NCBI GenBank assembly: GCA_007132905.1
Contig: SLNR01000033.1
Span: 1-62,982, forward strand
Reading direction: 5' to 3'
DNA from: Candidatus Sumerlaeota bacterium
Lineage (GTDB): Bacteria > Bacillota > SLNR01
DNA: 62,982 nucleotides
Shown here piece by piece: positions 1 to 62,982 of the stretch. Both the position numbers and the translations under genes were made by a program. Every line of letters begins with the position of its first letter. The first letter of the stretch is position 1. A model generated the notes under the pieces. That model was not told the DNA's origin. It saw only the letters and a program-made list of their open reading frames with translations, and made no database searches.

Positions 1-7
1 CATGAAG

Positions 8-35
8 CGACCACCGAGGAAGCCCTCGGTGGTCG
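8..35 (-). other. Perfect 12-bp GC-rich hairpin downstream of the TAXI gene, lying between an SD-like sequence and an ATG at the window edge
   Basis: CGACCACCGAGG-aagc-CCTCGGTGGTCG; no U-tract on the - strand. Confidence 0.7.
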
Positions 36-56
36 TCACCCCCTTATTAGGCAGGG

Positions 57-1031
57 TTACTGCTCATCATAGAACCTTTGTACGCCTGGATGGAGTTCAA
101 TCGGCATTCCGTCCATGGCTGTTTCGAGTTGGAGATCTCCCCCTCTGACGTGAGCGGCTGCAATAGTATCCAAGTTTTCAAAAATGGCTTTGGTAATCTC
201 ATAGAAAAGGTCTTCGTCGACCTCTGAATGAGTGATAAGCATGGCCATAACAGCGACCCCTGTGACAGGCTCGTCCTGATTAGGATAAGTTCCCGCGGGG
301 ATAACAGCTTTAGTGTAAAATGGGTACTCATCCAAGAAAGCATCCAATTTGGCTTCATCGAAAGAGATTAACTGTACATCTTTTACGGTGGAGATGTCCT
401 GCACGACGGCTGTCGGAATGCCAGCTGTTAAAAAGGCAGCATCGATATGACCGTCTTTGATGTTGTCAGCAGCTTCAGAGAAAGTCAAATAGTCGGCTTT
501 ACCGAGATCTTCATAAGTAATGTCGTGGGCCAATAGAATTTGTCGGGCATTAGCTTCAGTGCCGCTGCCGGGAGCACCAACAGCGACATTCTTGCCAACC
601 AGATCATCAATTGTTTCGATTCCGGAATCGGCAGAAGCAACGATTTGAATGATTTCCGGATACCAGGTAGCGACTCCTCTCAAATAGTCATGAGGCACTG
701 CATCCTCGTACATTTCAACTCCGTTGAAAGCATAATAGGTAATGTCGTTTTGAACAAGCGCCAGCTCATTTTCCCTGTCATGTAAAAGTGTGATGTTTGC
801 CAAAGATGCTCCTGTTGATTCAGCTTGGGCTGATATCCCCTCAATATTGTCATTGAGAACTTGGGCAACGGCCGCCCCGAGGGGGTAATAAGTTCCAGCG
901 GGAGAACCTGTGGCGATACTGATATAGATAGTATCGTCATCAGGGGCGGCTTGACCGCAACCTACAGCAGCAACTGCCAACATAATGAATACCATCAAGA
1001 AAGCGAATCTTCTAACATTTTTCACATACAC
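57..1031 (-). CDS. TAXI-family TRAP transporter solute-binding lipoprotein
   Basis: Lipobox AVGC; ATGSPAGTYYPLG, STGASLANI and VAVGAPGSGTE motifs; C-terminal LHPGVQRFY. Confidence 0.92.
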   Translation of the reverse strand: MYVKNVRRFAFLMVFIMLAVAAVGCGQAAPDDDTIYISIATGSPAGTYYPLGAAVAQVLNDNIEGISAQAESTGASLANITLLHDRENELALVQNDITYYAFNGVEMYEDAVPHDYLRGVATWYPEIIQIVASADSGIETIDDLVGKNVAVGAPGSGTEANARQILLAHDITYEDLGKADYLTFSEAADNIKDGHIDAAFLTAGIPTAVVQDISTVKDVQLISFDEAKLDAFLDEYPFYTKAVIPAGTYPNQDEPVTGVAVMAMLITHSEVDEDLFYEITKAIFENLDTIAAAHVRGGDLQLETAMDGMPIELHPGVQRFYDEQ

Positions 1032-1179
1032 GACCTCCTCATTAATTGGTTTTTATCTAGCTATGAAAACAAAGTTGCTTTGCTTCCCTCCCCCCCCCTT
1101 CAATTTACCCAAATAATTATTCCATACGGAATATTGAAACCCTTCTTCATTAATGTGAATATTCAGAAAAAACATAAAA

Positions 1180-1208
1180 TTGACAGTGAAAAAAAACTGG
1201 GGTAATAT
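1180..1208 (+). promoter_or_regulatory. SigA promoter of the acpS operon
   Basis: TTGACA-N17-TAATAT just upstream of the acpS SD (AGGAGG). Confidence 0.65.
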
Positions 1209-1230
1209 GAAATAAATAGGAGGATGGCGA

Positions 1231-1629
1231 ATGATTTACGGTCTAGGTGTTGATATCGTCGAAATTCAAAGGATTAGAAGGATTGCCGAGCGTAAAGGCA
1301 GCCGTTTTTTTGGCAGGGTTTTTACAAAACAAGAACTTTCTTATTGTTTTGAGGCCAAGGATCCTTATCCACGCTTGGCCAGTCGTTTTGCGGCGAAAGA
1401 AGCTGTATTAAAAGCAATGGGCGAGGGATTGAGAAAAATGAAATGGAAAGAAATAGAGGTCTCGCGAGATAATAAAGGGAAACCACAAGTAAAACTCTCA
1501 GGAAAGGCAAATATAACTGCACAAGAAAAAGGGATACAGCGCATTCACATTTCTCTTACCCACAGTCGTGATTATGCAGCAGCACAGGCTGTTGCCTGGC
1601 AGGAGGAGAAGGCGAATGAGAATAGGTAG
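1231..1629 (+). CDS. acpS: Holo-[acyl-carrier-protein] synthase
   Basis: GLGVDIVEI, RFAAKEAVLKA, GKP and ISLTHS motifs. Confidence 0.96.
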   Translation: MIYGLGVDIVEIQRIRRIAERKGSRFFGRVFTKQELSYCFEAKDPYPRLASRFAAKEAVLKAMGEGLRKMKWKEIEVSRDNKGKPQVKLSGKANITAQEKGIQRIHISLTHSRDYAAAQAVAWQEEKANENR

Positions 1630-3202
1630 TCGACAGACAGTTCGTTCAATTGAAGACAAGGCTATGGAGGTTTTGAAAATTCCTTCTTTGCTGATGATGG
1701 ATCAAGCAGGGAAAAGAGTGGCGTGCGAAATTGAAAAGAGGACAGGTCCTTTTAAAGGCGTCATTGTGGTTCTAGCAGGAACCGGCAATAATGGGGGCGA
1801 TGGAATGGCGGCAGCTCGGCACCTCCACGCTAATGGGTATGATGTGTCCGTTTTTCTTGCCGGCGAAGAGAAAAGTCTTTCTGATAATGGCAAACTATAC
1901 TTTCATATCCTTAAAAAGAGCGGAGTTCCGGTCATATCTATAGTCCGGGGGGCCGCTTTTTCGATACTAGAGGATAATCTTAGAAAAACGGATATTGTGG
2001 TAGATGCTTTGGCAGGTATTGGGTTGAGAGGAAGCTTACAGCCCTTATTGAAAAAGATTATTTTTTGTGCTAATGAAACAGATGCTTTGAAAGTTGCTGT
2101 GGACATACCAACGGGAGTCAATGCCAACACGGGAGAAGCTGATAACGCTTTCGAATCAGATGTTACGGTTACTTTTATTTTGCCTAAAGCGGGACTGTAT
2201 CTTTATCCTGGAGCGTCGTTTGCTGGGAATATTGTTTTGGATACATTGAGTCTTCCAAAAGGGCTTATGCCAAAAGAAGAAGTGGATATGTTTTTAATTG
2301 ACTCGAGGGTGGCAGAAGAACTCATTATGCCGCGCAGAGAAAACTCTCATAAAGGACAGCATGGGAAAACTCTCATAATCGCTGGGTCCAAAACAATGCC
2401 GGGGGCCGCTTTGATAGCCGCTTTGGGCGCACTTCGAGCCGGCAGTGGTCTTGTGAAACTCGCCATGCCGAAAACCGCTTGGATGTGTGTATCTTATTTT
2501 CCAGAAGTGATACCTGTCTTTTTAGAAGATGAAGGTAGTGGACTGCTTAACGACTCGGGAGCAGAGGAGATATTCAAAGAGATTTCAGAGTCAGATACGG
2601 TGGCCATTGGCCCTGGTTTAACTCAGCACAGCGAGGTCAAAGATTTGATCAAAAAGCTAATTATATCCATAGATAGACCGATGGTGATCGATGCCGATGG
2701 TTTGAATGCTTTGGCAGGAGAGACTTCAAAACTTAATGAAATCGATTATCCTAAAGTGCTAACCCCCCATCCGGGCGAGATGGCACGTCTTTGTGAGGTT
2801 TCCACTGCCGAGATTCAGTCAGACCGCACCTCATACGCACTTAAAGCAGCTGAGAAGTGGCAGGCGGTAGTGGTTTTAAAGGGGGCCGGGACCGTCGTTG
2901 CTTCACCCGGAGGCAGAGTATTCATTAATACTACCGGCAATCCGGGTATGGCCGCTGGAGGTTTTGGGGATGTGCTGACCGGTATGATCGCCGGACTGAT
3001 CGGACAAGGATATAAAGAAGAAGAAGCGGCTGTTTTAAGTGTCTATGTACACGGAAAAACTGCCGATGAGCTGGCTCGAACCAAGGGGACAATGGGGCTA
3101 ACCCCTAGTGAAACCGCAGAAATGATTCCGCACGTGCTGCATAATCTAGCAAGAGATTTTTTAAAGCAGGAAAAAGGGCTTGACAATGGAAAGGTATATT
3201 AA
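1616..3202 (+). CDS. nnr: Bifunctional NAD(P)H-hydrate epimerase/dehydratase (NnrE-NnrD)
   Basis: GTGNNGGDG, VDIPTG, SHKG..G, IDADGLN, LTPHPGEM and NPGMAAGGFGDVL motifs; start moved to ATG 1616 behind AGGAGG. Confidence 0.93.
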   Translation: MRIGSRQTVRSIEDKAMEVLKIPSLLMMDQAGKRVACEIEKRTGPFKGVIVVLAGTGNNGGDGMAAARHLHANGYDVSVFLAGEEKSLSDNGKLYFHILKKSGVPVISIVRGAAFSILEDNLRKTDIVVDALAGIGLRGSLQPLLKKIIFCANETDALKVAVDIPTGVNANTGEADNAFESDVTVTFILPKAGLYLYPGASFAGNIVLDTLSLPKGLMPKEEVDMFLIDSRVAEELIMPRRENSHKGQHGKTLIIAGSKTMPGAALIAALGALRAGSGLVKLAMPKTAWMCVSYFPEVIPVFLEDEGSGLLNDSGAEEIFKEISESDTVAIGPGLTQHSEVKDLIKKLIISIDRPMVIDADGLNALAGETSKLNEIDYPKVLTPHPGEMARLCEVSTAEIQSDRTSYALKAAEKWQAVVVLKGAGTVVASPGGRVFINTTGNPGMAAGGFGDVLTGMIAGLIGQGYKEEEAAVLSVYVHGKTADELARTKGTMGLTPSETAEMIPHVLHNLARDFLKQEKGLDNGKVY

Positions 3203-3240
3203 ACACGAAGCGATAGGAAACAGAGGAGGCGAAAATAAGG

Positions 3241-4443
3241 ATGAGCGTCATGGCTGATGTCCGGCCTGCTTGGGTAGAGATTGATTTAGATGCAATTACA
3301 AACAATTATAAGGCAGTAAGGAAAACATTGAAGGATGAAACAAAAATCATGGCCGTGGTGAAAGGAGACGCCTATGGATGTGCTTCTGCACTGCCGGCTC
3401 AGATGCTGCTTGAGTTGGGCGCTGATTATTTAGCGGTTGCGATATTGGATGAAGCGTTAGAACTTAGAAAGGCAGGGATTGAAGACCCGATTTTAGTCTT
3501 AGGTTATACACCGGCTTCGCAAGCCAAGCTTGCTGTCAAAAATGATATTACGCTGACGGTTTACCGGAAGGAAAGTGTAGAAGCCGTATCTAAAGCAGCT
3601 CAGGAACTTAAAAAGATCGGAAAAGTTCACATAAAAGTGGATACCGGAATGGGTCGCATAGGTCTGCAGCCTGGTCAAGAAGTTGTTAAATTTATTAAGG
3701 AAGCAAAGAATCTCGATAAGATAGAAACGGAAGGCATCTACACTCATTTCTCGGTAGCGGAAATGGAAGAGCCTGGGGATAAAGAATATACATATGATCA
3801 ACTTTCTATATTTGAAGAGACTCTTTCTATGCTTCAAAAAGAAGAGATGGAAGTTCCTATCAAGCATGCTTGCAATAGTGCAGCGATCATGAATATCCCC
3901 GAATCCCGGTTAGATATGGTGCGGACCGGGTCAGCCATCTTTGGGATTACCGTCACGGACGAGATTAATCGAAAGTTGGACCTAAGGCCGGTGATTTCGC
4001 TAAAAGCAAGCATTGGACATGTCAAAAAAGTTCCGAAAGGACGCGCAATCAGCTATGGCCGAACTTATGTTACGGAAAAAGAAACCACAATAGCCACACT
4101 GCCTTTAGGGTATGCTGATGGTTACAGCCGGCTTTTGTCTAATCAGAGCCAGGTGCTTGTTGGCGGGAAAAAAAATCCCCAAATTGGCCTGGTCTGCATG
4201 GACCAGTGCATGGTGGATGTAAGTGAAGTGGAACCAACTCCTCAGGTCAACGACACTGCAGTGCTTCTCGGCAGGCAGGGAGAGGAAGAAATCACCATGG
4301 GGGATTTAGCTCGCATTATGGGAGCGAAGGCGAATGATCTTGAAGTGGTGACTCACTTCACAAAGAGACTCCCCAGGGTCTATATCTGGCAGGGAGAACC
4401 AATCGCTGTTTATGACATGAACGGATTAAGAAAAAAACAGTAG
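3241..4443 (+). CDS. alr: Alanine racemase family PLP enzyme (divergent)
   Basis: AVVKGDAYG (PLP Lys), KVDTGMGRIG, ISYG (catalytic Tyr), GYADG, CMDQ; acpS-nnr-alr context. Confidence 0.88.
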   Translation: MSVMADVRPAWVEIDLDAITNNYKAVRKTLKDETKIMAVVKGDAYGCASALPAQMLLELGADYLAVAILDEALELRKAGIEDPILVLGYTPASQAKLAVKNDITLTVYRKESVEAVSKAAQELKKIGKVHIKVDTGMGRIGLQPGQEVVKFIKEAKNLDKIETEGIYTHFSVAEMEEPGDKEYTYDQLSIFEETLSMLQKEEMEVPIKHACNSAAIMNIPESRLDMVRTGSAIFGITVTDEINRKLDLRPVISLKASIGHVKKVPKGRAISYGRTYVTEKETTIATLPLGYADGYSRLLSNQSQVLVGGKKNPQIGLVCMDQCMVDVSEVEPTPQVNDTAVLLGRQGEEEITMGDLARIMGAKANDLEVVTHFTKRLPRVYIWQGEPIAVYDMNGLRKKQ

Positions 4444-4638
4444 ATGCAATCAAAGACTTCAATATGAAGGAGAATGATGGGAAAAAGCGAATACAATTTG
4501 GTGGTTGAATCAGAACTTTTCGGAGGGATGGTTATTTTTTCATCAATAGCTTGGCTATCGCCTTGCCTGACTTTGTAAGTGCTCATAGCTGAGCTTTTCC
4601 TTTTCGTTTGTTTGAAGTAAATCAAGTGATAGGAGGGT

Positions 4639-6324
4639 TTGATTGTGTTTGATAAGGAAAAAATCAAACAAATCAAGAAAAAGAATGAAGAGTGGGAAGA
4701 AAGCAAGGTTCAAAAGGCGATTAGTCGATTTCCCGAAAGAAAAGAGGATTTTGAGACCATTTCTGAGCTTCCGGTAGAAAGGCTTTATACACCTTGCGAC
4801 GTTGAAAACCTGGACTATCTTGAGGATTTGGGATTCCCGGGGGAGTTTCCTTATACGCGCGGGGTACAGCCTACGATGTATCGGGGAAGATTTTGGACGA
4901 TGAGGCAGTATGCTGGATTTGCTTCAGCGGAAGAATCCAATACTCGATACAAATACCTTCTAAAACAGGGACAGACAGGTCTTAGTGTGGCTTTTGATTT
5001 ACCAACGCAAATCGGTTATGATTCTGACCATGATATGTCAGAAGGGGAAGTTGGAAAAGTTGGTGTGGCGATCGATTCCCTGGCGGATATGGAGATTCTG
5101 TTTGACGAGATTCCTCTTGACAAAGTGAGCACATCCATGACCATTAATGCCCCGGCCGCCGTTTTGTTGGCCATGTATGTTGCCGTGGCCGAAAAGCAAG
5201 GAATTTCACCGGATAAACTCACTGGTACGATTCAAAATGATATTTTGAAAGAATATGCAGCAAGGGGAACTTTCATATTTCCTCCGAAACCATCAATGAG
5301 ATTAATCACGGATACTTTTGAATATTGTTTTAATAGTGTACCCGGATGGAACACCATAAGCATCAGCGGCTACCATATAAGAGAGGCCGGGTCTACGGCG
5401 GTTCAGGAAGTTGCTTTCACACTGGCAAACGGCATAGCGTATGTCGAGGCTGCTATTGAGGCGGGATTGGATGTGGATGATTTTGGACCAAGACTTTCTT
5501 TTTTCTTTAATTCCCATCTTGATCTTTTAGAGGAAGTAGCAAAATTCAGAGCAGCAAGAAGACTTTGGGCCCGCATCATGAAAGAAAGATTTAAGGCAAA
5601 GAACCCTAAATCCTTAATGCTCCGTTTCCACACCCAGACGGCAGGATCAACCCTCACCGCACAGCAGCCCAATAACAATATTGTCAGAGTTGCCCTGCAG
5701 GCGCTGTCAGCTGTATTAGGCGGAACACAATCGCTGCATACAAACTCTAAGGATGAGGCTTTGGCCCTTCCTTCTGAAGAATCCGTACAAATTGCTCTCA
5801 GAACCCAGCAGATTTTGGCCGAAGAAAGCGGGGCGGCCGATACGATTGATCCTTTGGCCGGGTCATATTATGTGGAGAATTTGACGGAAAAAATTGAAAA
5901 AGAAGCACTTGAATATATTGAGAGAATCGATGACTTGGGTGGCTCTCCCTCCGCTATTGAAAAAGGCTTTATTCAAAAAGAGATACAGGAGAGTGCCTAT
6001 CGGTATCAAAGAAGTGTTGAAGAACAAGAAAGAATTGTAGTTGGCGTCAATAAATATAAAACAGACGAAGCACCACCCGAAGACCTGCTCGAAGTGGATC
6101 CCGCCGTTGGAGAGCTGCAGACAGAAAAACTTGCAGAGCTTAGAAAGACCAGAAAAGACGACGATGTTCGCAAAACACTCAAAGACTTAAAAGAAGCAGC
6201 TGAAGGGAAGGAAAATCTCATGCCTTATATACTTGACTGTGTCAAGGCTTATGCAACTCTAGGCGAGATATGTGATGTGCTTCGTGATGTTTTCGGTGAA
6301 TACGAACAGGCAGTCTTGTTTTAG
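4639..6324 (+). CDS. mcmA: Methylmalonyl-CoA mutase, substrate-binding (large) subunit
   Basis: [54 protein letters not shown]; Tyr (RQY) and Arg determinants match methylmalonyl- rather than isobutyryl-CoA mutase. Start is TTG 4639 or GTG 4645. Confidence 0.93.
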
Positions 6325-6352
6325 TTCGGAGCGGATAAGGAGGGATGGAACA

Positions 6353-6751
6353 ATGAATAAGGAGAAAAATATTCGGGTATTGGTGGCCAAACCGGGATTA
6401 GATGGTCACGACAGAGGAGCCAAAGTCATTGCCCGTGCGCTAAGAGACGCAGGCATGGAAGTTATTTATACAGGGTTGAGGCAATCCCCTGAACAAATTG
6501 TCCAGGCAGCTGTGCAGGAAGACGCAGATGTCATTGCCGTCAGTATTTTGTCCGGCGCACATATGCATTTGCTCCCGCGAATAGTAGATATGTCAAAAGA
6601 ATCAGGTCTTGAAGATGTGTTGGTCATTGCCGGAGGTGTTATTCCGCAAGGTGATATTAAAAAGCTTGCTGATTCGGGTGTTGCGGGTGTCTTCACTTCC
6701 GGAACCTCAACAAAGGAGATTATTGACTTTATTCAAAATCAAGTGAATTGA
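6353..6751 (+). CDS. mcmB: Methylmalonyl-CoA mutase cobalamin-binding subunit
   Basis: [13 protein letters not shown] (DxHxxG), SILSGAH, GG motifs; ATG 6353 behind AAGGAGG. Confidence 0.93.
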
Positions 6752-6766
6752 CTTTAGGGAGAGACG

Positions 6767-7714
6767 GTGAAATCATTGTCACTAGCACAAAAGGCACGTG
6801 AAGGGGATAGGCTCTCAGTTGCCCGTTTAATCACCATGGTCGAAAACAGACAGGAAGAAGCTGAAAAAGAGCTTGCTTTTTTGCATTCCTATACTGGTAA
6901 AGCGAAAGTCATTGGGGTTACGGGCCCCCCCGGAGCGGGCAAAAGTACATTGACCGGAAAATTTGTAAAACAGTGGCGAGCTCTTGGCAAGAAAGTAGCT
7001 GTGGTAGCGGTGGATCCGACCAGTCCTTTTACCGGGGGGTCACTGCTGGGGGATCGTCTTAGGATGTCTGAATTAACTACGGACCCCGGGGTGTTTATTA
7101 GGAGCATGAGTACTAGGGGGAGTTTAGGTGGATTGGCCGCGGCTACAGGTGATGTAATTCGCGTATTGGATGCAGCCGGATATGAAATTATTATTGTAGA
7201 AACAGTCGGTGTGGGGCAGGCAGAAGTGGACATAATGGAAATAGCCGACAGTGTTCTTGTTATCACGGTCCCAGGCCTTGGGGATGATATTCAGATTAGC
7301 AAAGCGGGCATCATGGAAATAGGAGATGTCTTTATCGTAAATAAAGCGGACCGTCATGGAGCCGACCAAATTGTGACAGCTTTGGATATGATGCTGGATT
7401 TAAATCCCACCGAAAATGATTGGCGTCCCCCCATCATTAAAACGGTGGCAACTTCCGGGGAAGGGATTGAGGATTTAGTAAAAAAAGTGCAAGAACATTT
7501 TTCCTATACTGAAAAAGCAGGTCTTCTTGAAGGAAGAAAGATGCAGCGGACAAAAAACGAAATTGTAAACATACTCAAGAAGAGGTTTGAAGAAACAGTT
7601 ATCGACCCAGCGGAGGCTGAAGGTGCTTTGGACTCATACGCCAAAAAAGTTTATGAAAAAGAAATGGATCCATATCAAGCGGTGGATAAAATTATGAAGG
7701 AAAAGGACAGATAA
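6767..7714 (+). CDS. meaB: Mutase-associated GTPase chaperone MeaB
   Basis: GPPGAGKST, DPTSPFTGGSLLGDR, ETVGVGQ, VNKAD. Confidence 0.94.
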   Translation: MKSLSLAQKAREGDRLSVARLITMVENRQEEAEKELAFLHSYTGKAKVIGVTGPPGAGKSTLTGKFVKQWRALGKKVAVVAVDPTSPFTGGSLLGDRLRMSELTTDPGVFIRSMSTRGSLGGLAAATGDVIRVLDAAGYEIIIVETVGVGQAEVDIMEIADSVLVITVPGLGDDIQISKAGIMEIGDVFIVNKADRHGADQIVTALDMMLDLNPTENDWRPPIIKTVATSGEGIEDLVKKVQEHFSYTEKAGLLEGRKMQRTKNEIVNILKKRFEETVIDPAEAEGALDSYAKKVYEKEMDPYQAVDKIMKEKDR

Positions 7715-7726
7715 GGAGGGATTGCT

Positions 7727-8137
7727 TTGTTTGGTAAAATTAGTCATTTGGGGATTGCCGTAAAAAATATCGAAGATTCGCTAAAGCTTTATACAGATGT
7801 TTTCGGATTGGAGTTAGAGGGAATCGAAGAGGTTCCTGAGCAAAAAGTTAAAGTTGCCTTTCTTCCGATTGGCGAAAGCAGAATTGAACTATTGGAAGCA
7901 ACGGAGCCTGACAGTGCCGTGGCCAAGTTTATTGAAAAAAAAGGCGAAGGTATCCAACACATTGCATTTCAAGTTGAAAACGTGGAAAAAGCTATCACAT
8001 CTGCTAAGGAGATGGGTTTGAAAATGATAGACGAAAAACCCCGTAAAGGGGCTGGGGGAGCAAAGATTGCTTTTATACACCCCAAAAATACTTACGGCGT
8101 GTTGATGGAATTATGCGAGCACGAGGATGACCATTAG
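7727..8137 (+). CDS. mce: Methylmalonyl-CoA epimerase
   Basis: VOC fold: [33 protein letters not shown]; operon context. Confidence 0.93.
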
Positions 8138-8162
8138 GAAAATCAAGGAGGGATGAGCGAGA

Positions 8163-9716
8163 ATGTCAGAGGAACTAGAAAAGAAGTTAGAAGAATTGCA
8201 GATTGAACGAGATAGGATCCGCGCCGGAGGCGGAGAGAAGAGAATACAAAAACAGCATGATTCAGGGAAGATGACGGCCCGGGAAAGGGTAGATGCTTTT
8301 CTAGACGAAGGAAGCTTCGTGGAAATGGACATGTTTGTAAAGCATAGGGCAGTGGATTTTGGAATGGACAAAGTGGATGCTCCCGGTGAGGGAGTTGTGG
8401 TAGGCCATGGAACAGTCAACGGGCGGCAGATTTGTGTTTCTGCTCAGGATTTCACAGTTATTGGGGGATCCTTAGGAGAGATGCATGCCGCTAAAATATG
8501 CAAAGCCATGGATTTAGCCAGTAAAATTGGTGTTCCTTTTATTTGCTTGAACGATTCGGGAGGAGCACGAATCCAAGAGGGCGTGGATGCCTTAAAAGGA
8601 TATGGAGAGATTTTCTACCGAAACACAGTTTGTTCCGGTGTCATTCCGCAGATTTCTGTTATCATGGGGCCTTGCGCTGGAGGAGCGGTTTACTCGCCGG
8701 CTCTTACAGATTTTGTATTTATGTCTAAAGGTGCGAATATGTTTATTACAGGTCCTGAAGTAATTAAGACCGTAACCGGAGAGAATGTAACTTTTGAAGA
8801 GTTAGGTGGAGCCATGACTCACAATCAAACGAGTGGTGTGGCCCATTTTGTGGCTGAAGATGAGCAGCAATGCTTAGAAGATGTAAAGAAATTGTTATCT
8901 TTTTTGCCGGATAATAATTTGGATGAAGTTCCTTTGGTAGAAACCAAAGACGATCCCAATAGGATGGATGAATTTTTACAGGACCTCATTCCATTGAATC
9001 CGAATAAACCTTATGATGTCAGGGATGTTCTTAAAAGTGTTTTTGATGATGGGGATTTTCTTGAAGTGCAGGAGTTGTATGCTCAAAACATTGTCGTTGG
9101 GTTCGGCAGGTTAAATGGACGCACTGTGGGGGCTGTTGCCAATCAGCCCAAAATTATGGCGGGATGTCTTGATATCAACGCTTCTGACAAAGCAGCTAGA
9201 TTTGTCAGATTTTGCGATGCGTTTAATATCCCGCTGTTAACTTTTTCAGATGTGCCCGGTTATCTTCCGGGAGTAAGTCAAGAACACGGCGGTGTTATCC
9301 GCCATGGAGCAAAGCTCTTATATGCTTATTCTGAAGCAACGGTGCCCAAGATTACGGTGATATTAAGAAAAGCCTATGGAGGTGCTTACATTGCCATGTG
9401 CAGCCGCCATCTGGCCGCGGACATGGTCTTTGCTCTTCCTACGGCGGAGATTGCCGTCATGGGACCATCCGGTGCTGCCAATATTATTTACAGGAAAGAA
9501 ATCAAAGCTGCAGAAAATCCCGACGATCTGAGGGAGCAGAAAATCGAAGAGTTTAGAGAGCGTTCGGCCAATCCTTATGTAGCAGCATCTAGAGGGTATG
9601 TAGATGATATAATACAGCCTAAGGAGATGAGGCCGAAACTGATAAGTTCTTTAGAAACACTATTGAATAAAAGAGAGTCTAGACCTAGCAAAAAACATGG
9701 AAATCTACCTGTTTAA
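8163..9716 (+). CDS. mmdA: Methylmalonyl-CoA decarboxylase alpha (carboxyltransferase) subunit
   Basis: GKMTARER, DSGGARIQEG, GPCAGGAVYSPALTD, RKAYGGAY, KKHGNLPV. Confidence 0.92.
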   Translation: MSEELEKKLEELQIERDRIRAGGGEKRIQKQHDSGKMTARERVDAFLDEGSFVEMDMFVKHRAVDFGMDKVDAPGEGVVVGHGTVNGRQICVSAQDFTVIGGSLGEMHAAKICKAMDLASKIGVPFICLNDSGGARIQEGVDALKGYGEIFYRNTVCSGVIPQISVIMGPCAGGAVYSPALTDFVFMSKGANMFITGPEVIKTVTGENVTFEELGGAMTHNQTSGVAHFVAEDEQQCLEDVKKLLSFLPDNNLDEVPLVETKDDPNRMDEFLQDLIPLNPNKPYDVRDVLKSVFDDGDFLEVQELYAQNIVVGFGRLNGRTVGAVANQPKIMAGCLDINASDKAARFVRFCDAFNIPLLTFSDVPGYLPGVSQEHGGVIRHGAKLLYAYSEATVPKITVILRKAYGGAYIAMCSRHLAADMVFALPTAEIAVMGPSGAANIIYRKEIKAAENPDDLREQKIEEFRERSANPYVAASRGYVDDIIQPKEMRPKLISSLETLLNKRESRPSKKHGNLPV

Positions 9717-9750
9717 GGATGGATAGTGACTAAAGAGAGGTGTGTATTGC

Positions 9751-10119
9751 ATGGATGGACGTTTGTGGCTTGGTATAGAAACGGCGGTTGTAGGAATGGG
9801 GATCGTCTTTTTGGCCCTTTATTCTTTGACCTTGATTTTACAGGTTTTTCGAAAGATTTTCTATCAAGAAGAGATAGAGGAAAGTTTAAGCGAAGAACCG
9901 GCAGCAACTCCTGCTGCTTCCTCGGATTTAGGCAGCCAGGAGGAGATCACAGCGGCTATTACGGCAGCGGTCGCATCCTTTATGGATAAAACAAGCCAGC
10001 AAATCTCTATAGTCGGGATAAGGGCCAAGAGTGAACAAAAATCAGGCTGGACCGGCAGCGGTTGGAAAATGGCCGGCAGAACGGAAATGATGGAAAAAAG
10101 GCAAGAACATTATGAATAA
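9751..10119 (+). CDS. mmdD: Na+-transporting decarboxylase delta (OadG-like) membrane anchor
   Basis: N-terminal TM helix GMGIVFLAL, EITAAITAAV, SGWKMAGR; lies between mmdA and mmdC. Confidence 0.85.
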   Translation: MDGRLWLGIETAVVGMGIVFLALYSLTLILQVFRKIFYQEEIEESLSEEPAATPAASSDLGSQEEITAAITAAVASFMDKTSQQISIVGIRAKSEQKSGWTGSGWKMAGRTEMMEKRQEHYE

Positions 10120-10161
10120 AAGCATAGTATTGAAAGAGCTGGCGAAAGGAGTTATTGAAAG

Positions 10162-10617
10162 ATGAGGAAATTTAATGTGACGGTGAATGGGACAACATAT
10201 GAGGTAGTGGTCGAAGAAGTAAAAGAAAAACCGGGGAAAGAACATACAGAATCTTCCAAGCCTGCCCCTCCGACGGCAGAGGATCAAAAAGCATCTTCGA
10301 AAGTCAAGGAAGCACCGCCTAAAGAAGAACCTAAAAAGGCGGAACCGGCAAAAGAGAAAGAGAAAAAACCAGAGGAACCTAAGCCGGTAGCCAATGGTGA
10401 GGGAGCGGGGACTGTAATGGCGCCTATGCCGGGTACTGTTTTAAGCATAAAGGTGAAAGAAGGAGATGAAGTCGAGCAGGGACAGGTTTTGTTGGTTTTG
10501 GAAGCGATGAAAATGGAAAACGAAATCACATCTCCCCGAGGCGGAACAGTAAAATCGATTAATGCTGCTGAAAATGATTCAGTAGGATCTGGCGATGTGC
10601 TGGTGGTCATTGAATAG
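10162..10617 (+). CDS. mmdC: Biotin carboxyl carrier (gamma) subunit
   Basis: TVNGTTYEVVVEE, Pro/Ala/Lys/Glu linker, APMPG, EAMKMENEI. Confidence 0.93.
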   Translation: MRKFNVTVNGTTYEVVVEEVKEKPGKEHTESSKPAPPTAEDQKASSKVKEAPPKEEPKKAEPAKEKEKKPEEPKPVANGEGAGTVMAPMPGTVLSIKVKEGDEVEQGQVLLVLEAMKMENEITSPRGGTVKSINAAENDSVGSGDVLVVIE

Positions 10618-10678
10618 GCAATCCACAATTCTTCATGAAAACACAAGGAGCGATGAATGTAAAAAGGAGGAGTAGTGG

Positions 10679-11809
10679 ATGATTCAAGGTTTTATATCGT
10701 TTTTCCAAACTTCCGGATTTGCTAATATGACTGTCGGTCAATTCGTCATGATCGTTGTGGCGTTTGTGCTTATCTATTTGGCCATAGTAAAAAAATACGA
10801 GCCTCTTTTATTAGTTCCGATCGGATTCGGTGTTATGCTTGCTAACCTGCCGATGGCGGGGCTGATGGAACCTCCGCAAGGAGGGGATATTGGAGGTTTA
10901 TTGTATTATCTCTATCAGGGAATTGCGCTGGGGATATATCCTCCCCTGATTTTTGTCGGCATAGGGGCGATGACAGATTTTGGACCTCTCATTGCCAATC
11001 CTAGGACAGTTCTTCTAGGAGCGGCAGCACAATTTGGGATTTTTGCTACTTTTGCCGGAGCTTTATTTCTTGGTTTTCTCCCGAATGAAGCGGCGGCGAT
11101 CGGCATTATTGGCGGAGCGGATGGGCCGACAGCTATTTTTGGTGCTTCAAGATTAGCTCCGGAGCTAATCGGTCCCATTGCCATTGCTGCTTATTCATAC
11201 ATGGCATTGGTCCCTATTATACAGCCTCCCATCATGCTGGCTTTAACTACCAAGAAAGAGCGGATGGTGGTCATGGAACAGCTGCGGCCTGTCTCAAAGA
11301 CAGAAAGAATTTTGTTCCCCATTATCGTCGCTTTGCTGGGAGGGCTTCTTGTGCCAGCCTCTTCTGCACTGTTAGGATCACTGATGGTGGGTAATCTGTT
11401 TAGGGAGAGCGGTGTTGTGGAACGGCTTTCCAAAACAGCCCAGAACGAACTAATCAACATCATCACCATCTTTTTAGGTCTGACTGTAGGGGCGACAGCC
11501 AGCGCTGAGATTTTTTTGACTTGGCAGACAATTGGCATAGTTGTTTTGGGTCTAGTCGCGTTTGCAGGAGGCACCATGATGGGCGTCATTCTTGGGAAAA
11601 TTATGTATCGCGCAACCGGTGGGAAGGTCAATCCATTGATCGGATCGGCCGGAGTATCGGCTGTACCCATGGCTGCCAGGGTTTCCCAAACGGTTGGCAG
11701 CAAAGAGAATCCCGGCAACTATTTGTTGATGCACGCTATGGGTCCGAATGTAGCGGGTGTTATAGGTTCAGCGATAGCGGCCGGTGTTATGTTGGCTCTC
11801 TTTAGCTAG
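10679..11809 (+). CDS. mmdB: Na+-translocating decarboxylase beta subunit
   Basis: [47 protein letters not shown]. Confidence 0.95.
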
Positions 11810-11817
11810 GAATGAAG

Positions 11818-11844
11818 AGCCTCTCGCCAAGCGCGGGGGGTTTT
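11818..11844 (+). terminator. Imperfect intrinsic terminator after mmdB
   Basis: GCCTCTCGC-caa-GCGCGGGGGG followed by TTTT. Confidence 0.45.
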
Positions 11845-11999
11845 GCTTATCCTCAGATCTTTTACGAATGATTCAGATAGGGTAAGATCCTTATCATCTT
11901 GAAAGCTGGCAAATAGAATAGATCGAAGGTTCTTGTAATCTTTGCAGCTATGCGTAAGCGAAGTTCTGATGATACTAAAACGGACACGGGGTGTTGTTG

Positions 12000-13100
12000 A
12001 TGAAAAGAATGCGCCTGCGGGAGTTAGGTGTGAGGATTGGGGAGTTAGAAACCGGAAGGTGGAATGCTATCACTGATGTCACCGGAGTTAAAGTGGGGCA
12101 TAAGACTTTAGTAAAAGGAGAAGGGAAACTAGTTCCGGGAAAGGGCCCTGTCCGAACCGGGGTGACAGCTGTTTTTCCCCATCCCGATAATATCTTTGAA
12201 AACAAAGTTCCGGCAGCCGTTCATATTGTGAATGGATTCGGAAAATCCATGGGACTGCCTCAGATCGAAGAACTCGGCACGATTGAAACGCCTATTTTGT
12301 TAACCAATACTTTAAACATAGGCATTGCTGCCGATGCTCTTATCGAATATATGCTGTTAGGTAACCCTGACATAGGCATCAAGACAGGTACAGTCAATCC
12401 TATTATAGGAGAATGTAATGACGGTTATCTTAATGACATTCGAGGTCGGCATGTGCGAACAGAAGATGTTTTTCAGGCCTTAGAAACGGCAGATAGCGGA
12501 GAAGTTGAGGAAGGCGCTGTTGGTGCGGGAACAGGTATGTCTGCCTTTGAATACAAAGGCGGCATCGGAACTTCATCTAGGGAGTTTGCTGTTTCGAAAG
12601 AGAAATTTACAGTAGGTGCTTTAGTGCTTTCTAATTTCGGGACCCAAAAAGAACTAAGAATTGATGGTATTCCGGTTGGGAATGAGCTATCCTGCAGGCA
12701 AGAACAGCGGCAAGGTGATGGATCAATCATGGTAGTTATAGCCACGGACGCACCTTTAAATGATCGACAATTACTGAGAATAGCAAAACGGGCAGGAATC
12801 GGTATTGCTCGAACGGGCTCCATTGCCTCTCATGGTAGCGGGGATTTCATTATTGCTTTCTCTACAGTCAACCAGGAAAAAACATCATCGAATGAACCCA
12901 TTCGAGAAACAAAAACCTTGAAAGAAGATGGTGCTGTTCTGGAAATATTTTTTCAGGCAGCTGTTGATGCAACCGAAGAAGCGATTATCAATTCTGTTAT
13001 GAAAGCGGAGTCTGTGGAAGGAAGAGATGGAAATGTGCGAGAGGGAATTCCGCTTGAAGAAGTGAAAGAGATTCTTAAAAAGCATGGAAGAGATGGGTAA
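12000..13100 (+). CDS. dmpA: DmpA/P1-family (S58) L-aminopeptidase/D-Ala-esterase-amidase
   Basis: NAITDVTGVKVGH, NGFGKSMG, ECNDGYLNDI, GAVGAGTGM, G|SI autocleavage site (GDGSIMVV), HGSGD; exact start (11991-12009) uncertain. Confidence 0.9.
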   Translation: MKRMRLRELGVRIGELETGRWNAITDVTGVKVGHKTLVKGEGKLVPGKGPVRTGVTAVFPHPDNIFENKVPAAVHIVNGFGKSMGLPQIEELGTIETPILLTNTLNIGIAADALIEYMLLGNPDIGIKTGTVNPIIGECNDGYLNDIRGRHVRTEDVFQALETADSGEVEEGAVGAGTGMSAFEYKGGIGTSSREFAVSKEKFTVGALVLSNFGTQKELRIDGIPVGNELSCRQEQRQGDGSIMVVIATDAPLNDRQLLRIAKRAGIGIARTGSIASHGSGDFIIAFSTVNQEKTSSNEPIRETKTLKEDGAVLEIFFQAAVDATEEAIINSVMKAESVEGRDGNVREGIPLEEVKEILKKHGRDG

Positions 13101-13129
13101 AAAAAAGCTTATTCAGGAGGTGGAGAAAA

Positions 13130-14152
13130 TTGTCATCAGATGTTCTTGTACATGTAACCCGCGGTGACATGGTGGAATGCGTTCATAGAGGCAGTATTGC
13201 TGTCGTTGATTCTACAGGAAAGCTCCTTTATGGTCTAGGAGAGCCCGGTATGTATTCTTATCTTAGGTCATCAGCCAAACCAATACAAGCTGTACCGGCG
13301 GTTGAGAGCGGAGCGGCAGACCATTTTGATTTAACGGATAAAGAGTTAGCGTTGTTTTGTGCATCCCATAACGGGGAAGAAAAGCACACGAGTGCGGTTA
13401 TGGGAATTCTGAAAAAACTGGGACTTGATGAAAGCGATCTTGATTGTGGTGCCCATATGCCGATGTATCCGCCGGCATCAAAAGCGCTTATTCAATCAAA
13501 AGAAAAAGCAACCAGCAGACACTGCAATTGTTCGGGTAAACATGCAGGCATGCTGGCTTATGCACTGTACAGGGGATACCAGAAGGAAGGGTATGTAAAG
13601 CAGGAACACCCGGTCCAAAAAACAGCCCTCAAGGAAATAGCCTACTTTGCTGATATGCCGGAAGAGGCTGTCGCAACGGGAGTGGATGGTTGCGGAGTGG
13701 TTGTTTTTGGCATGCCGATCTATAATATGGCACTTTCTTATGCTCGTTTGGCGGACACAGAACAATTCACAAAAGAAAAAACACATGCTGTAAACCGAAT
13801 TACCGGGGCAATGATGAATTATCCGGAAATGGTGGCCGGCACCAAAAGACTGTGCTCGGAACTGATGGCCAAGACAAACAATAAGCTTTTTGCAAAATCA
13901 GGCGCAGAAGGGGTCTATACAGTGGGTATTCCTGCCAGAAAAATGGGTATTGCCGTTAAAATCGATGATGGCGCAAACAGAGGGATAGGTCCTGTTGTTA
14001 TTGAAGTGCTAAAGCAGCTGGAGATTCTTGATGCGGAAGAATTAGAAAACTTGCAGGATTTACATTGGGTCTCACAGAAAAATCATCGTAAAGATGTGGT
14101 AGGGGAAGTTAAGCCAGTATTTAAATTAGACACAATGGGAGGTCTTAAATAA
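13130..14152 (+). CDS. Class 3 (Rhizobium AnsA-type) asparaginase family protein
   Basis: RSSAKP, ASHNGE, NCSGKH, DGCG and AKSGAEG motifs. Confidence 0.88.
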   Translation: MSSDVLVHVTRGDMVECVHRGSIAVVDSTGKLLYGLGEPGMYSYLRSSAKPIQAVPAVESGAADHFDLTDKELALFCASHNGEEKHTSAVMGILKKLGLDESDLDCGAHMPMYPPASKALIQSKEKATSRHCNCSGKHAGMLAYALYRGYQKEGYVKQEHPVQKTALKEIAYFADMPEEAVATGVDGCGVVVFGMPIYNMALSYARLADTEQFTKEKTHAVNRITGAMMNYPEMVAGTKRLCSELMAKTNNKLFAKSGAEGVYTVGIPARKMGIAVKIDDGANRGIGPVVIEVLKQLEILDAEELENLQDLHWVSQKNHRKDVVGEVKPVFKLDTMGGLK

Positions 14153-14970
14153 TGAAAATCTTTATGTCGGTTGATATGGAAGGAATAGCAGGAATCTCGC
14201 ATAAAGAACACACGGCAAGAGACGGGAAAGAGCACGAAAGGGCAAGAGAACTGATGACAGACGAAGCGAGTGCGGCTGTGGAAGGGGCCCTCGATGCCGG
14301 GGCAGAAGAAGTAGTGGTGGGAGACTCACATGGTACAATGAGAAATATTATCCCGGAACGGCTCCACAAAGATGCCGTTTTGATAACGGGCTCCCCTAAA
14401 CATCTGAGCATGATGGAAGGCGTTGATGAAAACTGTGCCGGAGTGTTTTTGGTAGGATATCACGCTAGAATGGGTGTCCATGGAGTTTTAAGTCATACCT
14501 ATGACAGCCGGGTGGTATATAACCTTAAGCTCAACGGAGAATTTGTAGGCGAAGCGGGTATCAATGCCATGGTGGCCGGCCATTTTAATGTGCCTATTCT
14601 TATGGTCACCGGCGATAAAGCAGCAGTGGAGGACAACAAGAAGATTTTGGGTGATTTTGAAGGGGTGGCCGTGAAGGAAGCTTTGACAAGGTATGCTGTA
14701 AAAGGAGTACATCCAGAAAAAGCTTGCGAGATGATCAGAGAGGGAGCAAAACGCGCCATTGACAGGAAAAACGAGTTCAAACCGTTTCTTGTGGAAAAAC
14801 CGATTAGGATTGAAGTTGGCTTTATTCAGTCCGGTATGGCGGATATGGCAGAAATTGTGCCCGGGTCAAAAAGGATCGATGACCGGACCATCTCTTATGC
14901 GGGAGAAGATGGCATTGAGGTATTCAAAGCTTTCAGGGCTTTGATTACTCTGGGAGAGACGGTATTGTAA
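14152..14970 (+). CDS. dppA: M55 D-aminopeptidase (B. subtilis DppA-like)
   Basis: SVDMEG, DSHG, MMEG, VGYHA, LSHT and GD metal-site motifs; TAATG stop/start coupling to the upstream gene. Confidence 0.92.
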   Translation: MKIFMSVDMEGIAGISHKEHTARDGKEHERARELMTDEASAAVEGALDAGAEEVVVGDSHGTMRNIIPERLHKDAVLITGSPKHLSMMEGVDENCAGVFLVGYHARMGVHGVLSHTYDSRVVYNLKLNGEFVGEAGINAMVAGHFNVPILMVTGDKAAVEDNKKILGDFEGVAVKEALTRYAVKGVHPEKACEMIREGAKRAIDRKNEFKPFLVEKPIRIEVGFIQSGMADMAEIVPGSKRIDDRTISYAGEDGIEVFKAFRALITLGETVL

Positions 14971-14974
14971 GGCC

Positions 14975-15008
14975 AAAAGGTGTTCTGGTTAAAGCCAGAA
15001 CACCTTTT
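14975..15008 (+). terminator. Intrinsic terminator, probably bidirectional
   Basis: AAAAGGTGTTCTGGT-taa-AGCCAGAACACCTTTT. Confidence 0.85.
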
Positions 15009-15106
15009 CTATATGCTTTTTGTAGTGGTATTTTTAACAATGTTGTAATATAATGAATATAATAACAGAAAGATACTTTAAGGATAATCTTTAAGGAGGC
15101 TTTTTT

Positions 15107-15901
15107 ATGGCGGACGATAATATGATCGCAGCTCAGATTAATGAGGCCGTGAATAAAGATAAACATTTTGATGATGTTCAGATTAAAGTCAGTTCATCCG
15201 ATGGAATTGTAACTCTCAGCGGGAATGTCTTTGATCGAAAGCAAAAGGCGCTGGCAGAGAAATTCGCACGGAATACACAAGGGGTTGTTTCGGTTGAAAA
15301 CCAACTTAAATTAGTGGAACCGAAATTCGAAACGCTAACCGAATTAAGTATGATCAGCAGTAAAAACGCTCCTTTGGTGAATGATATGAAGAGCATATTA
15401 AAGGAGCACCCTTCCATCAACTCACAGGCGATTAAAATCATTTCGGCAAAACGTTTTGGCGTTTTTTATATTAAGGGATATGTAAGTGATGCACTAAAGA
15501 GAGAAGAAGTTGAAAAAACATTAGAGAAGCTTTCAGGAGTTCGGTATGTTATTAACGATTTGGTCATTGATGAAGATTATTTAGAATTACTTGACGCTAG
15601 GATTGATTCCAAGCTTCTTGACATCAAGAAAAACAAAGGGATTCCTAGTCTTACAGAAAAATTTTTCGTAGACAGTGCTAACAAAAGAATTCTTCCTGAA
15701 GTAAGAGAAGCTTTAAACCGGCACCCCCGTCTGGACGCTTCCGAGATAAAAGTAAAAGCTGAACCGTTTCAAATTGGTATTTTCCATTTAACAGGAACGG
15801 TAAAAACCGAAGAACATAAAAAAATGGCCGAAAAAATGGCCCGCAACGTACGAGGCGTGAAATACATCAATAATGAGCTGGAAGTGAAAACTAAAGAGTG
15901 A
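15107..15901 (+). CDS. Triple BON-domain protein without signal peptide
   Basis: Three repeats of the pattern I.V....G...L.G.V...........A....GV..V.N.L. Confidence 0.82.
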   Translation: MADDNMIAAQINEAVNKDKHFDDVQIKVSSSDGIVTLSGNVFDRKQKALAEKFARNTQGVVSVENQLKLVEPKFETLTELSMISSKNAPLVNDMKSILKEHPSINSQAIKIISAKRFGVFYIKGYVSDALKREEVEKTLEKLSGVRYVINDLVIDEDYLELLDARIDSKLLDIKKNKGIPSLTEKFFVDSANKRILPEVREALNRHPRLDASEIKVKAEPFQIGIFHLTGTVKTEEHKKMAEKMARNVRGVKYINNELEVKTKE

Positions 15902-15915
15902 TAATAGGAGGAAAT

Positions 15916-17091
15916 ATGCCCAGCAAATCAAAAGTAGTGATTTCTCGCTGCTGTGATTATCAAGATGAGTCGCTGAAAGCCACTCTAGATCAATTGCTGC
16001 GGCATCTCGGAGGCATGGAGAGGTTTGTACAACCGGGGGAAAAAGTGTTAATCAAGGTGAATCTTTTAAGCCCTAAATCTCCGGAGAAAGCAGTGACCAC
16101 TCATCCTGCTTTGGTAAAACAATTAATAAAATCGGTGCTATCTTGTGGTGGGAAACCAATAGTGGGAGACAGTTCGGGAGGAATGATGAAAGGAAAGTCC
16201 TCGACTTCGAGGGCTTTAGATATTTCCGGGATTCGGCAAGCGGCAGAAGAAGCAGGCGCAGAAGTGGCAAATTTTGATCAAGAAGAAGTAATTCAGGTTC
16301 CTAATATTGACAATCCCATTGCATCTGAATTTAGAATGTCCAAAGTGGTGCATGACGCGGATACCATTATTTGCATGCCCAAACTTAAAACTCATACAGC
16401 TACCTTGTTTACGGGAGCTATCAAAAACATGTTTGGTACGATTCCCGGTTATCAAAAAGCGGAATATCACCGTATAGCTCCGAAATTAGAGGATTTTTCC
16501 AAAATACTGGTCGACATCTATCAACATGCTAAACCTGATTTAGTTGTGATGGACGGTATTTTGGCCATGGAAGGGCCGGGGCCGGCTCATGGACATCCTT
16601 ATAAAGCAAATCTTTTGCTTGCAAGTGCTGATGGTGTGGCTTTAGATGCCGTTGCTTCAAAGATTATGGGTTTTGATCCATCAGAAATTGCGACTACAAG
16701 AATTGCCCAGGAACATCATTTAGGAGAAGGAAGAATTGACAACATTGACATACGAGGACTTTCAGTAGAAGAGGCGATGTTATCAGACTTTTCACTGCCT
16801 TCTCAGGCAATATTGTCGCGCATTTCGCCTTTTTGGATAAGAAGAGGATTGGGGATGCTAAAAGCCAGACCTCATATCATCAAAGAAAAATGTGTGCGCT
16901 GTGGTTTTTGCCGAGAGAATTGCCCGGTTCAGGTTATTTCCATGGAGGATGGATTCCCTGAGATAGACCAAAAAAGGTGTATAAAGTGCTACTGCTGCCA
17001 AGAGCTGTGCCCAGAGGGAGCTGTAGTTGCTCAGTACGATTCTTTGCTTTTGCGAGCTTATATGCGCTTGATGAGTAAAAAGAGCACATAA
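15916..17091 (+). CDS. DUF362 Fe-S protein with C-terminal 2x[4Fe-4S] ferredoxin domain
   Basis: VLIKVNLL, AVTTHP, PKLKTH, GAIKNMFG, MEGPGP; CVRCGFCRENCP and CIKCYCCQELCP. Confidence 0.88.
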   Translation: MPSKSKVVISRCCDYQDESLKATLDQLLRHLGGMERFVQPGEKVLIKVNLLSPKSPEKAVTTHPALVKQLIKSVLSCGGKPIVGDSSGGMMKGKSSTSRALDISGIRQAAEEAGAEVANFDQEEVIQVPNIDNPIASEFRMSKVVHDADTIICMPKLKTHTATLFTGAIKNMFGTIPGYQKAEYHRIAPKLEDFSKILVDIYQHAKPDLVVMDGILAMEGPGPAHGHPYKANLLLASADGVALDAVASKIMGFDPSEIATTRIAQEHHLGEGRIDNIDIRGLSVEEAMLSDFSLPSQAILSRISPFWIRRGLGMLKARPHIIKEKCVRCGFCRENCPVQVISMEDGFPEIDQKRCIKCYCCQELCPEGAVVAQYDSLLLRAYMRLMSKKST

Positions 17092-17106
17092 AGATATTCT
17101 ATATGC

Positions 17107-17135
17107 TTTACGATGCAATAAACCTTTGATATAAT
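17107..17135 (+). promoter_or_regulatory. SigA promoter (extended -10) for the TPP leader
   Basis: TTTACG-N17-TATAAT with TG at -15/-14. Confidence 0.7.
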
Positions 17136-17154
17136 TGGAAAAGAAGTGAATACC

Positions 17155-17276
17155 AATGTGCCAGGGGAGCTCCAGGCGGAGCTGAGATAAGGAAATTATA
17201 CCTTAACCCTTTGAACCTGATGAAGAAAGCCTGCTGTGAGTGGGCCTGGATCATACCAGCGCAGGGAGTTTGCACT
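17155..17276 (+). ncRNA. TPP riboswitch aptamer with a 24-nt insertion in J4/5
   Basis: AGGGG..GCTGAGA..ACCCTTTGAACCTGAT[insert]CTGGATCATACCAGCGCAGGGAG; upstream of thiD-thiM-thiE. Confidence 0.9.
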
Positions 17277-17287
17277 CGTTGAATATT

Positions 17288-17317
17288 CGCAGCTGGATAG
17301 CAGCTGCGTTTTGTTTT
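17288..17317 (+). terminator. Terminator of the TPP riboswitch expression platform
   Basis: CGCAGCTG-gatag-CAGCTGCG-TTTTGTTTT. Confidence 0.85.
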
Positions 17318-17497
17318 ATGATCTTGTGTAGGGCAGCAAAAAGTTTAAAAAAGAAAAAAAGCAGCAATCAATTTGGCTAAGTCTGCAGAGTTTCCTCAAT
17401 ATAGGTATGATGAATAGAGTCCTTCTAAAGTCGGAAACTCCTTGGTTTTGGCATTGGTTATAGATTCCATTAGATTATAGAATAAAGGGGTGGTTTT

Positions 17498-18823
17498 ATG
17501 AAAAAAGTATTGACGATTGCAGGCTCAGATTCAGGAGGCGGAGCGGGCATTCAGGCTGATTTAAAGACTTTTTCCGCCATAGGGACATACGGGATGAGTG
17601 CTATCACCGCCCTGACAGCTCAAAATACTGTTGGAGTTCAAGGTGTAGTGGAGTTAGATCCCAAGTTTGTAGGTCAGCAAATCGATTCTGTCGCCACCGA
17701 CATTGGTGTTGATGCGGTCAAAATCGGTATGTTGTCAAATGAGCTGATCGTAAAAGAGGTGGCCGAGAAAATCAAAGAGCATGGTCTGCAACGAGTGGTA
17801 TTAGATCCTGTGATGGTTGCCAAAGGAGGCGATCATTTGCTTAAAAAAGAGGCAGTAGAGTCTTTAAAAGAGCAACTGATTCCTTTAAGCGAGATAGTAA
17901 CACCTAATCTTAGCGAGGCAGAAGTGTTGACAGGGATGAAGATTAAGAAATTAGCAGAGATGAAAAAAGCTGCTAGGATGATTCATGAGATGGGTGCCAA
18001 CAATGTGGTTGTCAAAGGAGGACATTTAGAAGGTGATGCTGTCGATTTGCTTTACAATGGGACAGAAGACAAAGTCTTTTCTTCCCCGCGAATTAAAACG
18101 AAGAATAATCATGGTACCGGCTGCACATTCGCCGCAGCGTTAGCTTCTTATTTGGCCAAAGGAAATGATGTGCCCCAGGCGGTAGAAAAAGCAAAACAAT
18201 ACATCACAGAAGCAATTAGGTTTTCGCTTGATCTAGGCAAAGGGCATGGACCAACCAATCATTTTGCAAGTCTATACAATAAAAGCTTACGCTATGAGCT
18301 TCTTCAAGAGATAAAAGGAGCTTTGGAGATATTGGATGGGATGAAAATCGGATCCCTTATCCCTCAAACGCAGAGCAATTTGGCATTAGCCCTGCCTTAT
18401 GCTGTCGATTATTCAGATGTAGCGGCTGTGCCAGGCAGACTCATTCGCTGGGAGGACTCTTTTAAGACACTTTCGGGACCTGCTTTTGGGACATCCAAAA
18501 GCATGGCTTCGGTTGTCTTAATGGCGATGGAATTTGACCGCGAAACGAGGGCCGCCATGAATATTCGCTATTCAAAAGAGATTTGGGAGGCCTGCCAGCG
18601 TGCGGGTTTTTCCATGATAGAATTCTCTTGGCCAAAAGCGGGTGAAGATCCGCCTGAAAATACTTTTAAAGAAGCAGTTGCCCGGTATTTTGGAGAACAT
18701 TGTTCTCTGCCTGATATGATTTACAGCCAGGGAGGTTGGGGAAAAGAAGCTCATATAGAATTCTTTGGGAAAAACGCATTTGAGATTACAGAGAAAATCA
18801 AAATGATGATGGACTACCTTTAA
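17498..18823 (+). CDS. thiD: HMP/HMP-P kinase ThiD fused to a degenerate ThiN-like domain
   Basis: TIAGSDSGGGAGIQADLKT, DPVM, TPN, HGTGC, GHGP; C-terminal ~170 aa with ALP, VPGR, NIRY and GKE as in ThiN. Confidence 0.92.
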   Translation: MKKVLTIAGSDSGGGAGIQADLKTFSAIGTYGMSAITALTAQNTVGVQGVVELDPKFVGQQIDSVATDIGVDAVKIGMLSNELIVKEVAEKIKEHGLQRVVLDPVMVAKGGDHLLKKEAVESLKEQLIPLSEIVTPNLSEAEVLTGMKIKKLAEMKKAARMIHEMGANNVVVKGGHLEGDAVDLLYNGTEDKVFSSPRIKTKNNHGTGCTFAAALASYLAKGNDVPQAVEKAKQYITEAIRFSLDLGKGHGPTNHFASLYNKSLRYELLQEIKGALEILDGMKIGSLIPQTQSNLALALPYAVDYSDVAAVPGRLIRWEDSFKTLSGPAFGTSKSMASVVLMAMEFDRETRAAMNIRYSKEIWEACQRAGFSMIEFSWPKAGEDPPENTFKEAVARYFGEHCSLPDMIYSQGGWGKEAHIEFFGKNAFEITEKIKMMMDYL

Positions 18824-18953
18824 GAACGAGACGTTGAAAACAGTGTATTGATGAATTTTGATTGTTTCGTCAATTTACTCAGACTAGCGGGAATGAGATT
18901 ATACCTAAAGAAAGCATGTTTTGACAGTATCGGTGCTGCAAGGAGGTGAAAGC

Positions 18954-19760
18954 ATGGAGGTGACTAGAGAAGCATTCAAATTATTGGAAAAGATAAGAGA
19001 AAAAAGACCGCTTGTCCATGCCATTTCGAATATGGTTACAGCTAATGTAACGGCCAATGCCCTTCTGCAGATCGGTGGACTGCCTGTGATGGCCGACAGC
19101 GAAATGGAAGTAGAAGATGTTGTTAGAAAAGCTGACGCCTTGGTTTTAAATATGGGGATGATCAATGAAGAGAAAAGAAAAGCGATACTTAAAGCAGGAA
19201 AAGCAGCCAATAGAACCAAGATTCCAATTATCCTAGATCCGGTGGGAGTAGGATCCTCCAAGTTTCGAAATGAGACTATTAAGGCTCTGCTGGATGCGGT
19301 TGATGTTACGATTATTCGATGCAATCTGGGCGAAGCATCTTTTCTAGGGGGACTTGGTGGTAAAGTAAAAGGGGTAGAATCTGACACAGACGACATTGAC
19401 CCGCAAGAAGCGGCTACTTTACTGTCCAAAAGATATCGCGCCGTGGCAGCTGTAACCGGCAAACATGATTATATCACAGATGGGTATGAAGGCTGCAGGT
19501 TATCCAACGGACATCCATTTATGAGTAGAATCACAGGCTCTGGGTGTATGTCTTCGGCGGTCGTGGGAGCATTTGCGGCTGTTAGCCGTGACTACTGGTT
19601 GGCAGCAGCAGCGGCCTTGATGTGTTTTGGGACGGCGGGAGAGCTAGCTGGAGAAAAAAGCGTCGGACCTGGAAGTTTTTCGGTATCATTTATGGATAGT
19701 TTATTTGATCTTGACGAATATGCACTCTGTAAAAGAGGAAAAGGAGTGTTAGTTAAATAG
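18954..19760 (+). CDS. thiM: Hydroxyethylthiazole kinase
   Basis: PLVHAISN.V...TANALL, LDPVGVG, ITGSGC, GPGSF; ATG behind AGGAGGTG. Confidence 0.93.
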   Translation: MEVTREAFKLLEKIREKRPLVHAISNMVTANVTANALLQIGGLPVMADSEMEVEDVVRKADALVLNMGMINEEKRKAILKAGKAANRTKIPIILDPVGVGSSKFRNETIKALLDAVDVTIIRCNLGEASFLGGLGGKVKGVESDTDDIDPQEAATLLSKRYRAVAAVTGKHDYITDGYEGCRLSNGHPFMSRITGSGCMSSAVVGAFAAVSRDYWLAAAAALMCFGTAGELAGEKSVGPGSFSVSFMDSLFDLDEYALCKRGKGVLVK

Positions 19761-19778
19761 TCACCGAGGAGGGAAACT

Positions 19779-20405
19779 ATGTTTGATCTAAGCCTTTATG
19801 TTATCACTGATCCGTATCTTTCCAAAGGACGTTCCCATAGGGAAGTGGTTGAAAAGGCCATAGCGGGCGGGGCAACAATGATCCAGCTTAGAGAAAAAGA
19901 ATCCACATCGCTTGACTTTTATCGACTTGCCAAAGAAGTAGTCTCTGCGACCAAAAAGCAGGGTGTGCCTCTTATTATTAATGACCGAGTTGACATTGCT
20001 TTGGCGGTTGACGCTGAAGGAATTCATGTGGGACAAAAAGATCTTCCAGCCCCTGTTGTGAGAAAGATGATAGGGAAGGACAAAATATTGGGGGTTTCAG
20101 CGGGAAATATCGAAGAAGCAAAAATCGCCGAAAAAGAAGGCGCGGACTATATAGGAGTGGGCGCCGTGTTCAGTACCGCAACCAAATCTGATGCAAGACA
20201 GGCCATAGGATTAGAAAGGCTTCAGACCGTTGCCAAATCCGTAAATATCCCCGCTGTGGCGATCGGTGGGATTAATCATGACAACGTGGAGGCAGTTATC
20301 CAAAGCGGGGTGGATGGAGTCGCCGTGGTTTCCGCCATTGTAGCTGCAGAAAATATCCAAAAAGCTGCAGAAGAAATGAAAATATTCATAGATAGAAGCA
20401 AATAA
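19779..20405 (+). CDS. thiE: Thiamine-phosphate synthase
   Basis: LYVITD, IQLREK, INDRVDIA, HVGQKD, TATK, AIGGI. Confidence 0.95.
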   Translation: MFDLSLYVITDPYLSKGRSHREVVEKAIAGGATMIQLREKESTSLDFYRLAKEVVSATKKQGVPLIINDRVDIALAVDAEGIHVGQKDLPAPVVRKMIGKDKILGVSAGNIEEAKIAEKEGADYIGVGAVFSTATKSDARQAIGLERLQTVAKSVNIPAVAIGGINHDNVEAVIQSGVDGVAVVSAIVAAENIQKAAEEMKIFIDRSK

Positions 20406-20411
20406 GCAAGA

Positions 20412-20445
20412 AAGGCTCCTGTGCATACAACAGGAGCTTTGTTTT
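20412..20445 (+). terminator. Intrinsic terminator after thiE
   Basis: AAGGCTCCTGT...ACAGGAGCTTT-GTTTT. Confidence 0.8.
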
Positions 20446-20721
20446 GTGAAAAATCGATTCGAAGAGATGGTATTTGGATTAGAAAGATATGTATAAATGT
20501 GCACATACAGATATATTAATGCGTATTGAGAATATGCTTTGCAATCGCCCTTCGGTCTATATGTATGCAAGAATGGATGAGCTGACTGGATTCATTTTTT
20601 TGGACTAGCAAAAAAATTGCTTGTTGTAATTTTCGTTAACACAATTTTGATTGAAGAAAAAATGAAGGCTGTATGAGTAGGAGAACGCCGATTCGATTTC
20701 CTAGAGGTATTTTGGTGCAAG

Positions 20722-20750
20722 TTTACTTATAAATGTTTTTTTGATACAAT
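20722..20750 (+). promoter_or_regulatory. SigA promoter of the udg-argS-tsa operon
   Basis: TTTACT-N17-TACAAT with extended TG. Confidence 0.6.
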
Positions 20751-20775
20751 TAACTATACATTTTCTGCTTAAGAG

Positions 20776-21369
20776 GTGTCGAACGTGGGAAATGAGCTAG
20801 AATCATTAAATAGTATTTCATCTATGGAGAACCTAAAAAAGAAGGCCTTTGACTGCGAGTGGTGTTCTTTGAGAAAAGGCTGTCTCGGAGTTGTTTTCGG
20901 GGAGGGGGATGCTAATACGGATCTCATGTTTGTAGGAGAGGCCCCCGGCAGAAGCGAAGATGAGCAGAGGCGTCCTTTTGTTGGAGCAGCAGGACAATTA
21001 CTAGATAAAATTTTGACGGCTGCTGATATAGACAGGGAAGAGATTTACATCACAAATACAGTGAAATGCCGGCCTCAAGAAAATCGATTTCCCCAACCTG
21101 AAGAGCAAAAAGCCTGCTTTCCCTGGCTTGTAAGGCAAGTTCAGCTGATTGAGCCTAAAATAATTGTTTGCCTGGGATCGCTGGCTACCAAAACGATTTT
21201 AGGCCCCGAGTCGAAAGTAACAAAGATGCGAGGAGAAGTTTTTCGGCGGAAGGGAATTAACATCATTCCGACATTTCATCCGGCCGCGTTATTAAGAGAC
21301 AGCAGAAAAAAATATCCTGTATGGGAAGACATTCAAATGATCAGAGATAAATATAGAGCCTTGACATAA
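20776..21369 (+). CDS. udg: Family 4 uracil-DNA glycosylase (Fe-S)
   Basis: CxxC, GEAPG..ED..RPFVG.AG, TNTVKCRP..NR.P, HPAALLR. Confidence 0.92.
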   Translation: MSNVGNELESLNSISSMENLKKKAFDCEWCSLRKGCLGVVFGEGDANTDLMFVGEAPGRSEDEQRRPFVGAAGQLLDKILTAADIDREEIYITNTVKCRPQENRFPQPEEQKACFPWLVRQVQLIEPKIIVCLGSLATKTILGPESKVTKMRGEVFRRKGINIIPTFHPAALLRDSRKKYPVWEDIQMIRDKYRALT

Positions 21370-21408
21370 CTTCAGCCAAGCTTACTAATAGAAGAGGAGA
21401 GGGATCAA

Positions 21409-23358
21409 ATGGAACAAAAAAGCATCTATCCTTGGGACATAAGTGAAAAGATACGAAAAAGCCTTGAAGAGGCTGTTTCGGTGGTTTTTGGAGAAAACAT
21501 AACCGGCGACAATATCTCTGTAGCACCGCCACCAAACAAAGAGTTTGGGGATTATTCTTCCCCAATGGCACTAAAGTTGGCCAAGACATTGAAAAAGTCT
21601 CCTGTGGAGATAGCCGGGGGATTAAAGACCTATTTTGAATCGACTCCTGTCGATTACATAAAGGAAGTGACTGTGACAAAACCAGGGTACATCAATTTTC
21701 TGTTGGATTATGATCAATATGCAAAAGATGTTCTGCAAAATATTAACACCAAGGGAAAAAATTTCGGTGAAAATAAAAGCGGGGAAGAGAAAAAATTTGT
21801 TATCGAACATACGAACATCAATCCCAATAAAGCAGCTCATATCGGACATCTGAGAAATGCCTGCCTGGGGGATACCGTGGCAAAATTGGCAGAGCACTGC
21901 GGCTATGAAGTAGAGATACAAAACTATATCGATGATACGGGAACCGCTGTGGCGGATGTTGTCGTAGGCTTTCATTATCTTGGGGAAAAATATGATGGGA
22001 AACAGCGTTTTGATTACTTTTGTTGGGATCTTTATACCAAAGTGAACCTCTTATATGAAGAAGATGAAGAGCTTAGGGAAAAACAAGCTGAAGTGCTCCA
22101 TTTGATCGAAAAAGGGGATAATGAGCTAGCGGATTTGGCAAAAGAGACATCAAAAAAAATTGTGGACTGCCATTTGGACACAATGAAGCGTTTGGATGTA
22201 TTTTATGGGCTTTTAACTTGGGAAAGCGATATAATGAGTATGGGTTTTTGGCGGCATGCTTTTGATAAACTAAAAGAACAGGGTGGTATTATTTATGAGG
22301 AATCTGGTCCCAATGAGGGATGTTGGGTTGTCAAACTAGGTGATCTTGAGGAGTTTGAAAAGCTCGAAAACCCTGACAAAGTGCTGCTTCGCTCAAGTGG
22401 GACAGCTACTTATACGGCCAAAGATATTGCTTATCAGATGTGGAAATTTGGCGTTTTGGGGAAGGATTTTCTCTATAGTCCCTACTGCACGCAGGCCAAC
22501 GCTGAAGTTCTTTGGACATCGGACATGGATGGAAATAAGATGGATTGTTTTGGGAAAGCAGATAAAGTGATGAATGTCATTGATATTCGCCAAAAATATC
22601 TGCAAGACGTCCTGAGGCTGTCGCTTTATAAATTAGGCTATCTTAAGGAAGCCGAGAATTCAATCCATTTTGGATACGAAGTCGTCGCCTTGTCAACTGC
22701 CGCTGCTAAGGAATTAGGAGTGCAAGTAAGTGATGAAAGAGATATTTATGCAATGGCCGGGCGTCGAGGAATCGGTGTTAAAGCAGATGACCTGATTGAC
22801 AGGGCTATAGAAAAAACAACGGAGGAAGTATCCCGAAGGCACGAAGATATGCTCAAGGAGGAGCAAAAAAAATTGGGTACACTTATTGCCATCGGGGCCA
22901 TCCGCTATTATATGCTTCGTTATAATACAAACTCTGTGATTGTATTTGATTTTCAAGAAGCTCTAAGCCTTCAGGGGAATACAGGTCCTTACCTTCAATA
23001 CTCGTATGCAAGGGCATCCAATATTTTGAGAAAAGCCGAGCTGGACCAGGAAAAGATAAAGAGCTTATCAGCAGTGCAGACCCCTCTTGATATGACCCAA
23101 GAAGAAAAAGATATCATTAAAAAATTTGCTGAATTTCCATTAGTGGTGGAGAAAGCTTTTGCAGAAGTGGCCCCATCGGTTCTATGTGACTACACCCATT
23201 CGCTGGCCACTACTTTTATGAGTTTTTATGAAAAAGCACCTGTGCTGGCTGCCGAAAAGGATGAGCGTGATTTCAGGCTGTTCTTAGTGATTTCTTTCAA
23301 AGTAGTGATGGGTGCAGCGCTTCATGTTCTCGGTATTCCTGCCCCGGAAAAAATGTAA
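21409..23358 (+). CDS. argS: Arginine--tRNA ligase
   Basis: FGDYSS, PGYINF, EHTNINPNKAAHIGHLRN (HIGH), MAGRRG, GPYLQYSYAR, C-terminal PEKM. Confidence 0.94.
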   Translation: MEQKSIYPWDISEKIRKSLEEAVSVVFGENITGDNISVAPPPNKEFGDYSSPMALKLAKTLKKSPVEIAGGLKTYFESTPVDYIKEVTVTKPGYINFLLDYDQYAKDVLQNINTKGKNFGENKSGEEKKFVIEHTNINPNKAAHIGHLRNACLGDTVAKLAEHCGYEVEIQNYIDDTGTAVADVVVGFHYLGEKYDGKQRFDYFCWDLYTKVNLLYEEDEELREKQAEVLHLIEKGDNELADLAKETSKKIVDCHLDTMKRLDVFYGLLTWESDIMSMGFWRHAFDKLKEQGGIIYEESGPNEGCWVVKLGDLEEFEKLENPDKVLLRSSGTATYTAKDIAYQMWKFGVLGKDFLYSPYCTQANAEVLWTSDMDGNKMDCFGKADKVMNVIDIRQKYLQDVLRLSLYKLGYLKEAENSIHFGYEVVALSTAAAKELGVQVSDERDIYAMAGRRGIGVKADDLIDRAIEKTTEEVSRRHEDMLKEEQKKLGTLIAIGAIRYYMLRYNTNSVIVFDFQEALSLQGNTGPYLQYSYARASNILRKAELDQEKIKSLSAVQTPLDMTQEEKDIIKKFAEFPLVVEKAFAEVAPSVLCDYTHSLATTFMSFYEKAPVLAAEKDERDFRLFLVISFKVVMGAALHVLGIPAPEKM

Positions 23359-23360
23359 TC

Positions 23361-23894
23361 ATGGATGAGAAAAATGATATCTGGGAGGTTATAACCCGAT
23401 CAGCAGAAGAGACCGAAGAGTTAGGAAGACTTTTGGCAAGTAAAGCAAAGGGCAGTGAAGTTGTGTGCTTAACGGGTGATCTAGGCTCTGGAAAAACTGT
23501 ATTTGCAAAGGGTTTAGCCAAAGGTCTTGGCATAAAAGATTCTGTGGCTAGCCCTACTTTTACTCTAGTAAACGAGTATGAAGGAGAAATCCCTCTTTAC
23601 CATATGGATCTTTATCGCTTGGAAAGCGCCGAAGGGGTGTTCGATTTAGGTTTTGAAGAGTATATAGAAGGCGGTGGCATCACGGTAATTGAATGGGCGG
23701 AAAGAATAAAGTTCTATCTGCCAGAGGAGTATCTTGAAGTTCGTTTTACAAGAATGGACAAAGAGTCTGTTGAACAGGAATTGGCGAATGGGTCCAGTGA
23801 AGAGGGGATGCGCTGTATTGAACTGTTCTCTCATGGAAGAAGATACCGAGGGCTTTTGGAAGGAATGAAGAAAAATGCGAGTTTTAGGGATTGA
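23361..23894 (+). CDS. tsaE: t6A biosynthesis ATPase TsaE
   Basis: GDLGSGKT, SPTFTL, HMDLYRL, IEW. Confidence 0.94.
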   Translation: MDEKNDIWEVITRSAEETEELGRLLASKAKGSEVVCLTGDLGSGKTVFAKGLAKGLGIKDSVASPTFTLVNEYEGEIPLYHMDLYRLESAEGVFDLGFEEYIEGGGITVIEWAERIKFYLPEEYLEVRFTRMDKESVEQELANGSSEEGMRCIELFSHGRRYRGLLEGMKKNASFRD

Positions 23895-24585
23895 TACAGC
23901 AACCAAAACAGCGAGCGTTTGTCTTTTAGATGATAAGGGGATTGTCGGGGAGCACACGCTTCATGTGGAGCAAGTTCATTCCAAAAAAATAATGCCTATG
24001 ATAGAAAGAATGCTAAAAGATGTGGGAGTGGCTGTAAGCGACATAGACGGTATTGCCGTATCCTCGGGGCCTGGATCGTTCACAGGACTGAGAATTGGTA
24101 TGTCAACGGCCAAAGGACTTGCCTATACATTAAAAATTCCCATTGTGGGGGTGTCGACGCTTGAAAGCCTTGCGTTTAATGCTGTGCCTACCCAAAAGCT
24201 TGTATGTCCAATACTCGATGCCAGAATGAAAGAGGTTTACAGTTCTCTCTATCGATGGGAAAATACGGAATTGATAAAGCTTAAAGAAGAGAAAGCGCTC
24301 TCTTTAGAAAACTTGCTGTCCGGCCTTCAAGATTATCAAGAGCCTTTTTTGTTTGTGGGGGAAGGAGCAGTTCGTTTTTTTGAAGATATTCAGAATTCAT
24401 CATTAAAAAAGACGGAATTGGCACCAATGCATACGAATATCAATCGAGCTTCGTCTACTGCCATTTTAGGAAGAGACAGGATTTCGGCGGGCAAAGCGGA
24501 CCAACTAATGGCTCTTCAGCCTAGCTATTTACGCCGTTCTCAGGCAGAGGTGGCCCGTGAAAAAAAGGGAAACCCAAATGAGTGA
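23875..24585 (+). CDS. tsaB: t6A biosynthesis protein TsaB
   Basis: LGIDTAT, HS..IMP, GPGSFTGLRIG, DAR, P.YLR..QAE. Confidence 0.94.
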   Translation: MRVLGIDTATKTASVCLLDDKGIVGEHTLHVEQVHSKKIMPMIERMLKDVGVAVSDIDGIAVSSGPGSFTGLRIGMSTAKGLAYTLKIPIVGVSTLESLAFNAVPTQKLVCPILDARMKEVYSSLYRWENTELIKLKEEKALSLENLLSGLQDYQEPFLFVGEGAVRFFEDIQNSSLKKTELAPMHTNINRASSTAILGRDRISAGKADQLMALQPSYLRRSQAEVAREKKGNPNE

Positions 24586-25045
24586 GAAAGAGGCTGTCAT
24601 TCGACCTATGACAGAAGAGGATGTCGATGATGTTTTGGTTGTGGAAAGACTTTCCTTTCAAACTCCCTGGTCAAGAAAAGCTTTTCTCTCTGAATTACAA
24701 AACAACATGGTGGCCTTTTATTGTGCAGTGGAAAAAGACAAAAAGGTAGTAGGATACGGCGGAGTGTGGGTCATTCTTGATGAAGCTCATATCACTAATA
24801 TTGCGGTTCACCCTGATTATCGCGGCCGGGGATATGGAGAAAAAATTCTGCTGTTTCTGATTGAAAAAGCAGCTTCTTTTGACTGTGAAGCCATAACGCT
24901 GGAAGTGCGAGTAAGTAATGAGAGAGCACAGAAGCTTTACAGAAAACACGGATTTTCGACTAAAGGGTTTAGAAAAGGGTACTATACGGATACGAATGAA
25001 GATGCTTTGGTTATGTGCAGGCAGTTTAGTAGGTCAGAAGGATAA
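24578..25045 (+). CDS. rimI: Ribosomal-protein alanine N-acetyltransferase
   Basis: PWS, HITNIAV.P.YRGRG.G, TLEVRVSN, YY....EDA. Confidence 0.92.
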   Translation: MSEKEAVIRPMTEEDVDDVLVVERLSFQTPWSRKAFLSELQNNMVAFYCAVEKDKKVVGYGGVWVILDEAHITNIAVHPDYRGRGYGEKILLFLIEKAASFDCEAITLEVRVSNERAQKLYRKHGFSTKGFRKGYYTDTNEDALVMCRQFSRSEG

Positions 25046-25103
25046 AGTTTTTCCTTAGCGAATTTTATAATAGAAAGGTACCAACGGGGAAAGAGGTGAT
25101 CTG

Positions 25104-25430
25104 ATGAAACTCATGTTGGCTGTCGTAAGCAATCACGATGTAAGCGATTTGCTTTTAGCTTTCTCAAAAAACAGGATCAGGGCTACCAAGCTGGCTAGCT
25201 CAGGAGGGTTTCTTCGGGAAGGAAATACTACTCTCATTGTTGGTGTTGAAGATGAGCAGGCCGATTTTGTTTTAGGTTTGATTGAGGAGAGCTGCAGCTC
25301 ACGAGTGGTAACCCGGACAGATATTGTTGGAGTCCACGAATCGCCTCTTTATAATATGGCTCCTCTCGATGTGGAAGTGAGCGGTGCTACTGTGTTTGTG
25401 CTCCCTATGGAAAAAGTCGTCAGATTTTAA
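25104..25430 (+). CDS. darA: PII-like cyclic-di-AMP receptor (DarA/PstA/YaaQ family)
   Basis: MKL..AVV...D, ATKLASSGGFLREGNTT, GATVFVLP. Confidence 0.88.
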   Translation: MKLMLAVVSNHDVSDLLLAFSKNRIRATKLASSGGFLREGNTTLIVGVEDEQADFVLGLIEESCSSRVVTRTDIVGVHESPLYNMAPLDVEVSGATVFVLPMEKVVRF

Positions 25431-25432
25431 GT

Positions 25433-25486
25433 GGTGGGCAACGCCCGTCTTTTATGAATTGGTCCCGGGTTTATACCGGGGCTTTT
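25433..25486 (+). terminator. Two small tandem hairpins with T-tracts after darA
   Basis: GGTGGGC-aac-GCCCGTC-TTTT and GGTCCCGG-gtttata-CCGGGGCT-TTT. Confidence 0.55.
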
Positions 25487-25527
25487 CTGTTCATAGTACC
25501 ATCGAATAATGTTTAGGAGGGATAAGG

Positions 25528-26364
25528 ATGAAAGATGCTATGGACGCTAATAGGCCTAAATCTAAAGAAGGGATCCAATATCACATTCAAGCGAAAAAAG
25601 GGGATCTTCCCCGTTATGTTTTGATGCCGGGCGATCCTGACCGGGTAGTTAAAATCGGGGAAACATGGGATTCATATGAAAAGTTAGCAAGGCATCGAGA
25701 ATACCAAAGCATCAGGGGGAAATACTCAAGCGAGCCGATCGGCGCTTTGTCCACTGGAATAGGAGCTCCTTCAGCCGCCATTGCCGTGGAAGAGCTGGCC
25801 GAAATCGGTGTGGACACCATGATTCGAGTAGGCAGCACGGGAACTATTGCTCCCGGCGTTGAATGTGGAGATTTGATCATCAATACGGGTGCGGTTCGAT
25901 TTGACGGAACGACCTCTTATTATGTCACCGAAGAATATCCGGCTGTGGCACATCATGAGATGGTTACTGCTTTGATTGAAGCGTGCGAGCATCTTGGTTA
26001 CCGTTATCATGTCGGGATAGCAGCTTCAACTTCTTCTTTTTACACGGGGCAGGGACGGCCCGGATTTGGAGGTTATACACAATCTTGGGTCAAAGATCTC
26101 ATCCCTGACCTACAGAAAGCGAAAGTACTAAACATTGAGATGGAGACGGCTTCCATTTTTACTTTAGCGTCTCTTTTTGAAATGAGGGCAGGAAGCGTTT
26201 GCACGGTTTTTGCCAACCGGATCACCGATACTTTTCAGGTGACAGGCGAAAACAGAGCCATCCATGCTGCGAATGAAGCTGTGCGAATTTTGTCCTCTTG
26301 GGACAGAATCAAAGAAGAAAACGGGAAACGTTACATGTATCCTTCTTTGCATAAAGAGGAGTAG
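25528..26364 (+). CDS. udp: Uridine/nucleoside phosphorylase (NP-I family)
   Basis: QYHI, PGDPDRV, HREY, TGIGAPS, IRVGSTG, FYTGQGR, NIEMET. Confidence 0.88.
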   Translation: MKDAMDANRPKSKEGIQYHIQAKKGDLPRYVLMPGDPDRVVKIGETWDSYEKLARHREYQSIRGKYSSEPIGALSTGIGAPSAAIAVEELAEIGVDTMIRVGSTGTIAPGVECGDLIINTGAVRFDGTTSYYVTEEYPAVAHHEMVTALIEACEHLGYRYHVGIAASTSSFYTGQGRPGFGGYTQSWVKDLIPDLQKAKVLNIEMETASIFTLASLFEMRAGSVCTVFANRITDTFQVTGENRAIHAANEAVRILSSWDRIKEENGKRYMYPSLHKEE

Positions 26365-26380
26365 AAAGGATAGATATTTT

Positions 26381-27397
26381 ATGTCTGAATATATTCTAGG
26401 TATCGAAACGAGTTGCGACGAAACTTCTGCCGCTGTCGTCAAAGGCGGGGTAGAGGCACTTTCAAATATAGTTTCCTCCCAGATCGACATTCATCAAAAG
26501 TACGGGGGAGTTGTACCGGAGATCGCATCAAGAAGACATATTGAGGCAATTATCCCGGTCATAGAAGAATCCCTTGACAAGGCGGACATTTCACTGGATA
26601 AAATTGACGGAATTGCTGTTACGCGCGGGCCTGGTCTGGTAGGGGCTTTATTGGTTGGCGTTGCTACGGCCAAGTCAATTTCGTTTGTAAAAGGAGTGCC
26701 CCTTATGGGAATAAATCATATTGAAAGTCATATATATGCCAATTTTCTCTCTAATCGAAATATTCCTTTTCCCTTGGTTTGTCTAATTGTCTCCGGTGGG
26801 CATACTGATTTGGTGTATATGCCTGAGCATGGTATCTATGAATTGTTGGGGAAGACAAGAGATGATGCGGCGGGTGAGGCTTTTGATAAAGCTGCTAGGG
26901 TTTTAGGTTGGGGGTACCCCGGAGGACCGGTTATAGACCGAATGGCACAAAAAGGAGATGGGAGCAAAATCAGATTTCCGAGGGCATTTCTTGAATCGGG
27001 TTCCTACGATTTTAGTTTTAGCGGACTTAAAACGGCGGTTTTAAAGAAAGCGGAGCAACTAGATCAGGATACAAACAGCGCGATTACTTATGAGGATATG
27101 GCGGCTAGTTTTCAAGATGCCGTGGCTGAAGTATTGGTGAGAAAAACGATAGCAGCTGCAGAAAGCAAAAATGTCAAGAGCATTATTGCTGCCGGGGGAG
27201 TAGCAGCGAATTCTCAGCTTAGAGCTTCTTTAGAAGAAGAGGCTTGTAAAAAAGGATATTATTTTCACGTTCCCCCTCTTTCTCTTTGCACCGATAATGC
27301 TGCCATGGTTGCCTGTTTAGGACATTATAAGCATAAGGCCGGGATTTTTTCCGGGTTGGATTTGAATGCTCTGCCAAATTACCCGTTGGGAAAATGA
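26381..27397 (+). CDS. tsaD: t6A biosynthesis protein TsaD
   Basis: ILGIETSCDET, GGVVPEIASR.H, HIESH, VSGGHT, DDAAGEAFDK, CTDNAAM. Confidence 0.96.
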   Translation: MSEYILGIETSCDETSAAVVKGGVEALSNIVSSQIDIHQKYGGVVPEIASRRHIEAIIPVIEESLDKADISLDKIDGIAVTRGPGLVGALLVGVATAKSISFVKGVPLMGINHIESHIYANFLSNRNIPFPLVCLIVSGGHTDLVYMPEHGIYELLGKTRDDAAGEAFDKAARVLGWGYPGGPVIDRMAQKGDGSKIRFPRAFLESGSYDFSFSGLKTAVLKKAEQLDQDTNSAITYEDMAASFQDAVAEVLVRKTIAAAESKNVKSIIAAGGVAANSQLRASLEEEACKKGYYFHVPPLSLCTDNAAMVACLGHYKHKAGIFSGLDLNALPNYPLGK

Positions 27398-27408
27398 TGT
27401 TTTAATCA

Positions 27409-27503
27409 TGTGGAGAAAGTAGTCGGTACAGTGTGGATATTTTTGAAAAAGCCTTTTCTATGCGCATTCAGACTGTGGATAACCGTGTTGATAATGTGGA
27501 TTA
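27409..27503 (-). promoter_or_regulatory. DnaA-box cluster (five co-oriented boxes)
   Basis: TGTGGAGAA 27409, TGTGGATAT 27432, perfect TGTGGATAA 27474, TGTTGATAA 27486, TGTGGATTA 27495 (reverse complement of TTATCCACA, 0-1 mismatch each). Confidence 0.8.
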
Positions 27504-27552
27504 ATTTACATAAAACCGATATGAATAATATCATTGAAAGTGAGCGGTTGTT

Positions 27553-28896
27553 TTGAGTCAATCAAAAAGAGCTTTGATATTAAAGTCAGCTCAAGACCAT
27601 GGAGTGCTTGCTTTGACTTCTTACTGCAATGCAAACTGCCTATTCTGCAGTAATAAGCAAAATCCGCCAGGGATACAGACAGTTAGCATCTGTCCCCAAA
27701 AACTTGATGAGATTGATGAAACTCTAGAATACCTTGCTCCGCGAGGGAAAATTATCATTGGCGAATCTGCCACTCGCATTTGCGAAGGAGAGCCTTTTTC
27801 GCATCCTGAGATTATGGAAATACTCAAAAAAACAAGGATGCATTTTCCTGAAACACCGATCCAAGTGACAACTAATGGGTCTTTTTTGGATGTGAAAACA
27901 GTTAAAGCCTTAAAAGAGCTAGAGCCTCTGGAAGTTTATCTTTCCTTAAACAGCAGCAATGCAGAAAAAAGAAGGAATGTAATGGATGACGACCGAGCTG
28001 AAGTGGCGGTTCAATCTCCTTTTGTTTTGCAAAATTTTAAAGTGCCCTACCATGGAAGTTTAGTGGCTGTACCCGAGATTTGCGGTTTTGAAGATATCAA
28101 TCAGACAATCCGTTTGTTAGAAAAGTGCGGTGCTCAAACAGTCCGTATCTTTCTCCCGGGATATACCCGATGGAGCGGCAAATCAAAACCTGTCAACAAA
28201 GTTAACCATAGCGAACTTATAAGTTCTTTAAACTCGGCAAATCCGGCTTTTGAGATACCTGTTTCAGTGGAACCGCCTTATGTAAGTGATTTGCTTCCTG
28301 TAACGACGGGAGTAATTAAAGGATCTCCTGCTGATATAGCGGGCATGAAAAAAGGTGATCTTCTCCATAGGGTGTCGGGAGTAAAACCTTGGTCGCGAAG
28401 TGATGCTTTTTCATTATGTACTCAAAAAGAAGATCCCAAAGTGGAAATCGTTAGGGATAATGAAAAAAAGAGGCTCTTTTTGCAGAAGAAAAAACATCAA
28501 AATCCTGGGTTTGTTATGGATAATGACATTGAAAAAGAAAGGGTGCATAAGGCTGTAGAAAGAGCAAAATCCTGCAAGGCGAAAAAAGTACTTATCTTTA
28601 CCTCTACCTTGGCCAAAGCTTTTATCAAAAAAGCGGTGGAAGATATAGGTGGTAGTGATATTGAATTTGACTTAAAAGGAATAAAAAGCGAATATTGGGG
28701 AGGCAACATCGAGGCTGCAGGTTTACTGATGGTTTGCGATTTTGAGAAGGCCGCCGAGGAGTTTTTTCGCGGAGGGGGGCGGACTGAATTGGTTATGATC
28801 CCAGGCGAACCCTTCGATTATGCAGGATTTGATATGTTGGGACGAAACTATAAAGAGATTGAGGAAAAAATCCAGTCAAAAGTGGTGGTAGTCTAA
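27553..28896 (+). CDS. Radical SAM protein with internal PDZ-like and C-terminal DUF512 region
   Basis: CNANCLFC (CxxxCxxC), GEP, TTNG; GSPADIAGMKKGD (PDZ-like); YWGGNIEAAGLL..D (DUF512-like). Confidence 0.8.
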   Translation: MSQSKRALILKSAQDHGVLALTSYCNANCLFCSNKQNPPGIQTVSICPQKLDEIDETLEYLAPRGKIIIGESATRICEGEPFSHPEIMEILKKTRMHFPETPIQVTTNGSFLDVKTVKALKELEPLEVYLSLNSSNAEKRRNVMDDDRAEVAVQSPFVLQNFKVPYHGSLVAVPEICGFEDINQTIRLLEKCGAQTVRIFLPGYTRWSGKSKPVNKVNHSELISSLNSANPAFEIPVSVEPPYVSDLLPVTTGVIKGSPADIAGMKKGDLLHRVSGVKPWSRSDAFSLCTQKEDPKVEIVRDNEKKRLFLQKKKHQNPGFVMDNDIEKERVHKAVERAKSCKAKKVLIFTSTLAKAFIKKAVEDIGGSDIEFDLKGIKSEYWGGNIEAAGLLMVCDFEKAAEEFFRGGGRTELVMIPGEPFDYAGFDMLGRNYKEIEEKIQSKVVVV

Positions 28897-28924
28897 GAAA
28901 AAGTTAGGAAAGGAGAGGGATATT

Positions 28925-29773
28925 ATGTATGAGGTCCTGGACAAGATCGAACTGGCCGATAAAATGGTCGGTTTAGAAATTTCTGCTGAGATTGTGGCCG
29001 CAAAAGCCGAAGCCGGTCAATTTGTGATTATTAGGACAAATAAAGAAGGAGAAAGAATTCCTTTGACGATAGCCGATTTTGATCGGGAGGAAGGGAGCAT
29101 AAAAATAGTTTTCCAGGTAGTGGGCAAAACAACGGAAGAACTGGCAGACATGAACCCCGGAGATCATCTGGAAACATTTACCGGTCCTTTGGGCAAACCG
29201 ACAGAGGTGAAAAATTTCGGGACAGTTTTGATTGTAGGAGGAGGCGCCGGTATTGCTCCGACTTTTCCGGTGGCAAGGGCCATGAAGGAAGCGGGAAATG
29301 AAGTTATTAGCATCATTGGGGCTAGAACCGAAGATCTATTATTTTATGAAAAAGAAATTGGGTCGGTTAGCAATCAATTATACATAGCTACGGATGATGG
29401 AAGCAAAGGGAAAAAAGGCAGAGTGACCGATGTTCTAACAGATCTAATAGAAGAAAAGAAAACCATTCACCGGGTTTTCGCGGTTGGCCCGGTTCCGATG
29501 ATGCGAGCAGTTGTAGATATTACGAAAAAGGCTGGAATTTTGACTATTGTGAGTCTAAACCCCATTATGGTAGATGGAACAGGAATGTGCGGTGCCTGCC
29601 GGGTGACAGTAGGAGATGAAACCAAATTTGCTTGTGTGGATGGCCCGGACTTTAAAGGTCATGAAGTAGATTTCGATGAATTAACAGCTAGGCAAAATAT
29701 GTACAAGAAGATGGAATCTAGATCGCTTGAAGCATATAATAAGAAACACAGAGGTGACTGCCAATGCCGGTAA
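28925..29773 (+). CDS. nfnA: Electron-bifurcating transhydrogenase small subunit NfnA
   Basis: GQFVI, ERIPLTIAD, GPLG, VGGGAGIAP, SLNPIMVDGTGMCGACRV, FACVDGP. Confidence 0.9.
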   Translation: MYEVLDKIELADKMVGLEISAEIVAAKAEAGQFVIIRTNKEGERIPLTIADFDREEGSIKIVFQVVGKTTEELADMNPGDHLETFTGPLGKPTEVKNFGTVLIVGGGAGIAPTFPVARAMKEAGNEVISIIGARTEDLLFYEKEIGSVSNQLYIATDDGSKGKKGRVTDVLTDLIEEKKTIHRVFAVGPVPMMRAVVDITKKAGILTIVSLNPIMVDGTGMCGACRVTVGDETKFACVDGPDFKGHEVDFDELTARQNMYKKMESRSLEAYNKKHRGDCQCR

Positions 29774-31164
29774 AGAAAAGGACACCGATGTCTGAGAGAG
29801 ATCCCAAGAGCAGAAAAGAAAGTTTTTCTGAAGTTGGCTTAGGCTATACAAAAGAAGAAGCTCAAAAAGAAGCGGCTCGTTGTCTGCAGTGCAAAAATCC
29901 CACCTGTGTGGATGGCTGTCCCGTGGCAGTAGATATTCCCAATTTCATTTATTCGATCAAAGAAGGTGACTTCCAAGAGGCCATCAAGCACATAAAAAAG
30001 ACCAACAATCTGCCGGCGGTCTGCGGTCGTGTTTGCCCTCAGGAGAACCAGTGTGAGAAGGAATGTGTGCTGGCAAAAACCGGCGAACCCATTGCCATTG
30101 GGCGCTTAGAGAGGTTTGCCGCACAGCAAGAAATACAAAAGGACACAGATACAAAAAAGAGAAAGCTGCAAGGTCCGAAAGTTGCTGTGATCGGATCCGG
30201 CCCTGCCGGTTTGACTGCTGCGGGGGATCTTGCTAAATACGGGTATCGGGTTACTATCTTTGAAGCGCTCCACGAACCGGGTGGGGTGTTAAGCTATGGA
30301 ATCCCTGAATTTCGCCTGCCAAAAGACATTGTAAAGCAGGAGGTTGATTACATTTGCTCGCTGGGAGTGGAACTGGTAACAGACATGGTGATAGGAAAAT
30401 CTCTTACCATTGAAGATCTGTTCGAGCAAGGTTTTGAAGCGTTGTTTATTGGTACCGGAGCGGGACTGCCGAATTTTCTTGGCATACCGGGAGAGAACTT
30501 AAACGGGGTCTATTCTGCGAATGAATTTTTAACAAGGGTGAATTTGATGAAAGGGTACGAGTTTCCGGCTTCAGATACACCCGTTCTTTTGGGTTCCCAA
30601 GTGGCCGTAGTTGGCGGTGGGAATGTAGCAATGGATTCTGCGCGCTGTGCCCTGCGTATGGGGGCTGAGTCGGTGAACATTGTCTATCGTCGTTCAGAAG
30701 AAGAACTCCCTGCTAGGAGGGAAGAAGTGGAGCATGCAAAAGAAGAAGGGATTGATTTTCTTTTTCTAACGAATCCTGTATCTCTGCATGGCGATGATGA
30801 CAATTGGATCGAGACGATGCGCTGTATTAAGATGGAATTGGGAGAACCGGATGACTCAGGCCGCAGGCGTCCTATTCCCATCCCGGATTCTGAGTTTAAT
30901 ATAAGTGTTGATTTAGCTGTCATAGCGATCGGGCAGAGTCCCAATCCTTTGATTTTTGAATACACGCCGGGCCTTAAAAAAACGAAAAGAGGCGGGCTAG
31001 CCGCTGATGAAAAGGGAAAGACATCACTGCCCTATGTCTATGCCGGTGGTGATATTGTTACAGGAGCCGCTACTGTGATTTTAGCAATGGGTGCCGGGAA
31101 AGAAGCAGCTAAAGCGATTCATCATATGTTTCAGGAGAAAAAGAGCAATGACAAGGGGGAGTAA
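29764..31164 (+). CDS. nfnB: Electron-bifurcating transhydrogenase large subunit NfnB (GltD-like)
   Basis: RCLQCKNPTC..GCPV, CGRVCPQENQCE, GSGPAG, YGIPEFRLPK, GGGNVAMD, YRR; overlaps nfnA. Confidence 0.9.
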   Translation: MPVKKRTPMSERDPKSRKESFSEVGLGYTKEEAQKEAARCLQCKNPTCVDGCPVAVDIPNFIYSIKEGDFQEAIKHIKKTNNLPAVCGRVCPQENQCEKECVLAKTGEPIAIGRLERFAAQQEIQKDTDTKKRKLQGPKVAVIGSGPAGLTAAGDLAKYGYRVTIFEALHEPGGVLSYGIPEFRLPKDIVKQEVDYICSLGVELVTDMVIGKSLTIEDLFEQGFEALFIGTGAGLPNFLGIPGENLNGVYSANEFLTRVNLMKGYEFPASDTPVLLGSQVAVVGGGNVAMDSARCALRMGAESVNIVYRRSEEELPARREEVEHAKEEGIDFLFLTNPVSLHGDDDNWIETMRCIKMELGEPDDSGRRRPIPIPDSEFNISVDLAVIAIGQSPNPLIFEYTPGLKKTKRGGLAADEKGKTSLPYVYAGGDIVTGAATVILAMGAGKEAAKAIHHMFQEKKSNDKGE

Positions 31165-31166
31165 GG

Positions 31167-32129
31167 ATGCCGCTGTGCAAAAATGATGGCTTGGAAATGT
31201 ACAAAAGAATGCTCCGCATAAGGCTTTTTGAAGAAAAAGCTGTACAGCTATTTCAGGAAGGAAGCATGCCCGGACGTGTTTTCCCGTGCACGGGTGAAGA
31301 AGCTGTTTCAGCAGGTGTAAGCATGCATCTCGATGATCATGATTATATTACCAGTACCCATCGGCCCAATGGGCATCTAATTGCAAAAGGGATATCATTG
31401 AAAGAAATGATGGCGGAGCTTTTTGGAAAGAATGAAGGAAGCTGTGCAGGCAAAGGAGGCCCAATGCATATTGCCGATATTGAAAAAGGCATCCTTGGTG
31501 CCAATGGCATTGTTGGTGGGGGATTTCCTATTGCGGTCGGGGCAGCTTTTGCCCATCACTATAAAAAGCAAAGGGGAGTTGCCGTTTGTTATTTCGGTGA
31601 TGGCGCAACCAATCAAGGGACCTTCCATGAAGCGTTAAATCTTGCGTCCATATGGTCGCTCCCGGTCATTTTTGTCTGCGAAAATAACAGTTACGGCATG
31701 TCTATGAAGCAAGAAGACCACCAGAGAATTGCAGACATTGTCGAGAGAGCTCCTGCCTATCGCATTCCCGCAGAGATTGTTGACGGCAATGATGCGGCAG
31801 CTGTTTTTGAGCAGGCAGGCAAAGCAGTCAAAAAAGCACGTGAAGGAGAAGGTCCTTGTTTTTTAGAGTGCAAAACTTATCGAAAAACAGGACATTCAGC
31901 TGAGGATCAGCAGGCCTACCGTCCTGAAAACGAACTGTCCCAATGGCAGAGCAAAGATCCGATTCAGCGCTTATCACGATTACTGCAGGAAGAAGAAGAG
32001 GTTCAATCAAATGAGTTGTTGATGGTGGAGCAGGAAATAAAAAGAGAGATAGAGGAAGCAGTTGAATTTGCTTATGAAAGTGCTTCTCCTCAGCCTGGCG
32101 ATGCTTTGCTCCATGCGTTTTGCAGATAG
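31167..32129 (+). CDS. TPP-dependent dehydrogenase E1 alpha subunit (AcoA/PdhA-like, divergent)
   Basis: STHR, GANGIVG, FGDGATNQGTFHEALN...ENN, TYR..GHS. Confidence 0.9.
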   Translation: MPLCKNDGLEMYKRMLRIRLFEEKAVQLFQEGSMPGRVFPCTGEEAVSAGVSMHLDDHDYITSTHRPNGHLIAKGISLKEMMAELFGKNEGSCAGKGGPMHIADIEKGILGANGIVGGGFPIAVGAAFAHHYKKQRGVAVCYFGDGATNQGTFHEALNLASIWSLPVIFVCENNSYGMSMKQEDHQRIADIVERAPAYRIPAEIVDGNDAAAVFEQAGKAVKKAREGEGPCFLECKTYRKTGHSAEDQQAYRPENELSQWQSKDPIQRLSRLLQEEEEVQSNELLMVEQEIKREIEEAVEFAYESASPQPGDALLHAFCR

Positions 32130-32150
32130 AGGGATAAAGGAGGCGAAAAA

Positions 32151-33119
32151 ATGGGCAGTAAAACATTTGCGGAAGCTTTAAATGACGGGCTTCGCGAAGA
32201 GATGCAAAAACATGAAGAAGTTTTTGTGGCCGGAGAAGAAGTGGGCCTATCTGGTGGTATCTATGGAGTGACCAAGGGTCTGCAGGAAGAATTCGGAGTG
32301 GGCAGAGTCAAAGATATGCCCATATCAGAATCGGCTATTGTCGGGCTGGCAGTGGGGGCAGCAGCTGCAGGGCTACGACCCGTAATCGAAATCATGTACC
32401 AGGATTTCATGGCAGTTTGTATGGACCAGATTGTTAATCAAGCGGCAAAAATGACATACATGTCCGGAGGAAAGATATGTCTTCCCCTGGTTATCCGTAC
32501 TCAATGCGGAATTGGAAAGCATCAAGCAGCTCAACATTCTCAAAGCCTGGAAGCTTGGTTTGCGCACATACCTGGGTTAAAAGTAGTTATGCCTTCAAAT
32601 CCCAGCGATGCAAAGAATCTTTTGAGAGCAGCCATTCATGATAATAATCCGGTGATCTTTATTGAACATAAAATGCTCTACCCGCAAAAAGGCTTAGTCA
32701 CAGAAGAGACCGTCGAAATTGGCAAAGCGGCCGTCGTCAAAGAAGGTAGCGATGTTACTATTGTAAGTTATTCATGGATGATAGAAAAAGCAATGAAAGC
32801 TGCAGAAAAGCTAGAAGAAAAAAATATCCAGTGCGAAATTATCGATCTAAGGACAATCAAGCCTTATGATGAAGAGGCTGTATTGTCTTCTGTGGAGAAA
32901 ACGGGCCGACTTTTGATTGTTCATGAAGCGGTGAAAACAGGGGGTTTTGGGTCAAATGTTGCGGCCGATGTGGCAGAGAAGGCTTTTTATTCATTAAGGA
33001 AGCCCATAAGGAGAATCACAGCTTTGGATACTCCTGTACCTTTTAGTCCGGTGATGGAGGAATTTTACACTCCAAATGTCGAAAGTATCATTAGCGTTGT
33101 TAAGGAATTGACAGTTTAA
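32151..33119 (+). CDS. TPP-dependent dehydrogenase E1 beta subunit
   Basis: PISESAIVG, LRPVIEI, DQIVNQAAK, AQHSQSLE, FIEHK, DLRT..P. Confidence 0.9.
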   Translation: MGSKTFAEALNDGLREEMQKHEEVFVAGEEVGLSGGIYGVTKGLQEEFGVGRVKDMPISESAIVGLAVGAAAAGLRPVIEIMYQDFMAVCMDQIVNQAAKMTYMSGGKICLPLVIRTQCGIGKHQAAQHSQSLEAWFAHIPGLKVVMPSNPSDAKNLLRAAIHDNNPVIFIEHKMLYPQKGLVTEETVEIGKAAVVKEGSDVTIVSYSWMIEKAMKAAEKLEEKNIQCEIIDLRTIKPYDEEAVLSSVEKTGRLLIVHEAVKTGGFGSNVAADVAEKAFYSLRKPIRRITALDTPVPFSPVMEEFYTPNVESIISVVKELTV

Positions 33120-33133
33120 GGGGGGGGTTTCCA

Positions 33134-33904
33134 TTGAAGAATCGGTTGAGAGAAATGATGGAGAAGGGCAGTTGTGTTTTCGGCACATTTTTGGGGACAC
33201 CAGATCCGTCTGTTGCGGAACTTTTGGGGCATGCAGGATTTGACTATTTGATACTTGATATGGAACATGGACCCTTGGATACTGTGACCGCAGAAAATCT
33301 GATGAGAGCAGCAGACGCATCGGATACAGTGCCTGTGGTCAGAGTAACACAGAACAATCCTTCTCTTATTCTTCGTGCTCTTGACAGCGGAGCATTGGGA
33401 GTGGTGGTTCCTCAGGTAAATAATTATGAAAGTGCAGTAAACGTCGGGGAAGCTTCGAAGTATGGTCCTGATGGTTTCAGAGGTATGGCTTTAGGGACAA
33501 GGGCAACAAAATATGGCATCATGGGAAAAGATGAATACCTTGCATTTGCCAAAGAGGAACCCCTTGTTATCGTTCAATGCGAGACACAAGAAAGTGTCGA
33601 CAATCTAGAAGAAATCGTGACCGCTCCCTTTATTGACATGATTTTCATCGGACCCACGGATCTTTCCCAGTCAATGGGATACCCGGCGGATATTGATCAT
33701 CCAAAGGTACAAAAGACCATTCATGAGATCGTGCAAATCACTAAAGAAGCAGGCCTTTATGTAGGAATATTTGTTAGGACTATCGAAGAGGCAAAGCACT
33801 GGGCTGATAAAGGCGTTCAGTTTATTGCCTTAGGCGGTGACAAAGGATTTTTATTCCGCGCCTGCAAGGAGGCAGTAACGGAATTAGCAAAGATTAATCA
33901 ATAG
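33134..33904 (+). CDS. HpcH/HpaI-family class II pyruvate aldolase
   Basis: GFDYLILDMEH, VRV, LDSGA.G..VP, G.RG, VQCET, FIGPTDLS. Confidence 0.88.
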   Translation: MKNRLREMMEKGSCVFGTFLGTPDPSVAELLGHAGFDYLILDMEHGPLDTVTAENLMRAADASDTVPVVRVTQNNPSLILRALDSGALGVVVPQVNNYESAVNVGEASKYGPDGFRGMALGTRATKYGIMGKDEYLAFAKEEPLVIVQCETQESVDNLEEIVTAPFIDMIFIGPTDLSQSMGYPADIDHPKVQKTIHEIVQITKEAGLYVGIFVRTIEEAKHWADKGVQFIALGGDKGFLFRACKEAVTELAKINQ

Positions 33905-33923
33905 ACTGTTTTACATTCGAATA

Positions 33924-33963
33924 CCTCGAAAACCCCGGTCTATAGATCGGGGTTTTTTCGAGG
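33924..33963 (+). terminator. Intrinsic terminator
   Basis: CCTCGAAAACCCCGGTC-tata-GATCGGGGTTTTTTCGAGG. Confidence 0.85.
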
Positions 33964-34076
33964 GCAATCAACGATTGAATGAGATTTTAGGAAAGTCTTT
34001 TGTATAGATTGAATACACAGGTGAATTTATGGTATTCTAAGATTAGTAATATGTCGATGATGTAGGGGGGGGGAAC

Positions 34077-35105
34077 ATGAAAAAAATCGGAATCCCCAGG
34101 ACCTTGGCGTACTTCTCTTATTTTCCGGTTTGGGAAGCTTTTTTCAAAGAGATAGGAGTTCAGGTAGTTGTTTCGGATTCAACGAACAAAGAAATTGTCA
34201 ATGAAGGCATCAAGCAGACCGTAACCGATGCTTGTATTCCAATTAAAATTTTTCATGGTCATGTAATGAATCTTAAAGGCCGTGTAGATTATCTATTCAT
34301 TCCTCGTATGGTTAGTTTGAATAATGCAACTACGTACTGCCCAAAATTTCTTGGACTCCCCGAGATGGTGAAAAGTTCTATTGATGGACTTCCTCCAATC
34401 ATCGATACGCGTGTCGATCTGAAAAAGGGAAGATACGAATTGTGGAAGATTAGCTATCGGGTCGGGCGCCTATTTACTCGCAACGGATGGCAAATTTTGA
34501 AAGCTTACCGAAAAGCGACTAAGGCTTTTCATCGGTTTAGGCGTTTGATTGAAGCTGGCACTTTTCCTGAAGAAGCAATCAAAATTGTCAGTGAGAAAAA
34601 AGGATTCCCGCTGATTCACGAAAAACAAGAAAAAAGCGGCATGAGAATTGCCTTGCTAGGATATCCTTACGAAATATATGATGGCTTTTTGAATCTTAAT
34701 TTAATTGAGAAGCTTCAAAACATGGGTGTATCCATTGTAACGGCTGACATGATTCCAGACCAAGTGCTCGGAAGACAATCGAGAAAAATCCCTAAAGAAA
34801 TGTTTTGGACTTTTAGCGATCAAGCGTTAAAAGCCGCTTTATATTTCATCGAACAGGGTAGTGTGGATGGGTTGATTCATGTAACAGCCTTTGGCTGCGG
34901 ACCTGATTCCATGGTTGACCGATATATCGAACTTGAGATTAAAAAGAAAAAAGAGATTCCCTATATGTCGATTATGATCGACGAGCACTCAGCTGAAGCG
35001 GGCATGATTACTCGGATTGAAGCCTTTGTGGATATGATAAAGAGAAGGAGGGAAGGCAATGAAGATAGCATACCCTTATCTAGGGCCGACTCCACTTCCG
35101 TTTAA
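34077..35105 (+). CDS. DUF2229 / acyl-CoA dehydratase activase-related protein (PlsA C-terminal-like)
   Basis: IGIPR.L, C.P.K..HGH, YCPK, GYPY..YD..LN, FGCGPD, DEH...AG..TR.EAF. Confidence 0.82.
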   Translation: MKKIGIPRTLAYFSYFPVWEAFFKEIGVQVVVSDSTNKEIVNEGIKQTVTDACIPIKIFHGHVMNLKGRVDYLFIPRMVSLNNATTYCPKFLGLPEMVKSSIDGLPPIIDTRVDLKKGRYELWKISYRVGRLFTRNGWQILKAYRKATKAFHRFRRLIEAGTFPEEAIKIVSEKKGFPLIHEKQEKSGMRIALLGYPYEIYDGFLNLNLIEKLQNMGVSIVTADMIPDQVLGRQSRKIPKEMFWTFSDQALKAALYFIEQGSVDGLIHVTAFGCGPDSMVDRYIELEIKKKKEIPYMSIMIDEHSAEAGMITRIEAFVDMIKRRREGNEDSIPLSRADSTSV

Positions 35106-36156
35106 AAGTATGCTCGAGACCTTTGGAAATGAAGTAGTTGTTCCACCTAGACCTAGTAAACGGACTTTGGATATTGGAGTGAAGCATGCACCAGAGTTTG
35201 CTTGTCTTCCCTTTAAAATTGTTTTGGGTACTTTTATTGAATGTTTAGAAATGGGTGCTGATACACTTATCACTTCCGGAGGAGTTGGGCCCTGCCGGGC
35301 TGGGCAGTATGCTCCACTGCAAGAAAAAATCCTGAAAGATATAGGTTATGATTTTGATATGCTGATATTTGAACCACCAAGCAAGGATTTAAAAGGGATC
35401 ATCAAGAACGTCAGATATTTGAGTAAAGGAACACCCGGGTTGGTTATTTTTCGTCAGATTCAGTTGCTTTGGCAGAAAATAAAGCTTTTGGATGACCTTG
35501 AAAGAAAATCACACCAGATTAGAGCAAGAGAAGTAGAAAAGGGGAAGACATCGGATGTCTACAAGGACCAAATTAACAAGGTCTTTGAAGCAAATTCCGT
35601 CAGAGAAGTGAATTTGTTAAAAAAAGAAACAATGGAAGAGATGGACTCGATTCCCTTAGATCTAGACAGAACAGTAGTGAAGGTCGGAATTGTCGGCGAA
35701 ATTTATGTTGTTTTAGAACCGGCTTCAAATTTAGAAATCGAAGAAAGCCTCGGTGAGATGGGAGCGGTAATTGACCGCTCTATGTTCATAACCGGATGGA
35801 CAAAATCGAATGCCATCCTTGATGCTGTTCATATGGCAGGAGAAGCCGATATTAAAAAGGCGGCCGAACCATATTTGCCCGAGATGATAGGGGGGCATGG
35901 GCAGGACTCGGTCGGTCACACCATTCTTTATGCGGAACAGGATTTTGACGGGGTCATTCAGCTAGCTCCATTTACTTGTATTCCTGAGATTGTGGCAAAA
36001 AGTATTCTTACCAAAATAAGTGCGGAATATGATATCCCTGTTCTCACCTTCTTTTTGGACGAGCAAACAGGAAAAGCAGGTATGCAGACCAGGCTAGAAG
36101 CATTTGTCGATTTACTAATCCGTAAAAGGGAAAAAAAGGAGGCAGCCGCTGGATGA
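35059..36156 (+). CDS. 2-hydroxyacyl-CoA dehydratase-like subunit (PlsR-like)
   Basis: ACLPFK, GPCRAGQY, VGIVGEIY, PFTCIPE, DEQTGKAG..TRLEAF. Confidence 0.8.
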   Translation: MKIAYPYLGPTPLPFKSMLETFGNEVVVPPRPSKRTLDIGVKHAPEFACLPFKIVLGTFIECLEMGADTLITSGGVGPCRAGQYAPLQEKILKDIGYDFDMLIFEPPSKDLKGIIKNVRYLSKGTPGLVIFRQIQLLWQKIKLLDDLERKSHQIRAREVEKGKTSDVYKDQINKVFEANSVREVNLLKKETMEEMDSIPLDLDRTVVKVGIVGEIYVVLEPASNLEIEESLGEMGAVIDRSMFITGWTKSNAILDAVHMAGEADIKKAAEPYLPEMIGGHGQDSVGHTILYAEQDFDGVIQLAPFTCIPEIVAKSILTKISAEYDIPVLTFFLDEQTGKAGMQTRLEAFVDLLIRKREKKEAAAG

Positions 36157-37106
36157 ACAGTTTCCTCGGCGTTGATGTTGGTTCGGTTAGTACAAATTTT
36201 GCTGTGATTGATGAAAATGGAAAGATATTAGAGAACACTTATATGAGAACAAGGGGGCAGCCCATCAAAGTTGTTCAAGAAGGAATCAAAGAGCTAGGTG
36301 AAAAATTGGATCCTGCCATTACCATCAGCGGAGTTGGCGCAACGGGAAGTGCTAGGTATCTTTCCGCTGCTGTTGTGGGCGCCGACTGCGTAAAAAACGA
36401 AATCACCGCACACGCAGTTGCAGCACTGCACGTGGTTCCAGATGTACATACCGTTTTAGAGATTGGCGGACAAGATTCCAAAATTATTGTGCTGCAAAAC
36501 GGAATTGTATCTGATTTTGCCATGAATACTGTTTGTGCCGCGGGAACGGGTTCATTTTTGGATCACCAATCAGAACGGCTGGGCATACCTATTGAAGAAT
36601 TTGGTGAAATTGCCTTAAAATCAGAAAACCCTGTCCGCATTGCCGGAAGGTGCTCGGTGTTTGCAGAATCCGATATGATTCATAAGCAGCAGTTAGGCTA
36701 TAAGATCGAAGATATTCTCAGAGGGTTATGTGATGCGTTGGTTCGAAACTACCTGAACAATGTTGCGAAAGGAAAGGCTATTGCGAGCCCGGTTGTTTTT
36801 CAAGGCGGCGTGGCTGCGAATCGAGGTATCCGAGAGGCTTTTCGGGACGAATTGGAATTAGACGTGGTAGTTCCGGAATATTATTCGGTGATGGGGGCTA
36901 TCGGAGCAGCTTTGTTAGCAAAAGAAGAAGTTGCCAAGACCGGTGACACGAATTTTAGGGGCTTTGATTTAGTGGGAATTGATTACCAGGCAAGTAGTTT
37001 TGAATGCAAACGCTGCCCGAATCATTGCGAAGTAGTGGAGATCCATATGGAAGGGGAGGTCATTGGCAGATGGGGGGCGCGATGTTCTCGTTGGGATGTA
37101 GTTTAG
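36153..37106 (+). CDS. ASKHA-type [4Fe-4S] activase (HgdC/BcrAD-BadFG) with C-terminal Cys motif
   Basis: GVDVGSVST, NEITAH, EIGGQDSK, MNTVCAAGTGSF, RCSVFAESD, QGGVA.N; CKRCPNHC...GARC. Confidence 0.88.
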   Translation: MNSFLGVDVGSVSTNFAVIDENGKILENTYMRTRGQPIKVVQEGIKELGEKLDPAITISGVGATGSARYLSAAVVGADCVKNEITAHAVAALHVVPDVHTVLEIGGQDSKIIVLQNGIVSDFAMNTVCAAGTGSFLDHQSERLGIPIEEFGEIALKSENPVRIAGRCSVFAESDMIHKQQLGYKIEDILRGLCDALVRNYLNNVAKGKAIASPVVFQGGVAANRGIREAFRDELELDVVVPEYYSVMGAIGAALLAKEEVAKTGDTNFRGFDLVGIDYQASSFECKRCPNHCEVVEIHMEGEVIGRWGARCSRWDVV

Positions 37107-37266
37107 AGAAGCTTTACTTTTGTTTTGGCGATAATCTTAATCGGCAAAACAAGATTTTGTTTGGTGGAGTTCAATACAGTCGCAATGGGACTTAAGTTTA
37201 GGTCATAGATCGTCGGCCAAAAAGGTATAAAGTGAATTGTCTTAATATTAGTATTTTTATCTCCAA

Positions 37267-37293
37267 GCAGGATATCTTTTGTAAACATAGAAG
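37267..37293 (+). promoter_or_regulatory. Possible SigH promoter of the vor operon
   Basis: GCAGGA-N17-GAAG (consensus AGGA-N17-GAAT, one mismatch). Confidence 0.35.
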
Positions 37294-37545
37294 TATAGCA
37301 AGTGATTTAAAGAATAGTTCACTGCGCCATTCTTATAATAAATCTAGTAAAAGTCTACCAAAGGATTTTAAGCACAGCGTGCTGCTGGAAAATCTTTAGG
37401 AACTAGACAACAAGGTTAGTTTTTTTCACGTTAGCGCAGAAAGTCATTTTTTCAATATTCAGTCTCTTAAAAAAAACTTTCTGGGCCGGAGGCTATAGAG
37501 TAGAAATTTTCTACCGGGCTCATATTCAAAGAAAGGATGATGTAG

Positions 37546-38304
37546 ATGTTTTCTGATCGACGTGTGGAGATTTTCATCGGAGCATTTGGAAGCGGAAAAA
37601 CAGAGATCGCCATTAACTATGCTTTGGCTTTGAGACAAGCGAATCAAGAAGTCATTTTTTCGGATTTAGATGTAGTAACCCCTTATTTCCGATCGCGGGA
37701 GGCAAGGGCTGAGCTTGAAGAACAGGGCATTGAAGTGGTTGCCCCGCCTTCTGGGTCTGATAGCCCGGCTGTTCCAGCCGGTGTGCTAAGGGCAATTCAA
37801 GATTCCGGCACAAAGAAAGTGGTATTGGATGTAGGAGGAGACAAGTTGGGGGCCATTGCTTTGGGTCAATACCAACCGATTCTCGCAGAAGACACGTACG
37901 CATTTAACTTTGTAATCAACACCAAGCGTCCTTTTACTAGTACAGAAGAAGGAATCAAGAATACTGTAAGCGAAATAGAAAGAGCGTCCCGTATGAAAGC
38001 TACTGCGTTTATCAACAACACGAATCTTGGACCTGAAACGACTCTAGATGATGTCAGAGAAGGGGAAGAGATCATCCGCAAAGTGAGCAGCTCCCTTGAC
38101 TTGCCGATTCGATTTACAGCAGTTACAGATTCAATCGCAGATGAAATAAAACCTGGGGATTTCGATATGCCGGTGTTTCTCTTAGACCTTTTTATGGTTC
38201 CCTCTTGGTTAGACGGCGGATACGATGGGGTTACAAGAACGGGCAACAAGGGAGGAAAATACAAAGCAGCTCTTAAAAAAGACTATTGGTTGAATAATGA
38301 ATAA
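37546..38304 (+). CDS. P-loop ATP-binding protein of the type found upstream of vor operons
   Basis: GAFGSGKTE, DLDVVTPYFRSRE, LDVGGD..GA..LG, N..RPFT. Confidence 0.8.
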   Translation: MFSDRRVEIFIGAFGSGKTEIAINYALALRQANQEVIFSDLDVVTPYFRSREARAELEEQGIEVVAPPSGSDSPAVPAGVLRAIQDSGTKKVVLDVGGDKLGAIALGQYQPILAEDTYAFNFVINTKRPFTSTEEGIKNTVSEIERASRMKATAFINNTNLGPETTLDDVREGEEIIRKVSSSLDLPIRFTAVTDSIADEIKPGDFDMPVFLLDLFMVPSWLDGGYDGVTRTGNKGGKYKAALKKDYWLNNE

Positions 38305-38356
38305 TAGATAAACATTCTCTACTGAGTTTTAAAATTGAAAAGAAAGGAGGATCAAC

Positions 38357-38560
38357 ATGCCGAGACCTGAAATCAATGAGGAAAGGTGCAAGGGGTGTGA
38401 ACTCTGCACCACTGTTTGCCCGGTGGATATCTTGGCCCTGGCTGAGAAGATCAATGCCGCTGGATATCACCCAGCAGAATGCATTGATGAGGAAAAGTGC
38501 ATTGCATGTGGTTTTTGCGCTCAGATGTGCCCCGATAGTTGTATTGAAGTGTATAAGTAA
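38357..38560 (+). CDS. 2x[4Fe-4S] ferredoxin (delta subunit of 2-oxoacid:ferredoxin oxidoreductase)
   Basis: CKGCELCTTVCP and CIACGFCAQMCP. Confidence 0.92.
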   Translation: MPRPEINEERCKGCELCTTVCPVDILALAEKINAAGYHPAECIDEEKCIACGFCAQMCPDSCIEVYK

Positions 38561-38591
38561 TTAATTTACAAAGAAGGGAGAGATTAAAGAG

Positions 38592-39659
38592 ATGGCAGGA
38601 AAAAAAGTCCTTATGAAGGGCAACGAAGCTTGTGCTGAATCAGCTGTTTTGGCTGGCTGTCGTTACTTCTTCGGATATCCGATTACCCCGCAAAACGAGC
38701 TTCCAGAATATTTGTCGAGGCGTATGCCGGAAGTGGGCGGTACTTTCGTCCAGTCAGAAAGCGAATTAGCCGCAATCAACATGGTGTATGGAGCGGCGGC
38801 ATCAGGCAAGAGGGTTATGACTTCTTCCTCTAGTTGCGGAATCAGCTTGAAGTCAGAAGGAATCTCCTATATTGCGGCAGCTGAAGTTCCATGTGTAATA
38901 GTTGACATGTCAAGAAGAGGTCCCGGTATTGGTGGGCTGCAGCCTACACAATCTAGTTACCGCCAAGCAACAAAAGGTGGCGGACACGGAGGGTACCGCT
39001 GCATCGTTCTAGCTCCTTCGTCTGTACAAGAAGCAGCTGATTTGATGCACGACGCTTTTGATTTAGCAGACAAATGGAGGAACCCTGTTTATATCTATGC
39101 AGACGGATTGATTGGCCAGGTTATGGAGCCGCTAGTACTCAAAGATGCGGTGGTTTACGAAGATCTAAAACAGCACCCTTGGGCGACTACAGGCGCTGAA
39201 GGCCGGCCAAGGAACATGGTCAACTCAGGCGTATCGGAAGAGAAGTTTGAATATCTGAACAAGGAAAAATACGCCAACATTGAAGCAGAAGAACAAAGAT
39301 GGGTAGATGAGAATTTAGAAGACGCCGAATATGTTGTTACCGGATTTGGGACCGTCGGTCGTATCACTGCGACCGCAGTGAAGAGGGTTCGGGAGAAAAC
39401 CGGTAAGAAAATTGGTTTTATCCGGCCCATTACAGCCTGGCCTTTCCCGCAAAAGGGATATGACAAGGTTGATGATTCCGTCAAAGGGGTTCTAGTCATC
39501 GAGGCAAATGCCGGGCAGATGGCGGATGACGTGAAAATGGCGATCAACGGTCGCGTCCCGGTTTATTTCGAAGGAACTTACGGCAGCACTATGCCGACCG
39601 TTGATGATGTAGTGGCTATGATTGAAAAACTAGGTACTGGCAAGGAGGTGCTCTACTAA
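38592..39659 (+). CDS. vorB: Vor-type 2-oxoacid:ferredoxin oxidoreductase alpha subunit
   Basis: MKGNEA, FFGYPITPQ, QSESELAA, TKGGGHG, IEANAGQM. Confidence 0.86.
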   Translation: MAGKKVLMKGNEACAESAVLAGCRYFFGYPITPQNELPEYLSRRMPEVGGTFVQSESELAAINMVYGAAASGKRVMTSSSSCGISLKSEGISYIAAAEVPCVIVDMSRRGPGIGGLQPTQSSYRQATKGGGHGGYRCIVLAPSSVQEAADLMHDAFDLADKWRNPVYIYADGLIGQVMEPLVLKDAVVYEDLKQHPWATTGAEGRPRNMVNSGVSEEKFEYLNKEKYANIEAEEQRWVDENLEDAEYVVTGFGTVGRITATAVKRVREKTGKKIGFIRPITAWPFPQKGYDKVDDSVKGVLVIEANAGQMADDVKMAINGRVPVYFEGTYGSTMPTVDDVVAMIEKLGTGKEVLY

Positions 39660-40399
39660 TGGAAAAAGTATATGAAAGATCCAGCACTTTGATGAACATT
39701 CCCATGCACTATTGTCCTGGATGCACTCATGGGAATGCGCATAAACTGATCGCTGAAGTTATTGACGAGATGGACTTGAAAGGGAAGACAATAGGCGTTT
39801 CGGGTATTGGTTGCTCTTTTTTGAGCTATTTTGACATCGATGTTGTCGGAGCTCCCCATGGTCGTCCTCCTGCTACAGCTACGGGTGTTAAGGCGGCCAA
39901 TCCGGATAGTTTTGTATTCACATACCAAGGAGATGGCGACTGCTCCGCGATTGGGATAGCAGAAGCCCTGCACGCAGCCGGAAGGGGAGAAAAATTCACT
40001 ACTTTCATGGTAGCAAATGGTGTTTTTGCCATGACCGGCGGTCAAAAATCCCCTTATACGCTCGTTGGCGACAGAACAACGACCACTCAGGACGGACGTG
40101 ACATTGAGCGCGATGGTCACCCAATGAAAATGGCAGAATTAGTAGCACAAGTTCCCGGCGCTTATTATGTTGCCCGCGGATCTTTGTCAAGCCCGAAAAA
40201 CATTGCTAAGTCAAAAGAATATATCAGGAAAGCAATGAAGTACCAAATGGACGGCAAAGGATATACTTTTGTGGAACTACTCTCCACTTGCCCGACCAAC
40301 TGGGGTATCAGTCCGGTTGAATCGCTTAAAAAAGTGGATGAGGAAATCGAAGCCTACTATCCGCTTGGTGAAATTTTAACTCCAGAGGGGGTGGCCTAA
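39659..40399 (+). CDS. vorA: Vor-type oxidoreductase beta (TPP-binding) subunit
   Basis: HYCPGCTHG, GC, HGR, YQGDGD, MTGGQ, STCPTNW. Confidence 0.86.
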   Translation: MEKVYERSSTLMNIPMHYCPGCTHGNAHKLIAEVIDEMDLKGKTIGVSGIGCSFLSYFDIDVVGAPHGRPPATATGVKAANPDSFVFTYQGDGDCSAIGIAEALHAAGRGEKFTTFMVANGVFAMTGGQKSPYTLVGDRTTTTQDGRDIERDGHPMKMAELVAQVPGAYYVARGSLSSPKNIAKSKEYIRKAMKYQMDGKGYTFVELLSTCPTNWGISPVESLKKVDEEIEAYYPLGEILTPEGVA

Positions 40400-40400
40400 G

Positions 40401-40940
40401 ATGATGGAATTCCAATTGGCAGGATTTGGCGGCCAGGGAATCATGGTTATGGGACAGGTAATGTGCTATGCCGGACTAGAAAGCGAAGGCAAACACGTGT
40501 CCTGGTTCCCTTCTTACGGGGCAGAAATGCGCGGAGGAACGGCCAACTGCGCAGTCGTTATATCCGATGAGGAGATTGGTTCTCCCGTTATCGGCAAGCC
40601 GGATGTGATTGTTGTAATGAACAACCCGTCCCTGTTGAAGTTTGAAAAGGATGTTAAGCCAGGTGGGCATTTATTTGTCAACAGTACGTTGGTGGATAGG
40701 AAACCGACTCGTGATGACATCAATATTATTAACATTCCAGCGAACGAAATTGCCGGTGAACTAGGAAGTGGAAGAGTTGCGAATATGGTCATATTAGGCG
40801 CGCTAGTGGAAAAAACAGGCATAGTTAAGATGGATTCAGTAAAGAAAGCTCTTGAGGCGCATCTGCCGAAGAGACACCATCGTTTACTGCCAATGAACTA
40901 CGATGCGCTTGAAAAAGGTGCTGAGCTGGTTCGAGGATAA
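40401..40940 (+). CDS. 2-oxoacid:ferredoxin oxidoreductase gamma subunit
   Basis: AGFGGQG, PSYGAEMRGGTANC, ANMVILGA. Confidence 0.9.
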   Translation: MMEFQLAGFGGQGIMVMGQVMCYAGLESEGKHVSWFPSYGAEMRGGTANCAVVISDEEIGSPVIGKPDVIVVMNNPSLLKFEKDVKPGGHLFVNSTLVDRKPTRDDINIINIPANEIAGELGSGRVANMVILGALVEKTGIVKMDSVKKALEAHLPKRHHRLLPMNYDALEKGAELVRG

Positions 40941-40969
40941 TTAAATTCTCGACAGTGCAGATGAAAGTC

Positions 40970-41008
40970 AAAATCCATCTAGAGAGAGTCTCTCTCTAGA
41001 TGGATTTT
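40970..41008 (+). terminator. Perfect 18-bp inverted repeat, probable terminator
   Basis: AAAATCCATCTAGAGAGA-gtc-TCTCTCTAGATGGATTTT. Confidence 0.75.
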
Positions 41009-41030
41009 ATATCTTTGGGAGGTTATAAAG

Positions 41031-41543
41031 ATGATCGTATCGGTTGAAGGGAAAAAACCGCAAATTCATGAAGATACATTTATTGCTGAAACAGCAGTGA
41101 TTGCGGGAAACGTTCAAATTGGTGAGGGTGCCAGTGTCTGGTACGGTGCAGTTTTGCGCGGCGATTATGATAACATTACAATCGGAAATAGAAGCAATAT
41201 TCAAGACCAGAGTGTTCTTCATGTAGTTAAGGGAAAACCAGTAATGATCGGAGATGATGTGACGATAGGACATAGTGCCATCCTTCATGGATGCAGAGTT
41301 GGCAGCGGTACTATTGTCGGCATGGGAGCTATCATTTTAGATGGAGCAGTCATAGGAAAAGGCGCTCTCATTGGGGCGGGCTCATTAATTCCTGAGGGAA
41401 AAGAGATTCCTGCGGGGTCATTAGCGCTAGGGTCCCCCGCCAAAGTGATCAAGGAGTTTTCTCGTGAGGAAGCAAGAAAATTTAAAGGCAATGCTTTAAG
41501 TTACGAACAGCTTTGGCGAGAAAAGTACAAGGATAGCAAATAA
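41031..41543 (+). CDS. Gamma carbonic anhydrase family (YrdA/PaaY-like) protein
   Basis: Hexapeptide repeats; LRGD, NIQD..VLH, IGH..ILHGC, GSPAK. Confidence 0.9.
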   Translation: MIVSVEGKKPQIHEDTFIAETAVIAGNVQIGEGASVWYGAVLRGDYDNITIGNRSNIQDQSVLHVVKGKPVMIGDDVTIGHSAILHGCRVGSGTIVGMGAIILDGAVIGKGALIGAGSLIPEGKEIPAGSLALGSPAKVIKEFSREEARKFKGNALSYEQLWREKYKDSK

Positions 41544-41842
41544 GCCGAAAAAAAGCATCTCGTAATATAATAAACGATGCTAAAGGCATGTTAAAATACA
41601 GTTCCTTCTAGCTGCCGAGAGTTTCTTTAATGCTAGCAGCCCTATCTACAGCAATTATCTGTATCCTGTAATTTCTGTGGGTATTTCGATAAAGCTTCTC
41701 ATTAGATGACGCGGAAAAGGCTTTGCTGACTAATGAGTATATTGCTAAACGAAAATGAATTTTCTAAGAGGTGTGATGGTGAGCTGGCTTTATGCGTTAG
41801 GGTTTATTGGTATGGGATCAAAACGGACTAATATTTTTGATA

Positions 41843-41860
41843 TTGTTTTAATGTTAACAA
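41843..41860. promoter_or_regulatory. Possible Rex operator
   Basis: TTGTTTTAATGTTAACAA versus clostridial TTGTTAA-N4-TTAACAA (2 mismatches), upstream of buk-pduL. Confidence 0.35.
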
Positions 41861-42101
41861 CCGTTGTGTGAGTGTTAAATCAAGTTTCATTTTTGATAAG
41901 ATAGTTTATTTAATACTCTAGAGCGAGGAAAACGAAAGTGGTTGCTAATTGAATAGTTAGGGAGGAAATTGCGGGGATACAAAAGAATAGTGTAAGCAGG
42001 GTAAAAGAAGATCGAGAAAAGAGACAAAGATGAATGCAGCAGTCAAGGTTTTTGAAACAGAATGAATTTTCTTGAAGTGTTTTAGGTCTCAAAGCCTATT
42101 C

Positions 42102-42131
42102 TTGACAGTGATTGCGCCGTTATGCTACTAT
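42102..42131 (+). promoter_or_regulatory. SigA promoter of buk-pduL
   Basis: TTGACA-N18-TACTAT with extended TG. Confidence 0.6.
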
Positions 42132-42190
42132 GTCCGTGGTACTGTATTGACGGTTTATTAAATACAATAATACGAGAAGGAGGTTTTTTT

Positions 42191-43273
42191 GTGGGGGACA
42201 AATATCGGATACTTTCAGTAAACCCGGGTTCAACTACGACCAAAGTCGCGTTATATGAAGACGAAGAGCTTATCATGCAGGAAACGATTAACCATTCCAA
42301 CGAAGATCTAGCCCCTTATGAAACGCTGGCCGACCAATTCAGTTTTCGTAAGGACACCATCTTAAAGTTGCTTGAAGAAAAAGGCATTGAGCTTGAAAGT
42401 CTTAAAGCGGTATCTTGTCGCGGAGGCGATCTTGGTCCACTTGACAGCGGTACTTATAAGATCAATTCTGAAATGGTGGAGGTTTCCAAAGCAGCCGGCT
42501 GGCATGCCAGTAATCTAGGTCCTGTAATAGGAGAAGATCTTTCTAAAACGCTTGATATTCCTGCCTTTATCGTTGATCCTTGCTGTGTTGATGAGATGGA
42601 GGATGTGGCTAGGATTTCAGGGTGGCCCGAACTTCCCAGGCGTAGTATTTTTCATCCCTTAAATCAGAAGGCCATTTCGAGAAAAGTAGCCGCCGATATG
42701 GGCACAAATTATGAGGATGTAAATTTTGTGGTGGCTCACATGGGTGGCGGAATTTCCATAGGGGCTCATAAGAAGGGCAAGATTATTGATGTAAATATTG
42801 GCGAGACAGGTTTATTTACTCCTGAGAGAGGCTATCCGCCAGCTTATTCACTGGTTACTTTATGTTTCTCCGGTAACTATACTCAAGAAGAGATCATGAA
42901 AAAGATGATGGGGCAGGGCGGACTGTATGCTTATCTCGGGACGAAAGACGCACGAGAAGTGGAAAAAATGATTGAAGAAGGCAATGAAGAAGCAGAATCA
43001 GTATATAAAGCGATGGCTTATCAAGTGTCAAAAAATATCGGAGCGGTTGCGGCGGCCCTGCAGGGTAAAATCGATGCCGTTGTGTTAACCGGAGGACTGG
43101 CGTATTCTGAAATGTTTACCGGTTGGATTAAAGAATATGTGGAGTACCTTGCTCCGGTGAAAATTCACCCGGGCGAAAAAGAGTTGGAAGCTTTAGCGCT
43201 GGGAGCTTTACGAGTTGTGCGCGGAGAGGAAGAACCGCTGGAATATTCAAAACCAAGCGAGAAAAAAATATAA
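42191..43273 (+). CDS. buk: Butyrate (branched-chain acid) kinase
   Basis: VNPGSTTTK, RGG, HASNLG, VDP..VDE, AHMGGGIS, LTGGLA, PGE.E; GTG behind AAGGAGG. Confidence 0.92.
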   Translation: MGDKYRILSVNPGSTTTKVALYEDEELIMQETINHSNEDLAPYETLADQFSFRKDTILKLLEEKGIELESLKAVSCRGGDLGPLDSGTYKINSEMVEVSKAAGWHASNLGPVIGEDLSKTLDIPAFIVDPCCVDEMEDVARISGWPELPRRSIFHPLNQKAISRKVAADMGTNYEDVNFVVAHMGGGISIGAHKKGKIIDVNIGETGLFTPERGYPPAYSLVTLCFSGNYTQEEIMKKMMGQGGLYAYLGTKDAREVEKMIEEGNEEAESVYKAMAYQVSKNIGAVAAALQGKIDAVVLTGGLAYSEMFTGWIKEYVEYLAPVKIHPGEKELEALALGALRVVRGEEEPLEYSKPSEKKI

Positions 43274-43286
43274 AGGAGGAAAAGAA

Positions 43287-43871
43287 ATGGTAGTGAAGGA
43301 AGCCGTTGTTGGTGTATCTGCAAGACATGCGCATTTGTCACAGGAAGATTTGGAAAAGCTGTTTGGAGAAGGGTACGAGCTTGAACCCCTGAGAGATTTA
43401 TCTTATAAAGGGGTATTTGCAGCTAAGGAAACGGTGTCAATTAAGACAGAAAAAGGTGTAATGGAGAATATTCGCGTTTTGGGTCCTGTCCGAAAGCAAA
43501 CGCAAATTGAACTTGCTAGAACCGACTGCTTTAAGTTAGGGATCAAGCCGCCGGTCAGAGAGTCAGGAAAACTGGCTGATTCTGCGCCGGTTACATTGAT
43601 CGGTCCAAAGGGCGAGATTGAACTTCCTGAAGGAGCCATCATTGCTGCAAGGCATATCCATATTGGTCTGGATACCTTGGAAGAGTGGGGCAAAGAAAGT
43701 GGAGATACCGTAAAAGTTCGTGTTGGAGGGGAAAGAGGCGTTGTTTTTGACAATGTTGTTTTAAGAGGCGCCGGACAAGGTATTCATACTGAGCTGCATC
43801 TTGATACAGATGAAGCAAATGCAGCCCTTTTAAATACCGGCGATAAAGTTGAGGTAATCTTAGAAGGCTAG
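43287..43871 (+). CDS. pduL: PduL-type phosphate acyltransferase without encapsulation peptide
   Basis: GVSARHAHLS, RVLGP.R..TQIE, P.RESG, RHIH, LHLDTDEANAA. Confidence 0.92.
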   Translation: MVVKEAVVGVSARHAHLSQEDLEKLFGEGYELEPLRDLSYKGVFAAKETVSIKTEKGVMENIRVLGPVRKQTQIELARTDCFKLGIKPPVRESGKLADSAPVTLIGPKGEIELPEGAIIAARHIHIGLDTLEEWGKESGDTVKVRVGGERGVVFDNVVLRGAGQGIHTELHLDTDEANAALLNTGDKVEVILEG

Positions 43872-43910
43872 GAAATAAAATCGGGAAAAGGTTTTACGGA
43901 TGCACAATCG

Positions 43911-43952
43911 GAGTCTGACTCGAGAGCAGCATGAGTCAGGCTCTTTACTTTT
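43911..43952 (+). terminator. Intrinsic terminator after pduL
   Basis: GAGTCTGACTC...GAGTCAGGCTC-TTTACTTTT. Confidence 0.75.
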
Positions 43953-44048
43953 TAAGATCTCATGTGGCTTTGGGATCGGTATTTATTTTTAAAAAGCAAT
44001 GAAAAAGGGTGTTTTTTAACAGGAGTACGTTTTTTCTATGATTACCCC

Positions 44049-44077
44049 TTGATTTTTCTTCTTGGTTCTAATATTAT
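44049..44077 (+). promoter_or_regulatory. SigA promoter of groESL
   Basis: TTGATT-N17-TATTAT just upstream of CIRCE. Confidence 0.65.
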
Positions 44078-44087
44078 AGTAGGTAGA

Positions 44088-46113
<2,026 letters not shown>

Positions 46114-46130
46114 GGAAATAGAGAATTTTT

Positions 46131-46165
46131 GAGTAGAGGCGCTTTACCGCCTCTACTCTCTCTTT
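46131..46165 (+). terminator. Intrinsic terminator after groEL
   Basis: GAGTAGAGGCG-ctttac-CGCCTCTACTC-tctcttt. Confidence 0.8.
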
Positions 46166-46167
46166 AT

Positions 46168-46196
46168 TTGACAAGAAAAATCTCCGTTGGTAAAAT
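46168..46196 (+). promoter_or_regulatory. SigA promoter of guaA
   Basis: TTGACA-N17-TAAAAT with extended TG. Confidence 0.8.
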
Positions 46197-46226
46197 TAGT
46201 TGTCATCACAAGGGAGGTGTCGGTCA

Positions 46227-47765
46227 ATGTCTCAAAAAAGAGATACAGTGATCATTCTTGATTTCGGCGGACAATACAGCCAGCTGATTGCGCGTCGGAT
46301 CAGAGAATGCAATGTGTATTGTGAAATTCTTCCCCATTTTGCAAAAGCAGAAGATATTCTCAAGAAGAACCCAAAAGGCATTGTACTGTCCGGAGGACCG
46401 GCTAGTGTCTACAGTGAGGGTGCGCCCCGCTTTGATGAAAGGTTATTGAATAGCAAAGTACCAATATTGGGGATTTGTTATGGTATGCAGCTGATAGCCT
46501 CAATGCAAAAAGGCGAGGTTGCTAAACCTGCCAAAAAGGAATATGGACGGATTCAGCTTGAAGTTACGGATTCGGATGCTCTCTTTAAAAATATTCCCAA
46601 AGAGTTTTTCTGCTGGATGAGCCACGGGGATGCAGTTACCAGGCTCCCTGAAGGTTTTTCGGCGACGGCCAGGACAGAAAATACTCCTATTGCAGCCATG
46701 TCTGATGAAGATCAGCTTCTTTACGGGGTTCAGTTCCATCCCGAGGTTGTTCATACCCAACATGGAACAAAAATTCTGGAGAATTTCTTATACCATATTT
46801 GCGGCTGTCAAGGAGATTGGACCGTGGAAACTTTTGTTGACAAGCAAATCGAAATGATTCGCAAGGCAGTAGGCAGCAAAAAGGTATTGTGTGCCTTAAG
46901 CGGTGGGGTTGATTCTGCGGTAGCGGCTTCTTTGGTTCACCAAGCGGTGGGTGACCAGCTGACATGTGTGTTCGTAAATCATGGTCTATTAAGGAAAGGC
47001 GAACCTGAAGCGGTAGTGAATACCTTCAGAGATACGCACCATATGAATCTTGTTTATGTGGATGCAGTAGATAGGTTCTTGGGCAAGCTGCAGGGAGAAA
47101 CTGATCCTGAGAATAAAAGGAAGATTATTGGTAATGAATTTATTAGGGTCTTCGAGGAAGAAGCAGAGAAACTAGGAAAAATCGATTATTTAGTTCAAGG
47201 TACGATCTATCCTGATATTGTGGAGAGCGGGACAGAAACGGCTGCGACGATTAAGTCTCATCATAATGTCGGTGGGCTGCCAAAAGACCTCGAATTTTCC
47301 TTAGTGGAGCCTCTAAAAGAACTATTTAAGGATGAAGTAAGAAAAGTCGGCAGGGAACTTGGCCTTCCCGACGCCATTGTGGGCCGGCAGCCATTTCCCG
47401 GGCCCGGATTGGGGATTCGAATCATTGGCGAAATAAATAAGGAAAGATTAGACATTTTGCGAGAAGCAGATGCCATTGTCGTAGAAGAAATTCGAAAAGC
47501 GGGGATATACAACGATATTTGGCAGGCTTTTGCCGTCCTGCCTGTATTAAGAAGTGTCGGAGTTATGGGAGATGAAAGAACCTATGCTTATCCAATTATC
47601 CTGCGGGCCGTAACAAGTACAGATGGAATGACGGCAGATTGGTTTCGCTTTCCTCATGAACTGCTGGAAAGAATCAGCAGTAGAGTGGTTAATGAAGTCA
47701 AAGGCGTAAACAGACTTTTGTACGATGTCACTTCGAAGCCTCCCGCCACGATAGAATGGGAGTGA
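46227..47765 (+). CDS. guaA: GMP synthase (glutamine-hydrolysing)
   Basis: [45 protein letters not shown]. Confidence 0.97.
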
Positions 47766-47779
47766 TCTGAGCATTCCCT

Positions 47780-47809
47780 TCTCCCCGCCAAAGCGGGGGG
47801 ATTTTTTTT
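47780..47809 (+). terminator. Intrinsic terminator after guaA
   Basis: TCTCCCCGC-caaa-GCGGGGGGA-TTTTTTTT. Confidence 0.88.
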
Positions 47810-47903
47810 GATAACAAAGTATTGCCAGTGAGGCTGTATCACGAAGAAGGGAAAAGATAAAGAGGCTAGAAAAAAACAAGGACAGAAGAATTGGAGAATA
47901 GGA

Positions 47904-48521
47904 GTGAAGAAAGTGACTCGAATCATCTTGGTAAGACATGGTGAAACGGACTGGAATAAGCAAGAAAGAATGCAGGGACAGACGGATGTGCCACTAAGTT
48001 CACAGGGGCGACTACAGGCAGATAAAGTAGCGAAACGTCTAAAAGAGGAGCCAATATCAGCTGTATATTCCAGTGATTTATCAAGAGCTTATCATACCGC
48101 GAAAACAATTGCCGATGAGCATCGGCTTTCAGTAACAAAAGATGCGGATTTAAGAGAAGTCGATTTTGGCCTTTGGGAAGGCCTGCATAGAAAGAATGTT
48201 TTGGAAAATTATAAAGAAATGTACCATGCTTGGCTTCACCGCCCTTTTGAAGTTCGTCCTCCTGAAGGAGAAAACTTCAAAGAGGTGCAGGAGCGAGCCC
48301 ACAAAGCCCTTCTTACCATAGCAAAAAGACACGAAAACGAGACGATTGTCATGGTGGCTCATGGGGGTATGATCAAATCCATCATATGCAAATACCTCGA
48401 CGGCGGTTTTTGGGACTATGCGCAGGGAAATACGGCTGTGAACATCGTGGAATACGAAGAGGATCAGCTGGATTTTATCTCACTAAACGATCTTGCACAT
48501 CTAGAAGAGGTTAATGATTGA
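47904..48521 (+). CDS. Histidine phosphatase family (CobC/PspA-like) protein
   Basis: VRHGETDWN, QG..D.PL, SSDL.RA..TA, LRE..FG.WEG, AHGG. Confidence 0.88.
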   Translation: MKKVTRIILVRHGETDWNKQERMQGQTDVPLSSQGRLQADKVAKRLKEEPISAVYSSDLSRAYHTAKTIADEHRLSVTKDADLREVDFGLWEGLHRKNVLENYKEMYHAWLHRPFEVRPPEGENFKEVQERAHKALLTIAKRHENETIVMVAHGGMIKSIICKYLDGGFWDYAQGNTAVNIVEYEEDQLDFISLNDLAHLEEVND

Positions 48522-48582
48522 TGGGCAGCAGAACGATGTGTTATCTTTATTTATGTAAAACTTATCGTTGTTAGGAGGACCT

Positions 48583-50748
48583 ATGAATATTTTAGATACT
48601 CTAAATGATAAACAAAAAGAATCTGTTATTTCTACCCAAGGACCGCTGCTTATCCTTGCCGGTGCCGGAAGCGGTAAAACAAAAGTGCTGACTCATCGTA
48701 TTGCCTATTTGGTAAAAGAGCAAGGAGTGGATCCGGAGCGGATATTGGCACTTACTTTTACTAATAAAGCCGCCGGAGAGATGAAAGAAAGAGTGGCTGA
48801 TTTGCTTTCGATCAGCCCTTATCATATGTGGGTAAGCACTTTTCATTCTGCCTGTGTTAGAATTCTTCGGAGCGAAGGAGAGCGATTAGCTATACCAAAA
48901 AATTTTGTTATTCTAGATGGATCAGAGCAGCGTGCTTTGATGCGCCAATGTATTAAAGATGTCAATTTTAACGAGCAAGATTTTACTCCCCAGGCGGTTT
49001 TGGCACAGATAAGTTCCTATAAGAACCGTCTGCAGACGTCAGACGATTATGTAAGTCAAGCAAAAGGCTTTAGAGAAGAAAGAATAGGGCGACTTTTTGT
49101 GCGATACGAAAAAGCACTGAAAGAGAATCAAGCGCTTGATTTTGATGATCTGATACTCTATACAGTCAAACTTTTGCGTTCCCATAGCGAGGTATTGGAT
49201 TGGTATCAAAACAAATTTCAATACATACTCGTGGACGAATACCAAGATACAAATTACGCCCAATATGTGTTGACTCGTCTATTGGCAGAAAAGCACAATA
49301 ACCTATGTGTTGTCGGGGATGACAATCAATCGATTTACCGTTGGCGGGGAGCAGATATTAGTAATATACTAGACTTTGAACGGGACTATCCCGATGCAAA
49401 AGTGATTAAACTTGAGCAAAACTATCGATCAACACAGACCATACTCAAAGCAGCGAATCAGTTGGTAAGATATAATCCTAACCAAAAAGAAAAGAATCTG
49501 TGGACGGACAATGCTGACGGGGATGAGATTGTCTTAAAGAAGCTGGCGGACGAACACTTAGAAGCTTCTTATGTGGCCGGAAAAATCCAGTCTTTAAGGC
49601 AGGATGAAAAAAAAGAATATGCAAGTTTTGTGGTGCTGTATAGAACCAATGCTCAATCACGGGTTATCGAAGAGGTCTTCATGCAGAAGAAGATTCCTTA
49701 TAAGATGGTGGGGGGACAAAAGTTCTATGAGAGAAAAGAAATACGTGATTTGATCGCTTATTTACGAGTGATCATGAATCCGAAAGATACCATTAGTTTA
49801 GAGAGAATCATTAATGTCCCCCGAAGAGGCATCGGAGCGGTTACTATGGATAAGATCCAAAGTTATGCGATAGAACATACATTGGATCTATATTCGGCTT
49901 TGGCCCAGATTGATGAAATTTCGGGTGTTGCTGTGAATGCAAAGAATAAGATCACCGATTTTATATCCTTAATAGAAACATGGAGAGAAAAAGCAAGCCA
50001 AGGTGCAAACATGGCAGAGTTGGTAGAGGGTATTGCAGTCGAAACAGGCTATATGGAGCAATTAGAACAAGACGGCAGCGCAGAGGCAGTATCTAGACTG
50101 GAAAATATAAAAGAGTTTTTTGCTGTCGCTGATGACTTCGATCAAGGGGAATCAAATGGGGGCCTTGATGATTTTCTTGCGGGAATCGCTTTAATCAGCG
50201 ATATAGACACCATCGAAGATGATAATGCAGTGACTTTGATGACGCTCCACAGCGCCAAAGGGTTGGAATTTCCCATTGTGTTTATCACAGGGATGGAAGA
50301 AGGAATCTTCCCTCACAGCCGGTCATTGGAAGAGGAAGAGTCATTAGAAGAAGAGCGGCGTTTATGTTATGTTGGTCTTACTCGTGCCCAGGAAAGATTA
50401 TTTCTCACTCATACATCAAGGAGAAACCTTTATGGTCAAACTTTATCTTATCCCCCTTCTAGGTTTGTCAAAGAGATTCCGTCTGAGCTGCTAGAAGAAG
50501 AGAGGGGAGTAAGTCTGTCAGGGAAAAACAAAACAGTAGGCAGGATGGATCACAAAGCAGGCAAAGCCAGGCGGGAACAGAGTGTCTCTTATGGGATCGG
50601 AGAAAAGGTGGAACATGCCAAATGGGGCAGCGGAGTGATTATTGGACTAAAAGAGTCCAAAGATGATGTGGAATTGACGATTTCTTTTCAGTCTGTGGGC
50701 ATAAAAAAAGTACTTGCCAAGATCGCGCCAATCAGCAAATTGAGCTAA
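48583..50748 (+). CDS. pcrA: ATP-dependent DNA helicase PcrA
   Basis: AGAGSGKT, TFTNKAA, VDEYQDTN, QSIY.WRGA, TLHSAKGLEF, EERRL.YV..TRA, Tudor-like C-terminus. Confidence 0.96.
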   Translation: MNILDTLNDKQKESVISTQGPLLILAGAGSGKTKVLTHRIAYLVKEQGVDPERILALTFTNKAAGEMKERVADLLSISPYHMWVSTFHSACVRILRSEGERLAIPKNFVILDGSEQRALMRQCIKDVNFNEQDFTPQAVLAQISSYKNRLQTSDDYVSQAKGFREERIGRLFVRYEKALKENQALDFDDLILYTVKLLRSHSEVLDWYQNKFQYILVDEYQDTNYAQYVLTRLLAEKHNNLCVVGDDNQSIYRWRGADISNILDFERDYPDAKVIKLEQNYRSTQTILKAANQLVRYNPNQKEKNLWTDNADGDEIVLKKLADEHLEASYVAGKIQSLRQDEKKEYASFVVLYRTNAQSRVIEEVFMQKKIPYKMVGGQKFYERKEIRDLIAYLRVIMNPKDTISLERIINVPRRGIGAVTMDKIQSYAIEHTLDLYSALAQIDEISGVAVNAKNKITDFISLIETWREKASQGANMAELVEGIAVETGYMEQLEQDGSAEAVSRLENIKEFFAVADDFDQGESNGGLDDFLAGIALISDIDTIEDDNAVTLMTLHSAKGLEFPIVFITGMEEGIFPHSRSLEEEESLEEERRLCYVGLTRAQERLFLTHTSRRNLYGQTLSYPPSRFVKEIPSELLEEERGVSLSGKNKTVGRMDHKAGKARREQSVSYGIGEKVEHAKWGSGVIIGLKESKDDVELTISFQSVGIKKVLAKIAPISKLS

Positions 50749-50768
50749 CAGGAAAGGAGATTTCCGGG

Positions 50769-52793
50769 GTGGTAAACGACGAGTATTTGGAAGAACAACA
50801 AGAGCTGACAAAAAAGCTTGACCGATATGCTTATCATTATTACGTATTAGACGATCCCCTTATAAGCGATAAAGAATATGATCGTCTTTTTGACCGATTG
50901 GTAGAAATGGAGAAAAAAAGCGGTGTTGTTCTACCAGATTCCCCGACGCAAAGAATCGGAGGAGAACCCTTGGATTCTTTTGAGACTCATCGGCATTTAT
51001 CTCGGCTGTGGAGTTTAGATAAGGTTCGTTCTATTGATGAACTGAAGTCCTGGGAAAAAAGATTAAAGCGTATCATGGATAATCAAAAAAAGCAAGGCCG
51101 TGATCTTTCTTCGGCTTTTTCCTATACCGTCGAATATAAGTATGACGGTTTAACCATCAACCTTACCTATGAAAGTGGAAATTTAGTGCAGGCTGCCACA
51201 AGAGGCAACGGTGAAATAGGAGAAGGGATACTTGAGCAGGTGAAAACAATACGCTCTGTACCTCTGACCATCCCTCATAAAGGAAAGATCGAAATTCAAG
51301 GGGAAGGGTTGATGAGGTTTTCGGTTTTAGAGGAATACAACAAAACAGCTGAGGAGCCTTTAAAAAATCCTCGTAATGCCGCGGCCGGAGCGCTTAGGAA
51401 TTTGGATCCGAAAGTAACCGCAAAAAGAAAGCTCGATGCTTTCTTTTACAGTGTCGGCTACAATGAAGATGTTGACTTTAGCACACAAGAAGAGATGATG
51501 GAGTTTTTACGAGACAATCATTTTCCAGTCAGCCATTTTTTCAAAAGAGTGGATTCGATAGACCACATTGGAAACATCATCCAAGAGGCAAAAGACAATT
51601 TAAAGAATGAAGATTTTTTGATCGATGGGCTGGTCATTAAAGTAAACGAGATGGATGCGAGAGATTTGTTGGGTTTTACCGATCGATTCCCAAGATGGGC
51701 CATGGCCTATAAATTTGAATCATTGGAAATGACAACAATCCTTAGGGATATAAAATGGAGTGTAGGCAGAACAGGTAGGCTTACTCCCATAGCTTATTTA
51801 GAGCCTGTGGATATCAAAGGCGCCACCATTAAGCGGGCCACATTAAATAACTGGGGTGATATCTTAAAAAAGAAGATACGGTTAGGATGTAGAGTTTGGC
51901 TTCGCAGGTCAAACGATGTGATTCCGGAAATCTTGGGTGTCATTGAAGAAACTTGCAAGGATAAGGAAAAGCCGGAAAAGCCTCATTATTGTCCGGCCTG
52001 TGGTACCCGTGTGGTAGAAGAGGGGGCCAATCTTTTTTGCAAAAACTCCCTGTCTTGTCAGCCCCAGTTGGTTTTTCGGCTGGCTCACTTTGCAAGCAGA
52101 GATGCTTTAGATATCGAATATTTGAGTGTGAAGACCGCAGAACAGCTGGTTATAAACGGTTTGATCGAAGACATTGCTGATCTCTATGCGTTAAGAGAAG
52201 AAGATTTGCGTCAGCTAGAAGGTTTTGGCTTAAAGAAAACCGAAAATCTATTGAAAGCTATCGAGGATAGCAAAAAACCGGAACTAGATGCTTTTATTTA
52301 TGCTTTGGGGATACCCCATGTCGGTCGCAGAACTGCCCGTGAAATTGCCCGGTATTTTAAAACTTTAGAGAGGATCATGGACGCGGATGAAGAACAGCTT
52401 GTAAGCATTTCGGATATTGGCTGCATCACAGCCAGAAGTATTGTCGACTTTTTCTCCGACAGCTTGATTTTAAAAAGCATAGAAAAGATGAAGGAATACG
52501 GGATGGTTTTTGAAAAAAGCGAAAATGAGTTAAGCCAGGAAGGTCCCTTTGCAAGCAAAGCAGTGGTTGTGACAGGTTCACTGCAGAACATAACACGAAA
52601 AGAAGCGGCGGATATCATTGCTAAGTTAGGCGGAAGACCTGTAGAAAGTGTAAGCAGCAAAACAGACATCGTTGTGGTAGGGAGTAATCCAGGTTCAAAA
52701 CTAGCAAAAGCCCAAGAACTAGATATTAACATTATGCAAGAAGATGACTTCTATGAAATTGTAAAGAAATATGGAGTAGACCTCGATTCTTAA
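50769..52793 (+). CDS. ligA: NAD-dependent DNA ligase
   Basis: YY..D.P.ISD..YD, KYDG, TRGNG, NPRNAAAG, Zn finger, HhH, BRCT. Confidence 0.96.
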   Translation: MVNDEYLEEQQELTKKLDRYAYHYYVLDDPLISDKEYDRLFDRLVEMEKKSGVVLPDSPTQRIGGEPLDSFETHRHLSRLWSLDKVRSIDELKSWEKRLKRIMDNQKKQGRDLSSAFSYTVEYKYDGLTINLTYESGNLVQAATRGNGEIGEGILEQVKTIRSVPLTIPHKGKIEIQGEGLMRFSVLEEYNKTAEEPLKNPRNAAAGALRNLDPKVTAKRKLDAFFYSVGYNEDVDFSTQEEMMEFLRDNHFPVSHFFKRVDSIDHIGNIIQEAKDNLKNEDFLIDGLVIKVNEMDARDLLGFTDRFPRWAMAYKFESLEMTTILRDIKWSVGRTGRLTPIAYLEPVDIKGATIKRATLNNWGDILKKKIRLGCRVWLRRSNDVIPEILGVIEETCKDKEKPEKPHYCPACGTRVVEEGANLFCKNSLSCQPQLVFRLAHFASRDALDIEYLSVKTAEQLVINGLIEDIADLYALREEDLRQLEGFGLKKTENLLKAIEDSKKPELDAFIYALGIPHVGRRTAREIARYFKTLERIMDADEEQLVSISDIGCITARSIVDFFSDSLILKSIEKMKEYGMVFEKSENELSQEGPFASKAVVVTGSLQNITRKEAADIIAKLGGRPVESVSSKTDIVVVGSNPGSKLAKAQELDINIMQEDDFYEIVKKYGVDLDS

Positions 52794-52977
52794 GACAAAA
52801 TAACGCAGATGGACAGAAAAATTCAAAAAATCGGCAGAAACTCAAAATTTATGTGTACGAAACAGGTTTGCTTTGTTATAATAGTAGTCAAATCTTCTTG
52901 TTCTGATTGCCGTAGAAAAGAATGAATAGATAAAGGGCGGTTTGGGCGGGAAGAAACAAAAACTGAGGAGGATGGAC

Positions 52978-54498
52978 ATGATTAGAAAAGGGACCGTAGC
53001 GATTCTGTTGGTAAGTTTGGCGGCTGCCGTGTTTTTTGCCGGCTGTGGCGGAGCACCTGTCGATGAGGCGAGAGAAGAAATTGTCATCGCCCAGGGCGTA
53101 GACGCCACAACCATGGATCCGCATATGCATGCGGAGACAACGACGACCAATGCGATCACAAACATGTATGATCGATTATTGGTGAGGGACCATGACATGG
53201 ATCTACAGCCGCAATTGGCTTTATCCGTGGAACCATTAGATGATCTGACATGGGAAGTGAAGCTTAGGGAGGGCATTGAGTTTCACAATGGGGAGCCTTT
53301 CAATGCTGAAACGGTAAAGTTCAACATTGAGCGGATTATTGATCCTGAGAACCAATCCCCACAGATAGCTGATTTGAATGCAGTGGAAAAGGTGGAAGTC
53401 ATTGATGAGTATACAGCTCACATCATCACCTATGAACCGTATCCTGTCATGGCTGGGCGTCTAAATCTGCCCATGGTGCCAAAAGATTATATCCTGGAAA
53501 ACGGGCAAGAATATTTTGCCCAAAATCCAATTGGGACAGGACCCTATGTATTTGTAAGTTGGACAAGAGACGAGTCCATCGTGTTTGAAGCGAACGAAGA
53601 TTATTGGCAGGGGGCTCCGGCCATCAAAAAAATCACCATTAAGCCCGTACCGGAGAGTTCTACCAGAATTGCTGAGCTTCAAACAGGAGCGGTTGATCTT
53701 ATTGTGAATGTACCGCCGCACCAGGCAGATGTCATTGATGCCGATCCTGTCACAAAAATAGAAACTGTTCCCAGCGGGCGGTTTATCTTTATATCTTTAA
53801 ACACACAGCGCGAAGGTATAATGCAGGACAAAAAGGTGCGCCAGGCTTTGAATCACGCCGTGGACATTGATACGATTATTGATACCGTGTTAGAGGGATA
53901 CGGCTATAAGTCGACCCAGCCCCTTACACCGTTGGACTTTGGCTATGATGATTCCATTGAAGGATATGAGTACAATCCGGAAAAAGCCAGAGATCTCCTA
54001 GCAGAAGCAGGCTATCCTGATGGAATTAGCATTGAACTTGGATCTCCGAGTGGTCGTTATGTAATGGACCGCGAGGTGGCTGAGGCGGTCGCAGGACAGC
54101 TTGCCGAAGTGGGAGTCGAGGCAGAGCTTAACGTCCAAGAATGGGGCGTCTATGTAGGAAAGGTCTTGGAAAAAGAAGCAGAAGAGGCTTATTTGATCGG
54201 TTGGGGCACAGCCCTCTTTGATTCCGATGCAACACTGTATCCCTGGTTTCGAACAGGCATGAGGTTTGCCACATACAGTGATTCCCAGGTAGATGAATAT
54301 CTTGACGAAGCCAGAACTGTCCTAGACGAAGAAGAAAGGGAAGATCTGTACCATCAAGCTTTAGAGATTATCATGGAAGATGCGCCCTTTATTCTTTTGT
54401 ATCAGCAGGAAGATCTTTACGGTCTGAGTGCTGATCTTCAGTGGGAGCCTCGCCCGGATGAACTGATTTTTGTATACGATATGGAATTTGGTGCTTAA
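52978..54498 (+). CDS. Oligo/dipeptide ABC transporter substrate-binding lipoprotein (family 5)
   Basis: Lipobox FAGC, MDPH, LREGIEFHNG, PIGTGPY, VRQALNHAVD, KARDLLAEAGY. Confidence 0.9.
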   Translation: MIRKGTVAILLVSLAAAVFFAGCGGAPVDEAREEIVIAQGVDATTMDPHMHAETTTTNAITNMYDRLLVRDHDMDLQPQLALSVEPLDDLTWEVKLREGIEFHNGEPFNAETVKFNIERIIDPENQSPQIADLNAVEKVEVIDEYTAHIITYEPYPVMAGRLNLPMVPKDYILENGQEYFAQNPIGTGPYVFVSWTRDESIVFEANEDYWQGAPAIKKITIKPVPESSTRIAELQTGAVDLIVNVPPHQADVIDADPVTKIETVPSGRFIFISLNTQREGIMQDKKVRQALNHAVDIDTIIDTVLEGYGYKSTQPLTPLDFGYDDSIEGYEYNPEKARDLLAEAGYPDGISIELGSPSGRYVMDREVAEAVAGQLAEVGVEAELNVQEWGVYVGKVLEKEAEEAYLIGWGTALFDSDATLYPWFRTGMRFATYSDSQVDEYLDEARTVLDEEEREDLYHQALEIIMEDAPFILLYQQEDLYGLSADLQWEPRPDELIFVYDMEFGA

Positions 54499-54547
54499 AT
54501 AGAAGACAAAGGATTCTAATCGATACAAGAATACATAGTTAACAATA

Positions 54548-54584
54548 TTAGCGGGGCGGGCTTTTTATCAGTCTGCCCCGCTGA
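54548..54584 (+). other. Intercistronic GC-rich hairpin after the binding-protein gene (mRNA-stabilising type)
   Basis: TTAGCGGGGCGGGCT...AGTCTGCCCCGCTGA with no 3' U-tract. Confidence 0.6.
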
Positions 54585-54619
54585 ATACATCGAATGATCT
54601 TTTAAGAGAGGGATGTTTT

Positions 54620-55615
54620 ATGGAGGAGCGTCTTATTGAAGTACAGGGATTAAAAACGCATTTTTTCACCGAAGATGGTGTTGTCCCCGCATTGGATGGG
54701 GTAAGTTTTCACATTAACAAAGGTGAAACTATTGGTGTTGTTGGAGAGTCCGGTTGCGGTAAAAGTGTTACCGCTTTATCCATTATGAAATTAATCCCTC
54801 CGACCATAGGACGCATTGTACAAGGCGATATCCTTTTTAGTGGAGAGAGTTTATTGGAAAAAAGCGAAACACAGATGCGAAAAATCAGAGGAAACGACAT
54901 TTCGATGATTTTCCAAGAGCCAATGACATCTTTAAATCCCGTCTATACAGTGGGGGATCAGATTGCGGAAGCAGTTCAGCTGCATCAGCAATTTGATCGA
55001 AAAAAAGCGATGAAAAAGGCCGTCGAGATGCTGAGTTTAGTAGGGATTCCTCTGCCGGAGAAAAGGGTTAATGAGTATCCTCACCAACTTAGCGGCGGTA
55101 TGAGGCAGCGAGTGATGATAGCGATGGCCTTGTCCTGTAGTCCCAAGCTTCTGATTGCTGATGAACCGACAACGGCCCTTGATGTTACTATCCAAGCTCA
55201 GATACTGCAGCTGATGAAAGATCTAAAGAAAGATCTAAGCACTTCGATTATGCTGATTACCCATGACTTAGGTGTTGTTGCGGAGATGGCAGAGAGGGTA
55301 GCAGTGATGTATGCCGGGCGGATTGTAGAAGAGGGTGATGTCCGATCTATATTTAGAAAACCTCTGCACCCATATACCGAAGGGCTTTTAAAATCCATAC
55401 CGAATATTGACAAACAGAAACAGAGGCTGCATGTAATAGAAGGAATGGTCCCCAATCCAAAAAATGCCCCCTCGGGGTGTAGTTTCCATCCACGTTGTCC
55501 TTATGCAAAAGAAATTTGCCATCAAGAAGAGCCAAGGGTACAGATCATTGATACCAATAGAACAATAAGCTGCTGGCTTCATGATGAGGATAACAGGAAG
55601 GAGGCTGTCAGATGA
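54620..55615 (+). CDS. oppD: Peptide ABC transporter ATPase (OppD/DppD)
   Basis: [44 protein letters not shown]. Confidence 0.92.
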
Positions 55616-56577
55616 AGGCACCTGTATTGCAAGTTCAAAATCTAACGAAACATTTCCCTATTACAGGCGGATTATTCTCGAGGGTAACCGACCAAGTTAG
55701 AGCAGTGGACAATGTCAGCTTTGATTTGTATCAAGGCGAGACACTCGGCCTTGTCGGCGAAAGCGGCTGCGGTAAATCAACAACGGGACGTGTAATACTG
55801 CGTCTGCTGGAGGCGACCAGCGGAGAAGTTATATTTGAAGAGAAGAATATTTTTGATCTCAAAAGAGAAGAAATGCGCATGCTCAGACAAAAATTACAAA
55901 TTATTTTCCAAGATCCTTATGCTTCTCTAAACCCGAGGATGACCGTCGGGCAGACAATAGGAGAAGCTATGGAGATCCATTCAATTGCTACGGGGGTTTC
56001 TAAAAAAAATAGAACAAAAGAGCTTTTGGAAGTAGTAGGTCTGAATCCGGATTATTATGACCGCTACGCTCATGAATTTAGCGGGGGCCAGCGGCAGAGA
56101 ATAGGAATTGCCAGAGCTTTGGCGGTCAATCCCAGTGTCATCGTTTGCGATGAACCTGTTTCGGCTCTTGATGTCTCCATACAGTCGCAGGTGATTAACC
56201 TTTTGGAAGATTTACAAAAAGAATACGGCCTTACTTACCTGTTTATTGCTCATGACCTAAGTGTGGTCAAACACATAAGCGATAGGATTGCCGTGATGTA
56301 TTTGGGGAAAATTGTTGAGATCGGAGCAGGAAGCGATTTGTATAGCAATCCTCTGCACCCTTACACCAAGGCGCTATTGTCAGCTGTTCCCATTCCCGAT
56401 CCGGATGCGATGATAGATAGAATAGTGTTAGAAGGGGATGTCCCAAGCCCCATTAATCCTCCGGAAGGCTGTCGCTTTCATACAAGGTGTCCTTTTGCAG
56501 AAGAAATATGCTCACAAGAGGAGCCTGTTTTTAAAGAGCATAGAGAAGGGCATCAGGCTGCCTGCCACATCCTTTAG
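55612..56577 (+). CDS. oppF: Peptide ABC transporter ATPase (OppF/DppF)
   Basis: [43 protein letters not shown]. Confidence 0.92.
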
Positions 56578-56682
56578 AAGATTAATAATTAGCAAAATAT
56601 CGAAACTAGCGCTGCGTGAGTTTAGAACTTGAAGGTGTTGTAAGGCGAGTATAAGTTTTAGAAAATGATTTGGTTTATATTT

Positions 56683-56730
56683 TTCCTTAAAAAAGCCATG
56701 GAGGTTATCTCCGTGGCTTTTTTTAAGGAA
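56683..56730. terminator. Long bidirectional terminator after oppF
   Basis: TTCCTTAAAAAAGCCATGGAG-gttat-CTCCGTGGCTTTTTTTAAGGAA. Confidence 0.85.
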
Positions 56731-56888
56731 GTTATCAATTTAGACAATAAATCAAAATTTCTTTTAAGACTCTCAGAGGCAAGAAAAATACCGTTGCAAG
56801 CTAGAAAAAAGAGATTTCAGAAAGCATTTCAACATGGGATTATAAGCGAAAAGATCTACAAATCAATAGTCATAAAAGAGCGATTTAA

Positions 56889-56917
56889 TTGCATACCGTG
56901 ATCCGTAATGCTATAAT
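56889..56917 (+). promoter_or_regulatory. SigA promoter of gatCAB
   Basis: TTGCAT-N17-TATAAT with extended TG. Confidence 0.75.
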
Positions 56918-56973
56918 TACAAGATAGAGTTTTCTAAAAACGGTTCATCGTAATAGAGAAAAGGGGTGAGGTC

Positions 56974-57258
56974 GTGAAAATAAGCAGAGAAGAGGTCGAG
57001 CATGTAGCTTTGTTGGCCCGCTTGGCAATTAGCTCAGAAGAAAAGGATATGTTTACCGAGCAGCTAAATGTGATCCTTGAATATGTAGATCAGTTGAATG
57101 AATTAGATACAACTGATGTAAAGCCTACTTCCCATGTGATCCCAGTGAAAAATGTTATGCGTGAAGATCAAGTTGAAACACACTTAACTCAAGAAGAGGC
57201 TTTGAAGAATGCTCCTGAAAAAGAAGAAGGCTATATAAAGGTTCCACGAATTGTTTAG
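56974..57258 (+). CDS. gatC: Asp/Glu-tRNA amidotransferase subunit C
   Basis: EVEHVALLARL, L.ELDT, NVMRED, NAP.....IKVP. Confidence 0.95.
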   Translation: MKISREEVEHVALLARLAISSEEKDMFTEQLNVILEYVDQLNELDTTDVKPTSHVIPVKNVMREDQVETHLTQEEALKNAPEKEEGYIKVPRIV

Positions 57259-57288
57259 GAAATAGACGCGTGAACGGGAGTGGTTTAT

Positions 57289-58770
57289 TTGAAAATTCAT
57301 GAAATGACAGCTCATGAACTTCACAATATGTTGAAAACCAAAGAGATTAGTGCAAAAGAAATCACAACAGAGATATTTAGTCATGTCCATCAAGTGGAAG
57401 ATAGAATGAAATCCTATATTACATTAACTGAGGAGAAAGCCTATGCAGCGGCTGACATCGTTGATAAGAAAATAGCCGGCAATGAAGAGATTTCTCCTTT
57501 AGCGGGCATACCAGCGGCGATTAAAGATGTTTTAAGTACAAAAGGAATCGATACCACCTGTGCTTCCAAGATGCTTGATGGATATGTACCTCCTTATGAT
57601 GCAGCGGTTATAGAGAAGCTTTATAAAAACGATATGGTAATGGTCGGAAAAACAAACTGTGATGAATTTGCGATGGGCTCATCTACAGAAAACTCAAGTT
57701 ATTTTCCCACTAGAAATCCTTGGAATACCGATATGGTTCCGGGAGGGTCTAGTGGGGGTTCGGCTGCTTCGGTAGCGGCGGGACAGGCAGTTTATTCACT
57801 TGGCACGGATACGGGAGGTTCTGTTCGGCAGCCGGCTTCTTTTTGCGGGGTGGTCGGACTAAAACCGACTTACGGCCGAGTATCGAGAAACGGCTTGGTG
57901 GCCCTTGCTTCCTCTCTGGATCAAATTGGTCCTTTTACTAAAGATATAAGGGATTGTGCAATTGTGATGAATGCGATTGCGGGTTATGACAAGAAGGATT
58001 CAACATCCATTTCCAGACCGGTCCCTGATTATACAGAAGCCTTAAAAAAAGATATTAAGGGGCTGAAGATTGGTGTTCCGAAAGAATATTTTGCCGAAGG
58101 GATCCAATCTGAAGTGCGTGACGCCATAGAAACGTCTTTGCAGAAATTGGAAGAACTAGGTGCGATAGTTGAAGAGACATCATTGCCCCATTCAAAGTAT
58201 GCGCTAGCCGTGTACTATCTCATTCAGCCTTCGGAGTGTTCATCGAATTTAGCCAAATTTGACGGGGTTCGTTATGGTTATCGAGACAAGTCAGCTGAAA
58301 ATCTAATCGATATGTATATGAAAACCCGAAGCGAAGGGTTTGGAAAAGAAGTGAAAAGGCGTATTATGCTTGGAACTTATGCATTAAGTTCCGGCTACTA
58401 TGATGCTTATTACTTAAAGGCTTTAAAAGTCCGTACTTTGATTTTGCAGGACTTTGAAAAGGCATTTGGCGAATATGATGTTCTGGTGGCGCCGACCAGC
58501 CCGACAGTGGCGTTTCCGTTTGGCGAGAAAACAGAAAATCCACTACAGATGTATCTATCGGATATCTGTACCATTCCTATCAATTTAGCAGGCATACCTG
58601 GTCTATCAATACCTTGCGGATTTAGTGATGGTCTGCCTATAGGTCTTCAGATCTTGGGAGAACCTTTTAGCGAAGAGAAGCTACTGCAGGTAGGTTATGC
58701 TTTTGAAAAGAATAGCGAGTTTCATTTAGCCAGGCCCTCTTTTGTGGAAGGTGGTGTTGAGGGTGAATGA
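57289..58770 (+). CDS. gatA: Asp/Glu-tRNA amidotransferase subunit A
   Basis: [52 protein letters not shown]; start TTG 57289 or GTG 57280. Confidence 0.96.
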
Positions 58771-60211
58771 ACAGTACGAATCGGTGATTGGTTTGGAAGT
58801 CCATGTAGAAATGAAGACCAATAGCAAAATGTTCTGCGCCTGCAGTGCCGAATTTGGTGCCGAACCCAATACGAATGTTTGTCCTGTTTGCCTGGGACTT
58901 CCCGGGGCTTTGCCTGTTCTTAACAAGAAGGCGGTGGATTTTGCTATACAGACAGCTATCGCATTACAATGTCGTGTTGCTCCCAGCAGTCAATTTGCCA
59001 GGAAAAACTATTTTTATCCTGATTTAGCGAAAGGCTATCAAATATCTCAATATGATTTGCCTCTAGCGAAGAACGGGTTGTTATCGATTGCTACCGATGA
59101 AGAAGATCATGATATACGAATCAACAGGGTCCATTTAGAAGAAGATGCCGGTAAATTGATTCATATCGGGACGATATCAACATCGCCTTATTCAATGGTG
59201 GATTATAATCGATCAGGCGTTCCTCTTATGGAAATTGTCTCCGAACCGGACATCAGAACAGCCGAACAGGCTAGAGCTTACCTTGAAAAACTAAAGGCTG
59301 TTCTGCAATTTATCGGAGTCTCAGACTGCAAGATGGAGGAAGGATCGCTTCGCTGTGATGCGAATATTTCCATACGGAAAATAGGATCGAGTGAGTTTGG
59401 AACAAAAGCCGAGATTAAGAATCTAAATTCGTTTCGATCTGTGGCCAAGAGTATTGAATACGAAGCCGATAGACAATACGAACTACTGGAAAAGGGGACG
59501 GCCCTTGAACAGGAAACCAGGACATGGGATGAAACAAAAGAAGTCACAATGACACTGCGAAGTAAAGAAGAAGCCCATGATTATCGTTATTTCCCGGATC
59601 CGGATCTTGTAGCGATTGAAGTAGATGAAAGCTGGATTAAAGGTTTGGAAAGCAAGCTTCCGGAACTGCCGGCTGCCAGGCAGAAAAGATTCATGGAGAA
59701 ATATGGCTTGGGCCGGTATGATGCTAAAATGCTAACAGCACACCCTCAAACAGGAGTCTTTTTCGACGAAGTGATGAAGCAGTACTCAAATGGCAAAGCC
59801 GTCAGCAATTGGATTGTGGGTGATCTTATGCGCTGTTTGAATGAAGCTGGATTGGGATGGGAAGAAAATCCTTTAAAGCCTGAACAGTTGGCAGGCATGC
59901 TGAAAATGCTTGATGAAGGCGTGATAAGCGGGAAAATAGCTAAAACAGTTTTTCTGGACATGTTTGAATCAGGGAAAAACGCCGAAGATATCATTGAAGC
60001 CAAAGGGCTTAAACAAATCTCTGATAAATCGGTGCTTGAGGAAATCGTGGAGACAGTAGTTGAAGAGAATCCAAAAACAGTGGCAGATGTGAAAAGTGGG
60101 AAGACAAAAGCAGCACAATATCTGGTGGGTCAAGTTATGAAAGTGACCAAAGGGAAAGCCAATCCAGGGTTAGTGAAGGAACTTATAGAAAAAGAACTTG
60201 AAAATAAGTAA
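58763..60211 (+). CDS. gatB: Asp/Glu-tRNA amidotransferase subunit B
   Basis: [62 protein letters not shown]. Confidence 0.96.
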
Positions 60212-60230
60212 AAAAAATTTCAAAAAAAGA

Positions 60231-60255
60231 AGGATATAGAAAAAAGATGTAGAAT
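60231..60255 (+). promoter_or_regulatory. SigH-type promoter
   Basis: AGGA-N17-GAAT exact match. Confidence 0.55.
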
Positions 60256-60257
60256 AG

Positions 60258-60286
60258 TTGACGCTTATATAATGATTTTGTATAAT
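60258..60286 (+). promoter_or_regulatory. SigA promoter of the riboswitch leader
   Basis: TTGACG-N17-TATAAT; predicted start of transcription falls at the aptamer 5' end. Confidence 0.85.
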
Positions 60287-60293
60287 ATAAAAA

Positions 60294-60403
60294 GGAAGTG
60301 TGCCTAGGGTTCCGTAGCTTAGCTGGTCAGGTCCGAGCGGCACAAGGTACTGCTAAAGTGTAGTACCACACCGTGGGTAGAAAAGACCCAAGCGGAAAGT
60401 TCC
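60294..60403 (+). ncRNA. ykkC-class riboswitch, ppGpp-sensing subtype (2a)
   Basis: GGAAGTGTGCCTAGGGTTCCG..GGTCCGAGCGGCACA..ACACCGTGGGTAGAAAAGACCCAAGCGGAAAGTTCC; P0 GGAA/TTCC; A at 60391 before GCGG, where PRPP and guanidine subtypes have G. Confidence 0.85.
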
Positions 60404-60439
60404 TCTCTTTCATGAGTCGGATATCTGCTTGGGTTTTTT
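60386..60439 (+). terminator. Terminator overlapping the ppGpp aptamer 3' end (ON switch)
   Basis: ACCCAAGCGGA...TCTGCTTGGGT-TTTTT. Confidence 0.85.
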
Positions 60440-60454
60440 GTAAAAAAATAACAA

Positions 60455-60731
60455 AAAGCAATGATGGGAATTAGTACAGGATGTTTTGCTGCCACAGAGA
60501 GCCGTGCTGCTGAGAGACGGTCGGCAATTATTTTGGAATCTCCTCCCAAAGCTGCGTACTGAAGGCATTCATTTGCTATTAGGTTTCGCCGGTTAACACA
60601 GGCTACCGTTATCCAGCCGGGGTATCGCTTCTGTTATAGGAAGCCGTACTTGAATGAAACTGCGTTGCAGTCAAGGGTGGTACAGCGGGATAGACTCCCG
60701 TCCCTGGAGAAATTCAAGGATGGGGGTTTTT
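60455..60731 (+). ncRNA. T-box riboswitch (probable Leu CUC specifier) with antiterminator and terminator
   Basis: Stem I with AGTA, AGAGAG and GCTGAGA motifs; GAATCTCC specifier loop; CCGTTA; AAGGGTGGTACAGCG T-box; terminator 60694-60731 ending in TTTTT. Confidence 0.88.
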
Positions 60732-60897
60732 ACTTACTTAAGATAGCAATTTGAGGGGGTGGTTTAATTACCTTATTGGCCTTGGGAACAAAGATAAGCC
60801 GGCAGGAAAGATAATGACCGGCGCAAGAATGACATGGGGATTGACTCAGGAAAAGGGAGTGCAGAGATGTTGAAGGACATAATGATAAGAAAGGCAG

Positions 60898-61824
60898 GTG
60901 GTTACCTTGACGAAGTATATTGTACGTAGACTTCAGCAGTCCGTGCTGGTCATTTTTGGAGTTTCGTTGGTGGTTTTCTTTATCATGCATATGACGGGTG
61001 ACCCTGCCACTCTTATGCTACCTTTGGATGCCACAGCCGAGGAAGTTTATCAGTTTAAGGAATCTTTGGGGTTAAATGATCCTCTTCCTACCCAGTATTT
61101 TCGTTTTCTCGGCGGAGCCGTGCAGGGTGATTTCGGGAACTCACTTCGACATAATTCTCCGGCTCTGCCGTTGGTGATGGAACGCCTTCCGGCAACATTT
61201 CAGCTGACATTTTTGGCTATGGCTATTGCTGTTTTCATCGCGATACCCATTGGGGTTATTTCAGCCACCAGGCGGTATTCCATTTTTGACTATGTGGGAA
61301 CCGTAGGTGGTCTTCTGGGCCAATCGATGCCGGTCTTTTGGCTGGGTATAATGTTAATTTTGCTTTTCGGTGTTCAACTTCAGGTATTGCCGACTTCCGG
61401 TAGAGGAACTTTTGCACATTTAATACTGCCGGCCATCACTCTGGGAACTTATTCCACAGCCACCATCATGAGGCTTTTACGATCAGGGATGGTAGAAGTA
61501 TTAAAGCAGGATTATATAAAAACAGCCCAATCGAAGGGTCTTTCGGAGAAAGTTGTCATTTATAAGCATGCACTCAAGAATGCTCTTATTCCTGTAGCGA
61601 CAGTTATTGGACTCCAGTTCGGGGCTTTGCTCGGCGGAGCCGTGATCACAGAGACAATTTTTGCTTGGCCCGGTGTCGGGCGGCTTGCGATCCAAGCCAT
61701 TAACAATCGGGATCTTCCCTTAGTCCAGTCTATTGTCTTTATTATGGCTTCATCGATTGTTTTAATCAATTTGCTGACGGACGTGGCTTATACCTATCTA
61801 GATCCAAGAATACGATATGATTAG
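60898..61824 (+). CDS. oppB: Peptide ABC transporter permease (OppB/DppB)
   Basis: YIVRRL, GDPA, LGLNDPL..QY, GDFGNS, P.FWLG, DYI.TA.SKG, ETIFAWPGVG; start GTG 60898 or TTG 60907. Confidence 0.92.
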   Translation: MVTLTKYIVRRLQQSVLVIFGVSLVVFFIMHMTGDPATLMLPLDATAEEVYQFKESLGLNDPLPTQYFRFLGGAVQGDFGNSLRHNSPALPLVMERLPATFQLTFLAMAIAVFIAIPIGVISATRRYSIFDYVGTVGGLLGQSMPVFWLGIMLILLFGVQLQVLPTSGRGTFAHLILPAITLGTYSTATIMRLLRSGMVEVLKQDYIKTAQSKGLSEKVVIYKHALKNALIPVATVIGLQFGALLGGAVITETIFAWPGVGRLAIQAINNRDLPLVQSIVFIMASSIVLINLLTDVAYTYLDPRIRYD

Positions 61825-61837
61825 GAGGTGGTGAAAA

Positions 61838-62776
61838 ATGGATGATTACATTGGAACCGTATTGAAAAGACAGAAGGAAGAGGAAGTGGTAGAAGAGGAA
61901 AAGACTCCTTCTGAAACGTCGATAAAGGTTCGCAGAGCGCTGAAAGGATTGGTTAAAAATAAGGCTGCACTCGTTGGGGCGTGTATTTTGGTGGCAGTAG
62001 TGGCAGTTGCTTTAATGGCATCTGTTATTTCACCCTATGATCCTAATTCTCAAAATTTAGCTCTGAGGCTTACTCCGCCGGCTTGGGCTGAAGGGGGAAG
62101 CATCTCCCATGTTTTAGGGACGGATCATCTAGGTAGAGATATATTAAGCAGGCTATTTTTTGGAGCAAGGATTTCCTTAATGGTAGGGGCGGTGGCGGTC
62201 GTTATTTCAGGTTTCCTGGGAACTACATTAGGTCTGTTATCAGGTTTCTATGGGAATAAGGTAGATACGTTTATCATGCGGCTGGCCGATATACAGCTAG
62301 CTTTCCCCTTTATATTGCTTGCTTTGGCTGTTATGGCCGTCCTTGGTAGCGGACTTCGTAATGTTATCATTGTATTAGGCGTAACCGGTTGGGTAATGTA
62401 CGGTCGAGTTGTTCGAAGCGAAGTAATTTCGATTAGAGAAAAAGAATATGTGGAAGCTTCAAGAGCCATCGGGAATAAAGATATCCAGATTATGATGAAG
62501 CATATTCTTCCCAATATTATCAGTACCATCGTGATCATTGGTACTTTGGAAGTAGCCAGGGTTATTATTGCAGAATCAGCCCTGACCTTTTTGGGTTTGG
62601 GTGTGGAACCCTCCATACCAACCTGGGGGAGCATGCTTTCTGATGGCAGAGAGTATATTTCTAATGCCTGGTGGGTAGCTACCTTTCCTGGTTTGGCGAT
62701 CATGTTTACGGTTTTGGGTATCAATCTTGTTGGTGACTGGCTCAGAGACACCCTCGATCCACGTCTAAAAACTTAA
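61838..62776 (+). CDS. oppC: Peptide ABC transporter permease (OppC/DppC)
   Basis: H.LGTD.LGRDI.SR...GARISL, EYVEASRAIG, HILPN, LTFLGLG, PTWG.ML, GDWLRD.LDPR. Confidence 0.92.
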   Translation: MDDYIGTVLKRQKEEEVVEEEKTPSETSIKVRRALKGLVKNKAALVGACILVAVVAVALMASVISPYDPNSQNLALRLTPPAWAEGGSISHVLGTDHLGRDILSRLFFGARISLMVGAVAVVISGFLGTTLGLLSGFYGNKVDTFIMRLADIQLAFPFILLALAVMAVLGSGLRNVIIVLGVTGWVMYGRVVRSEVISIREKEYVEASRAIGNKDIQIMMKHILPNIISTIVIIGTLEVARVIIAESALTFLGLGVEPSIPTWGSMLSDGREYISNAWWVATFPGLAIMFTVLGINLVGDWLRDTLDPRLKT

Positions 62777-62861
62777 ATGACAGACGGCTTTATTCATAGT
62801 TTTACGATAAACGGAAGCCCAAAAATATATAGAAGCATATTTTATCGTCATAAAGTATCTC

Positions 62862-62887
62862 AACACCCGAAAGGGTGTTTTCTTTTT
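62862..62887 (+). terminator. Intrinsic terminator after oppC
   Basis: AACACCC-GAAA-GGGTGTT-TTCTTTTT. Confidence 0.75.
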
Positions 62888-62936
62888 ATCGAGAAGAATA
62901 AATGTAGAATACGAGCAAGTTTTATAGGAGATGATG

Positions 62937-62982
62937 ATGGAGATGAAAGACAAAAATAACAAGAAAAACCCGCCGATAAAAA
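62937..62982 (+). CDS. N-terminus of a gene truncated by the window edge
   Basis: AGGAG SD at 62926-62930 followed by in-frame ATGs and an open frame (MEMKDKNNKKNPPIK) to the end. Confidence 0.45.
   Translation, partial: MEMKDKNNKKNPPIK

Follow-up and report, generated by a model that had tools for sequence, protein, structure and literature searches.

A predicted ppGpp riboswitch and a leucine T-box in series upstream of an Opp-type permease pair

On a contig of a Candidatus Sumerlaeota bacterium (SLNR01000033.1; all 62,982 nucleotides were analyzed and are referred to as the window), two genes for Opp-type permeases are preceded by an aptamer of the ykkC family with the signature of the ppGpp subtype and by a T-box with a leucine specifier. 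The anatomy of this leader, its conservation, the subtype signature, a matching tRNA in the same genome and the gene context are directly observed. It is probable that the two RNA elements act in series to gate oppB-oppC, so that expression approximates a requirement for both ppGpp and uncharged tRNA-Leu. As an RNA device, this arrangement is already known: a two-terminator AND gate composed of a ppGpp riboswitch and a T-box(Leu) has been published (Sherlock, Sudarsan and Breaker 2018, PMC6003355; Sherlock et al. 2022, PMC9481103). The novelty lies in the genes downstream, which encode only the permeases of an Opp-type importer whose genes are split.

Results

The leader and all transporter genes described here lie on the + strand. 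As the initial annotation had proposed, a SigA/sigma-70-type promoter (TTGACG-17 nt-TATAAT, 60258–60286) opens the arrangement; it has 11 of 12 consensus matches, and transcription would start at an A run near 60293. This is the sole promoter-like site on this strand from 60100 to 61553, in a scan that gave 6 sites overall against 5.2 expected and therefore no enrichment. No such site was found between 60287 and 61552, a range that includes 60732–60897, where the initial annotation had named an internal promoter as the observation that would speak against the gate. From 5′ to 3′, the order is promoter, ykkC aptamer, terminator 1, T-box, terminator 2, oppB and oppC; the two RNA elements lie in a single 5′ UTR, both have an expression platform of their own, and no promoter-like site separates them. 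This layout of two elements and two terminators is kept in three relatives from the same family (G001–G003), and in all three the whole tandem precedes oppBC (71–73% identity). Two terminators in series are also the AND-gate layout described in PMC6003355 and PMC9481103.

In a covariance-model search, a check suggested by the initial annotation, both RNAs matched their Rfam families over full length with scores below the respective gathering scores. RF00442 (Guanidine-I/ykkC) aligns with 60293–60396 over model positions 1–107 with 53.0 bits (E-value 2e-8 in the local search, 1.4e-6 across the window and 1.1e-8 genome-wide). Because this score lies under the gathering score of 63 bits, an Rfam scan at gathering thresholds returned nothing in the window, and the two RNAs appear only when E-value thresholds are applied. 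Based on this match, the P0 helix and the AAGCGG tail, we assign 60293–60404 as a putative ykkC subtype 2a (ppGpp/pppGpp-type) aptamer. It is the only ykkC-type aptamer of this genome, which also encodes a Rel/SpoT gene. P0 is formed by GGAA (60294–60297) and TTCC (60400–60403), and in the tail (60390–60395) A60391 precedes GCGG and takes the place of a G found in PRPP aptamers. Both features had been read from the sequence beforehand and were found exactly where they had been placed.

In an alignment of 42 AGCGG-type aptamers, which includes aptamers in front of ilvE, ilvB, ilvD and livK-type genes, the window matches the consensus in each of the 38 invariant and 15 near-invariant columns. 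Compensatory changes occur in 12 of the 19 consensus pairs, and the consensus fold recovers P0, P1, P1a, P1b and P3; P2 is missed by the consensus alignment and folds within the window as GGUACUGC/GUAGUACC. The P0 pairs covary in alignment A2, for example from GC to AU in four sequences and from AU to GC in four. The motif ACACCG is invariant in the alignment, window included; C75 of the T. mathranii construct, which pairs with the guanine of ppGpp, was tentatively placed on this motif from the text of the paper, not from a structural alignment. The tail and 3′ P0 strand of the window (CCCAAGCGGAAAGTTCC) are identical to those of three ilvE-linked aptamers (L101, L162 and L163).

Two surveys covered the genes downstream of such aptamers. 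The first covered 80 loci from a scan of public genomes, equivalent to 82 aptamer rows: AGCGG tails precede purine genes in 0 of 25 rows, and other tails do so in 47 of 57. PRPP-type tails read G[G/A]CGG after a spacer base. In the second survey, 401 genomes of the phylum yielded 43 AGCGG-type matches, none of which (0/43) precedes purine genes; six of these 43 ppGpp-type aptamers, which come from two unrelated lineages, precede Opp-type permease genes. The split between subtypes in tail and purine genes is explained by the G96A result in PMC6031431. In the passages of that paper devoted to this position, the PRPP riboswitch is marked by G96, and the ppGpp type has no G there. A60391, P0, these passages and the two surveys thus support the original call that the aptamer would be of the ppGpp type and not of the PRPP type.

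The aptamer had also been described as overlapping a terminator of its own, and this holds. Intrinsic terminator 1 (60381–60441; stem 60381–60439 followed by a T run) has a fold of −62 kcal/mol (z −5.25) and is kept in the three relatives. Since its 5′ arm (60381–60396) overlaps the 3′ strand of P3 and the AAGCGG ligand-binding tail, it is the predicted expression platform of an ON switch.

The T-box leader (60452–60708) matches RF00230 over model positions 1–219 with 83.5 bits (E-value 1.9e-18; gathering score 93 bits). Nine of the 22 T-box matches in this genome score under 93 bits, and several of them precede aminoacyl-tRNA synthetase genes; in the relatives, the T-box reaches 103 bits (G002) and 108 bits (G003). 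Intrinsic terminator 2 (60693–60731) consists of a 14-pair stem, kept in 4/4 genomes, and a T run, and is predicted to be mutually exclusive with the T-box antiterminator. The complete T-box and second terminator of the initial annotation are thereby confirmed.

In the Rfam register, the specifier is CTC (60540–60542), a leucine codon. CUC is invariant in all four genomes, as is the surrounding CTCCTCCC, and the leucine reading made at the outset stands. The base 3′ of the specifier is C, not the usual purine, and this C is likewise kept in 4/4 genomes. The LeuRS T-box of the same genome has a CUC specifier as well. A tRNA-Leu(GAG) with A73 is encoded on contig C105, and the bulge UGGU (60678–60681) complements its A73-CCA end with T60681 opposite A73, which agrees with the earlier remark that the variable base T fits an A73 discriminator. 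The complete bulge reads TGGTACA (60678–60684). This non-canonical form, noticed before, is real: at the seventh position, A replaces the conserved C in this genome (G000) only, and the three relatives carry TGGTACC. Since a second T-box of this genome (C8) has the same A in the seventh position, the variant seems to be tolerated.

The initial annotation had offered an ATC (Ile) specifier as an alternative register. We rejected this reading because it is not conserved: ATC occurs in this genome only, and the relatives read AAC.

Between terminator 2 and oppB lies a conserved spacer of ~175 nt (60732–60908) with an invariant block in the relatives. It contains a hairpin formed by GCCGG (60798–60802) and CCGGC (60819–60823), with a compensatory change in G003, and an invariant Shine-Dalgarno sequence and ATG that open a 20-codon upstream ORF (60867–60929) overlapping the start of oppB. 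The gene for the oppB-type ABC permease (60909–61824) likely starts at TTG 60909, and G003 has ATG at the matching position; the longest ORF begins at GTG 60898. The encoded protein contains BPD_transp_1 and BPD_transp_1_N domains, and its best NCBIfam match is the nickel model Opp2B (347.7 bits, cut-off 350). The oppC-type ABC permease (61838–62776) contains OppC_N and BPD_transp_1 domains and matches best to Opp4C (309.5 bits, cut-off 350). By BPD_transp_1 and their N-terminal family domains, the two proteins are PepT-family (Opp/Dpp) permeases, which substantiates the initial assignment as oppB and oppC. A terminator-like hairpin with a T run (62862–62889) marks the end of this two-gene operon.

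The probable partners of the same transporter are encoded at a distance, by a family-5 binding protein gene (52942–54498), oppD (54620–55615) and oppF (55612–56577). These genes are split from oppBC by gatCAB (56974–60211), which lies between oppF and the leader. No riboswitch was found in front of the partner genes (52942–56577), and the stretch from gatB to the leader showed no terminator-like site. The split order oppA-oppD-oppF, gatCAB, leader, oppB-oppC is also present in G001, G002 and G003, and G004, which belongs to a sister family, has the same order without the binding-protein gene. In G004, the aptamer precedes oppB with no T-box, which means that a ppGpp input alone can serve an opp target.

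None of the five transporter proteins reaches an NCBIfam equivalog cut-off. For the binding protein, the closest entries are GsiB/YliB and HbpA (237 bits against the GsiB model, cut-off 594), the nearest solved structures include YliB/GsiB, HbpA and NikA, and NCBIfam and PDB sequence searches returned no substrate-specific assignment (peptide, nickel or glutathione) for the transporter. Across five genomes, eight of nine close paralogues of the binding protein (51–61% identity) have genes preceded by a T-box whose specifier reads Tyr, Trp or Phe; a SAM riboswitch precedes the gene of the ninth. Peptides are most likely the substrate imported through OppBC. For the UGG T-boxes, the assignment to Trp is doubtful, since the discriminator of tRNA-Trp is G73 and the C8 T-box offers U.

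Searches for the leucine pathway gave no match for LeuC in G000–G003 and G045, and, for a LeuA cut-off of 598.7, the best LeuA-like matches scored 177–188 bits in G000–G003 and 19.1 bits in G045. Neither leuA nor leuC was detected in the host family, and since the genome studied here is 94.5% complete, the absence of leuA, leuC and ilvE from it is provisional. Judged from this gene content, the host family is likely to be auxotrophic for leucine. In an RNA library (run X1), one contig spans 60308–60831 and hence both terminators, which could reflect read-through, leakiness or carried-over DNA. Parts of the window without contigs, such as 61417–62982, are uninformative in this run, and its depths cannot rank genes, with carry-over of DNA being possible.

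Discussion

Ligand binding, AND behavior, substrate and auxotrophy are what we infer from these sequences, and together they suggest how the leader may work. A single promoter would drive a ~600-nt leader with two independent transcription-attenuation switches. Upon binding of ppGpp or pppGpp, the fold of P0, P3 and tail would hold the 5′ arm of terminator 1, and the polymerase would continue. In the T-box, the Stem I specifier CUC would read the anticodon of tRNA-Leu(GAG), and the bulge would pair with the free ACCA end of uncharged tRNA only, stabilizing the antiterminator over terminator 2. Since only transcripts that pass both terminators would reach oppB-oppC, expression would approximate ppGpp AND uncharged tRNA-Leu. 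The gated output would be the membrane half of a split Opp/Dpp importer, with the genes for the binding protein and the ATPases outside the gate. With leuA and leuC undetected, import, most likely of peptides, would relieve leucine starvation, and the likely auxotrophy provides a rationale for a starvation gate that controls uptake where synthesis would be impossible.

Could the aptamer recognize a ligand different from ppGpp, for instance PRPP, a nucleoside diphosphate, guanidine or a compound not yet known, with the opp-linked copies forming a separate specificity class? The sole matching Rfam family is Guanidine-I, an association with opp lies outside the three gene classes of PMC6003355, and single-base changes can switch specificity in the ykkC fold, according to the relevant part of PMC6031431. 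Yet the window follows the consensus of the ilvE-, ilvB-, ilvD- and livK-linked aptamers in every conserved column, the identity in tail and 3′ P0 strand is with ilvE-linked members, the pocket reads ACACCG rather than the guanidine-type ACGG, and it is the PRPP-type tails that go with purine genes. We consider another ligand very unlikely. It is also very improbable that oppBC is expressed regardless of the leader, either from an internal promoter in 60732–60897 or by read-through from gatCAB. The spacer is long and has conserved blocks, and a terminator-like site after gatB is missing; but the + strand is free of promoter-like sites throughout 60287–61552, and transcripts derived from gatB would still meet both terminators.

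A gate that falls short of a strict AND here, either because the T-box is weakened and ppGpp is the effective input or because leaky terminators result in graded, multiplicative control, is suggested by the bulge variant confined to this genome, the C after the specifier, the lower T-box score compared to G002 and G003, the control of oppB genes by an aptamer alone in G004 and the RNA-library contig that bridges both terminators. This reading is quite unlikely, given that the C8 T-box carries the same A, that all four genomes share the C following the specifier, and that specifier, antiterminator and terminator are intact and conserved. Another family-5 substrate (nickel, glutathione or an opine-like compound), with an indirect link to leucine, would be consistent with the score of OppB against the nickel model, with equivalog cut-offs missed by all five proteins and with YliB/GsiB, HbpA and NikA among the nearest solved binding proteins. 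We nevertheless regard such a substrate as unlikely: the permease genes are predicted to answer to tRNA-Leu, the binding-protein paralogues stand behind Tyr, Trp and Phe T-boxes or, in the ninth case, a SAM riboswitch, and T-box control of oppA genes is on record in Lactobacillus (PMC3766115 supplement).

If serial control of peptide uptake by ppGpp and tRNA-Leu is taken as the preferred reading, Opp-type peptide permeases join the few gene classes known to be controlled by ppGpp riboswitches and by the ppGpp/T-box(Leu) gate. A wider proposal, which we put forward tentatively and hold to be rather doubtful, is that this gate stands at the center of a regulon made entirely of RNA switches and organized around a single Opp-type translocon, and that the lineage is unable to make leucine. 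The translocon, available only when ppGpp and uncharged tRNA-Leu coincide, would be served by interchangeable binding-protein paralogues that Tyr/Trp/Phe T-boxes or a SAM riboswitch induce singly, and in this lineage the gate would have been transferred from making leucine to acquiring it. If this were true, the charging of individual tRNAs would determine how much of the shared importer is present and which substrates it prefers. A gated membrane half together with separately T-boxed binding proteins offers a compact natural system in which combinatorial RNA control could be tested.

In Firmicutes, the dpp/opp peptide-transport operons are repressed by CodY, a protein repressor that senses GTP and branched-chain amino acids (BCAA) and acts at the promoter. 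Under CodY control, a stringent-response signal and a BCAA deficit together switch peptide uptake on. Control of uptake under leucine starvation, as proposed here, would mirror the action of CodY on dpp/opp in other Firmicutes. In contrast to CodY, this device is made entirely of RNA and would act by termination. Two CodY homologues are encoded in the genome; using a 15-nt consensus of the CodY box with up to three mismatches, we found 3 matches in the window against 8.25 expected, none of them near the leader.

With the published ppGpp/T-box(Leu) tandem, the leader shares the RNA classes, a published order (PMC9481103, Table 2, contains 15 tandems with ppGpp riboswitch then T-box and 16 in reverse), the Leu specifier, a terminator for each element and the predicted AND behavior. 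AND behavior is a prediction in the literature too, and the pertinent passage of PMC6031431 states that in vivo studies are still needed. The difference lies downstream, in an Opp/Dpp permease pair instead of ilv/leu genes: a BCAA-biosynthesis target, the usual association of the tandem but not a structural requirement, is replaced by oppB-oppC. The hosts differ as well, in that leuA and leuC seem to be missing from the family described here. Single ppGpp riboswitches, as found with ilvE, glutamate synthase and natA-type genes (PMC6003355), have in common with this aptamer the consensus, P0, a residue other than G at G96 and a terminator-based ON platform; here a T-box is added, and the gene class is absent from the main text of PMC6003355. 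That text lists 78 BCAA, 15 glutamate synthase and 12 natA/ABC cases, with 0 occurrences of "peptide" and "opp", which bears out, for this source, the initial statement that oppBC is not among the known targets of the gate. The PRPP riboswitch (subtype 2b) and the guanine/PRPP tandems, as far as the pertinent sections of PMC6031431 describe them, have the same fold, P0 and closely similar sequences, but the residue matching A60391 is G in PRPP aptamers, and their tails go with purine genes in our sample.

Among the literature matches listed, no report pairs a ppGpp riboswitch or ppGpp/T-box tandem with a peptide-transporter target. Within that scope, the novelty assumed for the Opp target at the outset holds for the ppGpp gate; it does not extend to control of Opp components by amino-acid-sensing RNA, which is on record in the supplement of Sun et al. 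2013 (PMC3766115) where oppA genes of Lactobacillaceae have a T-box and oppBCDFA of Bacillus cereus has a SAM riboswitch. In those systems, as in the leader described here, an amino-acid-sensing RNA controls a component of an Opp transporter. Those cases have one sensor that mostly acts on the binding protein, whereas here two sensors stand in series in front of the permease pair.

Leader of the oppBC operon

In the window, which makes up one entire contig of the draft genome, a 690-nt non-coding stretch separates gatB (58742-60211) from two permease genes, oppB and oppC. It opens with a promoter on the plus strand (60258-60286; TTGACG, 17 nt, TATAAT; 11 of 12 positions), the only promoter-like site found on this strand up to 61553. 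An Rfam scan of the window at gathering thresholds returned no entries. Under E-value thresholds, two RNA elements surfaced as full-length plus-strand matches: Guanidine-I/ykkC at 60293-60396 (53.0 bits vs a gathering score of 63, E 2e-8) and a T-box at 60452-60708 (83.5 bits vs 93, E 1.9e-18). These low scores give no cause for alarm, because the Guanidine-I model was made for a different ykkC subtype and 9 of the 22 T-box hits in this genome also fall below 93 bits, several of them preceding aminoacyl-tRNA synthetase genes. Each element is followed by a plus-strand hairpin with a T run. The 5' arm of terminator 1 (60381-60441; fold -62 kcal/mol, z -5.25) shares sequence with the 3' strand of aptamer P3 and the AAGCGG tail; terminator 2 (60693-60731) and the T-box antiterminator are competing folds. 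The Rfam matches, promoter scan and folds thus locate every element that the initial annotation had listed, from the promoter through aptamer, T-box and their terminators to oppB-oppC. Elsewhere in the window, a TPP riboswitch match (17153-17284, plus strand) scored 40.6 bits (E 1.6e-4; gathering score 54.3).

The spacer past terminator 2 contains a conserved hairpin (GCCGG/CCGGC, 60798-60823) with a compensatory change in a same-family relative, G003 (GCCGA/TCGGC). On the minus strand a T-rich run comes after this hairpin, the G003 counterpart of which scored terminator-like (10873-10853 of locus L022). A strong Shine-Dalgarno sequence and the ATG at 60867 both lie in an invariant 24-nt block (within 60850-60929). 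From this ATG runs an upstream ORF of 20 codons, which stops at 60929, beyond the likely oppB start (TTG 60909), and which may provide translational coupling or encode a leader peptide.

Part of the stretch is present in one metatranscriptome run. A 520-nt contig from this RNA library spans 60308-60831, across both terminators, and a 358-nt contig lies within oppB. The longer contig has a 4-nt deletion at 60730, in a TTAC/ACTT repeat at the end of the terminator 2 T run, which is probably strain variation. These contigs reveal neither strand nor ends and could stem from DNA carry-over; they are compatible with read-through transcripts, and we take them as nothing beyond that.

Ligand class of the aptamer

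The aptamer carries ACACCG at the site of guanidine-I ACGG, a P0 helix (GGAA 60294-60297 paired with TTCC 60400-60403), and the tail CCC-A-AGCGG, all marks of subtype 2. A60391 in this tail occupies the position of G96 in PRPP aptamers, where G96 pairs with C75. According to PMC6031431, the single change G96A suffices for a shift of about 40,000-fold in specificity, away from PRPP and towards ppGpp.

We surveyed the genes behind such aptamers in two samples. A pattern scan of public genomes matched at least 122 stretches, from which 80 loci were taken (82 aptamer rows; two loci overlap) and the first genes annotated by Pfam. Among the matches listed, none of the 25 rows with an AGCGG tail precedes purine genes; the first genes are ilvE (10), AMP-binding plus ACT (3), ilvB (4), livK-type binding protein (2), ilvD (1), and one each of SNF transporter, ABC ATPase, GNAT, LarA-like and unknown. 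With other tails, 47 of 57 rows among the matches listed stand upstream of pur genes or xanthine/uracil permeases, 6 upstream of ilv/glutamate synthase genes and 4 upstream of nothing related. In a sample of 401 genomes from across the phylum, 43 AGCGG-pattern matches were found in 38 genomes, none upstream of purine genes. In an alignment of 42 AGCGG-type sequences, the window aptamer has the consensus residue at 38/38 invariant and 15/15 near-invariant columns; the consensus fold shows P0, P1, P1a, P1b and P3, with compensatory changes in 12 of 19 pairs. Because of these marks, surveys, alignment and fold, we file the aptamer as a predicted ppGpp/pppGpp type (subtype 2a), in agreement with the earlier assignment from P0 and A60391. 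The genome encodes a Rel/SpoT protein and contains no other ykkC-type RNA.

Specifier of the T-box

The whole tandem is present in three same-family genomes with 71-73% identity. The Rfam register places CUC (60540-60542) at the specifier position, within a CTCCTCCC block unchanged across all four genomes, so that the proposed leucine specifier stands. The alternative ATC (Ile) register was rejected: it occurs in this genome alone, and the other three have AAC at that place. The LeuRS T-box of this genome likewise has CUC as specifier. Also encoded is tRNA-Leu(GAG), the 3' end of which (A73-CCA) matches UGGU 60678-60681, as expected from the suggested A73 discriminator. Of 498 leucine codons in 11 window genes, 29 are CUC. 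The non-canonical bulge noted initially (TGGTACA, with A as the 7th base) is indeed present, in this genome alone among the four aligned, and the same A recurs in a second of its T-boxes. All four genomes also have C immediately 3' of the specifier, which departs from the usual T-box.

A split transporter

OppB and OppC contain Opp/Dpp-family permease domains, and neither attains a substrate-specific cut-off; the best scores are 347.7 for the nickel model Opp2B and 309.5 for Opp4C (cut-off 350 each). A terminator-like site lies 3' of oppC, and about 400 nt separate oppC from the following gene in G003, so the operon comprises two genes. The partner genes for a family-5 binding protein, OppD and OppF lie upstream (52942-56577), with gatCAB in between and no riboswitch ahead of them in the window. 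The order ligA, oppA, oppD, oppF, gatCAB, leader, oppB, oppC is found in all three same-family relatives (G001, G002 and G003). G004, from a sister family, has the same split order minus the binding-protein gene, and a lone aptamer without T-box, with the oppB gene beginning about 150 nt past it. In an unrelated family (G045), a ppGpp-type aptamer without T-box precedes a complete oppBCDFA operon. In our surveys of downstream genes, Opp-type permeases are preceded by 6 of the 43 phylum aptamers, five of which come from members of the window's own order and so are not independent, and by 0 of the 25 AGCGG aptamers among the matches listed from the global sample.

The window binding protein has close stand-alone paralogues (51-61% identity). 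Three in this genome, 54-59% identical, each have a T-box upstream, with Rfam-register specifiers UGG (C8:12876-14802), UUC (C111:562-2508) and UAC (C143:18061-19995). In G001-G004, five of six paralogues follow a T-box (UAC in three, UGG in two) and one a SAM riboswitch. This placement favours a substrate related to amino acids over nickel. By their similarity, it also suggests that several sensor-controlled binding proteins could use the gated permease in common; at just 23-27% identity, the binding proteins from the genome's two other opp sets are far less similar. That UGG denotes Trp is uncertain, since the discriminator of tRNA-Trp is G73 and the C8 bulge has U. Each T-box is separated from its gene by about 180 nt (C111:2057-2256, C143:19553-19747, C8:14365-14563). 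These stretches hold a second antiterminator/terminator-like module (T-box-like GGGTGGTACCGCGG core, hairpin, T run) without a second Stem I, which may be a duplicated expression platform.

Leucine biosynthesis

The draft genome (2.07 Mb, 94.5% complete) gave no match to LeuC or IlvE and no true LeuA (best LeuA-like match 184 bits vs a cut-off of 598.7). It does have ilvB, ilvN, ilvC and ilvD behind Val- and Ile-type T-boxes: at C46:10958-18217, ilvB-ilvN-ilvC-ilvD follow a T-box with GUC, and a second ilvB follows one with AUC. LeuC and true LeuA were likewise not found in G001 (100% complete), G002, G003 and G045. G004, without a T-box upstream of oppB, has leuA (728.8 bits) adjoining a LeuC-like gene. 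Judging by these gene contents, the genomes other than G004 apparently lack the leucine-specific pathway; we infer leucine auxotrophy tentatively, because this is a single contrast among incomplete genomes. Two CodY homologues (C10:53094-53846 and C10:74437-75192; 278.9 and 342.1 bits) exceed the curated cut-off of 267.2.

Comparison with published systems

The tandem device itself is already published. PMC6003355 describes a Leu T-box next to about 40% of BCAA-linked ppGpp riboswitches, with separate platforms and a predicted AND gate, and a later census (PMC9481103) reports 15 ppGpp/T-box tandems in the window's order and 16 reversed. Opp components, too, are already known to come under RNA control. 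For lactobacilli, the supplement of PMC3766115 records a T-box upstream of oppA; for B. cereus, it records a SAM riboswitch upstream of oppBCDFA. The targets named in the main text of PMC6003355 are BCAA genes, glutamate synthase genes and natA-type ABC genes; peptides go unmentioned there. Among the papers listed in our literature search, which covered that paper by its main text, none reports a ppGpp riboswitch with opp/dpp genes, consistent with the initial view that oligopeptide import is not a known target of this gate. We judge both the original observation and its interpretation to be sound. What draws interest is that the target class is new, that the operon is split and that leucine auxotrophy appears to be linked to the arrangement. 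The window shares both RNAs and their order with the published ppGpp/T-box(Leu) tandem, but places oppB-oppC where the published targets are BCAA genes.
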